A DNA stretch of 63,804 nt, counting the filler. It is 14 parts of 14 records of this genome, joined end to end, with 100 filler letters (N's around TTAATTAATTAA, not from the genome) between each part and the next. Parts side by side here need not be neighbours in the genome. Positions count along the whole stretch, not along the records: positions 50,410 to 54,786 come from SRR15195285_791; 13 more parts are not named here. One strand, written 5' to 3'. Numbering within the stretch: the first letter of the stretch is position 1; each line of letters opens with the position of its first letter. Below are positions 1 to 63,804 of the stretch, piece by piece. The notes under the pieces are model-generated. The model searched no databases. It was given only the letters and a program-made list of their open reading frames with translations, and was not told the origin of the DNA. The translations under genes and the position numbers were made by a program.

Positions 1-30
1 AGCAACAGCAGCAGCAGCAGCAGCAGCAGC
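1..30 (+). repeat. (CAG)n microsatellite at contig start
   Basis: agcaacagcagcagcagcag... read directly. Confidence 0.9.
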
Positions 31-50
31 GAGGTCTAGAGCTCGCAATT

Positions 51-707
51 TTGCGTACGTTAGCACAGATTGAGGATCGCAATGGAAATCATATCGTTGC
101 AGAGCAGCTGCATTGTGACGTCGGCACTGTCCTGAGACAAGAATACTTACATCCGGCAGTCGACATAAGTACGTGTTTGATCGAGCATCGCAAAATGCAC
201 AGCAGGAGAAGATGTGATCTGGAGATTCGAGAGGGTACAGCAGTGGTGCTGCAAGTGCGTGATATTGTAGATGCTGCAGAGCAACGAGCGGCAGAGGAAG
301 CACAACGGTTGCGACTAGCAGCCAGCTCTAGTAACACACGGTCGACTGCAGACTTGAGCACGACTCGACGGATGCGTCCGATGTCAGTGGCTGAGCGACG
401 AAGGCAGCGCAGATTGCGAAGGACCTACGGTCACACCAACGATGCACCAGTAGCCAAGGTGTTCGATTCACAACGACCGACACTGAGATGTCCGAGAGTG
501 GTGCCACCAGTATGCCTCCATGAGGGATTGTCACCGTCACCGACATCCGCACTGTCGTACTATGGCAGTGATGTGGCCGCTGTTCGTGGCTACAAAGAGA
601 CATCTTCTTCGTTTTCGTCATCGTTGTTGCCGTCGTTTCGAGCGGACAGGTTACTCAACCTTCGCGAGAAGGCAGCGCTTGAGCGACGAGCAGCTATATC
701 TCGCTAG
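51..707 (+). CDS. hypothetical protein, probably the 3' part of a gene truncated by the contig start
   Basis: 218-aa ORF with no true ATG start; charged, low-complexity C-terminal half; convergent with the GH92 gene; no family recognised. Confidence 0.4.
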   Translation: MRTLAQIEDRNGNHIVAEQLHCDVGTVLRQEYLHPAVDISTCLIEHRKMHSRRRCDLEIREGTAVVLQVRDIVDAAEQRAAEEAQRLRLAASSSNTRSTADLSTTRRMRPMSVAERRRQRRLRRTYGHTNDAPVAKVFDSQRPTLRCPRVVPPVCLHEGLSPSPTSALSYYGSDVAAVRGYKETSSSFSSSLLPSFRADRLLNLREKAALERRAAISR

Positions 708-798
708 GCAGGCCATGAGGAGCAGTACGAATCTTGTCTGGCGGCAGCACATGGTGACTGTAGGCAGGAGATGAATTCGCTGTACATTTTCTATCACT

Positions 799-3700
799 TC
801 ATGATATAAAACCTGGTCGATCGACACCAGGCACGAAAGCGCTCTCCGGGTCCGCTGTCATCTCGAATAGAAGCACACCACCGTCCATCAATTTATCGAA
901 GCCAATGGAAAGCTTGTCTAAACTTACGCCATTCCAGGAGACGCTCGCAACGTACACGGCTGTCTTAGTGTTTGCGGGGGCCTTGATATGCAGCACATTA
1001 CCGCTGTCTAGGGTCAGCCTGACATATCTGAACATCGGGGATCCAATGGAGTATTCCAATGAACCTGGTACGAGCTGGTACAGACCCATGGCTGAGAGCA
1101 AGAACCAGGCTGACATCGAGCCATTGTCTTCATCACCACTAAAATACTCAGGGCCGTAAAACAAGGAGGTCGCTGCTCGGAGAAATCGTTGGCCGTCAGC
1201 GGGACAGCCAGCAGGAGCAAACATCCATAGTTGGTGCCACACTGGCTGGTTGTTGTGTTCATACTGCCCGAAACAGTTTTCAACCATTTCAACTTGCTCG
1301 TGGTGCAGTCCCCAATTTCCGTTATGATAAACCTGTCCAGGAGCAGCCTCATTCTTCACAGCAGAAGCGCCAGTCATCGTCTCGGTGAGGTACGCACACA
1401 TCTGTCCGTCGCTGCCGTATAGCTGCGCCAGAGCTTGAGGCTCGTGTGGTACATAGAATCTGTATTGCCAAGCAGCTGCTTCCGTGAATTCGCCACTATT
1501 GCCTTCCCAGGCGAACTCATCAAATGGCGTAAGCCAGGATCCGTTCGCATACTTTGGACGCATAAATCCACCTTTGAAGCTTGGGTCAAAAAGGCTTCTC
1601 CAAGATTTGCTACGGTTGAGCAGCAGTTTTGCGTTCTCTGTGTGTCCCAGCGCTGCCGCGGCAAGACTCATTGAGAAATCAGCCAGATTGTAGTTCAAAG
1701 TAGCACTCACTTCGTCACCGACACCATTGCCAATTGGAATAAAACCATGGGTTTCGTATAGGGCCAACCCCTTCCTTCCCTTAGGGTCGATTGTGTAAGC
1801 ATCCTTTGCTACTGCCTCCCATGCCAACGACGCATTGAAAGTTTCTGGCAACCACTTTCGCTTCACGATTGCATCAGCGACTGATGCATCTTGCATGTTG
1901 CCTGTCATTGCACCACGATCTCCTGGTGCTGACCACGATGGCAGCCACCCACCCTCAACATAGGCGTTCAGCCAACCCTCCATCTGCAAGCCCCATTGAT
2001 CTGTGTGTAACAAACTGTTCAGAGGATACACAGTTCGATACGCGTCCCAAAACCCGCTGTCCGATGCTCCACGACCTGCAAACGTCCCTCCCTCTGGGTC
2101 ATAGGCCGAGAAGTGGATTGGATTACCATCGGAGTCGTGCTCGAAAAACATTCGCGGGTACACAGCAGCACGGAACAAGTTTGTGTACCTGCAGGTATCA
2201 GCGCGCAGCACACACATCCATCCTCCACGATTGAATCTTCAACCAATACATATCACAGATGCATCCATACCACCTTCTCAATCATCCATGGCCTATGCGA
2301 GCACGCACCAGGTACCCTTTGCATACTCTCCCTCGGCCTCGGTGGTGTTTCCAACGTCGACCAGCTCTGCCTTCGAAAGCATTTTATTCCAAGCAGCTCG
2401 ACTTTGTGCCGACACATCCTCGAAGCTCTGGCTAATTGGAATCTCTGTGGCAAGGTTCTTCTTTGCCTGATCGATGCTGATAAACGAGGTACCAATGCGA
2501 ACAGTCACCGATTTTGTAGTCGATGGTAGTGACGTAACTGCCTCCAAGCCATTTTTGTACCTGGACGAGCAGCCCGAAGGTGCGCAGTTAGCTCAGCAGA
2601 TTGTGGCCTTACTCATGACAGAATTGCAAACATGGACACTGTGGCAGCACTTGCATGTTGTCATTCACATTCACCACTGACGCGTCGGATAAAGGCTCAT
2701 TGAACTCCATGTAGAAGTAATGAGCAAACGAGGTAGTGGAGGAAACCTGCTCCACACCAACACCAACAGTAAGTATGAGGCCCATGCAGCAACGTGAGAT
2801 GCATGTAGATTCTGAACCAGATTTCATATATCAGAAGAAGCACTGGTGTGTAGTCCGCATTCCAGCCGACGATCGTCTGGGTTCCATCATCACCACTCTT
2901 GATTGTGGCCGTCTTCCCAACCGAGCAGGTGATGGTGCTGCTATCGAGGTTTATCCGCCAGGCGTTGCAACCGGCTGTGCTACAGCAGATTGCTGCGCAC
3001 TCCGTCATGAGATCGTCTGAGGAGTTGGTCGGCATTGGGGTATCCGGACCGAGATTACCATCAAGATGAAAATGCAGGCTGAAGGATGCCCTCACCGTAA
3101 TATCAGGGCACTGCGCAAGGCCCGACATAGCGCGATGTGTCTGCTTTGCCAGGGCACCGGCAGGTGCAACACGTGATGGCACCCCTCCACTGTTGGCACG
3201 CGTATACCCAGTGATCGTCCCAGCTTTCATGTCGATTGTGACATTATCAGTCAGCGCTGCACCAGTCCGTCCGACAAGCACACGCAAATGGCGAGTCTGG
3301 TCCCACCCACTTTCTGGGTTGTGTGGTGGGAAGCGGATGTGAAGCAGCGCCGCCCGTTCTGTTGCTGTCAGCGCTGTGCTTAGGCAACCTCCCTCATGCT
3401 CTGGTCCACTGCAGTAGCTTTGCCAGGTTGTGTTGAGCTGGTATGTCTTCATGATGGCGGACGTGCGGTTGTACTTGGAGGCTTTGTCGGGCCACTGTGG
3501 CTTGAGCTCGCCCACAGCGGGTGTAATGAGGAACTCGCCGTAGTCGTAGATCCATGGGCTTGCCTGGTGAGTACACCTGATGCCGTAGAGCTCGCGATCC
3601 TCTGGATGATACCACCAGCTTGACAGCGGCGAGGCGATGGCGCCGGCGTAATTGTTAGTCTGTAGAGCCCAATTGTTCATACTCCATGGTCGACCAACGA

Positions 3701-4091
3701 ACGGCAGCAGGGAGCCCGTGCCGTAGTCGATCCGGGAACGGGTGCCACTGAGTATCGAGGCATAGTCCACGGGCTCACCCTTGGACCCCATCTGCAGCTG
3801 AGGCAGAGCAGTGTCTGGCATCTTGCCGGAGTCGGTGCCAGAGTACCTGCTCCAGCGTGAAATCAAATCTTGAGCAGCCAAAATAGAACTAGTACCAGTA
3901 CTATTCAGCACGCAACAAGCTCTCCCCAATACAATCACGTATCTCAAGACAGATGAATTGAGTGTCAGATGAAGTCTCGGGTACCGTATATTGTGATTTG
4001 CAGAGCCGGCGTGGTCGGCAACGAGCGTGTGGAGCGCAGTCGATTGAATGAGAAGCTGAAGGAGGTGCTGTGAGGCTGCTCGCGCTAGCAT
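799..4091 (-). CDS. secreted GH92 alpha-1,2-mannosidase (multi-exon)
   Basis: Motifs THQASPWIYDYG, IGTSFISIDQA, GWLPSWSAPG, MTGN, FTEAAAWQY (acid Glu), HHEQVEM, HNNQP and GDEDNGSMSAW (Ca-binding/base Asp). ORF pieces 2697-4091, 2609-2827, 2293-2547 and 799-2217 join via GT-AG introns. Hydrophobic N-terminus. Confidence 0.93.
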
Positions 4092-4288
4092 CGTCTCTCT
4101 CGGTGGTGCTTCCAGCTAGTAGTACTAGTAGGTGCTCGATAACGAAGGGCGACCGCGACCTCGCGCGTCCAGGTCACGAGCCTCCTGCGGCAGGGGGCGG
4201 CGCGGGGCGCGCGCGGCGCCGCATGCACACGCGGCGGCGGGACGGCGCCTGGTAGTCCCGCGCGCGGAGCGCGGTCGGGGAACGCCGC

Positions 4289-4295
4289 TATATAA
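4289..4295 (+). promoter_or_regulatory. candidate TATA box in the GH92/GH27 divergent intergenic region
   Basis: TATATAA embedded in otherwise very GC-rich DNA between two divergent start codons. Confidence 0.35.
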
Positions 4296-4464
4296 GGATC
4301 CTAATCTAGTGGCCGGACAGCCACACCGCGCGGTACCGGCGCTGTCCCGAGCGCGCTAGCGCGCGCCGGGGACTGTCTCCGGCCGCGGCGCGCACGCTGA
4401 ATACAACTCGGGCGGAAGTAGGCAGATCGACTGCGACCGATAGTTAGTGTGCACGCTGCAGACG

Positions 4465-6935
4465 ATGGCGCGGGTCGTGCTGCCATTGCTAGTTACCCAG
4501 ATGTTCTTGTTTGGTCTGGGCGGGATGCGCACAGCATGTGCGATCGACAACGGAGTCGGAGTCACGCCGCCGATGGGTTGGCGCCACTGGAAGGTACGGA
4601 CTTCTCCATGTTTTGTGCTATCTACCATTGACAGAGCCCTAACATTTCACTGAAGACACTTTTTAAAAATCTAAGCTGTCTACCCCACGAAGGCTCAGCA
4701 CACGCTTATACTGCATTGTCTGCGAGGCAGGCGTTTGCGGCACACATCAGCCAAGACATCATGGAAACAATGATGGACGAGATGACGAAAAAGTATCCGG
4801 TAGATGGTGTGCCCACGAGCCTGAAAGATCTTGGGTATTTGTACGTTGGGCTGGACGACCACTGGCAAAACTGTACGGTCTTGTGCCCCAATGGCACTGT
4901 GGTGCCAAGCTGGAAACCAGGGCCGGAACGCTGGGGCCCGGCAAATGGGCCTGACTACAACTACCAAAACTGCGTGAATAGCAGCGGCGGGAACGTTCCA
5001 GGCTCACGCTCGATCCCATGGTACTCTGACGGCACTGATCCTGTCCAGGGCCCGTACGGCACGCCGCAGGTTGACACCGTCCGATTTCCAGATTTGAAGG
5101 CCATGGTATCAAAGGCGCACGGACTGGGGCTGAGGGCTGGTTGGTATATGGGCAACTATCAATGTGCAGGAGCGAACAACCAATGCGCTCTCGGAGGCAA
5201 GCGTGGCAACGTGTCGCTTGGCGCAAACTGTTCCGCCTGGGATATGGACAAGCTCGTCGCTGGATCCGTCAAGGCGCTGGTGGACTACGGCTTCGACTCC
5301 GTCAAGGTGCGTTTTCAATTCAGACGCTGTCACAAAGCAGCTCTAGTGCTAACGTCAAGCCGCTTGGCTGTTTTTGGGTTGCTTAGCTTGACTCAGGTTT
5401 TGCCGTTGGGAGAAACCTCACTCTGTGGGCACAGTTGGCGAACGAGTCTGGTGAGCACCATGTACCTGTCGGTGTGCATACAGGCGTCTGGCTGCTGCGC
5501 ACTCACACGCAGTAGTACACAGTATCACAAAAGCACGCCAACGGGCACGCACACATGCTCTTGTATGTTGTTGTGCATCAGCAGATAGGAACTACCACAT
5601 CGTTCGGTGAGGTATTTGTTGTGTGGTTAGGACGGCCGATTATGTTTGAGAACTGCCACCAAGGAGCTATCGCCCCCGGTATGAACGATCAGGATAACGG
5701 ATATTGCACAGGACTGCCAGGCAAGGTGCCAGGAAAGCGCGAGATATCTGACTGCCCATTTACGTTCTGGCGCACGACTGGAGACCCTGGCCCTGACTGG
5801 GGCACGGTTTGTATACCACTCAATAGTTCATGCATAACATCATTTTGTACATCCGCTGGTTCTGGCTGCTGTACGTGCTGCATCACTTGTGCATTAGAAA
5901 TACGCAGCCATACTGATTGCTGCAATCCATGTGGGCGATAGATCATGCGCGAGCTCAATTCATTGCGCAAGAATGTCAACCCGTTCTACGGCAATGGAAA
6001 GCACGATGGTGCCAAAGAGTATAACGCCGACCCACCACTTTCGCGACCTGGGTGAGTGTTTGTCCCAGAGAAGCTGATTTCTATTGTCCAATACATTGTG
6101 CACCATGACGCACGTGCATGGTTTTGACCTAGGGGCTGGGCATATCCGGGAACAATGGTGGTCGGTGACGGAGGGCGCGTCAACGCAACCGGCCAACTGG
6201 AAGGAGGCATGACCAAGGACGAGAACAGAGTGCACTTTGGCGGCTGGTGTATAGTCTCCTCCCCACTTATTCTCGCCTATAACCTGTCAGAAGATGCACG
6301 GCGAGAGCTGGTATGGGATATAATAACCAACAAGGAAGCTATCCAAGTGAACCGTGCGTGATACGATTGTCGTAGCTAGCATTGTGCTGTTGTCTGCAAG
6401 CTATAGATCGTGAATTGTTACATTACGATGCTCAGTGCCTGCGTTGGTACCACGGTACTCATATAGCTGACTTTTAAGTTGTTGCATGGGGCAGAGATGT
6501 GGGCTGGTAATCCAGGTGCGCAAAAGCTGGATAAGCTCGGCTCGAACAAGCAAGTCGAAGTGTGGACGAAGCCGCTTGGCGCTGGGCGCACAGCCGCCCT
6601 CTTCATCAATACAGCTGACAAGGACTTCGAAGTTCCTGAGCTCAACCAAGGTGCAATTATGCTACAGCAGCCCGAGGCAGGAGCGACCGATGACCACGCA
6701 CGTAGCGGAGGAGGGCTCATCATGACGAAGTGCGATCCCTCAAAACCATCACAGGTTTGGCAGCTGAACACCGGTGTCACTACTAATGTGAAGTCTGCTG
6801 GCCCTTCTCAAGGCTGCTGGGAGATCACAGGCTGCAATACTAAGTCCGGGGCTGCCGTCGGCACAGGCTACGGCTGCAAACCCTTACCTGAGAACGGCTG
6901 TGGCAATGCGTGCTTTTGCAATGGCGCGTGGAAGA
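4465..6935 (+). CDS. secreted GH27 alpha-galactosidase-like protein with C-terminal ricin-B-like lectin module (multi-exon, 3' truncated)
   Basis: Signal peptide, then AIDNGVGVTPPMGWRHW, GLDDHWQ, RFPDL, VK|LDSG (nucleophile, across an intron), FENCHQG, WRTTGD (acid/base), HFGGWCIVSSPLIL, ITNKEAIQVN, VEVWTKPL. C-terminal KCDPSKPSQVW/CWEITGC. Canonical GT-AG introns. Confidence 0.9.
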
Positions 6936-7035
6936 NNNNNNNNNNNNNNNNNNNNNNNNNNNNNNNNNNNNNNNNNNNNTTAATTAATTAANNNNNNNNN
7001 NNNNNNNNNNNNNNNNNNNNNNNNNNNNNNNNNNN
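6936..7035. other. artificial contig linker
   Basis: 44 N + TTAATTAATTAA + 44 N. Confidence 0.99.
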
Positions 7036-10000
7036 AGTCGACGTCCCGGTTCGCATTACTTTTCTTGTCGACGTTTCCTGCGGCAAGGCCGCTACCCACG
7101 ACCTTGCCCGCGGTTTCGCCAAGGAACAACTGCGTGCCCTCCTGGAATAGAGTCGTCATGCCGCCTTTCTGTGCATTTTCTTTTTGCGACGCCTGTGGAC
7201 AAGGATGGTAGCAACGAAACGAACACGATGTCGAGCCAGTATATGATGGGAGTGAAATTAATCCGCACATCGTTCGTCACAGTTAGTCACCAGGAGGAAG
7301 GGGTACTCAGACGGCACAATTGCGGCTGCGGCACTTGCAGAGCGGGGGCAGTAGAGGTGCGCTGCATGCACGCACCGTCACTTGGGACTTAGTGGCCTGT
7401 TCAAGCTGCGTGTCCTCCGCGAGCATGAAATGTAACCCTGCGATGAAAACATCATGATGAGCTGCTGTCATTCTAATGCCCAACAGTTGTTTAGCTGCTC
7501 TTTTGACTACAACTCTCCAGTGGAAGATTTGAAAGCATCTATCTCTGCAATAGCAGTCCACATATGCACGCGGTCTAGCTCACATTCATCCATCTCGAGC
7601 GTCCGCGACTGATCCGGGTCAATCACACCTGTCGCATCAGCACAACCACCGCACAGGTCGGAAGCTCAATGAAGAACGTACATGTGACACTACCTTTTGC
7701 CAGTGCCAGATACGGAGAGTGCCTGGGTAACAATATAGTCGCTCCTCAGCGGGGGCGTGAGCAGCGCGTGTGGTAGCACAATAGGTCACAAGGTCGTGTT
7801 TGATCCTTACGCCAGATCACTTCAAATTCTTTTTTTGAGATAGGAACCTTGAAGCGTCTGAGCATCTTCTGCATCTCAGGGCGGGAGATCGTTCCACTAC
7901 CGTCTGCATCAGCCATTTCAAACAGGGTCCTCGCCCGACCAACCATCATTCCACGTTCGATCATTCTATTGTCTACAATGTTCAGTTTCTCCAACTGCTG
8001 TCTCAGCTTCTGCACAGCACCTTCACGAGGAGACAGCTCCATACATCGCAGCATTTTCTCAGCCGCACGTCGCACCACCCATCCAGCAAAGTCAGCGACC
8101 TCAACGGTGTCATCCCCCTCGGCGTCTGCCATTTGTAGTGTATGTGCGGTCATGATTGTGCTCTGGTCCTGAGGTGCCAGGAGATTGTATGCCTCAAATG
8201 CCTCACGGCTAAGAAACTTGTCGAGCAATTTCCGCGTAAATGTCAATTTTTCTTGATGAGCTTCGAACAGAGCATAGATCTCATTACGGGTCATCCGGTC
8301 TGTCCAGTCTTTGCCGTCTGCAAGACGACAACGTGCGGTGTCGGGCTGCATCAGTACACGCAAAAGACCGACGGACGGACTGGCGGACAGACGATGGACG
8401 ACAGAACCGCAAAGACAATGGCCACAGCCATGAACACACCTATTTGCTCGAGCAAGGCCTTCTCGCCGATCGACAGCTTGTCCAACACGCGCTGGGCTTC
8501 GTCGGGATTAGACCTTGACTTCGTCAGCGCGGTTGACCGCAGCCGATCCTTGATCCTAGTCCGGAGAGATTTGACCGTTTCCACGTGTTTGAGAACGTCG
8601 CTCATGGGATCTTCGGCAAGATGCAGTACGCCTAGCAAGATGGTGATTTTCCGCGTTGTGAGTATGACAAGCAGAACAACGCCCGCCACAGAGCCGATGA
8701 TCGCAGCGTGGAAGAGGAGCTGATATTGTATCGCAAGCAAGTCAGCGTCCATCATCGTGTCATGGCCGAACGCCTTGGGCACCCTCTGAATCACGTGAAC
8801 CAAATAGAACCCGAAGTAGAAGTCCGTGATCAGCTGCACCATCTGAGTGAGGAACATAAATGTCTCGTACTTTGCGATGGAAAAGATGTCGTTTGCCGTC
8901 ATGCCAACTTCGCTGAACACCATAATAGTGTCAGCTTCCTCATCCTCACCGTCTCCGTCGACATTAACCAAGTACATGTGATGTAAGTCCTTCTTGGTTC
9001 TGACATCTGTCCTCTCGGTCGAAGGATCGCCAGCTGCCATATCAGCGTGCGTCTCCGCAACCTTATTGACTTCCGCCTGCAACGATTTTAGGAGCCCTGG
9101 GATTTCCTCCTTGGTAAGTCGTTCTTGGTTGCCATCGCAGATGGTCATGATTTTTTCAATTCGTCGGTACAGTGAGCTCACAATGAGCCCCTGCCCGGCA
9201 ACGAGCGACCACCCGACTGCCACGTAGATTATGACAGATCGCAGCGTTTCTGCCGCTTCGATGTCATCTGGTCCAGCGCGCAAAGATTCCAGACACTCAT
9301 TGCACTGGCTCCGATAGCTGGTGTCCGAGAGATTTGACCGGAGCTTCTGCAACGCACCGTCAAGTGCAGCGTCATCCCAGCTGCACGTGTCCTCAAACAG
9401 CTGCGCGCGGCAAACCTTGGGCGCGGCCGCAGCCGCGAGCCGTCGGCGGCTTTCTGTGTCGCAGAAAGCCATGCAAATTGTAGGCGACTCTGGTGCTTCG
9501 GGAAAGCTGAATGCCGGCAGCACGTAGACCATTCCGACCCACCAGACGAAGTTGATCAGCATGAGTATCAGCCAGTGCCAGGATGTGATGTTAGCCATGT
9601 TGGTAACCACATCCTGAAGCACCAATTTCAGGTACATGACGTAGTCGAACTGTGGCGGCATGTGAAACTTCATCTGGAAGAGCAGCTGCATGACCTTGAA
9701 ATCTGAATCCTTGCGCCATGCCCTGCCGAAGAAGGGCAGAGCACCCTTGAACTTCAGCCACATCGAACCCTCGAGGTCACTCAGGTATTTCTCGGTGTCC
9801 TTGAGCACCCGAGCCGTCGGCATGAGTGAGACCCGATCCCAGTCGCGCTCCACGGTGTGCAGCGTGAACGACGAAATGGCGCAGTTGGCGACGTAAACCA
9901 GCACGGAGATTGAGACCAGCAGGTCGCAGAACTCGAAGCACTGGAGCGTTTCAGGGTTCCAGTCGACCCAACCGACCTCCTTACCCATGATCAGACCGAA

Positions 10001-10192
10001 CGCGATGACTCCGAGGATCATCAGCTCCCTGTACACCTTGTTCAAGATCTCTGAGTGAGCCTTGTTGTGCTCGAAGCGCCGTTCCAGGTAGTTGGTGAAC
10101 GCTTCCCACGCCACGGCAAACACCAGCATTCCAATCATCATCCACGCCGTCGCCCGGCCATTGATGTTGCCATTGAAGATATTGCCGCCCAT
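7036..10192 (-). CDS. MLO-like multi-pass membrane protein with C-terminal EF-hands (multi-exon, 3' truncated)
   Basis: EILNKVYRELMILGVIAFGL resembles MLO EALEKIKxELMLLGFISLLL; FDYVMYLK resembles MLO FDFHKYIK; several hydrophobic helices. EF loops DADGSGTISRPE and, in a small exon near 7585-7630, DPDQSRTLEMDE. Confidence 0.8.
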
Positions 10193-10430
10193 CGCTGCTT
10201 GGGCCCTGGTGCCGACGCCCCGTCACCCCCGGACCCCTCCTGCACGGGAGGCAGGGCCTACCAGAAACGACCTTCGGGCTCGCCGTCTCTCCCGCTCCGC
10301 CCGCTGCACCCTTACGGCTGCTCCCAGCTCACCCCAGCTCACTCACTCGCACCCTCTGCAGGTCCTCCTCACTCCCCACCCACCCACCCGACACACACCA
10401 CCACCACCCCCGTTGACGCACTCGCTCCGC

Positions 10431-10530
10431 NNNNNNNNNNNNNNNNNNNNNNNNNNNNNNNNNNNNNNNNNNNNTTAATTAATTAANNNNNNNNNNNNNN
10501 NNNNNNNNNNNNNNNNNNNNNNNNNNNNNN
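10431..10530. other. artificial contig linker
   Basis: 44 N + TTAATTAATTAA + 44 N. Confidence 0.99.
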
Positions 10531-10781
10531 CGTCACGAAAAGTGAGTCAAATCACTCATTAGTCCATGCCTGACTCATTTCAATCTGGGTACATGTACAG
10601 GTAGATCTACATGCATTTGAACATTGAAGACCTGATTCACCGTCACTGCTATCGCGCCCGCGGATACGCAAGTGGAAGTGCTGCTCGGCACCAGCTTCTT
10701 GGTCACGCAGGAGCAGCACCCGCGCCGTTTTTACGAACCTCGCGAGTGCAGCCGTTAGACCTCTGTGGCACTCACTCACGC

Positions 10782-13607
10782 ATGCGGGGCGCATTTGCCT
10801 GGGGCTGGGCGTTCTGTCTCTGCTGCGTGCTGAGCAACCCCGTGGGAGTGCCCGGCGCTGCAGCCACACCCGCAGGGATTGATGACAGTGAGCATGCGCC
10901 GCCAACCCCAATGGTGGCTGAGCCGCCCAGCACGCTACTCACCCCGGGCGCCACGACACTGCCTCTGAAGCTCACGACGGCGCAATCGACGACCTGCAAG
11001 TGGGGACTGGATGACGTGCCGTTTGGAGCCTTGCCACACACGTTCGTGGGCACTGGCAGCACCTCGCACAGCACCACCCTCACGGGGCTGTCTGGGACGC
11101 TGGAGCTCACCACGGTGTACGTGCGCTGCGCCACCTACTCGGAGGCTCTCACACTAGTCTACCGCAGTCTGCCCAACACCAAGGCGACGCCCTTTCCACG
11201 GCTCGGCAATCTTTGGGGCAGCGCCAACTTCAAGGGGCACCCTGAAGGCCTCGCGTACGCAGCAAAGAGAGCCTCCCTGTGGCTGGGCTCGGACTGGACC
11301 GCAGCAGAGATCGCAGAGCTGCGCAAATACAACCCCGGGTCGATCGTTCTGACCTCGATCAACGCCTGCGAAACGACCCGCCAGGATCTGCCGGATGACT
11401 ACTACCTCACAAATGTTACGCGGCCTGCCACTACGAAAGGGCGGCTGCAGTCCTGGCCCGGGGCGTGGCGGCTCGATCTGACGAATCCAGCAGTGCAAAA
11501 GATGCAGGCTCAGCTCATGTACGGGCTAGTTGTGTACGGTGGCGAGGAAGGTCACCCTGTCAACGGCAGCGGCCCTGCGCCGCTGACCTACGACGGTCTC
11601 TTCGTGGACAACGTGTTTATGGATGATGGTGCAGGGGTGAACAGGCAAGACATCTTCCACAATAACTTCATCCCGGCCGACCCCGTCACCGGCAAGCCAA
11701 TCCCCGACTTTAGCGAGCGCTGGCGCAGCGGGATGGTGGCAGAGCTGCAGATGTTCCGCGAGATGATGCCACACGCACTGATGGACGGACACGCGATGCA
11801 TCTCGAGGACGCCAACATCAGCGCCAGCTTCAACGCCATCTCCATCGGATTCACCACCCCAGAGATCATCGAAGGCCGACAATCATTTGCCGAGGGGTTT
11901 AAGATGTATCAGGACTGGATGACGCTACCACAGCGTGAGCCACACATTACAATGGTGGAGTCAGCCGTGCGCTTTCAGATTGGCTATGGCTATGGCTTTG
12001 GGCATAATCTCACAGTGCAAATTTCCAAAGATTGCGAGAATAGCAACTCGGTCGCTGGCGCGCCCACCCCCGCCATTGGCGACGCGTGCTCAAACCCTGT
12101 GGCTGCAGCGCCAGGGTTCCTCAGCCCTGAGACGTATCTTTTCTCGCGTTCAGAGTATCAGTACATGCGGTTCGGCCTTGGCTTTACGCTCATGAACGAT
12201 GGTTACTACACCCATGAGCTTGGTGACTCATGGCACGGCATGGACTGGGACTACGATGAACTTCGCTTCAACCTCGGTCTCGCGACGAGCAACGCCTCCA
12301 TGGTCGGCGACGCCAACCCACCACCATTGCTCCCATCAATCCCGCTGCGGCCCAGCACATGGTCGCTCTTTGTGGATCAGCGGACAGCTCCACCAGGACT
12401 CGCCAACCTGACTCAGGATTCAACGGAGAAGCCTATGGCTCACTCACCACCCTCACAGCGTATCGATATTGCGAAAAACGCCCCGAACATAGACGGCATA
12501 GACCTGCAGCAGAATGGACTAACCTTCCACACCGGTGGCTATCAGCTGAGCTTCTGGGCTAAGTCTAGCAAGAACAAAACCCCCGTGACCCTTGACACAA
12601 GAAAACAATCGTCTCCCTGGACAGGCTTCGGATTGATGAAGCAGATCTACCTGACTACAGCCTGGGCGCAGTACAACGTGACCTTCGTCTCGCCAGCCAA
12701 CAGCACGGAGGCTCGGCTGTCTTACTACCTTGGCTTTGTGCCAGGAGACACGACGGTGTGGATCAGCACGGCCATGCTGGCAGGCACCGATGTCCCGCCA
12801 CCGATCATGCGGCGTGAGTTTGAGTGTGGTGTTGTCCTCCTCAACGGTGATACACTGCCACACACAATCGCTGCCGGCTCCGGCCTGAAGCGGCTGACGG
12901 GACAGCAGGCACCACGCTACCAGTACTTTGTCGATGATAACTCGAGCGCGTTCAAGCCCAGCAGCAGCAGCGTGTGGGTGTGGGGTAACTTCAACAGCGG
13001 GTACAAAGGAGGGGGCAGCGAGGAGGTTCGCCCGGTAGACGGGTTCTATCACCACTGGGAGCGTGGCGCACATACTGCACCAGCGGGTAGCAGCGCCACC
13101 TTTGACTTGCAAATTCCAGCGACGGGGAAGTACAGCCTGAAGATGTGGTGGCCAGCAGCTGTGCCAGCGCGCGCAGGCTGGTCCACAGCAATGGTGGTGA
13201 GTGTTTCGAGCGGCGGTGCCACTGCTAGCGGCAGCAGTGGCGCAACTACTAGCAGCAGTACCGGCAGGAGCACAGTCGTAGCCTCGTTGCCAGTAGATCT
13301 GAGAAAAGATGGTGGAGACATGTGGTATACGGTCGCGAAGTCCGTCCAGCTTGCAGCGGGTGATTCGACACTCACAATCAGCTGCCCATCAAGCATCAGC
13401 GGTGGCGGTGGGGGGGGCATGTGCGTAGCTGATGCTGTGCTGGTGGAGAGCGAGGTGCGATGGAATGATGGTTTGGCAGTAGTCAACAATGAGCATGAGG
13501 TTGAGAGCGGGAGTGATAGTGGTGGCGGGGTTGCGCTGCAAAGCATGGATGCGATCGTCCTCGCACGGACAAACCCACCGTCACATTGCGGCAGCAGTAG
13601 CGTCTGA
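10782..13607 (+). CDS. secreted putative glycoside hydrolase (GHL15-like TIM barrel) with CBM4/9-like and C-terminal beta-sandwich modules
   Basis: Signal peptide MRGAFAWGWAFCLCCVL; LDLTNPAVQ...YDGLFVDN; MRFGLGFTLMNDGYY; WDYDEL; CBM4/9-like YQLSFWAKS...LTTAWAQYNVTF; RREFECGVVLLN; golvesin/CBM-like ATFDLQIPATGKYSLKMWW...VADAV. Single intronless ORF. Confidence 0.65.
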   Translation: MRGAFAWGWAFCLCCVLSNPVGVPGAAATPAGIDDSEHAPPTPMVAEPPSTLLTPGATTLPLKLTTAQSTTCKWGLDDVPFGALPHTFVGTGSTSHSTTLTGLSGTLELTTVYVRCATYSEALTLVYRSLPNTKATPFPRLGNLWGSANFKGHPEGLAYAAKRASLWLGSDWTAAEIAELRKYNPGSIVLTSINACETTRQDLPDDYYLTNVTRPATTKGRLQSWPGAWRLDLTNPAVQKMQAQLMYGLVVYGGEEGHPVNGSGPAPLTYDGLFVDNVFMDDGAGVNRQDIFHNNFIPADPVTGKPIPDFSERWRSGMVAELQMFREMMPHALMDGHAMHLEDANISASFNAISIGFTTPEIIEGRQSFAEGFKMYQDWMTLPQREPHITMVESAVRFQIGYGYGFGHNLTVQISKDCENSNSVAGAPTPAIGDACSNPVAAAPGFLSPETYLFSRSEYQYMRFGLGFTLMNDGYYTHELGDSWHGMDWDYDELRFNLGLATSNASMVGDANPPPLLPSIPLRPSTWSLFVDQRTAPPGLANLTQDSTEKPMAHSPPSQRIDIAKNAPNIDGIDLQQNGLTFHTGGYQLSFWAKSSKNKTPVTLDTRKQSSPWTGFGLMKQIYLTTAWAQYNVTFVSPANSTEARLSYYLGFVPGDTTVWISTAMLAGTDVPPPIMRREFECGVVLLNGDTLPHTIAAGSGLKRLTGQQAPRYQYFVDDNSSAFKPSSSSVWVWGNFNSGYKGGGSEEVRPVDGFYHHWERGAHTAPAGSSATFDLQIPATGKYSLKMWWPAAVPARAGWSTAMVVSVSSGGATASGSSGATTSSSTGRSTVVASLPVDLRKDGGDMWYTVAKSVQLAAGDSTLTISCPSSISGGGGGGMCVADAVLVESEVRWNDGLAVVNNEHEVESGSDSGGGVALQSMDAIVLARTNPPSHCGSSSV

Positions 13608-13930
13608 TGTAGTTGCGCTGTTGAAGTGGCCCGGACTCACGCTACCAGTTGCCTTGACCGTCACGGGATCTGGCTAACTGTGAGAACCAAAAATAATGAA
13701 CCATTGACAAGTTTCCATCTACCACTTTGCAGCTGCCCGACCCTCGGGCAGAACTATCCACAATGTTCCAGTGTTCGGGATCGGAAGGCAACCAAAGTTT
13801 TTGCGTAGACCCGGGCAACAAAGTTCCTATCGGTAGGTAGCAGCCCACACAGCCGCGTCCGGGTCCGTGCGTGGCGATAGAGGTTAGGGTTATCAGCGAG
13901 TGTGCCGTCAGCGATTTTCAATTCGGGTCG

Positions 13931-15085
13931 CTAGTGGTGCATTTCCGCAGAGCGAGTGGGCTCGATCCCGATCGCAAACTCGCCTTCCCACTGGCCACCG
14001 TCCTCCAACACGGTGAGCCCATCGTGGTTGTTGAATGCGTTGGTTTCTGATGACATTGGCTCAACCGCCACGCCAACCACGTTGCCCGTGTAAACTTGCA
14101 CGTAGCGATAGCTCTTCCATAGCTCCAGCGTTAGCGTATCATCCGGGCCATCAAGGATACGCATCGTGAGGCTTGGGCAGTCGGGGACCGTCGCAATGTT
14201 TGTGAAGCCATCGTCCCAAATCATTGAGCCGTCAGAGTGAATGCACGCAGGACAGCCTTCGTGTGGGTCGGCGAGAGTATCAGAGCCATTGAAACCAAGG
14301 AAGCGACGCGCAAGGCCTGATGGCACCTGTATATCTGTCTGCGCCTGGCGGTTCCAGCCGCCGCCTGTGGATGCGCCACAACGGTCAAGCACGAGTTTTG
14401 CGCTCTGGAAACCTCCATGGAGCAGCTTGAAGTACGGGTGGCAGCCAGCCATAAACGGCAGGGCGCTGCCGTCATTGTTGTCGTTCCGTGCGCGCACTGC
14501 CACGTGCAGAGCGCCTTTATCGGTGAGAGTGTACGTGATATTGACGCTCAGCGTGTATGGATAGCCAGTGTCGCTGCCGTTGAACGCTACGCCGAGCGTC
14601 ACTGCGGCGTGCGTGGGGCTGATGTCCGTGGTGAGCAAGTCGAGCGGTCGGCCCTGTATGAGGAAGCCGTGCGACACCGTTGAGTTGTCGGTCGAAAGCT
14701 TCTGTTCGACGCCGTCAAAGGTGTACCGCCCGTGCGCGATCCGGTTGGCGAACGGGATCAGCATCGCTCCTAGAGAGGACGACCCCTGCAGCAGCGCGGC
14801 TGTGCAGCTGGTGGACCCCTTGACCTGCTCGTCGCTGTCGCAACGGCTGGCGATGACGTCGCGCGGCGGGGCGGCACACGCGCCCTCGCCCTCGCCTGTC
14901 TGCCCAGCTCGTTTGCAGACCTTGACACGCTCGATCTTGCCACCCCAGCTCTGCAGGATCTCCACCGTCTCGCCCGTCACGTTGTTCGCCAGCACTTGCA
15001 TCTTCACATCTGGTGAGCCCGGGAACACTCGCTCGCTCACGCTGAAGGGGCTAATGGCAACGCTGCTGCTGCTGCTGCTGCTGCT
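13931..15085 (-). CDS. galM: aldose 1-epimerase (galactose mutarotase), 5' truncated
   Basis: LIPFANRIAHGRYTFDG, HGF, GYPY, GCHPYF (catalytic His), WDDGF, YVQVYTG, AVEPMS (catalytic Glu). Confidence 0.92.
   Translation of the reverse strand, partial: SSSSSSSSVAISPFSVSERVFPGSPDVKMQVLANNVTGETVEILQSWGGKIERVKVCKRAGQTGEGEGACAAPPRDVIASRCDSDEQVKGSTSCTAALLQGSSSLGAMLIPFANRIAHGRYTFDGVEQKLSTDNSTVSHGFLIQGRPLDLLTTDISPTHAAVTLGVAFNGSDTGYPYTLSVNITYTLTDKGALHVAVRARNDNNDGSALPFMAGCHPYFKLLHGGFQSAKLVLDRCGASTGGGWNRQAQTDIQVPSGLARRFLGFNGSDTLADPHEGCPACIHSDGSMIWDDGFTNIATVPDCPSLTMRILDGPDDTLTLELWKSYRYVQVYTGNVVGVAVEPMSSETNAFNNHDGLTVLEDGGQWEGEFAIGIEPTRSAEMHH
15062..15085 (+). repeat. (CTG)n microsatellite at contig end
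   Basis: gctgctgctgctg... abutting the linker. Confidence 0.9.
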
Positions 15086-15185
15086 NNNNNNNNNNNNNNN
15101 NNNNNNNNNNNNNNNNNNNNNNNNNNNNNTTAATTAATTAANNNNNNNNNNNNNNNNNNNNNNNNNNNNNNNNNNNNNNNNNNNN
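15086..15185. other. artificial contig linker
   Basis: 44 N + TTAATTAATTAA + 44 N. Confidence 0.99.
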
Positions 15186-15276
15186 CAGAAAAGCTGGTTG
15201 TGTGCACAGGCCGTGCCGGAGGACATAGCCGAAGACGACGTGCGTCTGCTGAAGTGGAACCATTACGAAGCTAGAC

Positions 15277-17462
15277 ATGTACCTGTTGATTTCTACAGCG
15301 ACACCCCGATCAGTGCGCACCCTTCTTGCCAACCAAGCCGCTGAAGCCGTTCTCAGTGGCTGCAGCCCATTGACGGTTGTGCGTCCGATCACAGGCAAAT
15401 GTGAGATCGGGTACAATACTGATCTTGTGCTGGAGACGCGAGCAGCCGGTGAGGACAAGCCACACACATGTCCAGCTCTGCGGATATCGTACCTGACTGC
15501 TATGCATTTCCCTGCAGGCGATGGCTGGCCAGAAATGCTCGAGATTGGCAGTGGTATCTCAGCAACTACGTACGATAGGCAGTACGTTGTTCGCATGGCA
15601 CTATTCGATAGCTCGGCTGGGCAGCTGGACGAGAGAGGCTGGACTGACATTGTGCTCAGGCTCGGCACGACAGTCGGTGACCTGAGGGCAGCTGCGAACG
15701 AGCTGTACGGGTTAGACTCAGAGAATCTAATCCTAGTCAAAGTCGACGTGCATGCAGTGGAAGAGTTTCTGATGCCTGACGACACCAGCGTGCGCAACTC
15801 GCGGCCTGGAATTTACTCTAATGGGAGTTTAATCGTCGCTCGAGACACACGGTTGGAAGGTGGAAAGTCGCAGGTTGCCGCACTGAAGGCAGCGCTGAGT
15901 GAGGAGGTACGTTCCGACGAGCGACACACTTGTACGGTCTCACAGCATGTATCTGACAATGAGTCTTCGAGAAAGATTTTGCCGCATAGTCTCGCTACCG
16001 TGTAGAGATTGGGGTCCTGACCATGTATCTGGGTTGCAATGCAGTCAACAGAATCACAGGTGTTCTTTTCGGAAGTTGGAGGATCAACTTATGCGCACAA
16101 ACTAGTTGTATCTAGTAGCATTTCGGTCTCGGCGCTGACAGCCCAGGTGGCAGCGGTGCTCGGCAAACCTTCCGATGAGATCAAGCTGTATGCTACCGCT
16201 GTTCAGTGATCTGCTCGCGACCCTGTCATTGCCGATCCATTGCACCGCACATATGACGATAAACGACGGCTATGCTGACGCCCATTCGTGTGTACTACTT
16301 TGCTTCCACGCAATGTGATGTGTCCCTACAGGTACGACGACAATCGTGAGCTCTACGGCTACTCTCTTGACCGACGCGTTGCACTTTTAGTCAAGGCTGT
16401 GGAGAGGGGTGGTGCCTCTCACCAGGTCCCGATTCATGCATTCAATGGTGATCGTGACGGTGGAGAGTATCTGCTTGACATGACAGTCCAGGAGGATATC
16501 ATGATCACAGAATTCAAGCAGAAGCTTGCAGACAGGCTTCGGGAAGACGGCCCGGAGGCATTCCGTGAGTGCACCGGGGAGCATCTGCGGGTGCGTGAGT
16601 GTGGATATTCGGTGTTTATGGATGATCAGACGGTGATTGAGGCTGTCAAAAACTTTGCTGGAGGAGAGCGATTTGCAGTGTCGATCATTGATGGTCCAGA
16701 GACGAAGACTGATTCCTCTCAGGGTGTACTTTCACTGTGAGCGTGCTCTTTCTGTACCACTATCGCTTGCCAATACCTCTCGTGTTGTTTGCTGATCTCG
16801 CGCTTGCGGCTGTAATGATTCGAACACAGAATGCGATGGAACCCGTCAACCTTTACCGTGACTGAGGAGCCGTTGGAGGTTGTCTGCGAATCTTCTACCA
16901 CGTTTGATGAGCTGCGGATACTCATCGCCAACGCTGTACAGCTGGGTGATGACGAACACGGTTCAACAGACATTGCCCACATTGGGGTAACGAAACGCGG
17001 GTGGCGAATGGACAGTGTGCTTGATGTTCCCGGCCTTGCATGGGATGCTGACCGGGAGGACCCTGATAAGATGGACGCGTACGGACGCGCAGCGACGTCC
17101 GACATTGGCTTCATCTCGGATGGTGACGTGTTCTTATACCAAGACAATCGTGAGGAGCTGAAGGAATTAACTGAAGAGGAGAGAAAAAAACTCAAGACCG
17201 AGAGCCGGGCCAAGGCGAAGGTCGGCGCAAGCCAGGAGACGGTGCGCATGAAGTACCTTCGTCAGAACGACACAGTCAGACCATGGGCAGACCATTCGAC
17301 TAGCTTTTCGCCTGCATTTCGCAACACCTCATGGCTCATGACATCTGTGGCGGTGCGTTTCTGTTGATCCAGGGAGTTAAAATCAAAATTGCGCAGGGTC
17401 CATCTACACCGAAGGGCGAGGGAAGTAGCGAGGCTACGGTACCTGCGATGACCGCGAACTGA
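15277..17462 (+). CDS. USP47-like ubiquitin-specific protease, C-terminal UBL-repeat region (multi-exon, 5' truncated)
   Basis: RWNPSTFTV..EPLEV; DGDVFLYQDNREELKELTEEERKKL resembles the USP47 C-terminus [25 protein letters not shown]; last exon GVKIKI (17373-17462); repeated UBL-like segments. The catalytic domain is not in the contig. Confidence 0.7.
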
Positions 17463-17728
17463 CTCTGGCTCGCTTTTGTCAAAGTCACCTAATGCATAAT
17501 TGCCTCTCTAGAAAATTCTATGGGCGCCGCCGCGTAATGACTGTCTATTGCACCGTGTGTTCTCCCCAAGCGTAATGCCTCTGCAGTGGCGTGTGTAGCT
17601 GACCTTATGGGTATCCCCTTCACTGGGGTTTGTGATTGGAAAGACACAAAGCTCAATGTCTGGTTTCCGAGTTAATCAAAGAGGTGAATCATTGTGCATT
17701 CCTGTTGCGAACGTCCATCTCGTTTGTC

Positions 17729-20700
17729 TCACATAGCAGCTGTAGAATCTGCGTCAGTTTTGTACGCCACCCAGCAGCAAGAAACATGCTGTGCGACGCG
17801 GCGAGTCGTCGACCGACTGAGCATCGAAGTTCGTCGAAGTTCTTGAACCCGTCGTTTCTCCGCCAGCTGCTCCACCCCACGCCGCATCGGCCTGAACATC
17901 GCCTCTCGCTTCTTCTGCAACGCCACCAGCTCGTCCATTGGGGTGTCACGGATGATTGACAACACCCGCTTCGCCAACGGGTGATCTGTGCGATGAAGCA
18001 AGATTCGCATGACTGCGAGCAGCGGCACGGCAAGAATCGCTCCGGGCAGCCCCCACATCGCAGAGTATAACACCAGGGCAAGAAGGATCGAGATTGGGGA
18101 CAGGTTGAGCGTTGAACCAAAGAGCACTGGTTCCAAGACGTTCCCGACGAAGCCTTGGACTATGGTTGGAATCATAATCGCGAAAATCTTCGTGGTCGTA
18201 GTGAGTCCATCACTGGCCATTCGTCGCATGTGCTGTCAGCCAGTAATTTTTACCAATGCTATAGTACAAATCGAACGAAGCAGGGACGTACTCCACGAGT
18301 ATAATCGGGATTGGCAACACAATCGCAATCAATGAGCCGATGTTGGGGATGAAGTTAAGCAAGAAGGTGAACACCCCAAACACAACCTATGCGCAATGCC
18401 AAAACGCGCACTCTGTCGATTAAGAAGTGATGCGCAACAGCCGCGGCTGAGGTGGCTTGCCAATCCCTTACAGTCAACCTTACGTTGCAGACCAAAAACG
18501 TTCCGACGACCAGTACGGCTGTGAGCGCGGAGATCGTTGTTTTCAGGTATATGTAACTTTGCATTGTGACATGGATCTCTTCCGCCGCAGTTAGAGTGTG
18601 AAGTAAATCTTTGCGCTTCATCTTGATCTGTTCAAGACGATATTCCAACGGTGTCCTCTCCGCCAGCATGTAGACCAGCAATAGAAACATTACCATTGCG
18701 TCATTTCCTACGCAGAACGACAGAGTATGGAGGTTATCACACCTGAAAGAAGCAAGTCTATGCCAGGCTCAACACGCATGCCGGTCACCGAATGTGAAGT
18801 AGCCACCATATTGGGCCTGCAACTCCGCAATGGTGACGACAGACGTCGTCGTGTTGGCGAGCCCGTACTCCGTCTCGAATTGCTGGAGCTCCTCAACCGT
18901 TACACCGAGCGCCCACTCAACCTCTTTGGCAATCGCACCCCCCAGCTCTTGAACCCGCAAGACAAACTCGTCGTCGTTGCCGAGGTCAATGATCTCCGCC
19001 GCACACCGCCCTAGAACCCGTATGGCCATGTATCACATCCATGGGCGTGAGCATTGCATCCGATCTGAAACACTAGTTGTTCCAGCACAGTGTCGCAGAG
19101 GGAAGGGGACAACGCCAGTTTTCGCAGAGTCGCATGTACCCACCCAAAATAATGCCAATTCCGCCGAAGAAGATTGTCAATGCAAGTAGCATTGCTATCC
19201 AGTGTGGCACTTTGCCCAGCATGAATAAATCTGTCACAGTCTGACATAGCATGGGCATCGACGTGTGCTCATGACACAAGAGCTTGCCCTTCAGGTAGCA
19301 TGCTATGCAAGCCCTCGAGCGCTTAAGTTTCACAGTTTCCACAATCTCATCTAGCTCTGCTAGTTCTGCCCGCATTGATTCCAACTTAATGGACCTTGCT
19401 CGCTCCACCTCAGCAATAGGTTGAGCATGGCAGCAGCGGAAAAACTTTACTCCCTCGCGACCTGGGTCCCGGATCGGGCTCTCCCTTGGCGTACACAATG
19501 CCCGACCTGCACGCAAGAAAAACCAGCAGGCGCGCCATCATTGTCAAGCGTGAGTAGTATGGCTCAAATGGCTATATCAGCTAAGGACTCAGGGGGTGAG
19601 TGGTCCATGAACCGGTAAAGCAGTGTCATCATGCACGCGGTGCACAGCGAACCGAAGAGGACCAGGGGTCTTTGCTCCAACATGTCCAGAATCGGGCCAA
19701 TCAGAAAGGAAAAAAACCAGGCCATCGTGAGTGGCACGAGGACGAAGTGGAAGTACGCAGCTCCAACAATGAGGATCGCAGAGGCGCAAATAATGAGGCA
19801 GAGATGTGCAATCCAGGCGGAGTCGTTCAGCGAGTCGGGTACTGCCACAGTATAAATTGGCTGTAATTAAAACAATTTCGCAAGAGGCGAAAACAGTGTA
19901 AATTGCGACTCACACGGAGCGAGCGAGGTTCTATCGACACGCCTTAGGGCATCCCCTGTGAAAGCGTGCTCATCAGAGTGCAAAGAGTCGATGTAGGTGA
20001 TCAGCTCAACCCTGCAGCGCAGCAAGTTCATATAAGACATGGTTGATGATCTAGAGGCGACGAGTGGTTTTGCCTGCTACCTACCAGTCAACTCGGTAGT
20101 TCCGTTTGGCGTCAATATCCCTGAAAAGCCATGTCAGATGCTCTGAGGCTGTGGGTCGGTGACCCGACATGGTGTAAAAAGTGCTGGCGTTACTACTGCT
20201 GCTGTTGCTCCGATGCTCCTCTCGCACCGCATCGATATGCTGTTTTTCTGCGATCCCAAGGCTCTCGAAGAATTCCACTATTTCGACTTCGTTTAGATAT
20301 TTCTTGTCGCCAGCTTTCTGTTGGCACTTCTTGAATTCATACTCGATAGCAGCGACCGCGTCCTCTGTCAGGTTAGCGAAACCAGGTGCAGGCAATGGCT
20401 TCATAGGTCCGACGGTTGCCAAGGTGCGCTGCTCCTGTGCCAGGCTTACTCGCACAGTGAGTGGCAGGGGTGGGTCTTGCGCCTTCAGTAGCTCGTCGAA
20501 GTTTGCCTCGCTCCACAGGCTCAGCGCTTCAGTAGTAATCGCGGGGCGTCCAGCCTGCTTTTCTACCCTCGACAGCGCTTCGGCTAGCTCGCGCAGCGTA
20601 CTGGGAGATGCGGTGGAGGATCGTTGCGTCGGAGAACCAGGTGGCGCGATATTGCGCGAGGACGGCGGCGACCAGGGAGATTGTTCTGGCTCTACCGGGG

Positions 20701-20860
20701 GTTCCCCCTCGCCCGCCTCTACTTTCCCCCCACCATCGTCGTCCTCGAGCTGCTGGGCGCCGTCTACATGCTCCTTCAACTCCAGGCTGAGTTTCATAGT
20801 CGGTTGTGACTCCGCCGCCGTCGTCCCTGCAGGCTCTGGCTCAGCTGCTGTGTCCGCCAT
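17729..20860 (-). CDS. AI-2E (PerM/TqsA-like) family transporter with N-terminal EF-hand region (multi-exon; 3' end approximate)
   Basis: VLVPLTMAWFFSFLIGPILDML; MQSYIYLKTTISALTA; FLLNFIPNIGSLIA (exon near 18290-18385); GNVLEPVLFGSTLNLSPISILLALVLYSAMWGLPGAILAVPL. N-terminal FRDIDAKRNYRVDW|VEL EF-hand-like loop. Confidence 0.85.
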
Positions 20861-21054
20861 CGTGTGTACTGTACAGCTTTCGCTGGACTTAAAATTGGAT
20901 ACAGGGGCGTACCCGCGCGCGTCTTCCTAGACTACGGGCCCGCACGCGTTAGCGCTGGGCCACGACACGATGAGCCACTGCTGGTGTGATGGACGTACAC
21001 AGTGCCGTCACCCATAATTATTGCATGCTCTCGGGCGGCTAGTCGCGAGACGTG

Positions 21055-21180
21055 TGTACACTGCATGTACGGCGCGCCGGATCCCTACACATACTAGTAC
21101 TGTACACGTACTGTACCGGTACAGTACTAGATCTAGTAGTGAACACACAACCCGCGCCGGTACGGTATTATTCGAATATG
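21055..21180. promoter_or_regulatory. GTAC/CTAG-rich palindromic tract in a divergent promoter region
   Basis: Perfect 20-bp palindrome GTACTGTACCGGTACAGTAC (21108-21127), TACTAGATCTAGTA (21125-21138) and TATTCGAATA (21169-21178), lying between two divergent genes. Regulatory role is inferred. Confidence 0.5.
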
Positions 21181-21562
21181 TTGCCGTTGTCGATTATGGG
21201 ACAACGCATGGAACCGCGCCCGCGCGTGTACTGTGATGCACGGACGGGACGAGACATCAACTGAGCCGTGAGCGTACCGCCGGCGCGGGTGCCATCAATT
21301 CACTCTCGATCAGTTTCTCGCTGCACACGCCCGCACCAGGCGTTCCGGGGTGTGCGGCGTTCGTTCTCTACGGGCGCGGATTTTTCGTTTCGTCAGAATT
21401 GCAATGCACTGATGTTCATGACGGCACGACTGCGCTGATAATCCGCGCCCAAACCCCAGTGCCCAGATCCGGAACATCTCAGAACGGGCGGCCTGGCATG
21501 GGTCTGCTTCAATCGATTCAGTACTACGTGACGAGGATGTGCCCGGTGGCGATGCCCGCAGC

Positions 21563-22662
21563 TATGACCAGAATCAGCTTGGTGCTCTGGCTTGGTCTCA
21601 CTGCTTCAATGTGTGGCAGCGAGACCCCGCCCATCGTCCCTGCAGATGAGCTCCACCAGCAGAGGCTTCGAGCAGTGTGGGAGGCCGCATCGTTCGACCA
21701 GCGAAGAAATGCAGGTGTGGAAGTCGCTGTGGAACCGCCGCCAGGAGTGCGCGGCCAACCTGTGCGTGCGCGGCTGGCGTCGTGGGCTGAGCAAATCGAC
21801 CATGGCGCTGCACCATATGCTGCGGGTCTGCGCGCAGAGAACTGGGTAGGAAGCCGAGTCCCAGTGGTATCCCAACAGCACTGGGTGGAAGCAGACCAGC
21901 TCCCACCGGCCTACGACGCAAGGCTTGCTTACCCGAGGTGTTCGACTATGCGTGCAATCCAAAATCAGGGCGCCTGCGCAGGCTGCTACAGTTTTGCCAC
22001 TGTCGCGAGCCTCGGCGACCGCATTTGTCAAGCCACTAACAGTAGCGTGGACGTGATTCTCTCCGCAGAAGACCCTCTGTTTTGTCCGAATCTCGGTGGC
22101 TGCCGTGGTGGGAACTTAGGGCCTGTGTGGGACTACCTCGCAAATGTTGGAGTGCCAAGTGGCTGCTCTCCAGGTCAGAACTTGCAGCCGTCAGGATTTG
22201 ACGGCAGCAATACCGGCACTCAGCCCCAGAGTGCCATGTCGTGGTCCCACCAGGCCGCCACCACTCCAGGTGGGTGTTGCTATCCTGTTGCGTGGCGCAC
22301 AATGGAGAGCAACAATCCTACATGCCTCCAGGAACCTTGTCCTGGTGGATCTTGCCCCTTAAAACGAGCGGGCGGAGATCCAGGCCTAGGCCAGTGCGTC
22401 GATTTCTGGGGGAATGTCACGACCAACACCACCTTGCTGTGGAGGCACTACAGAGCAAGGCCGAATTCAAGTCACGGTTTTGCCAATGACACGGAGCTGA
22501 TGCGCGCCATCATCAGCGATGGGCCTGTCCCAACAGCGATCTGGCTGTGTGCCGGTGACAATAAGCCTTTCAATAAGAGCAGCCCTGTGTACGCAAGTGG
22601 CCTGGCCGGATACAAGGGCGGTGTGTACGACTGTCCGCATTACGGTTGCGGTTTTGCCTTCC
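21563..22662 (+). CDS. cathepsin B-like papain (C1A) cysteine peptidase, 3' truncated
   Basis: Signal peptide MTRISLVLWLGLTAS; LPPAYDARLAYPRC; IQNQGACAGCYSF (oxyanion Gln and catalytic Cys); LGDRIC; LSAED; GCRGG; IISDGPV; YKGGVY. Confidence 0.88.
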
Positions 22663-22762
22663 NNNNNNNNNNNNNNNNNNNNNNNNNNNNNNNNNNNNNN
22701 NNNNNNTTAATTAATTAANNNNNNNNNNNNNNNNNNNNNNNNNNNNNNNNNNNNNNNNNNNN
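22663..22762. other. artificial contig linker
   Basis: 44 N + TTAATTAATTAA + 44 N. Confidence 0.99.
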
Positions 22763-23971
22763 CAGCAGCAGCAGCAGCAGCAGCAAGAGCAGCAAGAGGA
22801 GCAAGAAGAGGAGGTGCTGGACGGTGGTACTACTAGATGCGATTGGGTCTCTGTGCAGTCGCTCAGCTGTGTTGCAGGTGGCAGTTTGCTGAAAGACATG
22901 TACGCACTGCACGAGACTGCTGCTTTTGTCCGTGCCGGGACAATTATTCCAATGACCACTGAACCACAAGCAGTCAAGTCCACCTCTGATTCGATGTACG
23001 GCCTCCACCACGCATCTCCTCCACCGAAACGGGTGTTCAATGCAGCGGATCCTGCACACATCACAGTGACGGGTTATAAGGATGACCGCTATCCACTACT
23101 TGGGGGCACCGCCTCGGTGCCGACCACAGTGGTGTGGGAGGCATATCCTGGGTTGTCTTCCGCTGGTGAGGGCGAAGTGCGCGAGGACTGCGCTACCACT
23201 ACCGCTTACAAGAGTGGTGCCGTCGCCACCACTAACGCATCTTTCGAGCTTTCAGATGGTGTGCTCTCGTTTGAGGTGGCAGCCATGAGTGGCTCCTACG
23301 CTAATGCTCCGATCCGTCGTAACTATGAATTCCGTGGCCGGGGCTTGCTCTCGCCCACCTCTGTCGAACTAAAGCTGCTGGATGGCCAGTGGCATACCTT
23401 ACCACCTGCGACGGCTACCCAGCACGCTTCGTTGCAAAGTTGTGGGCGCCTCGCCTGCGTAGCCACCGGAATGGGCGGCTGGTGGTGGGAGGCAAGAGCG
23501 ATGACGGTGAGTGTGCGTGTGGATGATGTTGACACACGGCACGAAAGTGGCCTGCAGATCAGGTTGCAATTGGGCCACCCTGGCCGTGTCCACGACATTC
23601 TACCTTCCGGGTTTGTGGGCGAGTTCGAGCGCGTACTCCGGGTCAAGACATTGTTGGATTGGCAGTATTGGACTGGCGCGGTCCCGTCTCGCGCGTTGAA
23701 CCGGTTGGCGGAGACAGCAGACCGCATGCAAGCCAACCCAGCAACCGCAGTGGCCGAGCTCGGAAGTTTCCACGCTGATGTTGCGCATGCCCTCGAGCTT
23801 CATGCCGGGACTAATTGCTCTTCGACCGATACACTAGATGACATCGCATTGGCATCATCACTATCCGAATCAAACAAGACAACGGTCCCAACCGGTTGCC
23901 CAACTGTAGAGTTCCAGGCAATGATGCGGGCGTGGTTGGCGCCACCACTACGAGCTTCATCGGCGCAATAA
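22763..23971 (+). CDS. GH31 glycosidase C-terminal region (DUF5110-like), 5' truncated
   Basis: YALHETAAFVRAGTIIPM and YPG..GEGEVREDCATTTAYKSG, then GSYANAPIRRNYE, typical of GH31 C-terminal beta domains; catalytic domain absent. Confidence 0.72.
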   Translation, partial: QQQQQQQQEQQEEQEEEVLDGGTTRCDWVSVQSLSCVAGGSLLKDMYALHETAAFVRAGTIIPMTTEPQAVKSTSDSMYGLHHASPPPKRVFNAADPAHITVTGYKDDRYPLLGGTASVPTTVVWEAYPGLSSAGEGEVREDCATTTAYKSGAVATTNASFELSDGVLSFEVAAMSGSYANAPIRRNYEFRGRGLLSPTSVELKLLDGQWHTLPPATATQHASLQSCGRLACVATGMGGWWWEARAMTVSVRVDDVDTRHESGLQIRLQLGHPGRVHDILPSGFVGEFERVLRVKTLLDWQYWTGAVPSRALNRLAETADRMQANPATAVAELGSFHADVAHALELHAGTNCSSTDTLDDIALASSLSESNKTTVPTGCPTVEFQAMMRAWLAPPLRASSAQ

Positions 23972-24464
23972 AACATTTCGAATCAAGAGAGCACAGCAGT
24001 CGCGGGTGGATTTTCCCACTGGCACGCCAACATACGACCGGCTGATGCAGTCCAGCAGGTGCTTGTGGCACACCCCCATCTGCAGCAGGTTGGGGGTGGC
24101 GACCCAGGCTGTGCTGGCTCCGACACCCGACGTCCTCTACATCGACCTCATTTTCCGGCAGCCAACGGATGTCGTCCCACCGTCTTCGGCAGCGTAGTCA
24201 GTCGCATTTGCGCATAGGGGGCTCTCCTACCTAAATAGACGACTCTCAAAAATGATCCTTGCTAGTAGTGAGCTGCTGTAGCGCGTGACGGACGAAAGGT
24301 GTCAGGAGGGCACCGCGCACAAGTCCCGGTTTTGAACCGATGGGACTGCATTTAATGATATCCAAATGGACTGTGTCGCCAGCATCTGCAATGGCATTCA
24401 GTCACTCAGTACTATACCGCCGCACTCGAGTGTGTCATCATCATCTTTCTCCTCCTTCTCCTCC

Positions 24465-27190
24465 TCATTCTGCTGCTGCCTGGTAGTGCACGGTGACCAG
24501 GCTGTCCCGCGCGCTGCTCGATGAACCGAACTGCATGAACCACACACTGAACTCGTCAAACGACACTGCACCGGAGCCGTCCGTGTCGAGCCGGCCCATC
24601 TCCGCCTCCAGATCCAGATCGACCTCGCCTCCCTCCGATTGATGGCGGCCCATCTGGACCAGGATGTCCCGCAGCTCAGCGGGTTCCAGCATGCCACTGC
24701 CATCCACATCCGCCCTCTGCCAGGCACGCCGGAGGACCTCTGCCTTCTCAGCCTCGGAGGCATTATCGAGGGACATCCGCACCGCCTGCTGCAGATCACC
24801 GCCGCCGCCACCACCACCACCACTACCGTCAACTAGCTGCTGCTGGGCCATGGCATCGCCCATCCGTATCCAGTCATCCATGCCCGCAGTCCAGACCAAC
24901 GTATCGGGTGCAACGCCCTCGTTTGCGGCCATGAGCCCCGGGAGCTGGTCCAGTGTCGTCTGCCTCGCTTTCCCATCCTCCGTCTGATAGTGCACCACCG
25001 CCAGGCTCTCACCCAGGGGCTTCCAATCCTCCATGTCCAACCCTGGTATCCAAATCAGTGTGGTATTGGAGACTGTACCATCTGCCATCAGAGTCGAGAG
25101 CTGATCGAGCGTTGTCTCGTGTACCACTGCGTCATCGTCGTCGTCATCGTTGCCACCACTGTCCTCAGCGTCGTGGTAGTCTATTCTGGTGGTCAGTATG
25201 TCCATAGCTTGGAGGTACGGCTCCATGGTTGTTAGCAGCGATCGCAGAGTGCTAAACTTCTCGTGTCCCAGCATCTGCTGCGCCATCTCCATCACCACCT
25301 CCGAAATGTCCGCGCTGCCCGCCGCCACCAGCTCGGTGGGGCTCATGCCGAGCTCCACAACCAGCTGCTCGATCGCCACGAGGGCATAGTTGGGGATCCT
25401 GGGCGTGCCACCGTCGACGCCAGCGAGCTGCAGCGCGGCGTGGAGCAGGTTGAGCACCTGCTGTCCCGTGAGCAGCATGGGTAGCGCGTTGCGCAGCTGC
25501 TCCTCATCGAAGTACTGCACCGCTGCCTGTACAGCCGCCTCGATCTGCTCCGGTGTGGGCTCTTCCGTCGGAATTCGAAGCAACCGGCTATGGTCGTGGG
25601 TGTGAAAGACGCAGAATTTCGGCTGCGGGGCAGCAGCAGCACCCGAGTTGTGTGGGGTGCGTCGCACCAATCCGAGCGGGAGGGGACTGAGGGTGAAGTT
25701 GTAGCCCGGCGCCGCCACCGCCACCGCTCCCGCCGACACGCTGAGCCACTGCTCCGAGCGTCGGTTTGTGATGCAGAGCTCCAGACTAGAGATGGACGCT
25801 GACATCATGCGCATACCGCGCCCTGTAGCATCATTGCCAGTGTCGGCAGGTGTCCCACGAGTGCTGCCGCTGCTGCTGCTGTCAATGGAGAAGGCGATGT
25901 CTTCCACTCTGAGTTGCACTCGCAGTGCTGCCGGCTTCCCATTGTGTGACTGCACCCAGCTCCCGAACGGGCCGCCGCCTGCCACCTCATCCTCGTCCTC
26001 TGCATCCTCAGACGCCTCCGTCTCATTGAGAAGCTGCTTGAACTCCTCCAAGCCAATTGTACCGGAGCCATCCTGATCGAGCTGATCGAGCTTCCGCTGC
26101 GCCTCCTCACGGGTGAGCTGCTGCTGACCAAGCGAGGTAAGCAGATCGTAGAGCTCATCCACGTCCACCTCACCGTCTGACGATTTATCGGCCGATGAAA
26201 AAGCTAAGGCGAGCTGCTCATCCCGCGATATTGCGAGCTTTTGGACGGGCTCTAGAGAGTCGAGGCTGAGGAAACCGGTCTCGGTGCCGTCATCGAGCCA
26301 CCGCAAGCGGCACTCGCCGTCCACATCCGGGTCGGCGATCAGACGGCCGGTGCGCCCGTCGTGCGTCACCAGGGCGCCCCGCCGCTGCCATGCGTGCTCG
26401 GACTGCGCCTCACCTGCCGCCGCCGCATTGGTTGAGGTGGAGCGCTGTGGGTCGGTCGACTCTGACAGCACCCCGACAAGGAGGTGGGAAAACCCTTTCT
26501 TTCGCTGGCGCGCAGTTGATATGGCTCCGACTGCCACACCGACCAGCTCACTGACCACAGCGGTACTCACGTCAATGTGCAGCTCGCTCACCGCAGCGTC
26601 GATACAGACACGATCCAGCGCCAATGCCCGCGGCGTCGCGACGCGCACATTGACGCCGACGCTTAACGGTCGCAACACGTGGCGCTTCTGGAAGCTATTC
26701 TGGACTGCGCCAATGTCCAGCGTCTTGCTTGTCCCGAGGGAGGTACTCGACCTGACCTGCAGCTCAAGTCGAATCTTCCCATAGCCCTGATCAACGTAGC
26801 CGCTCTCGATGAATTGGCTTTCGACCATCGCCTGTCTTGCCGTCACGGCCTTCGGATCGACCCGTCGCTCAGGATCTGAGAGCTCGCCGACAAAGAGCGT
26901 TGGCCGGCTCTCAATTGCACCACCACGGCCCTCATTGGCCGAGACGAGCTTGGTCCAGTCGATGGAGATCGCCCCAAGAAAATCGTTGTCAGAAACCAGG
27001 TTAAACTCCATGACCTCCAAGTGCAACTCGTTATGCATCGGCACACCGTCCGCTGTGGTCGGGACCGGCACTGAGAAAAGGTTGCGGCTGCTCCAGCTTG
27101 GCGAGAGGTCCTGGTGCTGGACGGAGGTCTTGTGCGGCCATTGCGAACCGTCACTGGGCTTTGCCCCGCCACTACCCACTGCTAGTCGCA
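24465..27190 (-). CDS. multidomain Ca2+-binding protein: C2 + EF-hand pair + 2x GYF_2 (DUF4339)-like + EF-hand pair; 5' truncated
   Basis: C2: LSPSW..LHLEVMEFNLVSDNDFLG. EF loops DKSSDGEVDVDE, DQDGSGTIGLEE, DVDGSGMLEPAE, DTDGSGAVSFDE. GYF_2-like TLIWIPGLDMEDWKPL and TLVWTAGMDDWIRM. Confidence 0.8.
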
Positions 27191-27290
27191 NNNNNNNNNN
27201 NNNNNNNNNNNNNNNNNNNNNNNNNNNNNNNNNNTTAATTAATTAANNNNNNNNNNNNNNNNNNNNNNNNNNNNNNNNNNNNNNNNNNNN
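27191..27290. other. artificial contig linker
   Basis: 44 N + TTAATTAATTAA + 44 N. Confidence 0.99.
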
Positions 27291-27312
27291 CTCTCTCTCT
27301 CTCTCTCTCTCT
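27291..27312 (+). repeat. (CT)n microsatellite at contig start
   Basis: read directly. Confidence 0.9.
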
Positions 27313-27335
27313 GTGTGTGCTCCTGAAGATTCACG

Positions 27336-28457
27336 ATGGGTTGCGGGGCATCTGCTCCCCAACGCGGTAGTGTATATGGTGATGTGATAGACTCGTCGAG
27401 CATCGAAGCGACCGTCAAGTCTCCGTCACATCGAACGAGAATGAGCCGGGCCGATAGGTGATCGAAGACGTCTCTCCTGCACCAAAGCTGCGCTTATGTC
27501 ATGATTGCGACACTAACACGGCCCTCGTTCACATCGGCTCGCGCACACCGCAGGCAGGAGCAGAGGCTGAACCGAATGAAGTATCCGGAGAAGGCTGCTG
27601 CCCTCGCGGCTGAACTGGCGAACCAGATCCGCACGGAGCAACAGAAAGCGGACGGGGCGCCAGAGAATGCTCAACAGGCAGATGAGGCAGAAGCGACGCT
27701 CGACTCAGTGGAGCTGATTGAACAGATGATGCTCGGTGTCACGGAAAATGCAATAGCCATGCTTGGGGCAGTAAGGTGCACACTGTGGTTGGTCAACCCG
27801 CAACACCAGACTATGTGGTCATTCCTTGCAGACACTGATGGCACTGGCGCGACTTTGACTGGAGAGGACGCGAAGGACGCAGCAGCTGCGGCTCGCGTCC
27901 TTCATATTGAAGTCGGTACTGGACTGGCTGGCACCTGTGCAGCAACAGGTGAGGTGATCGAAGTGCCGGATGCATGGCAAGATGCACGGTTTGACAAAAG
28001 TCATGACGAGAAGACAGGTTTCCGGACCAAGACGGTCGCCTGTGTCCCCATTCTTAAAGCCCCCAAGCGACGAACGCGAGCGCAGCGAAAAATGGACCGT
28101 TTGGGAGGTTCAAGCTTTAAAGAAGCACATGCGAAAGAGGTGGGTGTGCATTATCAGGCAAATTCCAGGTTGCGCGGACATCGTGTTTGGTGCCCGTGCC
28201 TCGCAGATTGCACTATGATCCAGTACCGTTTGAAGTGACAGCGCTGTTTCGGTTGTTCCTGTCTGCAGAATCGTGTGGTCGGCGTAATGCAAGTTCTAAA
28301 TCGTGCAGATGGTAGAGATGGCTCTTTTGATAGCAAAGCGATGAAGAAGCTGGCAAAGCTCGCCACAGACGCTGGCCTTGTCCTGCAGGCAACGAAGCTG
28401 TACCGAGAGATCACGGGCTTGTACGACATGGTGTACTCCCAAGACGGTGAGATGTGA
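27336..28457 (+). CDS. stand-alone GAF-domain protein with N-terminal MGC acylation motif (3 exons)
   Basis: Starts MGCGAS. GAF motifs RCTLWLV, GLAGTCAATGEVIEVPDAWQDARFD..DEKTGFRTKTVACVPI, VVGVMQVLN. Two GT-AG introns. Confidence 0.85.
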
Positions 28458-28819
28458 AGGCTGAGCGCAGGGATCGTTTCTCGGATCGGTGGCTTGAACT
28501 ATTGTGCAGCACTGTCGCACTGCGACCCGACTCCTACGCGAGCAGGACCTGCTTGGCAACTTTTGACGCCAGCGTCCTGATTGGCGATTAGATCAGCTGT
28601 AGCTTACTGTAGTAGCGGCGTGAGACCGATTGCACGCAGCAGTTGTTGTTTAACGCGAAGCCTGTCAATTGCGCCTGCATCCCGATGCAATGCCGCATAC
28701 ATTCAGGAAGCACCACGCCTTTTTTATGGTCATCCGTACGAATGAGTTCGTTTCACATAGTGTGACAGCCAGCTCCGTCTTCGTTTTGCAACCAGAACCA
28801 CACCAGTGCGTATCGCACT

Positions 28820-31330
28820 TTATAGACCGATCGCGGACGGCAGGATCATGAGGGGGCGCAGCCCATCTGCACAACCCTGGCCGAGCAATGCCGCCTCAAG
28901 CTCCGCTGCAGCCATCAGCGTCGACTCAACACCTCGACCGTTAGCTGCTGCCTCCGCTGCCAATAGTCCGACGGGGCCGCTAGTACTGCTGGCTGTGGTG
29001 CCGAAAAGGTTCGCACCCATGAACATCGCTGCGTCAGTGGTTGATGTGGCTGCATCCATCGACTTCGTCCCCGACTGCAGCACCATGCACATCAGCCAAA
29101 GGCAAGCAAGTGAATGTGCGTGTTGAAACGACCAACTCCAACTACCCAATATTCTCATCTGCTGTGAGTCTCACCAGCTTCTCCAGCGGCGACCTCTTGC
29201 CGACGGGGAGAAGTTCTCGACGGTAACCGTTGGGCGCCAGACCAGCTGCCTCTGCCGCGGCACAGATCGCTTGCTCCAGGCCTGCTCAGGCCACAACTCA
29301 TACCGACAACAATGAATGAGTTTCAATGCTGCTCCCTATCGTGAGGCAAGGACGCTCTCGTTTGTACTCACCGCCAAGCTCGTCGACCAGCCCTCGCTCA
29401 AGCGCAGTCTCACCACTCCAAATCCGTCCCTGCGCCAGTTGCTCGTCAACGAGCTCGGCTGGTAACTGCCGAGAAAGAGCCACCTTCTGAATAAACCCTG
29501 AAACCACAGCAACAAAAGGTGACGTACAGCCTCTATGGAACACATCTACACGTGACAGTGAGTAACGCGCAGAGCGGCTCTAGATTGCCGTAACCGGGTA
29601 CCCTTCTCGATCAGAGGAGCACTCACCATCGTAGATCTCTCTAGTCCAGGAGTTCATGCGTGCCCACTCATCCTCTGACCACGGCCGGTGCGCCGCGTGT
29701 TGCATGCCAGCGTAGCGGTCTTCCGCCGCCGTGGTTACGGTGGTCCAGACGTTCAACTTCTGCAGGAGCGCCGCGGCTGAGAACTTCGCTGAGATCACTC
29801 CTATCGATCCCGTCACGGTTGACGGCTGGGCAAACACCTTGCTGCATGCCATTGGAATGAAGTACCTGAGCCGTACACCAGCACCCAATGAGAATCATAG
29901 ATGAAGGTCATGGTCAGTTGTTGGTTCGTGACCTATAAATGAGTCGTGCGAATGGACGGACCCGCCAGAGGCCGCAACGCTGCCCATCGATGCCAGGACT
30001 GGCTTTTCATTTCCAAGCAACCCAACCGCCCGCCATATGAGCTCTGATGCGAGCGCATCGCCGCCGGGCGAGTCCACACGCAGCACTACCGCCTTAATAT
30101 CGGTGCGTTCCGCCGCAGCCCGAATCGCGGCGACTGCTGGCTCATGGAAAATGCGTGGCGTGCTCGACCGGCCGCCTTCTCCGAAAAAGATCTGGCCAGT
30201 CAGAGGCACCACTGCTACGGTCGCTGCTTTGGGTGTCCCGACCAGCGCTCGATACCACGGTGTTCTCTTCGACTCGAGGCCGAGGGCACTCGCGCTTGCT
30301 CTCGAATACGTGGCAAGGGAGAGCCACAAGGCGTCAGCGTTCGCTTTCTCGGGGCTCTGCGGCTGCTCGTGCTCACCATCAGTTTTCGTGCCAGGCTGAT
30401 ATGCGGCGGTGGTGGTGCTAGAAGCTGCGCGCTGAAGCACCTCGCAGGCAACTTCGTCCTCGTATCGAACGGACGTAAAGAGGTCAGAGGAGCACAGTGC
30501 CTTGCCCATGGCCCCGCCCGACAGCAGTGCGTCCACAGCTTCTCGTTGCATGCCGCTGTCTGCGACCACACCGTCAACGTAACGGCGTCGTTGCTCTGCC
30601 AGCATCCTACTGGTCTGCTCTTTGACCTCCGTCGGCTCGCCCACACCATCTGTCGGATCACCGGACAGCACATGCCCCCCTTTCCATGGCCCGATCTGTG
30701 AAATCTCCGGCTCGACGCCTACTGTGTCCAGCAGCCCACGCAGCAAGACCGAGCGCTGCGCAAAGCCATTCAAAGTAGCATACCTGCTCCGCCGAACGCT
30801 CATCTTGAGCAGCAGCACGACAGTACAGAATCCCCATGCATTTGCAAAACGACTCAGTGGCCAGAATAATCAATGAGCTGATGGGCGTACCCGCCCGGAG
30901 ACACGTGCAGCTCCGTGCAGCTCGCCCCGAGAGCGATCTCCAACTCGCCACCGCTGACCATAAACCCAATGATCGGCTTGCTCTGGCTCACGGCGCGCAC
31001 CGCGTCGCGTAGCTCCTCGACGCGCGCCATCGGACACATCAGCCCTCCGATCCGCAGGTACACTGCGGCGACCTGGTGAGCGATGCAGCCAAACCCATAA
31101 TGAGTAGAATATACTGGAAAGTAGCTACCGTGCACTGCTCCTAATCAGGGCGAAATATATCTCACCTGGTCATCCGAAGCGGCTTTGCGCAGCGCGCCCA
31201 CGAGCGACAGCAGCGCAGCTGGCGGCTGGGGCTCGCCGCGCAGCTGGCGCAGCGGGTCCGGCTGGCGCACGTCGGCGAGGTCGCCGCGCGCCTCGAGCAC
31301 CAGCACCTGCTCCTCGACGATGACAAGCAC
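28820..31330 (-). CDS. sppA: signal peptide peptidase A (protease IV, peptidase S49, 67K type), multi-exon; start uncertain
   Basis: ALRKAASDDQV|AAVYL, EELRDAV, IGPWKG, VVLRVDSPGGDALASELIWRAV, KPVLASMGSVAASGG|YFI, STVTGSIGV, AQGRIWSGETALERGLVDELGG. Confidence 0.92.
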
Positions 31331-31473
31331 CCTTGAGCAGCAGCGATGAAACCAGTACAGGGACCCAATTCAAAAGGAGATCAGTGCTCAAGAAAACAGT
31401 ATTGAGCGGACTAGAATAGGTACCGCCTTCTTGCGCCGCACACGCCACTGTCGCACCTACGGTTCGGCGCGGC

Positions 31474-31500
31474 CACACACACATACACACACACACACAC
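31474..31500 (+). repeat. (CA)n microsatellite at contig end
   Basis: read directly. Confidence 0.9.
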
Positions 31501-31600
31501 NNNNNNNNNNNNNNNNNNNNNNNNNNNNNNNNNNNNNNNNNNNNTTAATTAATTAANNNNNNNNNNNNNNNNNNNNNNNNNNNNNNNNNNNNNNNNNNNN
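31501..31600. other. artificial contig linker
   Basis: 44 N + TTAATTAATTAA + 44 N. Confidence 0.99.
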
Positions 31601-32200
31601 TAGAAGTGAGTGTGAACAAGTGCGACAACTGTTTTAGTATATGTTAGTTAAATTGCATTTTTACCGCCCGTCTGCCCGAGCGAGCCGCAGTTGGACACAA
31701 TGCGATTTATTGGTCTCGCCAAGTTGGGAAACATGACCGAAAGCGAAAACCTGGGGCTGAGACGCTCTCAAGTTGCAAAATTGCACCAGAGACTTCCACT
31801 CCGGCTCGCTTCCATTACCAATCAGTCATCACCAGAAAGTCCCAGTGCTCCGACGCTCGAGACTCGAAGCAACTTGCGCTCAGGAAGACTGCCACGCGTA
31901 GGATAGTCGATACATTATACTAGCTAGTATATCATACGGTACTGTACTTTAGTACTATAGGTACTATCATTCATCGTGACGGTGCTGACGCCGTGCGAGA
32001 CGCTGTCTCGGTCGGACGAAAGGATCCTACTGTTCCGAAATTCTGTAGGGCCTTCGGAAATTCTCAAAACTATACGGAATTCCAGTACACCAGTTTCAGA
32101 ATTTCCGAAATTCCGTCCACAGCACGCTGGCGGTCTTTTGCGGCGCTGAGCTCGGCGCCGAGAAGAGCTTGTCGGGGCGGAGGACGGAGGACGGAGGACG

Positions 32201-33859
32201 ATGGCGCACCTACAGACGGTGGTGAGCGGGGAGGCGCAGACGCAGGAGCAGCAGGAGGAGGCGTCCCAAGCGTTCCTGGAGTCGTTGAAGACCGGTGGCG
32301 GCGCACCGGAGGGCATGCCGAAGTCGATCACGCCGCGCCTGGAACGGCGCGTCCGCGGCGACTCGTACTCCGACCTCGTGGAACTGGTCTCCAACGCGGA
32401 GTCGCCGGCATCGCGCGATGCTCAGCGCAGCGTTCTGGCGGCATGTAGCTGGCCGCCGCCGCCACACACGTATGGGCCGATCGTCGTCGTGTCCAGCTAC
32501 ACCTGCTTCGACGACCTGGCTCACGGCCCGCGCGGCACCCAGGCGCAGCGCGCGATGCACACGTACCGGCTGAACATGCTGGATGGGTCGCTGACGCTGC
32601 TCTCAGCTGTACCGGAGGGCATGCTGCACAATCCGGCGTTCTCGCGGCGCCACCCTTCGCTCAACGTGGTGTACGCATGCACCGAGAGTGTGAAGCAGGA
32701 AGGCCAAGTTGTGGCGATGAAGCTGGACGGGTTGACGGGAAGGCTTGTGGAACACTGTGCCCCCGTCGGTGCCGGCGGCACCTCAACGTGCTATCTCACC
32801 ATCCACAAGAACTGCCGGCGCATGCTGCTTGTCAACTACTGGAACTCCACCGTCTGCACGCTGCAAATGATGCCAGACGGTCAGCTCGGTCGCCTCATCG
32901 CAACTTACGACCCGAACGGCGGCAAGGAAATGAAGGCCAAAGCGGACTCGCACGTCAACCACTCGAGAAACGACGCAGAGGCGCAGGCGGAGCGGCAGGG
33001 CGATCCGCACTCACACGCTATCGTCCTTGAGCCCACGACAGGCAACATTGCTTACGTGCCGGATCTTGGCATGGACCTTATCCGACAGTTTCATTTCGAT
33101 GAGGAGACTGGAGTCGTCACACCTTGCGGGGAGATCGTCAGCGGCGTCAAGACGGGAGGGCGTGCGCTCGGGCCGCGGTACATAGCGTTCGCCGAAGGCA
33201 CGTCGTTCTGCTACGTCGTGAACGAGCTGAGCTCGCAGGTCGCCGTATTCGAGTACCATCCAGAGCACGCGCAGGAGATCGTACGCGCGGCTGCCACGGG
33301 TGACACAGCAGAGGCAAAGGCCGCCGCGCTGAAGGAAAGCAAGCCAACGCTAACTTTAATCCAGACAGTGTCAACAATCCCGGAGGCGTTCCCACGCGAC
33401 ATGAATACGTGTGGCCGAGTGACAGTTCACCCGACGAAGAACTTTGTCGTCACCTCAAACCGTGGGCACGACTCGGTCGCTGTGCACAGGATCCATGCGG
33501 CCACTGGCATGCTCACGCTGGCTGGGATTTTTCACACGCGTGGAGAGACCCCGCGCCACTTTCAGTTTGATAAGTCCGGCCAGTGGCTCATGGTCGCGAA
33601 CCAGGACTCTGATACTTGCGCGATCTTTAACTTCAACTGCTCCACTGGCGCGGTGCGTGTGCAACAACTGCGATTTTACTGGTGACTTTTTCGTGAGCTG
33701 GTTGCTTCGTGCTCACGTCTGTTGTCGTTGTGTTTTGCCGCGTCGCTGCCGTGGATGGGCCATACGGTGGGGTGTGCGACTTGACTGCAGGTGGCATACA
33801 CGGGCAACACCTACAAGTGTCCTAGCCCCAACTTCGTCTGCGTCTGGGATGGTGCTTAG
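32201..33859 (+). CDS. 7-bladed beta-propeller lactonase (6-phosphogluconolactonase Pgl/YbhE family), 2 exons
   Basis: NPAF, LLVNYWNS, RQGDPHSHAI, YVPDLGMD, GPRYIAF, YVVNELSS, SNRGHDS, GETPRHF, VANQDSD. Intron about 33653-33790; last exon VAYTGNTYKCPSPNFVCVW. Confidence 0.9.
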
Positions 33860-34199
33860 TGGAACTACTCTGGGATGGTGGAAAGGGCACGTCAAAAGTT
33901 CGGCGCCGCTACATTCCAGATCAGGAGGGGGTCGCGGTCTTATGCGGGTGTCGGCACTAAGCAGCCGGCGGCTCGCCAGCCCAGAACGACACACACGCCT
34001 GTGAATGCATTCAATAACTCCTCACCCTCGCCAAGTCACGTTCTCACTGGGCCTGTGCACGCACATCTCAATTAGTGCACGACTCCTCACCGACCAACGC
34101 CAGCCATCTGGAAGCGCAGACATGACCGAGACTCTACCTCGCTCTCGAACAGTCAGTGGTAGCACAGTGCTGTGCGAGCTTTGCCGCTGTGCGCGAGCT

Positions 34200-35384
34200 T
34201 TACCGCTGCCCTCTCTTGCGCCGTTTGTACGGGCCTTTGTGTCCCGGTGCAGTCTTCGATCTCCTCTCGTCCATCTTGTGAAACGCGTTTTCCCTGCCGC
34301 CCGTGAAGCAGCGTAAAATCTGCTCGCAATCATGGCAGGGGTGCTCGCGAGTGCATTTTGCACTGTTGCTCATCGTGCGAATGATGTGGTCGCGGAATAT
34401 CTCCGAGCAGCGTTGACAATACGGCTCGCCGTTGTAGCCGACAGAGCTCCACCACTTCCCCTGGCGGTTGTGCCGCCGTACGTCCTTCCGATGGCGGAGG
34501 CATCGCTGCCGGATCTCTTCGCCACCGCTGCTACTGGTTGCCTTTTTCTTAGATCCAGCTTGCTCCTGGGCTGGTATCGCTCCAGCCTCACCGCCAGCGA
34601 AGGCCGCCTTGCAAAATGGGCAGCAGGTGCCATCGGCAGCAGTGGGAGCATCAAGCTTCGGGGACAGTGCAGCAGAGGTTGCCTCAGCAGTGACCTGCTC
34701 AGTCTTACCTGCACTCATACGCCCACCGGCAGGCATGCTGCGCCTTTTCCGTACTGGCGCCTTCGTCTTCAGAAGATTGGGCCCAATTCTGGGTGCGTGG
34801 TCCTGCACGTTTACATGTAGCGGCGTGGCACCGATTTGAACCGGGTACGGCGTGACGAGCTGCCGCGGCGGTGCTATTGGCAACGCCTCTTGCTTATTGC
34901 GATAGGCGTCCTGGACGAAAGGCTCGAGGATTGGCATCTGTGGTGGCGGCAGCTGCTGGGTATACATGCCAACCGCCGGGTTCATATGCAGTCCTACGGC
35001 AGAGTATGCATCCGTGCTAGCTAGTGCAGGTGCGACATCTGTCGACTCGGACGTGCAGCCGCCCTCGTCGGATTCCGGAGTCGTGCACTGCCCGTTGGTG
35101 ACACAAGAACTATCACTGTCATACTCAGGTGCGGGCCGCCAATCGCCGCTTCCAACACCCACGCCAACTGAGTCTGCCCCTGGCATTTCCCACCAGGGGG
35201 TCTCGGACGCTCCCGTGCCAGAGGGGTCGGAGCTCGGCCCTAGCATGGACATCGAGGTCTGGAACGTGTCCTGCTGGCCTACCCCGCAGTCCAGCGACCC
35301 AGGAAACGCGTTGTAGTTGTCTGCCTCAACCGACGTGTACACCTGTGGGTCCTGGACCCAGGCCGTCTGGAAGAGAGTGCTCAT
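34200..35384 (-). CDS. hypothetical protein with acidic/Pro-rich N-terminus, basic NLS-like segments and a C-terminal Cys/His cluster (putative Zn-finger transcription factor)
   Basis: 394-aa intronless ORF; CPFC...CLRH...WW..GYNGEPYCQRCSEIFRDH...C.REHPCHDC; VRKRR and KRRKR. Confidence 0.6.
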   Translation of the reverse strand: MSTLFQTAWVQDPQVYTSVEADNYNAFPGSLDCGVGQQDTFQTSMSMLGPSSDPSGTGASETPWWEMPGADSVGVGVGSGDWRPAPEYDSDSSCVTNGQCTTPESDEGGCTSESTDVAPALASTDAYSAVGLHMNPAVGMYTQQLPPPQMPILEPFVQDAYRNKQEALPIAPPRQLVTPYPVQIGATPLHVNVQDHAPRIGPNLLKTKAPVRKRRSMPAGGRMSAGKTEQVTAEATSAALSPKLDAPTAADGTCCPFCKAAFAGGEAGAIPAQEQAGSKKKATSSSGGEEIRQRCLRHRKDVRRHNRQGKWWSSVGYNGEPYCQRCSEIFRDHIIRTMSNSAKCTREHPCHDCEQILRCFTGGRENAFHKMDERRSKTAPGHKGPYKRRKRGQR

Positions 35385-36088
35385 CCGCCTAACGCACGAT
35401 CGACCGTGGATTCAGCAGTGTGCGCTTGAATAGACTCCTCGCCAGCACTTCCAGAGAAACCCTCGTCGCCCGCTCTGACGCGCGTCGCTCCTCGCCACAA
35501 CCTACCACCTGCCACCTCGTCGTTCCACCACCCCAAAACAGCGGGAAAATGCCCCTCTGGGCCGCCCAAAACGAGTCGAAACGATCGCGCGACTTTCCAC
35601 GATACGTAATCGTCGTGCGTGCGCGATCGATGCTAGCGTGATTTTCCGCGCATGCGCACCGCAGCAAGTGCAGGCAGTCCTCACTCACACTGCATTCATA
35701 ATACTAGATCTAGTACATCGAGTACCGGTACGGGTTCGGCTCACGACGCACGCAGGCCGCCGGCGAGGCGTGATGAGGTGAGCGAGAAAATTGGTCTGGC
35801 GTGTCAAAAGCAATATGCTATATGGAAGCTATTCATGGAACTACCCGGTCGTTGTATTTGGAAGCTTCCAAACACAAACGCGCGCGGACCACGCATGCAT
35901 GAGGAGTCCTGTGGTTTCTGTGACAACCGCAATGCGGTCTACTCTCTCAATTCACGGAATCCTCCGGCGCTTGGGCCGGTGCGACCTGACTGAGGGCACT
36001 CGGCTCCTCTCAATCAGAATCACCGAAGCCTTGTGGAAGAAGGTCAAATCGGATGGCACCGAGGGCGCCGACACTAGATTAACTTAGT

Positions 36089-36188
36089 NNNNNNNNNNNN
36101 NNNNNNNNNNNNNNNNNNNNNNNNNNNNNNNNTTAATTAATTAANNNNNNNNNNNNNNNNNNNNNNNNNNNNNNNNNNNNNNNNNNNN
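36089..36188. other. artificial contig linker
   Basis: 44 N + TTAATTAATTAA + 44 N. Confidence 0.99.
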
Positions 36189-39100
36189 CTGCTGCTGCTG
36201 CTGCTGCTGCCGCTGCTCGTGCTGCTGCTCGTGCTGCTCGTGCTGCTGGTTGTGCTGATGAGTACCTGCGCTCTGTGCCGTCGAGTCGATCGTTTCAGAG
36301 TGACATACCTGAAATGTTATTCTTGCTTGATCTTCTAAGCCTTTAATATTCGAGATCGTCATCTTGCATTTTGGGCAGATGTCACCAAATCGGGTGGTAT
36401 CACCGGTGCTGTTTGTGCAGGCAGAATCAACACCACATCGGCCAACCGTAGCACTCTCGTCGAGGTCCTTACCATAGCGGACAAGCTTCAGAAACTTTGT
36501 CCTGTCGGCCTTCGATTCAAACACCTGGAGCAGCTTCGTTTTGCGAATCTTCATCAAACTATCGTTTGCGATCTTTAGCCGAGACTCACTTACAAGTAAG
36601 GGCTTGGCGGCCAACGCGAGACACGTGATTGCTGCCAGGATGCCACCAGCAAGCATGCAGAAACGACTTCCGTCGATCGCAGTCCATGACAAGATCGATA
36701 GTGAAGGTAGATCGAACATATACCATACGCAAGCGATGCTCAGAATTCTCAGCGTCGTTGACCAGTGCCACGTGGTAGGTTCTTGTGCAGTATTATGAGG
36801 GAATATTTCATCGTCAATTGCTGTCATCTCATCTGTGATATCGATCTCTGTGGGGGTTAATTTCGACAGCTCTTCTGCAAGCTTGCATTTAACGTCTTCA
36901 AGTGTGTTGTGTGTATGGCACGACAACATGATGGTGTAATAGTTCAAGAAATGCCCTGAGATTCTCAGGTAGATTTGCTTTCCATCAAATCCATGCTCAT
37001 CGTCAATATCGTTATCATGACCATACATCTCAAACGCGGAATCCTGAGGAGACTTCTTTATCTGTCCTTGCGTCCGGCTTGCCCCCCTTTCCCAGTTGGT
37101 ACGCTGATTGATATCTGACGTCGGCGGTGCAACCCCTTCATAGGCGCTAGCAGAACGCGCAGCGATTTTTTTGACATGAGCTCGGAAGGTCGTCCCCATC
37201 ATACCTGTGCTCTCAGCAGCAACATCACGGTCGAATGCCTCAACTCGCAACCAGTCAGGCAGTGAGGTGCTTGCAAGTGCTTGTGCCGCATGTCTTGTGT
37301 TCGTGAACGACACCAGCGCCCATGCTCTCCCAGTTTTGTGTCGAACCGTGACGCCCAGCACGGTTCCAAACTGGGAGAAAATTTGGATCAATATATCCTC
37401 ATTCACATCTTCAGCCATGCACGTCACCTTCACTAGATCTTCCTGCGAAGCGATGGACGACATGTTGCGGATGGAGTACAGCTCACTCATGTCAATGAAC
37501 GACGTCGACCATCTGTCCTCAGTGCTTTTATGAGACAGCTTGCGTCCATACTCAAAAAGAAACTTGATAAGGTTGGCACGGTCTTTCAACTACAAGCAAC
37601 ACAACGTACATGAGCATGATTCATGTTGCTGGCGCACTATCACAGAATATCTAGTTACATGGCTGACACGTTTGCAGAATGATGACTACTAGACGCACCG
37701 CAATCACATTCTTTGAGTCCAGTGTGTTGAAGTCAGCACGGAGAACGAATAGCACGACGACTCGAATCACTGCTAGCTGACCCTTTGGCTCTAGCTTGGT
37801 CATTTGTGGGCCCATCATAGTGGACGCGCTTGCCTCAAGCTCGCGAAAGACAGCCTGCAGAGTCTCCAACAAAAATCGCACCTCCTTGTGCCGCACCAGC
37901 TGCTCAATGTATTGCCCCCAATGCATAGCAAACACATCCTGTGCAAACGATCGCGTACTGCCTCGTCCCAGATTGGCAATAATCGATTGCTTAAGCAGTA
38001 CTTGGCAACAAGACGAGTGTCCACTGGCTCTGTAGTCAATGATGTGCATGTTGTTCGCACGATTCGCAGAGTAGCACACTTGCATGATGGTGAAGATGTG
38101 GTCTTTCAGATATTCAACTTCGCCCAGTTCCTGTTGCGCATTTGTGCGAAGAACAACGTCATCACTAATGATCGCTTCATACATCTTCACCACCGCGTCC
38201 GCAATTCCCCCAGATCCTTTGACGACGAATACACTGTCATTACTCTGCACTGCAGATTGCACAGTTTTAAGCGTTACCGGTCCTCCCCCAACCACAATCG
38301 TTACAAGTGGTATCCTATGCATTTCGGCATATGTTCGCTCCAGTTGTGCACGTAGTAATGCGGCACACTGGTCGCGCTGGGGTGCATCTGGATGATTGTC
38401 ACTAACAAGAATGAAGCCTTGGTGCCCTCTTAACTCCGGTGGCGTAAACTCTTTCATCGTGGCGCTGCCCTGGCGGCTTGGCCGGAGCTCTTCGTCTTTA
38501 AATACTATCTCCTCATCACCGTCAACGTACGCAGGGCGTGTGCTACCTGAAGCTTTACCAGCGTAAACACGTGACGCCGCGGCCACGCCGAGGCAGGATA
38601 TCTCGCGTCCATGTGCGTCGGCGTATTTCTGAAACGCTTTACCAACCAGCTGCATGATGCCGGCACTTGTGCCGCCAGTAACGACCAAGGCGCGGTATGT
38701 TTCGGTTGATCTCAGTATGTCTTGCGCGACGCCTGTGGTCACATCTTCTGACAGATCATTGAAGTTATTAGCTGCACCACCCGTCACCGAGAGGACAATC
38801 TGGAATTTGCGCCCACGCATAATTCCATCATACGCGTGCAACATTCCAGCTAGCGAAGCCACCGATGCATCGCTTGGAACTTCATGAAACCGACGCCTGT
38901 AGCTGTTTGTGCTGGTGAGGGTTTCTGTCTGAAGCCATCCTTGTCTAGTGTTGGGATTGACGATGCCTCTTTGGCCCATCACTGCCACGATGACGACGTG
39001 CGAGTTAGCGAGTGGATGCACTGTGGAAGACGTAAAACGCGGTAGCAACACGCATGGTCGATGGGCAGCAGGTCTTGTGTAAGCTCACGATAAAAAACTG

Positions 39101-39648
39101 TCTTGGAGAAGCTCGTATTTCTCCGCCGCAGCGCATAGCTTATGTTGCCCAGGCCACACCTTTCCTGCCATGCCTTCTGGATGGCACTCACTGCCGCCTC
39201 TTTACCCGCGTAGTTGTTGATAGCCTTGACTCGGACTCGACCGACGTTCTGTCTAGCTGTCCACGAATTAGACCACGTCATCGACTGTAGATCGATGATC
39301 CTATCACCCAAATTCACCGTGTTCCGATTTTTTTTCATGGCATCTTTAATTTTTTCTTGCTCAGCCGCCGGGTACGCGCGCCACGCCTCTGTCTCCGTGA
39401 CGTCCATACTCATCGTAAACTCAAACTGACAAACCATATCCGCAGCAAACGCCCTCAACTCATTCGTGTATGAGCCGATCGAGTCGATTGAGGCCACCAT
39501 CATGCGCGTCTCTTCGAGTGACTCAGCCACTGTCTCATCGGCGCCAACAGATGACTCAGAGTGATCATACGAGTACGTCATGGGGTTCTCCGTCCGACTT
39601 CCTCGGTAAGCATTACTCAAGCGCACCCCTGTCCTGGCGACCTGGCCG
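36189..39648 (-). CDS. WWE + TRPM-type SLOG (LSDAT) + RRM + UBL/2TM multidomain protein (3 exons, truncated at both contig ends)
   Basis: WWE-like WRAYPAAEQEKIKDAM...IIDLQSMT. SLOG LSVTGGA, VTGGTSAGIMQLVG, CLGVA, HQGFILV, LRAQLE, IPLVTIVVGGG, VVKGSGGIAD. TRPM-like A|LKDRANLIKFLFEYG. RRM IFSQFGTV..WALVSF. Introns 39021-39089 and 37590-37698 restore frame. Confidence 0.8.
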
Positions 39649-39748
39649 NNNNNNNNNNNNNNNNNNNNNNNNNNNNNNNNNNNNNNNNNNNNTTAATTAA
39701 TTAANNNNNNNNNNNNNNNNNNNNNNNNNNNNNNNNNNNNNNNNNNNN
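39649..39748. other. artificial contig linker
   Basis: 44 N + TTAATTAATTAA + 44 N. Confidence 0.99.
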
Positions 39749-39971
39749 GCTTTTGACGTGTGCCTGATACCGGCCTGATTATCGCGGTTCATAACCCACG
39801 GCTTGAGGAATGCGTGCGGCCGCCCGCCCGGCGCGCGCCGCGCCGTCGCCGCGAGCGAGCGCGCGCGAGAGCCACCGACTGCACCACTGGCAGGCTTGAA
39901 GGCTCCGTCGTGCAGATATAGAACCCACCGCATCGTCCGTCCCTCCCGCGTGCACGTGCTCACCGCTATAG

Positions 39972-41787
39972 ATGCGGCGGGGCGTCGGCGTGCTCGGCGC
40001 CCTGGCGCTGGCGGCGGCAGCGCCGCGCGCAGCGCTTGGGTTTGACAACGGCGCGCCACACTCGCGTCTGCCGCCGCTTGGGTGGAGCAGCTGGGACGCG
40101 TGAGCTTGTGTTGCTTTGCGCCGGCCAGCTGCCGTGCTCGGCTGTGACGCCATTTGCTTTGCAGTGGTGCTTTGGCTTTGCGTGTCGAGTGCTGACAAGA
40201 GTGGCACTGTGTGTGCCGCTGCGTGTGGTGTTTGCTGCGGTCGGTGGGGACGACCGAGCACAGTCTAGCAGCAGGCGCGGACCACCCGATCCGTGACTTC
40301 TGCGACACGGTGTCGGTGAAGGCGGCCGCTGACGCGTACATCGCGACCGGCCTGTACGATGCGGGGTACCGGCACCTGCACCTCGACGACTGCTGGGCGG
40401 GCCACACCCGCAACGCCACTGGCTTCATCCAGCCAGATCCGGCCCGGTTCCCTGGTGGGATGAAAGAGGTTGCCGACTACGTGCACTCGAAGGGGCTCTC
40501 GTTCGGGCTGTACACCAGCGCAGGCAAGACGGTGTGCGTGGGTGGTCGCGTGGGCTCGCAGGGCCACTGGACGCAGGACGCCCAAGTCTTTGCGGAGTGG
40601 GGTGTGGATTGGGTGAAAATGGATTGGTGTGGTGGAGCGTCGGACGTGAAGGGATCATACGCCAGCATGAGCAAGGCGCTCAACGAGTCGGGCCGACACA
40701 TCGCACTGAACATGTGCCGGGGCGACGAGAAGCCTTGGAGCTGGATCAACGCATACGCTCAGTCGTGGCGAGTCACCGAGGACCACTCCGGAAAGTGGTC
40801 ACAGCCGTCGCACGGAATCAAACAGGGCATTGCGACCGCCCTGGAGATCCCTAGGCACGCGACGGGCATCCCATATGGCTGGAATGATATGGACATGTTG
40901 CAAACAGGCACCGGCCCAGCGTCTGGCTTCGATCCAACTCTGGGTCCACCGAACGTGACGCTCGACGAGAGCATCACAGAGTTCAGCATGTGGGCAATCC
41001 TTGCCTCGCCACTGCTCTTCACCACCCCGATCATGAACTGCACTGTGGCCGACGTGGACGTGGTGGCCACCAACCACGTCACCCCACCAACCTGCTCCTG
41101 CACCAAGAAGCTGTCGACGAAGGCCACGTGCGTCGAAGGAGAGACGTTCGGGTGTTTGCCTAACGGGACGATGTGGGCGGTGGGGTGCCGTGGAATATTC
41201 ACCTGCAACGGCATACAGGGGGTCTCTTGTAACGTCAACATGCCGGACCCGCCTCGGAACCACACTTGCCCGTGCAAGGCCTCGCCAGATCCCAAGCCAT
41301 CGCCATCACCCTCGCCACATCATAGCAGCCCACCTATGACGCCAAAGCACTGCAAGCCGTACCTACTCCACTCAAAACATTTGTCTCTTTGTCTTGCTGC
41401 TCATCTACAGTCATTCGATATTTAAGACTTATTCGCCGGAGCAGGTACCTCAATCCCACACAAAAACTGGTCTTGCTAAACAAGGAAATCCTCGAAGTAA
41501 ATCAACAGGTCACTCCGCAGGGCTTCCCGACCGTTCCGGGTGACTCCACTGTTTGGGCTCGCACTCTCTCAGACGGCTCTATCGCTGTGGCGCTGTATAA
41601 CGAGGATGACGCGCCGAAAGCCATCGGGACCAGCTTGGCCGCTCTGGGGTGGCCATCCAATGCGAAGGCAACGGTTCGCGACTTGTGGGCACACACCGAC
41701 AACGGGACCGTCGTAGGCGCCCTGAAGAATGTGACTGTCCGCGCGCACGCAACAGTAGTCGTGCGGCTCTCTCGCGTGCATGACTGA
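39972..41787 (+). CDS. secreted GH27 alpha-galactosidase with Cys-rich insert (3 exons)
   Basis: Signal peptide, FDNG..LPPLGWSSW, LHLDDCW, RFPGGM, FGLYTSAG, WGVDWVKMDWC, WRVTEDH, WNDMDML, EFSMWAILASPL, LLNKEILEVNQ, VRDLWAH. Confidence 0.94.
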
Positions 41788-41949
41788 TGCAACGCCAGGA
41801 GAGTCGCTGAATCATACCTTTCATTGTATACTGATCTACCGCTTCTAAAACAAGATTCTAACACTCCAGCTGCAGAACCAGAGCGAGAATTCTGCCCCTC
41901 CAGCATTAAATATATTTATAGTTGTACTGCAGAAGGTAGTATAGTTTCG

Positions 41950-42850
41950 CTACATCTGTAGCTTTGTTGCGGCAACCACTTGCAAGTCGTCGCCCGCGCC
42001 CTTGTTGATCTCTTCTTCGAGCAGCCCATCGAGGTTCATGTTGTATTGTTGCACTCGCGAGTAGAACCTCTTATTGTATAACAACCAGTACCCCTGCGAA
42101 CAACCCACATAGATTACTTGCCATGCCATAATTATGTACATCGTAAGCGCTGCGTTGCTTGGATAAAGCATGTATAGAAACTATCCCAGCCGCATGAACG
42201 CAAACAAAAGCGTACTGCAATAGCCACGCTCAAACCATGATCGACAAACGACTGAGCCGGTCCATAGCCATCCATGTATCTTGTTGGCCACCCGACCAAC
42301 GCGTTTTCGATGAATAGAACGATCAAGAACTTGACCGAGGCATCCATGTATTCGTCAAAGGTAGTCGAGTACGGCACGTGCGGCAGCTCTGCCGCAACGG
42401 CAAACTTGTAGGCAACGGCGTTGAGCAGCAGCGAGAGTACCACCTGGCTCCGGCTGGCAAAGTCGGACGGCTCCAGTGCGAAGGTTCTGCAGATATTCCG
42501 GAACCGATTGAATGTACCGCGTGTGTTCGATGATTGCGGTAGACTGCCGCGGGCAGCACCGATATACAAATGCAGAGGAAAGATGTGGACGCACCCGAGC
42601 GCGACGGTCGCCATCAACCCCATCAGAACCATCTGTTTTCGCCATCAACCCCCATCAGAATCATCTGTTTTGTTTGACTCAAGAACTCTTACTTACGATG
42701 TTTTTGAAGTGCCCTGCCTTCCTTCTCAAAACCATGTGCAAATTGTACGTTGGTTTGCCCTTGTCGTCGCACGACGCCTTTGCCACAGGGGAGTGAATGT
42801 GCCATTCCTGAAGATGCACGCGCTTTTTGATCGATCCTGCGCCCTTCTCC
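41950..42850 (-). CDS. pentameric ligand-gated ion channel subunit, C-terminal/transmembrane part (multi-exon, 5' truncated)
   Basis: Pre-M1 LQEW...MVLRRKAGHFKNI; TFALEPSDFASRSQVVLSLLLNAVAYKFAVAAELPHVPYSTTFDEY matches the M2, M2-M3 LPxxxY and M3 pattern of pLGICs. Confidence 0.8.
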
Positions 42851-42961
42851 AGGCTAACAGCATATCGCTCGCGCGCATCGTCGTACTTAGAGTTAACGCG
42901 TAGCTCTGTGCGCAGCGCAGATGTACCGTTGAGCGCGCGTGCTCAAGTGCCCAAAGGCGCG

Positions 42962-43005
42962 CGAGAGAGAGCGCGCGAGAGAGAGAGAGAGAGAGAGAAA
43001 GAGAG
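42962..43005 (+). repeat. (AG)n microsatellite at contig end
   Basis: read directly. Confidence 0.9.
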
Positions 43006-43105
43006 NNNNNNNNNNNNNNNNNNNNNNNNNNNNNNNNNNNNNNNNNNNNTTAATTAATTAANNNNNNNNNNNNNNNNNNNNNNNNNNNNNNNNNNNNNNN
43101 NNNNN
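43006..43105. other. artificial contig linker
   Basis: 44 N + TTAATTAATTAA + 44 N. Confidence 0.99.
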
Positions 43106-43378
43106 TGCACTTCCCGGGGTACCTGATTTCTGGGCCCACCCAGTCAAATTTACATAGTAATGTGTACCATAGCAGCGGGCGGGGCGCGGGGTCGCTCGCG
43201 CCGCCGGTACTAGTACGCGTCGTACGGTCGTACGCCGCGGTACGCTCAGGGTACGTACGCGGTGCCACGCCACGGTACGAGGCCCGCGTACGTACGCGGC
43301 CGGCCGCCCCGCCATCCCACGGTAGCTCCGTGCGGCGGGGCGGCCGGCGGCGCGCGGACGGACGGACGAGATTCTAAG

Positions 43379-45913
43379 ATGAAGGTGACGAGCGCACTGC
43401 TCACGATGGCTGTGATCTGCGTGGGTGGATCAGGGGCGGCCCGGCCCAGCCCCGCACCACCGGTCCCAGCCGGCCATCCGCGGGTCTACCTCCGACCGGA
43501 CGACCTTCCCACGCTGCGGGCGAAAAGCAAAGACCGCGGCGCCAGGCGCCTGTGGCAGTCCATCGGCCGCCACAGCTCCGATCCGGTCGTGTTGGCTTTC
43601 ACTGGCCTGCTCGAGCAGGATGTGAGCAAGTGTACCAAGGCGGTGGAAGCGATGGGCGCAACCATACAGAAGACGGTCTCGTACCACGGCAAACCGAGCT
43701 CGAAAGAGACGACTATAGCAGGCCGCACGTTTCTGTCCGTGCAGCACGAGGGTGCAGTCGTATTGGACTGGTGCTACAATACCATGGATAACAAGACGAA
43801 GATGTCGTTCGTCGACGGGTTGAAAAAAGTTGCGAATATGGACGCGCCTGGGTTTCCTATCGTGAGTGCCCTCCAATGCTCGTACCGCAGGTGGAAGTAG
43901 CGCACTCTCTCGCGATCAATTTGATAAGCTGACATGCCTGTCCATCGATCGTTGCCGTCGCAAGGATTGGGGCCCACCACCCCACTGGGATACGATTGTT
44001 GGCCACCCTTGTGAGGGGTGGGTCATGACTGGGCAGCTGCCTTCGGGGCTTGCGATGCACGACATCGATCCTTCAATGTATGAAGGTGCCGCACGGTATT
44101 TTTTCGAGGGGTTGCTCCCTGTACGCCAGCTGGCATACCCGGCGCACAAGCACTACGAAGGTTCGCACTATACCTACGCGCGGTACGAGCATGAAATCGC
44201 AAGTGCGATGATATGGAGCGCGATTGGTCAACCTGACGTATTTCCCTCTAGTCAGCCTGCGGTGATGTCAGACTATATTTACGCTCTGCTGCCGAATGGC
44301 ACAATGGTTGCGTATGGCGATTGTGAGGTAAGTAGGGGCGAGACCTTGCAGGACGAAAAGGCCATGTGCATGTCGATGGCATCAGCTTTGTACGCGGGAC
44401 GCACGCCACCTGTCGGCGAGACCGTTTTACCGGAGCACCTGCGGTGGGTTGTCGATCATCCACCAGTGCCAGGGTCCACCGGGCCAGGCGACTGGGGAAG
44501 TGACTATCGTAGCGGACTCATTTCAGTCCTGAACTTCATTCACATTGAATCTGATAGTGAGAGCTTCTGATCTAAGCTTGATGCGTCCTTGCTACCCATG
44601 CCTATGCAAAACAACTGATGAAACGCCTTCCTGTTGCTACTGCAGCACCAAACTCGACCGATATTGCGACACTACCGACGTCTCGCTATTTTCCTGATCC
44701 CATGGGAGAAATGGTAGTGCGCACTGGTTGGGACCTCAGCGCTACTAGCACCGACACGATTGTGGCGCTCCGGATTGGTGGGCTGTTCTTTGGCAATCAC
44801 CAGCGTCGTGACGCTGGAAGCTTCCAGATATTTTACCGCAGCGCCTTAGCGATGTCGTCAGGGCATTATGGGTCGTACGGAACCTCTCACTGGAAAAACT
44901 ACTACCACAGTTCGATCTCCGTCAACTCGTTACTGATTTTTGATCCAGCTGAAGGGACAGAGAATGTGAACGGCAACGCCGGGATCAACGTTGGAGGGCA
45001 GAGGATGCCAATTTACGACCAGCCCAAAGACCTGGCGACTTTGATGGCGCCCGAAAACAAGTATAGAGTCGGCCGGGTGGTTGGACAAGGCTGGGAGGAA
45101 GTGGTTGCGCCAGCAGTTCCTCAATGGAACTGGCTGTCAGGCGATATCACCGACGCATACTGCTCCAATAAGACCAAACACGTAAGCCGTTCCTATCTGG
45201 TGTGGGTATGGCCGGGTGACACCACAGCGACAGCAGTGATCATCTTTGATCGAGTACACTCGACTGACCCAGGCTTCAAGAAAACGTTCTTGATGCACAC
45301 ACTCAACAAGCCAGGACTCAAAACGAGTGCTGCCGCAGGACCCAGCTTTGACATTTTTGCTGGTGATGGGGCTCTATCTGGAACAATGTTGCTTCCGGTC
45401 AACTTTTCTGTGGAGATCATCGGGGGGACAGGCCATGAATATGAAGCTGGAGGGCAGAACTGGCCGCCTGCTAAGGAGTCCGATGGTGTTTCCGGTGAGT
45501 GGCGGCTACAGGTTTCGCCGAAGACAAGTCAAGAGGAAGACTTGTTCCTGAGTGCGTGGCAGCCACACGATGCCAGCGGGCCAGCACCGGCTGCACCTTC
45601 TGCTTTAAGCTGGCCAGGGGGCGTGGTAGTCGGAGTACAAGTGCGCGAGCGAATTGCGGTCTTCGTTGCAGGAGCCAATGGGCTTGGGAATGTTACCAGC
45701 CTTGATCTGCGTGGTGGGCGAGGCATCGTATGGGGCGCCGGAGCCGATGGTCACGAGACAGTGTCGCTGCATGCATGTGGATTGCAAGCGGGTACATGGA
45801 CAGGGTTCGGGGAGACGCTTGGCCAAGCAAGCGCGCCAAGTTTCTGCCTAGTTACCAACATTACGAAGTCGACAATGGAAGCCGGCCCTCTGCATGTGAG
45901 CGCTGAGGCGTGA
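43379..45913 (+). CDS. secreted heparinase II-like polysaccharide lyase (PL21 / heparinase II/III family), 3 exons
   Basis: Signal peptide; HPRVYL; IVGHPCE; YPAHKHYEGSHYTYARY; MVVRTGW; GNHQRRDAGSFQIFYR; NSLLIFDPAE; GGQR; GDITDAY; IIFDRVHSTDPGFKKTFLMHT; GEWRLQVSP. Introns 43862-43964 and 44557-44645 keep frame. Confidence 0.88.
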
Positions 45914-46313
45914 TGTCGAGTTCCTGCGATGCTACGGTGGCAATGCATTCAAGTTTGTGCAAGCGTACGTTGACAGATGGCCGTGACGCATTAGATCTTG
46001 AGACAAAGCCGAAGCGTGTCCGCACCCTTTCCTCAACCATTTGGCGCGGCAGATCGTACCACCACGCCATGCATTCGTCAAATAGAGCTCTTTGCTTGAG
46101 CAAGCGAGCACACGTACTCGCCAGCCGTCTAGTGACGCGGGTCTTAGGGCTGCTCCAGAGAATTTTGAATGGATGAATGGCTGAGTGGTTGCGGAGGAGA
46201 TTGCGAGGAGTACGGTGTGCTGGTCCTTGAATGAATGGGACTGTGTTTGTGGTGTTCTGTCTGTTCTCTTCTTGATACCGCACTCCACCCGCACACAAGA
46301 GCGAGCCTGAGCT

Positions 46314-46413
46314 NNNNNNNNNNNNNNNNNNNNNNNNNNNNNNNNNNNNNNNNNNNNTTAATTAATTAANNNNNNNNNNNNNNNNNNNNNNNNNNNNNNN
46401 NNNNNNNNNNNNN
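46314..46413. other. artificial contig linker
   Basis: 44 N + TTAATTAATTAA + 44 N. Confidence 0.99.
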
Positions 46414-46576
46414 TGCTGTTGGGGAGGGTCCTAGCGCGGCGCTTATGCGCCGGGGGGGCTGCGGGTAGCAGGTGGGCCGGTGGAGTCGGTCCACCTCGGT
46501 GCCATCGTAGCGACGGAGCTGGGGCGTATTCAGGCGCGATTTTCGTGGCTGTACGTTCGCGCACGACGTTTGGCAG

Positions 46577-47585
46577 ATGGTCCTCGTCATGCCACGGTCT
46601 CGGAAGAAAAAACGACGGGGGGGAGCGAGCCGAAGCTCGAGCGGCGTGTCGGCAGGCAGATCTTGCCACGAGCACACATCGACGGCAGCAGGATTGCCAC
46701 GTACACAGATGACCGTCCGTGCGAGCGACTTGTCCGAAATCGGCCAGCCAGAACACTTTCCAGCTGAGCTTGCTGGTGTGCTTTCACAACGCGAGTGGGA
46801 GAATATGTTTACCAGCGCAGCCAAGGAATACAAGAAAGCGCAGCGATGCGATATGGTTGGGTGCGTCACGACTGGTAGAGAAGCCGCCATCGAGCGGGCC
46901 TTCTGCCCGTGGGAAAAGTGCGGTATCGTGGTCCACGTCGACTACTCACAGTACCCCGCTGCCTTGCTGCGGAAGGGTTGCGCCCTTAGAGCTGCAAGAA
47001 AGCAGCTCCAGATATTGCTGCACTTTCCCAGAGGCCTGGTGATGGCATGGGCAGCGAATTTGGCACGCTGTTGTCGTGCCTTGGCGTTTGCTACCGTGCT
47101 ACTGCACCCATCTCGATCTGGCGAGACCTTGGAGACAGAAGGCCGTACTGTATTAAAGAGTCCGCTGGAGCTACTACCGATAGACCTGTTGGAGAAGACC
47201 ATCGCAAGCATGGTGGCATACTCTGGACAATCACGCGTCGTTCGGAACGCAGCTGTTGCCGTGTCCCGTATTAAGCATCCAAAGCCCCTCCACAGGCACC
47301 TAGAAACGCAAAATCGACAGCAAAGTCCAGCTTCCTTTGGAAAGGAGGGCAAGAAGCTCGCATGCTAAGTTGGTGGTGCTTTGAGCAACGATGCAGCTGC
47401 ATTCACACCATGCCTCAATCAGCTGCGTGCCACACGGCTTCTTCAACCGGCTACCCACTGCAGAGGTAGAGGATGGAACCGCTCCGTCGGTCACAGATGC
47501 ACCGGTCGAGATACTAGTACCTCTGACTATGGAGCCAGAATGTGAGCATTTCAGTTTAGAAGACATGCAGGCACGGCAGATATGA
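46577..47585 (+). CDS. hypothetical protein; exon structure unresolved
   Basis: 263-aa ORF (46577-47368) plus a short downstream ORF (47391-47585); no family recognised with confidence. Confidence 0.35.
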
Positions 47586-47655
47586 TAGACGAAATGAAAT
47601 GATGGTGTAAGACCTCGCCATTGAATTCATTGCAGCACTTTAGATCGTCTGGTCT

Positions 47656-49439
47656 TCACGTGGCCTTGATTGTCACATCGGAACAGCTTGCCCACTGCGC
47701 ATGCCAACATCGCAAGGAATCAGGCGAATGTAACGCGTCAGTGTGTCAGTCGTGCTAATCAGGCAACAAAATTACATTGAGGCGGTCGCAATGGTGCGCA
47801 AAGAAGGCACACGTACCACCTGATTTGACTCTTCTGCGTCCCATCGCCATCCCAGCAGCCACTCGCCAGGCGCAGTGTGGTTCGGAATGAGCAGCCGATC
47901 CACCACCTCCAGATTCGCTGGCCCAGAAGGTGCGCCATCGTCAGAGCAACGGCAGCCTTTGGTTTGATTCGCGGTTGCCCTCGGGATGGGCGCACAGCGT
48001 GGGCTGCGCGGATCTTTCTTGCACGCGTCCTTGCTCAACCGCCGGCCGTAAGCCAGGCATTCTGGGCTTTCTTGGCAGACAGGCGGATTGACAGCCCCTG
48101 TCCTGTCCCACCCCCATGGTCCACGTGGAACCGGATAGCGAGCCCATTGCGATCCCTTGGGCACGGTGCCTTCGCTCACTATCGTTGGGTTGAAAAAGAG
48201 CTCCTCCCCACCTACACCTCCCCACCTCAGGCTTGATCGGCCGGCAAAATCCAGTGGCTGACTCTGAAAGCACTTCTCGTCAATGACGCCTGTTGCTGGG
48301 CACAAGCCTATCATCGACACCGAGCAAGTCAAGTCAAAACAATTGAGCGCCACGAGGCGAAACGATACAGTGTAGTGACTTGCTGCGTACGATAGGAATA
48401 TCCGCCGCCATGAAACGCAGAAGTCGTAAAGGCAACCTCTACCACCGACCCTGCGGTCCACACAGTGTCGGATGGTCGTGGTGGCAGCTTGGAGCCGAGG
48501 TCTGCTAGTTTCGCGTGCGTCGTATTCGCATACGCCGCCCCAGCTCCGCCATTTCCTTGACCTGGCTTTCGGCCACCTGCGACTCCACTACGCACGGAAG
48601 CCCACCAATGCATGCCATTCACGCTTTTCTGATCGTCTGAAAAAAATGAGCCAGCGACTCCAAGTGCGCGCACAAAGAGCGGTGATTTCTGGCGTACCAC
48701 GGGTCCAGCACTGGGGAGGAGCCAGGTGCACGCCAAGGCGAATAGTAATAGTAGTCCGTCAAGCTTCCGCATGGTGCATTGATGTTGACGGTGCGTAGAT
48801 GTGGCTCGCAGATTGTCGCCTTGATAGGGCCTGGTCCTCCCTTAGTTTTTGGGCAGATCGATTGCCCACTGCCACCAGGGGAGACGGGTGTGGAGTTGCC
48901 AAAGATGTTGGGTTGTGGGTAGCTTGGATCGGGGACGATGCCTGGAACGGCCCACACGTCCCAGTCGTCCGGCTGTGTGCCCACATAAACGAATTTGGGG
49001 ACAGGTCCGCGTGTGTTCCCGTCACATTCCGCGCAGCCGATCTGGCATCCATTCCTGCAAAGGAGCAGCACGGCACGTCAGGCCCTGGACGTCTCCGCTG
49101 AAGAAACGGCCATGTCGGCGAGAACTGTGGAAAGTGAACGCACGAGAACCAGTAGCATGCCTGGCCGCTCTGGCCTGTAAGGTTCAGCAGCGACGAGCCG
49201 CCCGCCGCCGAAGCGGATGGACTGGCGCACCAGAACTGGGCACGGTCGGTCTTCTCGCCGAAGGGGAGGGGAGAGGGCACAGTCGAATTCCAGGGCCACA
49301 GATCGGCGTCGATAGCATTGCGTGGCGAAGGGATCGTCACCGCCGCATGCCCCGAGATGAACGGGAGCAGCAGCGACAGTAGCGACACTGCCACACACGG
49401 TGCGCATAGCATCGACATCATACGCGGTACCGCGTCCAT
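47656..49439 (-). CDS. secreted His-brace lytic polysaccharide monooxygenase-like protein (AA15/AA10-related), about 5 exons
   Basis: Signal peptide ...LLLPFISG followed by His (codon 49349-49347): HAAVTIPSPRNA. YSPWRAPG, CGVAGG, second His in FHGGGYSYR, LCP...TEKCF-like IDEKCFQ, LLGWRWDAEESNQV|WASCSDVTI (intron 47695-47816). Confidence 0.82.
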
Positions 49440-49762
49440 CGTCGCGCGCGCGGGACGCGTCCTCCGTCGCGCGCGCGTACTCATATATCGAATATACGTA
49501 CCGAGGTACGTGTAAACTCTCGTACAATCAAGCTCCGGGATTTGTTAAACAAAGATTGGAGAGAGAGAAACTGGGACTCTCGTACTGATGCAACCTTAGA
49601 ACCTATGCAACCACAGCCTTTTGGGTTGCATGATATGTGGTTTCGTTGGATTGACGAGACCGATCCGACGCGCAACACAACTATAGCTGCAATGGAGGGG
49701 GACCGCGACCGCCTCAAATCGATCGCAAATCACTATACAAGCAGTTTCCGGAATGCGAGCTC

Positions 49763-50293
49763 GTGTACATGTCCGGCGAATACCCAGTCTCATGCCACGA
49801 AACTGCCAGCATGTTGAACTCGATTGCGCGATCTGTATGCGATCAAGCCGTAACGGACGAGTCGTTCGAAAGGAAATACTGGGCAAGCAAGCCAGACGAC
49901 AACTACTCCCGGGCGATTGAGTTGCTTAATCAAAAATTGTGCTACATTCAGGACCCTGGGTGCTTTATGGAAGGCTTTATCGAAAAGAGGCAGGCAGACG
50001 TCCGGGAAACGATTGCTAGCCAAACACATTTGACAATAACAGACTGGCTGTTCTCGATCGCGCATCGCGAATACCGAAAGGACGACTTTATCCCGACTTT
50101 GGTGCCAAGTTCGATTCCTGAAGGTGTGTTCAATGTCTTTGAAGGTCTGGCCGTCACGTACGAGCAATGCAAGGACGTGGACGTAACCCTTTGCCATCCG
50201 TTACTGAACATGATTTGCGATTCACTTTGCCACGGTAACGGCGATCACGCGGATTACTATTTGAAATGGCTAGGCCAACCTCAAAACAGCTGA
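49763..50293 (+). pseudogene. fragment resembling a viral/Polinton-like primase-helicase (region preceding an SF3/DUF5906 ATPase)
   Basis: IPEGVFNVFEGL...HPLLNMICDSLCHGNGDHADYYLKWL resembles the FNxWxGF...PILDHIxxVLCxGDxxxYxYVLxWL segment of such helicases; stops before any Walker A; intronless and more AT-rich than its neighbours. Confidence 0.55.
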
Positions 50294-50309
50294 AGCAAAA
50301 ATTTGGTAG

Positions 50310-50409
50310 NNNNNNNNNNNNNNNNNNNNNNNNNNNNNNNNNNNNNNNNNNNNTTAATTAATTAANNNNNNNNNNNNNNNNNNNNNNNNNNNNNNNNNNN
50401 NNNNNNNNN
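50310..50409. other. artificial contig linker
   Basis: 44 N + TTAATTAATTAA + 44 N. Confidence 0.99.
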
Positions 50410-50648
50410 ACTTCTTCCAGCGGTGCAATCTGGGCACTGACTGTGGCTGAGAACGCCAGCGCATACAACCACGTACATGTATGTATCTGTACAAGATTCA
50501 TGTACTATTCTGTACAGCCTGGCTGTATCTTGAATCATACTCTGAGATCGTACCGCCGCCGGTACGCCGACTGGGTGGTCGACCGTCCGGCCCTCCGCCC
50601 GACGGATCCTCGCCCTGCTGCCCACAGGGGGGTGGATCTGTCGGGGCA

Positions 50649-52749
50649 ATGGAGGCGGCTGGTGATGGCGGTGGAGTAGTGCGACATGTATCGGTCGAAG
50701 AGTGGGAGGCGCGCATCCAGCCAGAGGGTGCGGTGGGGGCTGATCCGACGGTCGCGCTGACAGCGGCGTGTGGGACGCTCTGTGCGATCCCTCGTGCATT
50801 CGTCGACCGGTGCGGCACGCTCGTGGAGATGCTGGAGGGCGGTGCGGCGGACGTGTCCGGGCCACCCATGCTCGAGGTTCCGGACGTGAGAGACTTTGCA
50901 GTGCTTCTGTCCCTCGAGCAAGCAGACGACGCAGCCTGGGAGCGAGCCAGGCTTGCTCGCATCTGCCACGTTGCATCGTTTCTCGGTCACGAGGCACTGT
51001 TGCGCAAATCTCTTGCCGTCCTCGCCAGCATCATTACACGGACGGGTAACCTGAGCGACCTCGTCGGAGAGATCGACAGCCTGTCGCCGCTGGTGGATCG
51101 CTTGGTCGTGGCCATGCTCTCGGCGACTGATCCAGGTGTACCACCACTCTCTACCCTCGAGGAGGTCGCCACGGCAGTAAGTGCATGGCAGGCGAGTGCC
51201 CACACCCTCGAGTCCGAGCCCGAGTCCGAGGGTGGTGCCGTACACCCACTGCATGAGGGCCATCCGCCGAAGCGACGACGGTCACTGCAAGCAGTAGCGG
51301 CAGCGGTGGGTCCAGCAGCGGTAGCCGCCACCATATCCAAGCTGGAGCTTGACCAATTGGATCCTGACACCATGCTCGCCCTCTTTTCGTGCATGGACCT
51401 GAGCTCATGTGTGCGCCTGATTCAGTGCAGCTTTAGTGCCGTGTCAATGGTCTTCACAGATTCCGACAGTTGGAAGTTCGCTTTTCGCGCTTGGTCCGCG
51501 GTCCTACAGGACCCTTTGACGAGTGATGCTACGTTGCCACAGCCGAGCATGGTCGACGCCGCGACGCTGGAAGCGATCCAAGTTCAGCCAGACGGTGCTG
51601 ATTCTGCCGGATGGATCGATCGGGTAGCCCGACTTGTTCGGCTGGTTCGTGATATGCACGGTTTCGCTCTCATCGGCCGAACCCAACAAGAGACTCCTCG
51701 TGATCCGCTGGAGAAGATCGCCTGGGTAGCGGCGCGTGCAGAGCAGCTGGGCGGCCCAGATCCACATGATCTACTGGCTGCCAGACTCCTGGTTCCTCAC
51801 ATGCGAGCTGTGGTCTACAGTGCTTGCACTGAGAAGCGCTTACCAGACGGAGCCTGGGCTCAGGCCATCGAGGCCTTTTCGCGCGTGGTTGACCACAGCA
51901 CTGCAGTGTCTGCGTCAGTTGCACAGGCGGAGCTGTCCGCTAGCAGTGACGGTGGACTGTTGAAAGCAGGCGGTGAGCAGCAACGGCGCCTCGATGATGC
52001 GTGGGTCCGTTGCACAGGCGCGCACACACTACAGCGAGCTATCTTCGCAGCCTTGAATGAGCATTTGCGGAGGGCACATGAGCCGACGCTGCTGGAGAGA
52101 TGCGAACGGTCTGTATCAGCAGCCTCCGTGTGGGCACAATGGCAGGAGCGCGGCTGGGTCCAGCCGACAATGCAGCCCACTGAAGAACTAGAAGATGCAG
52201 TCGATCATGTCAAACTGCTCGCAACAGATGGCGAAATTTTTACCGTCAGCATTGGCGTGGCACAGACATTTGATGCAGTGAAGGAAACCCTCCAGGCGTG
52301 GCAGATCACAGGCCATGTCCCTCGCACAGCGATTCCAGTAGGAGAACTGGAATCCCCAGTACTCGCCAAGGCGATCGAATTTGCCACGTATCACCATATG
52401 GCTGAAAGTATTGCAGAGGACGCCGTGGCCGAGTGGGTAAAACAGTTCATAGATGTTGACCAGGGGATTTTGTTCCACCTCATTTTGGCTGCCAACTTGC
52501 TCGGCCACAAGGTGTTGCTAGACACCGGCTGCAAGGCAGTTGCCGACATGATCAAAGGCAAGACTCCAGAGGAAATTCGTGTGCGTCCAGAGCAATTGAG
52601 TCCGTTGCATTCTGATTCTGGACTGTTTTCGGCTTATGCGTTATGGAAACTATGATGCCCACCAGGCACATTTCAACATTCAGAACGACTTCACGCCGGA
52701 AGAAGAGGAAGAGGTTCGACGGGAGAACGCGTGGTGCGAAGATATTTGA
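50649..52749 (+). CDS. Skp1-domain fusion protein: degenerate Skp1 + F-box-like + cullin-repeat-like + canonical Skp1 (2 exons)
   Basis: C-terminal Skp1 is clear: [85 protein letters not shown] (intron 52581-52665). The other modules are pattern-based; see findings. Confidence 0.85.
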
Positions 52750-52819
52750 AAGCTTCTTGTGAGTCAAAGGATAATGGATTACGCACGCATGGACGCCAGT
52801 AGATGCTTTGCACTGGCTG

Positions 52820-54180
52820 TCACGAACTGCCATCCGGTACCACAAGTCCGAGTTCTGCCATAAGCATCTGCATCATCCCATCGCATTCGATGTGGAAACG
52901 CAGCGTGCAGTGCTTATCCAACGGAGTACGCTGCAAGTTGACGATGACCATTTCGCGCCGCGGCCCGCCGGCGTCTTCGCCAGGAAGCACGTCTTCGTCA
53001 CTGCTCTCGTCCCCGTAATCCTCTTCGTCGTCGCTGTCGCTATCTTCATTCTCGTCTGGCCATTCCCAGCCTAGTGCAAGCAGCTGCAGCACAAAATTCC
53101 CACCGGTCGAATTCATCAGAGCAAAGCGAACATGTAACAAAGTCAATGTGGGGTCCGGTACGCGCGTATGCGTACTGCAAAAGGGACAATAGGCACATAG
53201 CCACATAGCCACAGAGATACTGTTACAAAGCTTCCACGTACCGGCATGTCGCCAACTGGCTTTATCCGCAGCGAAGTACCCATGGCTATCGACATCGTGG
53301 CCTTGCGTGCTCGCCGCTCTGTCCGCCGTACGTGGTCCTTGGGTAGCGCATCGTCCCAGTCTAGCACGTGGTCACGCAACATCCCGCCGCACTCGTCACA
53401 CTTGCGGCCGGTCGGCCGCAAACCGACACCGCCTACATCATCGGCGCGGTGAAATTCGGCGTGACACTCGGAGCAGACTTCGAGGCAGACGTTGCCGTGC
53501 AGCTCAGAGAGTTTGTTGAGCGGCGCTCCCGCCCGCCGGTGCAGACCGTCTACGTTTTGAGTTGCGATGTGGTTGATGTAGCCCGCAGTCACCAGAGCCG
53601 TTAGCGCGTGGTGGGTGAAGGAGGGTTTGACTGCTCCAAATGAACTGGCCAAGCGCGGCTCGGCTCCAGCGCCGCTCGCATTGCGTTTCAGTTTGCCACT
53701 TTCCTGCTGCTGCTTAGTCCAGATGCCATGCGGCCCTCGGAAGTCGGGCAGGCCCGCTGAGGTCGAGATGCCCGCGCCGGTGCAGCACCAGACCCTACCC
53801 TTGTGCTGCCGCAGAAGCTCGGCCAGCTTGGTCACCTTTCGCTGCACAGCCCGAGTGGACTCGCGAGTTTCCTTCAGCCCGCACACTCCGTAGTCGACAT
53901 CTTGCCGCAGCCGTGCAGCGTACCCGGCTACGTTGTTCTCCGGCCCATCCGCTTCGCCTGCGCTGGGCGGGGGCACGAGCGCCCTCGCTTTCTTTCTACC
54001 TGCCTCGCGGGTCACTTCGCCAGCTGCAGCGCGGGCTGCAGCGCCGGCTGATGCGGCAGGGCGCTTCTCGAGGCACCGATTGACGTGCACCTGCCTCTGT
54101 CCTTCGTCCAGCGAACTCAGCGCTGCGCCACAGACCGGGCACGGCTCCACCACTTGCGCAGCACTGCGCTTCGCAGCCAT
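52820..54180 (-). CDS. class IV sirtuin (SIRT6/7-like NAD-dependent deacylase) with N-terminal UBZ-type zinc finger (2 exons)
   Basis: TGAGISTSAGLPDFRGPHGIWT, TQNVDGLH, ELHGN, CSEC/CDECGG, LDWDDALP, GTSLRIKP, IVNLQRTPLD. N-terminal CPVCG...HVNRC. Confidence 0.92.
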
Positions 54181-54337
54181 TTATTATGGGCACCTCGGGA
54201 TCAACTCAGGAACACGTCGGCAGCAGGGCGGATGGAAGGACGGAGCGCTGGTTGGTGCTGCCGGGGTGGCGGCTGCGTGGCGTTGGTCGCTGAATCGTGA
54301 ACGACTGAACGTCGCGGCGGGCCAAAATGGGTGACAC

Positions 54338-54560
54338 TATTCGAATATCAATACCAGTAGTAGGATTCCTACCCGGTACCCGGGTACTACGTACGCTATA
54401 CTGTACTGCTCTACAGTCCGGAGTGTACTAGTAGGACATGTACAGCGGTGTACCTGGAGGCGTACAGACGATGGTCCCATTTTCCCGGGTCTCCGGGATC
54501 GTGTACACACAACCGTACATGTACTAGATCTAGCTAGCTATCATAGTACATGATTGTACA
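54338..54560. promoter_or_regulatory. GTAC/CTAG-rich palindromic tract upstream of the sirtuin gene
   Basis: TATTCGAATA (54338-54347), many GTAC, TACTAGATCTAG (54522-54533); same motifs as at 21055-21180. Function inferred. Confidence 0.5.
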
Positions 54561-54786
54561 GTGTACACAGACCCTGCACAAAATGACAAAATGGAAAATG
54601 CTTGGCTCGTGGGGTTGGGCGTTTTCCCTAGGAGCAGGTGGATGGAGCGCACGTTCGACGCGTGTACATCATTCAGCGCGTGTACCGTACATCGGGTACT
54701 TCGGTGTACACTCTCTAGAGAGCCCGCATGCCACGCTCCCTCTCCCGCTCCACTCCCGCTGCCGCCTCGCGTTCCCAGCGAGCTGG

Positions 54787-54886
54787 NNNNNNNNNNNNNN
54801 NNNNNNNNNNNNNNNNNNNNNNNNNNNNNNTTAATTAATTAANNNNNNNNNNNNNNNNNNNNNNNNNNNNNNNNNNNNNNNNNNNN
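54787..54886. other. artificial contig linker
   Basis: 44 N + TTAATTAATTAA + 44 N. Confidence 0.99.
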
Positions 54887-54990
54887 TAGTCGGAGAGACG
54901 GCATCATAGCGGGCGCGTAGAGCCGAGGCGGTCGTGAATGCAGGCGCGAATGAATGGACACACATCGCCTGAGAACTCTTTTCGGTTGCA

Positions 54991-57900
54991 TTAATCAGTC
55001 GGCTTTGCGCTAGACATGAGGTTCGAGACGGTTGCCACGTGTGATACTGGAAACGAGACACCACCCAGTGCAACGGACCTGGCTGTACTAGCAGAACTCG
55101 GCCTCCTGCCGTCGTTGCTGACGCTGCTGCTTGTACCCACACCACTGTCATGGAAAACATCGGTCGACTTGCTCCGTTTCGTGCTTCGTCTTGCCGCTGC
55201 TGATAACGGTCGACTTACCACAACGGGTGGGGTGGCACGATGCGCATGCGTGGATGCGGGCACCGGCCCTGCTGAAGCTGGCCTCGCCCGACGCTGTGCA
55301 AGCTCGTTGCGCAGCAGAGCAGGCTCCTCATGCGGCATTTGCATAGCCATGAGCTGCGAACGCACAGGGTCCGGTAGAGCGTTCTCATTATTGGGGTTGA
55401 CCCACGATGCTGTTGCCGCGACCTCATCGCGCACGAGAAAAGCATTCCGGTGACCATGCGCAGGAGCCCACGTTTCTTCTTCAGGGATTTTCCCACCCGC
55501 AGCGTCTGGCACCGACGGATAGCTTGCGGCAGGTTGACGCTTCCCTGGCTCACTGACTACCTGCTGCACGCGCTGACTCGGTTCATATGCTGCAGCACCA
55601 ATGCTCACTGCTGTGCCAGAGCTCTGCTCCACGCCCGCACTAGGGCTGGCCGAGCGCGGGCGGGTAAAACTCGAAAGCTCTGGTGAAAGCGTAGTGAGTG
55701 TGCCGCCCCAGCTGCCTGCAGACATAGGCCGATCCGTACGATCCGTACCGGAAGCGGATCTCACTACGCCGGGCGGGCTCGCACCCCGTGGAGTCGGATG
55801 CTCCGGACTGCCAGAGTATATGTCGACAATGCCAGCACCTGCTTCTGGTTGCTCTGGGAGTGATGTCGACTGTCGCTTGGCACCAGGCGGAGGTGGACTG
55901 TGCACGGGACCCGGGCTGCCCATCCCGATGGAATGTGCGTCACGTGCCCACAACGCTCTGCCTCGGAAGCCCGCGCCCGCCTCGGCTTTAAGCTGGCGCA
56001 CACGTTCCTCAGTTGTGGCCTTAACGACGGGGTCTTTGCGTCCATGTGCAAACAGCTCAGCAGAAAGCGGTCGTCGGGGTAACTTGTATGCATGCTCGTT
56101 TTCAAACCCCAGCGAAGCGGGCGGGTTGTGAAGATCTACCGCCTCATGACGCAGGTGCCCGGCAGAGTGAGGCCTTGCAGCAACCGCTGCCATCTCCGCC
56201 GCACTCCGCTCCGACTGCCGGACTGAAGTAGTCGCAGCAGCAGAGAGAGGGCGACCTTTCACAAAGACGTCAGAGCCATATCCTGCAGGATGCTGCCCTC
56301 CGTATCCATCCTGAGTGTAGTCGGGTTGTCGTGTCGCAGAGCGTGGGCGCAACGCTGCCTCAGTCGGAGTCTCATATTGCTGCGCGCCCGTAACTTGGTT
56401 CACAAACACAGTACGGCCTGAGCTCTCAGAGATATGAGGTTTCCATCCCGAGGGCAGTTTTGCTCGCGAGTCAACTCCAGCGGCAAACATCTTCTGGAGT
56501 AGAGACGCCTCCTCGACAATCTCACCCCGGGCCTTCGCAGCCTTGCGACGTCGAGCCTCCGCCTGCGTGGACGATTGTACGGTGGCACTCTCTGCAGCTG
56601 CTCTTTCTTGTTCCGCTACCCGTCGCATCGAGGGTCGAGCTGAATAAGGACGCTTCGGTGGCTGAAGCTCTTGTGGCAACGCAGCGGCTCGAGCCACGTT
56701 GGACGCATCAGCATACCGCTCCGCCATTGCAGATGAAGGGCGACGCACACCGTAGCCGGATGTTGCTCCTGCGCCTCGATAAGTGAGTTGCGAGAGCATC
56801 GACTGGTCCATTGACGGGAGTTTTGCATTGGCTGCCATGTCTGACTCTGGTCCGGCATGCTCGTAGTAGTGACTGGCTACCTGCCGCTCACCACGCTTTG
56901 CGTGTGCACGCGCCATTAGGTTGTTTGCCTGAGTGTGCTGTGAGTCCAAGGATAGAACGTGACGAAGCTGAATTTCCTGTGCGGCGCTGCCCGGTGGCAT
57001 CAGCTCAGCCAGCTCCATGCTCGGCACGAGATAGTCCGGATAAAGCTGCAATGCTGTGCGGTGGCAAAAGATTGATCGGCCTTTCCAGCCAGGAGCCCTC
57101 CTCGCACTGACCGCCAACCCAAGCGACGCGAGCACGGCGGCCCGTCCATGTGCCGCCTCTTCGTTTAACTCCCATACGCCGAGCTTCCAACCGGTATTCA
57201 GCGTTCCAACACGAAGCTGCCCAGCGTAGGCACCAGCTCGGAACTTCCCTCCACGCCCATCCCCTTCTGCGCGTCGCTTGTATCCTTCTTGCAGATGGGC
57301 ACATTGCGTGTAGTTGGTGATCGCCTCGTCGATCAGTTTGCGTTTGACTGCCTCTGTGTGATCGTGGGCTGCTTCGGAGACGGGTTCAATCGCCAGGGCT
57401 TGTCGATGAAGGGCTGCAGCCAGGCAGTGGTGAACTTCCGGGCTGCCAGGGTACATGACACAGAGCCGTCGAAGCAATGCACAGGCCTCTTCAAGCTCTG
57501 CAGACGCTCCTAAAGTCCCTTTCGTATCGTCGCCTTGTGCCGCAGGAGGAGTCTGATGCTCCCCATCTTCTATTTCTTCTGCAGAAGAAGAAGAGTTGAG
57601 GAGCAGTAAGGCCAGGTTAGTTGACGCAAGCTGATGGTCGGGGACCGTCTGCAATAATTGTCGAAGCATGGCGGCCGCTTCCTTGACCTGCCCCTGCGAG
57701 CTCAATACGCAAGCCAGGTTGACTGAGACCTTCGCCCGGAGATTTTCTGCGTCCTTCTCGGAACCCCCAGCAGTCACAGCTGCATTCGGTGCCAAAGCTT
57801 TCCTTAAATGCATCTCTGCTGACGATGTTGATTCCTCGTCTTTTCTTTGCAGCAAGAGCGTTGCCAGGTTGTAACGCGAATGTATACATAATCCGTTGTA

Positions 57901-60489
57901 CTTGACAGCCTGCTCAAACTGCTTCATCGCGTCGTCATCGTCACCACGAAGCAACGCAGCCCAGCCCATGCGGTTGAAAAGCTCGGCGCAGTACAATCCA
58001 TCCGCAGATCTTGATATGGCCTCCTTGTACTTTGCGCAGGCTTTGCTGTACGCCTCTTGCTGAAACAAACGGTCGCCTTCCTGTACAACTTCTCTCGTCG
58101 TTGGGCCTGCAAGCTGGGTATAAGTCCAGCGCTTAATTGACTCCCAGCATCCGGGCGGGGCCCCTTGTAGCATATCGAGGACATCCTCCGGCGCGACTCG
58201 GGATGCTGCTTTGTGTCGCTGTTGTAATGTCTTGAATCGTCGATGGGCGAACCACGCCTCTGCGGTTCCGAAGAGCACTCCGCCGCTCAATAGAATGATT
58301 TGCCCCGTCGGAATCAAAGTGCAGGTCTCCAGCCTTGGCACAAACCTTAACCAGGGCGACGATTTTGGCCGTGCCCCCAGTGCCGCGACATCTTCACTTC
58401 CCCAGCTACCTTCTTCCTGCCCACCCCCGCTACCAGCGGCATTAGCTACTGGTGGGGCTGCTCCCCATTCGCAGATGGCGGCTCCAGCTTCGACTAATGT
58501 CGCACCGACAGTAATCCAGGCAAGTGCCGACGCTAATCGCCACGTGCGCCTACCTATGGGCTTGTCGTTATCGCTTCGGCAGCTCATGTACGCGAATAGA
58601 ATGAAACGAAGAGTAGCTAGCCAGGCCACGTCGGCAGATGCACCGCCTGCTTCACCTGGGACACTTGGTGCGGCCCAGTGCAGGTTTATCTGCGGCCCGT
58701 CAAACCAGCACAGAAATCTTCCAGAGGAAATTGTTCCCTCTTCCGTGACTGTCTTGCAGTGAGTGACAGAAGTCCAGGTCAGCCACACACCCAGACACTC
58801 TAACACAAGCACTATAACCAGTATCCGCTCCTTGCGCAACCCATTGCGCCGCCGCTGCTCCAGATGTGACAACGACAGCAGAAGTGTGGCCACGAGAATG
58901 TTGCCCCCGATCGATGTCGCAACCAGACCAAGTAAGGCAACTGTCCACTCGGATGAGTGAGCGTACATTGCGCGCTGCGCTACCTTGACGACCAGTGCAG
59001 TGAGACACAAAATGACTAGGCATGCTGCGATCTTCCATACGATACCCCACGGCGCGACACGACCTTCTGATCGGTCGTTGGCAAGCACCTCACCAGGCTC
59101 GCGTATCGCAACTGAGACGTCCGCACGCGCGGCATCGTCTGGCGGCGACTCGTTTTGTATTGGCGGCTTTGAGCCCAGTAAGTTCTTCAGTGGCGGTGCA
59201 GGGATATACGTGGGTAACTCCGTAAGGCTCCACAGCTCATCAGTGAATCCAAGCGTCGGGTCGGTCCACAGGACCTTGATGGAATGACTCCGACGCAGGC
59301 CCAATTCCCTTGCGATTTTCTCCTCCAACTCAGGCACAGTGCACACAGTCAGTGTCATCGTAAGCATCCCTGCATCGTCTTCGAACATTCGCTTCGGGTC
59401 GACAAACAACGGCGCGAGACGGTCATCCTCGGAGGACACGCGAAGGTGCAGCACTTGTTTACCCTGAACCCGGCCGTAATGCCGCGCCCAAACTACCAGT
59501 AGAAGCACAGTGTTTCGCGCCCAGCACAGTACCAGCACATCAATTAGTGAGGTCGTGAAGTTGTAGTACTGCAGCGTGTCCAGGCCAGCGAAGGACTTCA
59601 GCGAGAATCTCGGAGGTTCCCACCAGCAGAAGACGTTGGTTGGGAAGCCGTCATCATCGTCACACTGCGTAATCGAAAACCAGCCACACAGGGCGAAGAG
59701 GACATCGGCACTTGCTATGACTGCGAGCATGATCGTCGCCCGACGATTCAGCGCGTGTCGCCGTATCGCGGCTTCCATAGATGGAGGCACCCAATCTGCC
59801 TCCTCTTCCTCCTCTGTCTTCATAATCTTGGCCGTGGGCTTGACCAGCCATTCGTGGTGCTCTTCCGAGTGTGCGGGGATGAGCTGGAATCGCTCAGGCT
59901 CGGCAGCTGTGTCGTCATGAGCACCACCGACATCACCTGAGGTATCGGATCTGTCGGTCGCCTGCCCTCCCTGCGGCTGCTGCGCGGCGGGCAGCGGCGC
60001 AGCCATTCCTTGCTGCAGCGAGACGGCGTGCGCAGCCCGGACGTTGCCAACGAGCAGGTGGCGAGCAACCAGTGTGCCCAGCGTAGGGAGCAGCCTCTCC
60101 GTTTCACACACCTTACCCCATGCCAGGCGCTGCCGGGCCACGGCTAGGCGCCGATGCAGCGCTGCGCTCGGCGCCAGGTACTTTTCCTGGATGACAGCGA
60201 GCAGAGCCTCCTCCTCCCCGACCCACTCCTGCTCCAACAGCACATCGATGTCACCGTCTAGCTTCCTTGGGTTGTGCACCGCGTAGATTTCTGCAATCCG
60301 CTCTCGTACTTCCGCCGTGTCGATCGACGGCTCCGGCTCTGGCTCCGGCTCCACGAGTTGCATCGAAAAGTCCAGCTGCCGTTGAATCTGCCACTCTCCC
60401 GACAGCCGTGAGTCCTCGCCGCCCTCCTGCATCTCCTGCTCCACGGCGTCACCACGCCCATCCAGCCCGCCCCGCGTATGCCCCAGCAT
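54991..60489 (-). CDS. large membrane protein: two MENTAL-like 4-TM units, TPR repeats, WW domain, disordered tail with RPxSA repeats
   Basis: 1832-aa intronless ORF. YNFTTSLIDVLVLCWARNTVL resembles the STARD3 MENTAL YNFKTSFFDIFVLAFFRF. TPR-like EGDRLFQQEAYSKACAKYKEAI and SRYNLATLL. WW-like LPSGWKPHISESSGRTVFVNQVTGAQQYETP. Confidence 0.75.
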   Translation of the reverse strand: MLGHTRGGLDGRGDAVEQEMQEGGEDSRLSGEWQIQRQLDFSMQLVEPEPEPEPSIDTAEVRERIAEIYAVHNPRKLDGDIDVLLEQEWVGEEEALLAVIQEKYLAPSAALHRRLAVARQRLAWGKVCETERLLPTLGTLVARHLLVGNVRAAHAVSLQQGMAAPLPAAQQPQGGQATDRSDTSGDVGGAHDDTAAEPERFQLIPAHSEEHHEWLVKPTAKIMKTEEEEEADWVPPSMEAAIRRHALNRRATIMLAVIASADVLFALCGWFSITQCDDDDGFPTNVFCWWEPPRFSLKSFAGLDTLQYYNFTTSLIDVLVLCWARNTVLLLVVWARHYGRVQGKQVLHLRVSSEDDRLAPLFVDPKRMFEDDAGMLTMTLTVCTVPELEEKIARELGLRRSHSIKVLWTDPTLGFTDELWSLTELPTYIPAPPLKNLLGSKPPIQNESPPDDAARADVSVAIREPGEVLANDRSEGRVAPWGIVWKIAACLVILCLTALVVKVAQRAMYAHSSEWTVALLGLVATSIGGNILVATLLLSLSHLEQRRRNGLRKERILVIVLVLECLGVWLTWTSVTHCKTVTEEGTISSGRFLCWFDGPQINLHWAAPSVPGEAGGASADVAWLATLRFILFAYMSCRSDNDKPIGRRTWRLASALAWITVGATLVEAGAAICEWGAAPPVANAAGSGGGQEEGSWGSEDVAALGARPKSSPWLRFVPRLETCTLIPTGQIILLSGGVLFGTAEAWFAHRRFKTLQQRHKAASRVAPEDVLDMLQGAPPGCWESIKRWTYTQLAGPTTREVVQEGDRLFQQEAYSKACAKYKEAISRSADGLYCAELFNRMGWAALLRGDDDDAMKQFEQAVKYNGLCIHSRYNLATLLLQRKDEESTSSAEMHLRKALAPNAAVTAGGSEKDAENLRAKVSVNLACVLSSQGQVKEAAAMLRQLLQTVPDHQLASTNLALLLLNSSSSAEEIEDGEHQTPPAAQGDDTKGTLGASAELEEACALLRRLCVMYPGSPEVHHCLAAALHRQALAIEPVSEAAHDHTEAVKRKLIDEAITNYTQCAHLQEGYKRRAEGDGRGGKFRAGAYAGQLRVGTLNTGWKLGVWELNEEAAHGRAAVLASLGLAVSARRAPGWKGRSIFCHRTALQLYPDYLVPSMELAELMPPGSAAQEIQLRHVLSLDSQHTQANNLMARAHAKRGERQVASHYYEHAGPESDMAANAKLPSMDQSMLSQLTYRGAGATSGYGVRRPSSAMAERYADASNVARAAALPQELQPPKRPYSARPSMRRVAEQERAAAESATVQSSTQAEARRRKAAKARGEIVEEASLLQKMFAAGVDSRAKLPSGWKPHISESSGRTVFVNQVTGAQQYETPTEAALRPRSATRQPDYTQDGYGGQHPAGYGSDVFVKGRPLSAAATTSVRQSERSAAEMAAVAARPHSAGHLRHEAVDLHNPPASLGFENEHAYKLPRRPLSAELFAHGRKDPVVKATTEERVRQLKAEAGAGFRGRALWARDAHSIGMGSPGPVHSPPPPGAKRQSTSLPEQPEAGAGIVDIYSGSPEHPTPRGASPPGVVRSASGTDRTDRPMSAGSWGGTLTTLSPELSSFTRPRSASPSAGVEQSSGTAVSIGAAAYEPSQRVQQVVSEPGKRQPAASYPSVPDAAGGKIPEEETWAPAHGHRNAFLVRDEVAATASWVNPNNENALPDPVRSQLMAMQMPHEEPALLRNELAQRRARPASAGPVPASTHAHRATPPVVVSRPLSAAARRSTKRSKSTDVFHDSGVGTSSSVSNDGRRPSSASTARSVALGGVSFPVSHVATVSNLMSSAKPTD

Positions 60490-60653
60490 GCCTCAGGTCC
60501 GGCCATCTGCCGGTGGGCAGTTAGTGTAGGCCCCCATCAAACGGCGGACCTGGCTCTTCGCGGATCGCCAACCGTTGTTCCGCGCCAGCCAACCGGATAG
60601 AGTCCACAGGCAGGAACTTCCTATCAGGACCCTGCACAGGCACTATTTTGCAA

Positions 60654-60753
60654 NNNNNNNNNNNNNNNNNNNNNNNNNNNNNNNNNNNNNNNNNNNNTTA
60701 ATTAATTAANNNNNNNNNNNNNNNNNNNNNNNNNNNNNNNNNNNNNNNNNNNN
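60654..60753. other. artificial contig linker
   Basis: 44 N + TTAATTAATTAA + 44 N. Confidence 0.99.
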
Positions 60754-61110
60754 GGCCGGACTTGTGATTAATACACATGATTCCCTGTCGCATGAGATAT
60801 CCTGTATATAAGTAATGAGACTCACTGATAAATGCATGCGAGACACTGGGTTGTTACAGCATCCCTGATATTGAATCCTGACCCAGCCTGTCCGCTCGCC
60901 GGGGTGAGCTCCTCGCGGAACGCGGTGGCCGGTGCGCGGTGGCCCGCCGGTGAAGCCATCTGCTCGCCGGCTGGTCGGTTGTCTCGTCTCGACCGCGGTG
61001 CTGTTGGTCGAGCTCGGGCTGCTACAGTACAGGGCTGGCTGGCTGGGACGGAGCGCGCTGTCGCCTGAGCCGGAGTCGGGTATACTGCGACCGGCGCGTT
61101 TGGTCCCGCG

Positions 61111-63249
61111 ATGGGGCTGGGTGCTGCGGGGGTGAGCTCGGTTCTGCTGCGTGGTGCAGCAGCGATGGTGCTGCTTGGAGCTCCCGTGCTCGCGCCGAAC
61201 TCGAACACGACAGCACAGCTCGGCCTGCAGCCCGGTGGCTCGGACATGGGGCCTGTCGCTGTGCCACTGCCCGTGACGGCTGACATGCTCAGCTACCAGA
61301 GCATGGCGCTGGTCGCGATGGTGGTTACCATCGGTGCCGCGGGGGGCATCGGCGGCGGCGGCGTGCTCGTGCCGGTGCTGATGATCTCTGAGAACATTGG
61401 GCCTCACGGTGCGATCCCGATGTCAAAGCTGACGATTTTTGGCAGCGCTGTGTGCCAGCTGGCCTTGAACTCAAGGAAACGCCACACGCTCGACCCGAAG
61501 CGTCCGCTGATTGACTACGACACGACGCTCATGCTGGAGCCTGCGACTCTGCTTGGCACTGTGTACGGTGTGCTCCTCAACCGGATGACCCCTCGATGGA
61601 TCATCGCAACGCTCTTGATGCTGTTCCTTGCAATCACTGCCTTCCGAACTTTGGCCAAGGGCCGCAAGTTGTTCAAGATTGAGTCGGGGCTTTCGCCGCG
61701 AAGCCGTGGCAACATGGGTAGGCCAGCCGACAGCAGTAGTAATGAATCCGCTGAGGTGGAAACTACCGCCGAAGCTGTCGAACACACGGGGCGCGCCCCA
61801 TCGGTTCCGTGGAGAATCGTTATGCAGCTTCTTGCCGTGTGGTGCGCTGTTTTCACAGCGGCTTTGCTCCGGCGGACGGACACTGCCGACTGTGGCAGTG
61901 TTTTGTACTGGGGCGTGCTCGTCGCTCTCACTGTGTTCATCGCAGTGCTGTCGCGTGGTGCGTGGTGTTGTCTCCTCCTGTGGTGTTGCGCACTCACTTC
62001 TGTGGAACTCCTCACTATAATCTCTTGCCATGTTGCACAGTCAATGGCCTTGATCTGTTGAAGCGCCAGCAGCAGGTTGGCTACACCTATATGCAAGGGG
62101 ATGTGAAATGGGACTCCGAGAACGTGATGCGCCTTCCGGTACCTGCTCCGAACAGTTTGTGCAGAGGAAAGAAACCGTCGATTTTGATTTGATTCTGATA
62201 ACTACTACCTGTGCGGATGTCTTGCTGCTTGTGCAGATTCTCTGCGTTTTTGCAGGGGTTCTGGCTGGCATGCTTGGGGTGGGCGGTGGGATGGTCATGC
62301 AGCCGCTCATGCTCGAGCTTGGCCTGCTGCCCGACGTCTGTGCAGCCACGGCAGCCTTCATGATGCTTTTCACAGCATCATCCACGACACTGCAGTTTAC
62401 CCTCAACGGGATGCTCGACTGGGAGCGCAATATTGCTCTGCCTATGATTGGCGTGGTGGGTGCCGCGATAGGCTCTTGTGTAATCGGTCGCCTGGTTGCG
62501 CACTACAACCGCTTGTCCTTGATAGTCTTTCCTGTTTCCATTATCATGGGTATCTCCTTTTTCTTAATGGTACGCGAGCAGATGCACGCCTACACGCAGT
62601 GTGTGCCCGCAGACCAACACCCGTGTGACTTTGTGCGCTTCTCATCTTTGCTGAATCTTGCGTTTGCTTGTTTTGGGGCGGGCGATATCCAATGCATCCA
62701 TACGGCATAGGGCTATACAACCCTTCACGACCTACGGTTGCATGGCGCGGGCAGCTTTCACGGACCTTGCGATAATATGAACGATGCATACAATGTTTCC
62801 ATGCCAAAACCCGGGCGATACAACGTATCTGCCATACTTGATGACGCTGGGAAGCTCGAGACACTACCGGACTGGGAGGTCAGGAGCGAGGCCAACTAGT
62901 CTCTGCAAAACAGTGTCACTTGCGCGATGTTTTCATGCTTTATATGAATCCTTGCCTGTGTCGACTGACACTTATACTGCCTGTGATGCAGATTGTGTCC
63001 GTGGTTGTACTTGTGACATCGGTCCTGTTCTGGCACTTTTATCGGTACCTTTCCCGGCAATGCGAGTCCTTGCACCACCGTGATGCAGCACGTGGCGAGC
63101 CACTTCCACCAGCGGAACAATCTGTTCATGACGCGCATGCCGACAACAATGGGATGGTGGAGAACAAAGACTTTGATGAGGGCAATTCAAATCAGGTGCC
63201 GTCACGCGATAGTGAAGCTGAAACAACTCGCTTGATCGGACACGTGTAG
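61111..63249 (+). CDS. TauE/SafE (TSUP) family sulfite exporter-like membrane protein (multi-exon)
   Basis: GAAGGIGGGGVLVP, AIPMSKLTIFG, PLIDYDTTLMLEPATLLGTVYGV, AGMLGVGGGMVMQPLMLELG, AATAAFMMLFTAS; GT-AG introns. Confidence 0.9.
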
Positions 63250-63804
63250 AGGACTGCCACCCATTGCAAATGCAGCAAATTCGATCCAATTTGTTCACTG
63301 GCCCACCACGCGACGGGTAATGTTTCTCACAGTTCAGTATCTTTTCTCTCCTGACTCTCCACGAGTTCGGTACTAGTATCTTTTCTCGAGTTGAGAGTCT
63401 AGAGAGAAAGATCTGACGGTTCCACGGGTCGTCTTGAGCGCGGTGACTTCGGCTTCGTCGATAATATGGAACCGAAGGCGTGCCGAGATTAGACGCACCA
63501 ATAGCACCTTGGTACGTGGTGGAGATAGTACGTGGTGGTTGGTTCCTGGTGCTGTCTGTCGGGACATCTGCACGTCGAATCGGGCGCACACAACCCAGTA
63601 GACTCCGATGGACAATCCTTGGGTGACACACAAACCCACGAGCAATCTAGCGCGTGTGATTTGATTGCCGCGGGCACTTGCCCTGCGAAGCACTCACATG
63701 TCCGCTCGGAAGAATAGGTTGTTCACTATCAACCCGTCCTTCTTGCGTATGTTACCTGATCGATAACTTGCCGCGAATGACACCGGGCATAAGGCCCTTA
63801 TGCC

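Follow-up and report, generated by a model that had tools for sequence, protein, structure and literature searches.

The window, the whole stretch of DNA analysed, comprises 63,804 nucleotides, in which N/TTAATTAATTAA linkers connect 14 contigs that are not linked to one another. The locus described here is confined to one of them, a contig of 3,460 bases with artificial linkers on both sides (44 N + TTAATTAATTAA + 44 N, at 36089-36188 and 39649-39748). Since the window is made of unlinked pieces joined artificially, the neighbouring contigs are uninformative on the gene. The GC content of the contig is 0.51, as against 0.54-0.60 in the other 13 pieces. A single minus-strand gene occupies it, with its 5' end beyond the contig; the 5' part of the gene is absent because exon A is open at the contig end. 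On the other side, the frame of exon C is open as far as the contig end at 36189 via a CAG repeat, in which three assemblies break. The features of the locus are listed below, together with comparisons to L001, an independent metagenome contig that is ~54% identical and has the same part order, and to the related proteins P0002-P0005.

36189..39648, no strand: stand-alone contig with the entire finding (N runs, GC, sequence)
39089..39648, minus strand: exon A, open at the contig end; L001 homologue 52% identical over 188 aa
39225..39434, minus strand: WWE-like segment, exon A aa 72-141, a sub-cut-off Pfam WWE match
39021..39088, minus strand: intron 1, GTGAGC...CAG, phase 1, 68 nt (sequence, L001 comparison)
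37699..39020, minus strand: exon B, TRPM-type SLOG (MHR1/2) and the helical part after it (LSDAT_euk and LSDAT_prok profiles)
38773-38790, 38653-38682, 38269-38292 and 38197-38220, minus strand: SLOG glycine loops SVTGGA, VTGGTSAGIM, VGGGPVTL and KGSGGIAD, respectively
38422-38439, minus strand: SLOG His in PELRGH
38371-38382, minus strand: SLOG Arg in PQRD
37590..37698, minus strand: intron 2, GTGCGT...TAG, phase 0, 109 nt (L001, P0002-P0004, P0005)
36309..37589, minus strand: exon C, to a possible donor CAG|GTATGT at 36308 (sequence)
37545..37589, minus strand: LKDRANLIKFLFEYG, start of a TRPM MHR3-like helix pair (motif in relatives; P0005)
37476-37499, minus strand: FIDMSELY, after the MHR3-like start
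37233..37436, minus strand: RRM, exon C aa 52-119 (RRM_1 profile, model)
36585..36746, minus strand: two hydrophobic helices, aa 282-300 and 308-335 (Kyte-Doolittle)
36366..36437, minus strand: four cysteines, CGVDSAC ... CPKC (sequence only)

Identity to L001 amounts to 52% in exon A, 54-55% in exon B and 44-58% in exon C, and parts of the locus are bridged by contigs of other runs (X1 record 1 corresponds to 36247-39031 and X2 record 21 to 38957-39155). Marine variants that are ~98% identical differ from the contig at 72 positions; among the 40 differences listed, 25 are synonymous versus 15 non-synonymous in the predicted frames, and 13 of the 22 listed for the exon C frame are synonymous. 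The gene is under purifying selection. Two relatives carry the source name Picozoa sp. A giant-virus or contaminant origin of this lower-GC contig was set aside, given the shared spliceosomal introns and a negative scan of viral contigs (11 pattern matches, 0 confirmed). An Rfam scan of the contig gave no match, the rest of the window yielded no paralogue when searched by tblastn with the three exons, and PADLOC models found nothing in exons A and B (for exon B, no match at E<=0.1). A PADLOC hit of DpdF to exon C (E 0.01) was dismissed as noise.

An earlier sequence-only reading of this DNA had proposed in-frame splicing of the gene, and the support for both introns comes from comparing the contig with L001 and P0005; RNA joints across either intron were absent from the contigs of four runs. 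The reads of these runs were kept as contigs, and the RNA-library contigs cover the exons in part, the uncovered parts being uninformative. Similarity to L001 breaks off precisely at the shared donor of intron 1, C|GTGAGC, and restarts at a shared acceptor. This is the second of two acceptors (CAG|TG ATG GGC, ending 38982); it preserves the frame and gives an intron of 107 nt. Intron 2 is matched in place and phase by an intron of L001 (L001 2542-2648), and in all of the P0002-P0004 ORFs similarity is lost at this point. P0005 is one ORF that spans the junction of exons B and C collinearly (E 3e-50 to exon B, 3e-5 to exon C). L001 has an additional 73-nt intron (2814-2886) where the contig is uninterrupted, and DNA variants carry 2-nt insertions within intron 2, at 37605 and 37613. 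One RNA-library contig (X18 record 12, 38870-39078) extends 58 to 97 nt into intron 1, and another stops 6 nt within intron 2.

The TRPM-type SLOG domain is located in exon B, where the sequence-only reading had placed it. The LSDAT_euk profile (PF18139) matches at 38125-38817 on the minus strand with 78.5 bits (E 7.3e-22; profile positions 24-241 of 266; gathering cut-off 25.7 bits), and LSDAT_prok scores 65.3 bits. The best solved relatives of exon B are TRPM2 proteins, with E-values of 3e-15 to 4e-12 over ~215-260 residues, including the TRPM2 chanzyme 8sr7 (E 4.4e-15) and human TRPM2 6mix (E 3.9e-12). P0002-P0004 are 55-66% identical to exon B, and 0 longer relatives of it (771-2200 aa) were found among 8000 candidates. 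The four glycine loops, GH(199) and D-A-P-Q-R are conserved in four family members, and the loops, the His and the Glu/Asp-x-x-x-Arg agree with near-invariant columns of 113 relatives. The retention of the glycine loops, the His and Asp-x-x-x-Arg suggests that the cleft most likely binds a nucleotide-derived small molecule. According to the accessible part of one study, the residues of human TRPM2 that contact ADP-ribose include Y295, R302 and R358 (PMC6759353). When exon B is aligned to human TRPM2, the R302 position is occupied by Arg and the R358 position by Gly (Leu in the choanoflagellate chanzyme), and the loop bearing Y295 is missing. The Arg at the R302 position is near-invariant across LSDAT_euk relatives and therefore not specific for ADP-ribose. 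ADP-ribose sensing by this domain is something we infer, with an ADP-ribose-like molecule as the leading guess for the ligand.

The ALxDRxxxIxxLxExG motif that had been read after the SLOG domain is present as A|LKDRANLIKFLFEYG, straddling the second splice junction (37699|37589). In a loosened form it was recovered in 20 of 153 related proteins, all of them long and TRPM-like, always after their SLOG, and aa 443-484 of P0005 align to this MHR3-start region (E 3e-5). The visible MHR3 comprises the first motif only; PF25508 (TRPM2-like MHR3/4) matched neither the three exons at E<=1 nor P0005 at E<=0.001. Profile and fold order together make a solid case for a putative RNA-binding RRM further along exon C, in agreement with the sequence-only reading. 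RRM_1 (PF00076) scores 27.2 bits (E 3.6e-6) here and 40.5 bits (E 2.5e-10) in L001, with a gathering cut-off of 20.7 bits, and the model has the order strand-helix-strand-strand-helix-strand at aa 52-119 with pLDDT 51-73, the only usable part of a single-sequence AlphaFold prediction of exon C (pLDDT 34.6). We take LVKVTCM (37416-37436) to be RNP2-like and GRAWALVSF (37305-37331), with its two aromatic residues, to be RNP1-like. An RRM was detected in 0 of the 149 related cluster representatives scanned.

The two hydrophobic helices are separated by a 7-residue loop and give Kyte-Doolittle peaks of 1.69 and 2.27 (19-residue window); by hydropathy only, they would form a membrane hairpin without an intervening pore loop. 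Of the UBL/2-TM region proposed earlier, the pair of hydrophobic helices is borne out and the ubiquitin-like part is unsupported: at E<=1 Pfam gave no such match in exon C or its aa 224-424, and the model has pLDDT <40 there. Ion_trans was unmatched in the three exons at E<=1, and the visible part contains these two hydrophobic helices only, which agrees with the earlier statement that no 6-TM pore lies within the contig; judged by its sequence, the visible part is not a channel. No homologues were found over the hairpin when exon C relatives of 256-818 aa were sought among 6311 candidates. The four cysteines may form a zinc ribbon, a possible assignment for a region in which Pfam has no match.

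Besides the WWE-like segment, exon A comprises a Ser-rich start with YRGS (39597-39608) and a conserved helix, AIQKAW (39168-39185). The match of the Pfam WWE profile (PF02825) proper covers aa 87-130 (39258-39389) and reaches 17.3 bits at E 0.006, rising to 18.8 bits at E 0.0022 with a trimmed piece; both values are lower than the gathering cut-off of 21.1 bits, and the 58%-identical L001 homologue has no WWE match at E<=10. The AlphaFold model of exon A, built on a two-row alignment, has a mean pLDDT of 49.5, and its predicted strand-helix-strand order is compatible with WWE. From this poor model Foldseek returned nothing at E<=0.001 (best E 0.072) and a wide VIA-align search generic folds (best Z 6.8), neither with a WWE entry; ESM Atlas gave no usable match for aa 60-186. 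Solved chains searched with a joint profile of exon A and the homologous L001 sequence gave four matches (E 0.69-1.2, the best a ribokinase) and no WWE.

A sister family of environmental proteins, the P0008 cluster (P0173, P0176, P0178; 727-732 aa), carries WWE and LSDAT_euk in a single uninterrupted ORF. The likeness to the window protein extends to a low-complexity start with the rare YRGS, followed by WWE, LSDAT_euk and a terminal 'R.RAELV.F' helix. However, identity to the window SLOG is only 27%, the ORFs end before the position of the window's RRM, and pairwise tests of the front segments show no significant likeness. The WWE scores of the cluster (22.4 bits in P0008, 20.3-21.5 bits in P0178, P0173 and P0176) are at or nearly at the Pfam cut-off, whereas that of the window is lower. 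In the SLOG tree, P0008 is among the nearest outgroups of the window clade, with an unsupported fork (SH-aLRT 30). The accepted WWE of P0008, run as a control, likewise found no WWE chain by sequence, and the profile test against solved chains is insensitive because this control failed. An hhalign comparison of the exon A/L001 profile with P0008 gave E 0.44, and a shuffle test against the WWE region of P0178 was not significant, the observed score being reached in 761 of 2000 shuffles for the window and 329 of 2000 for L001. Both hhalign and phmmer chose the register expected for WWE, NTVNLGDRIIDLQSMT against ASIDLGEYKYDFRRMT. Searched with phmmer against 153 proteins, exons A and C matched nothing at E<=10, and the P0008 N-terminus matched only itself in the same set. 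A WWE domain in front of the SLOG is possible, with weak support from these data. Of the three profiles named by the sequence-only reading, LSDAT_euk (78.5 bits) and RRM (27.2 bits) were borne out and WWE (17.3 bits) was not, and its two ADP-ribose modules reduce to one SLOG ligand module and one doubtful module.

Our best explanation, held with roughly even confidence, is that the contig contains the greater part of a single spliced nuclear gene from a marine protist, encoding a TRPM sensing head combined with an RRM and a membrane hairpin rather than a pore. The sequence-only reading had joined this combination to a WWE domain; the WWE is possible but unproven, the arrangement of TRPM-type SLOG, RRM and hairpin without a pore is borne out as far as the DNA reaches, and the order of parts is kept in ~54%-identical L001. 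This domain arrangement is new and made of known parts. The protein would begin with a disordered Ser-rich stretch, continue through an alpha/beta segment (the candidate WWE) into the complete TRPM sensing head, made up of the SLOG domain (MHR1/2) and the first MHR3 helices, and proceed via the RRM and a linker to the two-helix hairpin and a helical tail with four cysteines. The SLOG cleft, which keeps the family loops, would still bind a nucleotide-derived ligand. Clamshell closure, the pore-opening movement of TRPM2, would in this protein act on the adjoining RRM and switch RNA binding on or off, or alternatively on protein assembly at the membrane; the front segment, if a true WWE, would add recognition of an ADP-ribose-type mark. 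A further step, which we consider distinctly unlikely, is that the protein is a eukaryotic counterpart of bacterial SLOG sensor-effectors: a membrane-tethered receptor for an NAD-derived messenger with RNA capture or release as output, WWE targeting and use as a stress or antiviral switch. The messenger would be ADP-ribose or a cyclic ADP-ribose isomer, the RNA would be held or released by the fused RRM, and the WWE would bring the protein to ADP-ribosylated targets. A stress or antiviral role is speculation.

Several other explanations bear on parts of this picture. There is a substantial chance, somewhat short of even, that the front segment is a lineage-specific small domain and not a WWE, which would make the protein a SLOG, an RRM and an anchor with a single ligand-binding module. 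The sub-cut-off score, the unmatched L001 homologue, the profile search led by a ribokinase, the hhalign and shuffle results and the structure searches without a WWE entry, though from a poor model, all point this way. On the other hand, WWE is the sole Pfam family reported on the segment, with E-values of 0.002-0.006 already corrected for library size; the alignment programs picked the expected register, the P0008 cluster has WWE in the same position before SLOG and shares YRGS, and the failed control marks the sequence test as insensitive. LOG phosphoribohydrolases belong to the SLOG superfamily, and the exon B domain might be such a nucleotide-processing hydrolase rather than a sensor, with the protein modifying or cleaving nucleotides or the ends of RNA held by the RRM. 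The intact Rossmann-like glycine loops and the adjoining RNA-binding domain would fit, yet we regard this as highly unlikely: the LOG motif is PGGxGTxxE, exon B has GGGPVTLKT at that position, without the Glu, and its nearest relatives by far are TRPM-type (LSDAT) domains. In TRPM2, such domains serve as binding modules, as described in the accessible part of the same study (PMC6759353).

The extent of the gene matters as well. It is truncated 5' and perhaps also 3', so that additional domains, perhaps even a pore, may lie beyond the visible part. That the visible part is a piece of a larger protein, with its true output (a channel, NUDIX, PARP or other enzyme) past one or other end of the contig, and with the RRM and hairpin inserted in a longer sensor-effector protein, appears unlikely to us but deserves weight. 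Exon A is open at the contig end, the matching L001 ORF continues ~220 aa further upstream with no stop, X1 record 3 and X2 record 22 run 355 and 147 letters past 39648, and the exon C frame is open to the other end, with a good donor at 36308; Ion_trans is found in 43 of the 149 related representatives. However, Pfam recognizes nothing at E<=10 in the extra ~220 aa of L001, PF25508 is unmatched, and in TRPM channels the pore comes directly after MHR3/4, whereas here an RRM, a ~160 aa linker and a hairpin follow. Least probable of all, in our view, is an artefact of the gene model, be it a chimeric assembly, two genes (a WWE-like ORF and a SLOG ORF starting from MGQRG) or a dead gene. In its favour, the Met that begins MGQRG is shared by 4 of 4 family members, its ATG overlaps the stop codon reached by exon A when left unspliced (TGATG, 38977-38981), an RNA-library contig reads through intron 1, and the contig is short, unplaced and of odd GC. 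Nevertheless, the stop-start overlap is absent from L001, where the unspliced frame continues for ~60 unrelated residues, and the donor, acceptor and phase of the intron are common to both. L001 repeats the part order, as do contigs from other runs; synonymous changes outnumber non-synonymous ones, and the sister family has WWE and SLOG in an uninterrupted ORF.

If the contig does encode a TRPM head with an RRM and a hairpin, the head with different partners, perhaps also a WWE, would represent a portable ligand-sensing module, and conserved channel-less heads could offer a simple soluble system for finding what TRPM-type heads bind. The recurrent WWE-SLOG pairing, certain for the P0008 cluster and a possibility for the window protein, would lend independent contextual support to ADP-ribose-type ligands. 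The TRPM head is thought to have been joined to the TRP pore early in eukaryote evolution, according to the accessible part of one source (PMC13143021). Should the sensor-effector reading be true, the protein would be a surviving example of a TRPM head working without a channel, in picozoan-like marine protists.

A eukaryotic LSDAT-type SLOG outside a TRP channel, as in the window protein, is also known from SPIKE1 of the Tetrahymena ciliary tip; SPIKE1 is a microtubule-bound ciliary protein for which the accessible part of the source reports no WWE, RRM or hairpin, and it is likened here by description (bioRxiv 10.1101/2024.12.02.626492). TRPM2 (8sr7, choanoflagellate chanzyme; 6mix/6pus, human) resembles the window protein in its glycine loops and His, in an Arg at position R302 and in the motif with which MHR3 starts. 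The window protein differs in having Gly for R358, in lacking the Y295 loop, and in that its visible part contains an RRM and a hairpin rather than PF25508, Ion_trans and NUDIX. The paper said to have founded the study of SLOG domains, Burroughs et al. 2015, may already list the architecture in its text or supplements; our literature search found no paper combining SLOG, WWE and TRPM. ThsA of the bacterial Thoeris system unites, in one chain, a SLOG that binds an NAD-derived signal and an output domain. This is the same sensor-output logic as proposed for the window protein, although its SLOG is of a different family and a Sir2 NADase, rather than an RRM, serves as the output. PARP14/PARP10-type proteins combine RRM, WWE and ADP-ribose-related domains in one protein; unlike the window protein, they contain macrodomains and a PARP catalytic domain but lack a SLOG. 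The WWE of the window protein being only a candidate, the likeness lies in the association of RNA-binding and WWE modules with NAD/ADP-ribose chemistry.

The 14 pieces of the window, each of 3,051 to 7,477 bases, do not form one stretch of a chromosome and are joined by a constant linker (44 N + TTAATTAATTAA + 44 N). Since the joins are artificial, genes on adjoining pieces are unlinked and offer no context, and gene-neighbourhood readings across the linkers are void. The finding is confined to one piece of 3,460 bases (36189-39648), which has the lowest GC content of the 14 (0.51, against 0.54-0.60 in the other 13) and is filled by three long minus-strand open frames, the plus strand carrying short frames only. 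An Rfam scan of this piece returned no family, and no paralogue of exons A, B or C was found in the rest of the window, where genes include melibiase, Sir2, GH92 and Skp1. The stretch itself was detected in seawater and marine metagenomes from 14 studies; P0005, an ORF-level relative of exon B, and one member of the P0004 cluster are labelled Picozoa sp. in their sources. Open frames in the window, with their coordinates, include:

39647 down to 38979, minus strand: frame A, an open frame with WWE, below its cut-off, as its single Pfam match
53146-54180, minus strand: Sir2-family ORF, 102.9 bits, on an unlinked contig
54994-60492, minus strand: 1,833-residue open frame with TPR repeats and a WW domain, on an unlinked contig
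10605-13604, plus strand: 1,000-residue open frame with no Pfam match, on an unlinked contig

The last bases of exon A, ...TTT TAT C, precede the donor GTGAGC of intron 1, for which two candidate acceptors lie in the same frame, the first (CAG) ending at 39021 and the second at 38982. Exon B ends with ...ATT GCG before the donor GTGCGT of intron 2, and exon C starts at 37589, after TAG, with TTG AAA GAC. The reading frame is kept over both predicted junctions, and the motif that the sequence-only reading placed after the SLOG domain is present as NVIA-LKDRANLIKFLFEYG, spanning the intron 2 junction. L001, an independent metagenome contig of 3,124 bases, has counterparts of all three exons, in unchanged order (52% identity over 188 residues for exon A, 54-55% for exon B, 58% and 44% for exon C). 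Its intron 1 donor (TAC C followed by GTGAGC) is in phase 1, as in the window, its acceptor (CAG followed by TG ATG GGC) is identical to the window's second acceptor, and past the donor the unspliced frames of the two contigs share nothing; intron 2 lies between the same two codons in both (phase 0). L001 has an extra intron of 73 bases (2814-2886) just before the RRM, where the window is continuous, and its frame therefore depends on splicing. The similarity of the ORFs P0002, P0003 and P0004 (66, 63 and 55% identical to exon B) ends exactly at the exon B end. P0005, an ORF of 540 residues, matches exon B up to residue 421 (E 3e-50) and, at its residues 443-484, the opening 41 residues of exon C (E 3e-5); as this single ORF covers exon B and the start of exon C, both parts belong to one protein. 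A one-base frame break within the SLOG of L001 (about 1981-2084) can be put down to a sequencing error or to a variant, its cluster mates P0004 and P0159 being intact.

In other runs, contigs span the passage from exon C into exon B and that from exon B into exon A. Variants from marine metagenomes, at about 98% identity to the contig, show 2-base insertions inside intron 2 only, and among the 40 differences listed of 72, 25 are synonymous in the predicted frames (11/17 in exon B, 13/22 in exon C, 1/1 in exon A). The in-frame splicing proposed earlier thus has comparative support from L001 and P0005, but no RNA splice joint was reported at either intron in four runs, all as contigs. One metatranscriptome-library contig (38870-39078) extends into intron 1, and a second begins within intron 2, 6 bases in; libraries of this kind can contain DNA. 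On the comparative evidence, which is good, we take the gene to be real and spliced. Separately, in one contig from an RNA library (X17 record 10, depth 3.1), 7 bases are missing at 39513; the site falls in a Ser/Glu-rich, variable part of exon A in which L001 is gapped too, and the gap could reflect an error, a variant or another small intron.

The exon B frame matches Pfam LSDAT_euk with 78.5 bits (E 7.3e-22) and LSDAT_prok with 65.3 bits. The nearest solved protein by sequence is the choanoflagellate TRPM2 chanzyme (E 3e-15 to 4.4e-15), with human TRPM2 at E about 4e-12, which confirms the TRPM-type SLOG recognized earlier. The four family members share, with little or no variation, four glycine-rich loops, a His and an Asp-x-x-x-Arg, and these match near-invariant columns of 113 more distant relatives. 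In the human TRPM2 cleft, three contacts of ADP-ribose are named: Y295, R302, and R358 along with the N-terminus of a helix (PMC6759353). Counted along the alignment, the R302 position is the Arg of PQRD in the window protein and the loop bearing Y295 is absent; the R358 position is a Gly in KGSGGIAD, and a Leu in the chanzyme. As judged from sequence, the SLOG fold and its general nucleotide-binding features are therefore intact, with ADP-ribose no more than a candidate ligand. Residues 303-369 of exon B (37919-38110; SSCCQVLLKQ...) align weakly with residues 681-746 of human TRPM2 (TTCLQLALEA...), at -2.6 bits, which is not significant.

Beyond the SLOG, LKDRANLIKFLFEYG...FIDMSELY looks like the start of MHR3, and a loosened form of this motif occurs in 20 of 153 relatives, every one long and TRPM-like. 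Neither the MHR3/4 profile PF25508 nor Ion_trans matched the window gene, bearing out, in the available sequence, the earlier remark that no TRP pore is visible. The RRM proposed alongside it is confirmed in the exon C frame (RRM_1, 27.2 bits; Pfam cut-off 20.7) and reaches 40.5 bits in L001, and in its predicted model, at pLDDT 51-73, strands and helices follow one another as expected of an RRM. A segment of about 160 residues separates the RRM from two hydrophobic helices, seven residues apart, which probably form a membrane hairpin; after these come a helical stretch, four cysteines, a possible donor (36308) and a CAG repeat. The proposed ubiquitin-like domain found no support in exon C from either Pfam or the predicted model.

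The identity of the front segment is more finely balanced. WWE is the sole Pfam family reported for exon A, at 17.3 bits (E 0.006), below the cut-off of 21.1, and reaches E 0.0022 on a trimmed piece; the predicted strand-helix-strand order is compatible, and hhalign and phmmer both pick the expected register against a real WWE. Four environmental proteins of a separate cluster (P0008, P0173, P0176 and P0178) combine WWE (20.3-22.4 bits) and LSDAT_euk in one uninterrupted ORF, with the WWE ahead of the SLOG, in the position of the window's WWE-like segment, and the ORF ending at the same 'R.RAELV.F' helix. However, the 58%-identical L001 segment lacks any WWE match, exon A and P0178 are no more similar than shuffled sequence, and fold searches with the exon A model, itself poor, were empty. 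A profile of exon A and its L001 homologue found no WWE protein among solved chains, a test that P0008's own WWE also fails. Overall, we rate a true WWE fold slightly above even. Counted in favour, too, is that this cluster and the window gene's family both carry YRGS in their disordered start (window 39597-39608; L001 upstream ORF, 2-1363; P0173, P0176 and P0178, residues 82-89). This motif, noticed after the fact, is absent from the other 175 proteins compared (129,966 residues in all) and may be a shared linear motif, e.g., a phosphorylation site.

A Pfam scan of 149 cluster representatives related to exon B detected Ion_trans in 43, WWE in one (P0008) and RRM in none; P0006, P0010 and P0020 matched no Pfam family. 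A quick maximum-likelihood analysis with 100 SLOG cores, restricted to rows with at least 150 core residues (53 of 152 searched were excluded), groups the window with P0002-P0004, P0005 and P0010 (SH-aLRT 98), with P0011 and P0008 next, without support.

The analysis establishes a conserved, selected, spliced gene that sets a TRPM-type sensing head beside an RRM and a probable membrane hairpin. We infer a nucleotide-derived ligand for the head, whose clamshell movement would act on the RRM or on assembly at a membrane rather than on a pore. In the main rival explanation, the decisive output domain would instead be encoded past one of the contig ends. The contig ends in a CAG/CAA repeat (36189-36247) encoding in-frame poly-Gln, at which the window assembly breaks, as do contigs of two other runs. 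For the sensing head coupled to RRM or membrane assembly, an ADP-ribose-like ligand, the reading of an ADP-ribose mark by the front segment and a role in stress or antiviral signalling are speculative. A literature search, with the founding SLOG paper outside its reach, returned no paper combining SLOG, WWE and TRPM. The component domains are individually known, and a non-channel LSDAT protein, SPIKE1, is already reported in a preprint (bioRxiv 10.1101/2024.12.02.626492).

Follow-up and report, generated by a model that had tools for sequence, protein, structure and literature searches.

To our knowledge, Skp1, F-box proteins and cullins occur as separate subunits in all SCF ligases described so far. 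The cullin tip (repeat 1) is the docking site of Skp1 and the F-box, and research is actively addressing how SCF subunits exchange. With 150-175 aa, canonical Skp1 forms a protein of its own, and many F-box proteins carry a helical linker after the F-box. A partial one-chain arrangement is found in the BTB/3-box adaptors of Cul3 (SPOP, 3HTM; KLHL11-Cul3, 4AP2), in which a Skp1-like BTB domain is combined with a helical element at the F-box position; besides a substrate-binding domain of their own, they rely on a full-length cullin supplied as a separate chain. Truncated cullins with a dominant-negative effect, which keep the cullin tip and lack the Rbx1-binding end, were engineered from real cullins, and dominant-negative CUL1 is reported to stabilise SCF substrates (PMC10308361).

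Within the window, that is, the whole stretch of DNA analysed here (63,804 nucleotides in 14 joined parts), positions 50649-52749 encode a protein of a small marine protist that combines a Skp1-like domain, an F-box-like motif, a cullin-tip-like bundle and a Skp1 domain in one chain. This architecture, already proposed by the sequence-only reading, is well supported: the C-terminal Skp1 is recognised by sequence, the Skp1-like and cullin-like parts by predicted fold, and the F-box by pattern only. In agreement with the sequence-only reading, no described protein with such an architecture was found in the open-access full-text literature. In contrast to stand-alone Skp1, the domain is preceded here, in the same frame, by a front part of 517 aa. 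Unlike the BTB/3-box adaptors, the protein has a cullin-tip-like part and a second Skp1 within the chain, and unlike the engineered cullins it is the product of a natural, conserved gene in which a predicted repeat 1 only is fused to Skp1-type domains.

The predicted protein of ca. 671 aa is encoded by two exons on the plus strand, as are all its parts given below. Exon 1 extends from the ATG to the splice donor (50649-52580; 644 codons, from the ORF list and translation), and its start agrees with that of P0003, a relative with 80% identity. It is followed by an 85-nt intron with GT..AG borders, read from the sequence (52581-52665), and by exon 2 (52666-52749), which provides the final 27 Skp1 codons and the stop codon and matches positions 26-48 of 48 of the Pfam Skp1 model (E 2.2e-12, 47 bits). 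Reading through the intron leads to a stop at 52653-52655, the read-through shares just 50% identity, with gaps, with P0003, and in P0005, P0006, P0162 and P0163 the residues ...EEIR join AHFNIQ... directly, without intron sequence. The single frame first read across 50649-52749 was therefore correct in its start and location, and its uninterrupted course to 52749 has to be replaced by a spliced one. Two other explanations of the reading frame were rejected. A chance ORF would require a run of 516 stop-free codons, for which the triplet make-up of the contig gives a probability of ~7e-6, and the plus frame is matched by relatives at 27-40% identity. Minus-strand ORFs exist at 50535-51263 and 50362-50997, and it is again the plus frame that these relatives match. 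The source contig starts at 50410, preceded by an N/TTAATTAATTAA linker.

Front part and Skp1 lie in one ORF in seven full-length clusters (window/P0002, P0003, P0005, P0162, P0163, P0008 and P0010), with identities of 27-80%. A phmmer search with aa 1-516 against 1.84 billion representatives returned 11 matches at E<=1e-3, all from this same family, to which P0003, P0162 and P0163 were added by word-based searches. All known family members belong either to picozoan assemblies or to environmental data sets of marine origin (NCBI, JGI, ENA, EukProt), and the named relatives bear Picozoa labels only, a group that we know of solely from single-cell genomes. In five family sequences, no intron interrupts any part of Skp1. 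Conservation was gauged by in-frame indels and block-wise identity: the indels between the window and P0003 are all in-frame, and between lineages identity reaches 31.9% in the Skp1-like block, 46.1% in the F-box-like block, 33.5% in the cullin-like block and 42.1% in Skp1. A methionine located 10 residues ahead of the Skp1 fold in the window and P0003 is not kept in P0005, P0163, P0008 and P0010. With a single frame in seven full-length clusters and no conserved methionine before Skp1, the claim of one polypeptide is supported. The DNA locus of P0003 was not found in a metagenome scan. Component 6 of the gamma-tubulin complex, matched weakly by phmmer at aa 496-586 (E 1.8e-4), was discarded, since it overlaps the start of Skp1 and receives no support from fold searches.

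Both Pfam models recognise the last 154 aa as a complete Skp1. For the part encoded by exon 1 (aa 518-644; 52200-52580), Skp1_POZ (PF03931) scored 27.8 bits against a cut-off of 21.9 and Skp1 (PF01466) 38.5 bits against 22.3, while phmmer with aa 517-644 identified the solved Skp1 chain 5ibk_A at E 1.1e-21, all of which agrees with the canonical C-terminal Skp1 initially recognised. In P0005, this domain is ~55-59% identical to plant Skp1, and the model matches Skp1 1ldk_D with a VIA-align Z of 15.7. Compared with canonical Skp1, the C-terminal copy is distinguished by the lack of the AANY tyrosine, which we take to be a Cul1 contact: this residue occurs in 78 of 81 canonical Skp1 and in none of nine extended-type domains, and when phenylalanine is also accepted the counts are 80 of 81 and again none of nine, the window having a leucine. 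The acidic loop is exchanged in extended-type Skp1 for a paralog-specific W-x-A-T-G-G-x-P motif, and the domain's rate of evolution exceeds that of the canonical copy. Its final 27 residues are identical to those of P0051, a canonical picozoan-type Skp1 of 156 aa, fragments of which (P0060, P0082) occur in the same two labelled co-assemblies. Extended and canonical picozoan-type rows form one set in the tree (13 of 58 rows, support 100/99). As a stand-alone canonical Skp1 exists in the same lineage, the extended gene is a paralog.

Upstream of Skp1, no significant match was found for the front part with sequence profiles, either in Pfam or with the family profile against PDB sequences. At E<=10, the family profile recovered only Skp1 and Elongin C among all PDB sequences, always on the C-terminal domain, and matched no cullin or F-box chain. 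AlphaFold (AF2) models, built from 13 sequences, were confident, with a pLDDT of 75.2 and a pTM of 0.67 for window aa 1-516, and 80.0 and 0.70 for P0005. Foldseek gave no match at E<=1e-3 for the window front part; with the full P0005 model, only Skp1 chains appeared among the best 50 matches listed.

The most N-terminal domain (aa 33-190; 50745-51218) is predicted to be a degenerate copy of Skp1, with strands at aa 34-38 and 44-48 followed by helices, mostly at pLDDT 85-92. VIA-align superposes model aa 33-163 on residues 2-160 of Skp1 6o60_D (Z 12.2, rmsd 3.7), with 127 of 148 residues aligned at 14% identity, and the predicted model includes not only the BTB core but also the C-terminal helices of Skp1, through helix 8. 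Foldseek likewise pointed to Skp1 chains, at E 0.1-0.3 and prob 1.00, and the best Protein Atlas match was a 'BTB domain-containing protein' cluster (0.79), to be taken as a lead only. SPOP BTB/3-box aligns to the window model over 31..246, as far as the first F-box-like helix. The degenerate Skp1/BTB copy suggested at this end thus has the predicted fold that it shares with the terminal domain, but unlike that domain it is not recognisable by sequence: Pfam gave no match to Skp1 or BTB at E<=10, and hhalign of the N-terminal block against 81 canonical Skp1 was not significant (P 0.056; controls 0.18-0.58).

A linker containing PPKRRRS (aa 191-232; 51219-51344), defined by model pLDDT and falling below 50 at aa 195-227, separates this domain from the F-box-like motif; it carries in-frame indels and has the lowest identity to P0003 (68%). 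The motif itself (aa 233-290; 51345-51518) was delimited from a sequence pattern and predicted helices (239-247, 251-260, 262-268 and 272-285; pLDDT ~88-91) and is the best conserved block of the protein, with 88.7% identity to P0003. About 45 aa of it are predicted as three short helices, whose hydrophobic spacing resembles that of an F-box (PF00646/PF12937) in a comparison made by eye with the consensus. The signature Leu-Pro and Trp of the F-box are not retained, and the F-box and F-box-like Pfam profiles matched none of 18 family sequences at E<=10, a range in which the HMMER filters discard most matches above E 0.1. The pattern previously noted here is real and conserved, but the profile match is missing; F-box identity of aa 233-290 is a matter of pattern only, and binding to Skp1 is putative. 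As in many F-box proteins, a helical linker follows (aa 291-348; 51519-51692; helices 301-311 and 319-345), which is the folded part with the lowest conservation (25% between lineages).

The next segment (aa 349-505; 51693-52163) is predicted to form a helical bundle of ~155 aa that superposes on cullin repeat 1 (Cul1 1LDJ/1LDK, Cul3 4AP2; Z 13.3-8.3) and adjoins Skp1-type domains. According to the notes of VIA-align itself, chance Z values of ~13 are possible for helical bundles. The best cullin match of the window bundle is a Cul3 from a BTB complex (4ap2_B; Z 13.3, 135 aligned, chain 26-186), with Cul3 8k8t_C at 13.2, Cul1 1ldj_A at 11.7 (124 aligned, 13% identity, chain 17-205), Cul2 4wqo_D at 11.7, Cul4B 4a64_A at 10.8 and CUL5 8fvi_x at 9.2; over the models, Z was 12.0-11.7 for Cul2 and reached 12.2 for Cul4. 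Cullins occupy the three best rows for the window bundle and the six best for that of P0005, whose model matches eight cullin entries (Z 13.4-8.3), all eight at repeat 1, the best non-cullin row having a Z of 8.4. The matched region is always the N-terminal tip, within the first 160-205 residues, and 124-137 residues are aligned at 7-13% identity. The resemblance to Cul1 repeat 1 pointed out earlier thus finds its counterpart in a predicted fold. Pfam Cullin (PF00888) did not match the window protein and matched one of 18 family sequences, P0027, below the cut-off (E 0.13, 11.4 bits against 33.2; positions 11-112 of 620), Foldseek placed cullins marginally for the window front part (prob 0.11-0.18), and Protein Atlas offered no usable match for the cullin-like part. 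Cullin repeats 2-3 and the cullin-homology domain responsible for Rbx1 binding and neddylation are absent from the window protein; with aa 505 as the last residue of the bundle and aa 518 as the first of Skp1, a spacing of ~12 residues, there is no room for them. Despite its predicted repeat 1 fold, aa 349-505 is not a cullin. Taken by segment, the HMMER profile check proposed earlier succeeded for the C-terminal Skp1 and failed for the Skp1-like, F-box and cullin segments of the window protein, while comparison of the AlphaFold model with solved SCF chains bore out the Skp1-like domain (1ldk_D, Z 10.6) and cullin repeat 1 (1ldj_A, as above).

Gene structure, conservation, paralogy and the predicted folds stand as results; the internal docking, the binding of F-box proteins and the sequestering role are inferred. 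Based on these features, we read the gene as a lineage-specific Skp1 paralog whose product would imitate the SCF arm in one chain and without catalysis, buffering or scaffolding F-box proteins, a reading to which we give an even chance. Most likely, the front part would fold back into a built-in Skp1-like/F-box-like/cullin-tip assembly copying the substrate-receptor arm of SCF, and the terminal Skp1 would still bind F-box proteins via its C-terminal helices, which are conserved. As the protein has no catalytic end, F-box proteins or other partners of Skp1 would be kept from Cul1-Rbx1 by being retained or buffered, as truncated, dominant-negative cullins do in experiments; alternatively, it may act as a non-degradative Skp1 scaffold. 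A scaffold or buffer role for F-box proteins is what the protein probably has, and the self-assembled mini-SCF or decoy imagined from the sequence would fit the missing cullin C-terminal part. A complex prediction, run without the family alignment, of the P0005 Skp1-like domain and the C-terminal Skp1 with the F-box-like segment of P0005 as partner, whose own fold was uncertain, gave 0.16 in both runs (mark 0.34), a score that speaks neither for nor against binding. A more elaborate and less likely version sees a natural copy of the SCF arm tethered to a working Skp1. The protein would then compete for F-box proteins in the cell or promote their exchange, and it would have been born in the picozoan lineage when parts of the genes for three SCF subunits were fused.

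The protein could instead be an active SCF subunit, its C-terminal Skp1 docking real Cul1 and its front part being a substrate receptor, or a regulator, built into the chain. Such a role would suit a domain that passes both Pfam Skp1 models and ends in 27 residues identical to P0051, and a linker of ~12 residues alone does not preclude an open Cul1-binding face; yet the AANY tyrosine is missing from all nine extended-type domains, the acidic loop has been replaced, the domain evolves faster than its canonical counterpart, and a cullin-tip-like domain adjoining Skp1 would be odd if a real cullin tip must bind there, all of which makes this role unlikely. It is also quite improbable that the fold matches are generic, and that an alpha/beta domain of BTB type and a widespread kind of helical bundle make up a lineage-specific front part, for example in a non-SCF role of Skp1. 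The lack of significant profile matches, the weak Foldseek results and the VIA-align caution all favour this reading, and cullin-repeat-like bundles are also found in tethering-complex proteins, which do appear further down the P0005 list (Cog5-Cog7, Z 8.2; Sec3/Sso2, Z 7.4). However, the top rows for the helical part are cullins aligned at repeat 1, the sole Pfam Cullin match falls at the corresponding profile positions, the N-terminal domain is best matched by whole Skp1 chains to residue 160, beyond the BTB core, and chance leaves unexplained why three such parts stand beside a real Skp1 in one chain. As for an artefact, the window is made of short contigs (3-7 kb) from a fragmented assembly, in which a chimeric single-cell contig might arise, and the methionine before the Skp1 fold in the window and P0003 might allow Skp1 to be translated separately, from the second of two neighbouring genes sharing a frame. 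Both possibilities are ruled against by the recurrence of the junction in the seven full-length clusters, across NCBI, JGI, ENA and EukProt and down to 27-35% identity, and the absence of that methionine from four of these clusters together with the exclusively in-frame indels makes an artefact extremely improbable.

Should the fold matches prove generic, what is left would be a paralog of Skp1 extended by a long lineage-specific part. If, on the other hand, the protein does copy the SCF arm, a previously undescribed kind of cullin-RING ligase regulator would be at hand, revealing a new mode of regulating or re-using this arm by a protein without a catalytic end. The Skp1/F-box/cullin-tip interface could then be studied in a ready model made of one chain. 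Fold, as the family shows, can reveal distant Skp1 and cullin-repeat copies that are invisible to sequence, and the family represents a lineage marker for Picozoa.

The gene consists of two exons on the plus strand: exon 1 runs from the ATG at 50649 to 52580 (644 codons in frame), and exon 2 (52666-52749) adds 27 codons followed by a stop, the two being separated by an 85-nt GT..AG intron, read in the sequence, whose AG ends at 52665. Exon 1 ends at position 25 of the Pfam Skp1 profile and the exon 2 peptide corresponds to positions 26-48 of 48 (E 2.2e-12). Since exon 2 resumes the profile where exon 1 ends, the gene has a single intron and a product of about 671 aa. The ORF that reads through this intron meets a stop inside it, at 52655, and is the form given by public gene callers for two related proteins (P0002 and P0004). 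Residues 518-644 scored above the cut-off of each Pfam Skp1 model (27.8 and 38.5 bits) and matched solved Skp1 chains at E 1.1e-21; this C-terminal domain belongs to the Skp1 family. A weak phmmer match to gamma-tubulin complex component 6 chains (aa 496-586, 52134-52406, E 1.8e-4) lies across the boundary between the cullin-like bundle and Skp1, and fold searches lent it no support.

The 516 codons preceding this domain, hereafter the front part, are free of stops, with a chance probability of about 7e-6 based on the triplet make-up of the contig. Pfam searches of residues 1-516 at E<=10 yielded nothing except a sub-threshold DUF7029 match, and phmmer against 1.84 billion representative proteins returned 11 hits at E<=1e-3, every one from a single family, to which word-based searches added three further full-length members. 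The front part and Skp1 occur in a single ORF in seven full-length clusters, namely the window protein with P0002 (99% identical), P0003 (80% identity), P0005, P0162 and P0163 (about 34-37%), P0008 (30%) and P0010 (27%). Skp1 is complete and intronless in P0005, P0162, P0163 and two other relatives, P0006 and P0042, and the ends of P0008 and P0010 within the Skp1 domain resemble intron read-throughs. Between the window and P0003, block identity ranged from 75.5 to 88.7% with in-frame indels only, and the intron read-through alone fell to 50%, with gaps. Between lineages, identity amounted to 31.9% in the Skp1-like block, 28.9% in the linker, 46.1% in the F-box-like block, 25.0% in the helical linker, 33.5% in the cullin-like block and 42.1% in Skp1. 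The window Met located directly before the Skp1 fold is not kept in P0005, P0163, P0008 and P0010. Judged by sequence, the front part is protein-coding and forms one protein with Skp1. The disordered linker contains a basic, nuclear-localisation-like stretch, PPKRRRS (aa 206-212, 51264-51284), which P0003 shares and more distant relatives lack. In two lineages, the homolog was called as two ORFs (P0006/P0007 and P0012/P0013). In the first pair, P0007 and P0006 lie side by side as genes 19 and 18 on a single labelled Picozoa contig, and the split falls inside the F-box-like motif, suggesting another intron or a frameshift there. P0052 (293 aa) carries an extended-type Skp1 domain (WMATGG loop) behind a different N-terminal stretch, and may be a P0163-like gene whose ORF was called across an intron or a frameshift.

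AlphaFold2, run with a 13-sequence family alignment, gave confident models with a mean pLDDT of 80.0 and a pTM of 0.70 for complete P0005, and of 75.2 and 0.67 for window residues 1-516. In a VIA-align search of 48,161 PDB representatives, the C-terminal domain of the P0005 model matched Skp1 (Z 15.7), and its residues 334-487 matched eight cullin entries: Cul3 (Z 13.4 and 12.2), Cul2 (12.2 and 9.6), Cul4B (10.9), Cul5 (9.0 and 8.4) and Cul1 (8.3), on a scale where helical bundles without kinship can score Z ~13. All eight align on the first 160-207 residues of the cullin, i.e. repeat 1, and the top non-cullin row was HUWE1 (Z 8.4). Residues 344-507 of the window model gave a comparable picture, with Cul3 at Z 13.3 (135 aligned, rmsd 3.2), Cul2 at 11.7, Cul4B at 10.8, Cul5 at 9.2 and 8.4, and the top non-cullin row at 8.1. 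A second pass on this model, using Foldseek's top chains, returned Cul3 (8k8t_C, Z 13.2), Cul4 (12.2), CUL2 (12.0) and Cul1 (1ldj_A chain 17-205, Z 11.7, 124 aligned, rmsd 2.6, 13% identity). The helix-5 motif also looks cullin-like in relatives (e.g., FGYLDRYYVQR in P0162), as compared by eye with the cullin consensus. The N-terminal domain (33-163) aligned with whole Skp1 chains (residues 2-160) at a best Z of 12.2 (127/148 aligned, 14% identity), with dozens of Skp1 entries at Z 10.9-12.2; in the wide search, Skp1 (10.6) came ahead of ordinary BTB domains (<=9.5).

Residues 233-290, where the protein is best conserved, are predicted to form four short helices (pLDDT ~88-91). Their hydrophobic spacing resembles that of an F-box; they lack the signature Leu-Pro and Trp, and F-box profiles matched none of 18 family sequences; an F-box-like part is plausible. 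The alignment with SPOP BTB/3-box spans model positions 31..246, up to the first F-box-like helix, and hints that this motif may pack on the N-terminal Skp1-like domain at the 3-box/F-box place. The sequence-only reading had proposed one polypeptide combining Skp1-like, F-box, cullin repeat 1 and Skp1 segments. The single conserved frame and the terminal Skp1 are confirmed, the latter by Pfam and solved chains; the Skp1-like and cullin-repeat-1-like parts are largely supported by predicted fold, and the F-box part has no profile match. One conserved chain joins four parts: a Skp1-like domain first, then the conserved helical motif, the cullin-repeat-1-like bundle and lastly a true Skp1. The bundle ends at 505 and Skp1 starts at 518, which leaves no room for an Rbx1-binding or neddylated part.

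The only named relatives carry EukProt labels and come from two Picozoa single-cell co-assemblies, the remainder originating from environmental assemblies (ENA, JGI, NCBI and Logan). From relatives at 27-80% identity, together with fragmentation, we infer that the window gene is picozoan too. The P0005 Skp1 domain, searched against shorter proteins, identified P0051, a canonical 156-aa Skp1 sharing the C-terminal peptide (last 27 residues). Canonical Skp1 fragments (P0060, P0082) occur in both labelled co-assemblies holding the extended form, on other contigs. A maximum-likelihood tree built from 58 Skp1 rows (7 extended-type, 6 canonical picozoan-type and 45 others) set the 13 extended and canonical picozoan-type rows apart from the 45 others (support 100/99), and the extended type formed one side of a branch (93/88) with longer branches, in agreement with a quick tree. 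The extended Skp1 is a paralog of the canonical Skp1 of the lineage. The Tyr following AAN, which we take to lie within the Cul1 interface of human Skp1, is found in 78/81 canonical and 0/9 extended sequences, and a W/F-x-A/S-T-G-G-x-P motif replaces the acidic loop in most extended members. As far as its main text goes, the Picozoa single-cell genomics paper (PMC8599508) does not contain the word "ubiquitin".

The window assembles 14 short contigs (~3-7.5 kb each) rather than one molecule, with N44-TTAATTAATTAA-N44 linkers between them (6936-7035, 10431-10530, ... 60654-60753); the neighbourhood outside 50410-54786, the contig carrying the Skp1-fusion gene, is therefore uninformative. Within it, a convergent Sir2-family deacetylase gene (52820-54180, minus strand; Pfam SIR2, E 2.6e-29) has its stop only ~70 nt from that of the Skp1-fusion gene and encodes an N-terminal zinc-finger-like CPVCG...C motif. 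A second ORF (52820-53212) appears to encode the C-terminus of this deacetylase, suggesting an intron near 53143-53212. The next contig holds a 1832-aa ORF with TPR repeats and a WW domain (54991-60489, minus strand), and ORFs on other contigs include glycoside hydrolase 92, aldose epimerase, a papain-type protease, an EF-hand/C2/GYF protein, alpha-galactosidase and a TauE-like product.

Sequence profiles do not recognise the front parts: Pfam Cullin matched 1/18 family sequences (E 0.13, on positions 11-112 of the 620-position profile, which is the end that corresponds), the family profile found neither cullin nor F-box chains in the PDB at E<=10, and hhalign of the N-terminal block with Skp1 gave P 0.056. 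Foldseek with the window front part had no match at E<=1e-3, Skp1 chains appearing at E 0.1-0.3 (prob 1.00) and cullins marginally. That these are generic folds with an unrelated role is nevertheless quite doubtful: cullin rows stand 4-5 Z units over unrelated rows, every one of them picks repeat 1, and the bundle shares its chain with two Skp1-type domains. An artefact (a chimeric contig, or two genes that share a frame) is very improbable given the one-frame conservation, the in-frame indels and the unconserved Met. It is also unlikely that the protein works as an active SCF subunit to which a receptor or regulator is fused. We give about an even chance to a buffering or sequestering role, or else a non-degradative scaffold, and the mini-SCF or decoy idea first put forward is a reasonable inference.

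The domain types are known, and their combination is undescribed: judged on titles and abstract openings, no such architecture was found in open-access full texts, and these included no paper on Picozoa together with Skp1. The whole protein is not a cullin, as it does not match the Pfam profile and misses the C-terminal domain, nor can it be classed as an F-box protein, whose profile it does not match. In appearance at least, and perhaps in its workings, it resembles a fused SCF arm. BTB/3-box adaptors of Cul3 likewise merge the Skp1 and F-box roles, but their cullin is a separate, complete protein. Truncated, dominant-negative cullins stabilise SCF substrates (PMC10308361), and the window protein is proposed, by analogy, as a natural counterpart. 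The high pTM of both models suggests that the domain packing may be fixed, and the front part would self-assemble in the way that Skp1, F-box and cullin tip come together in an SCF ligase. The terminal Skp1 would still bind F-box proteins through its unchanged last helices. Unable to bring E2, such a protein would keep F-box proteins, or other partners of Skp1, from joining Cul1-Rbx1; alternatively, it may serve as a non-degradative scaffold.
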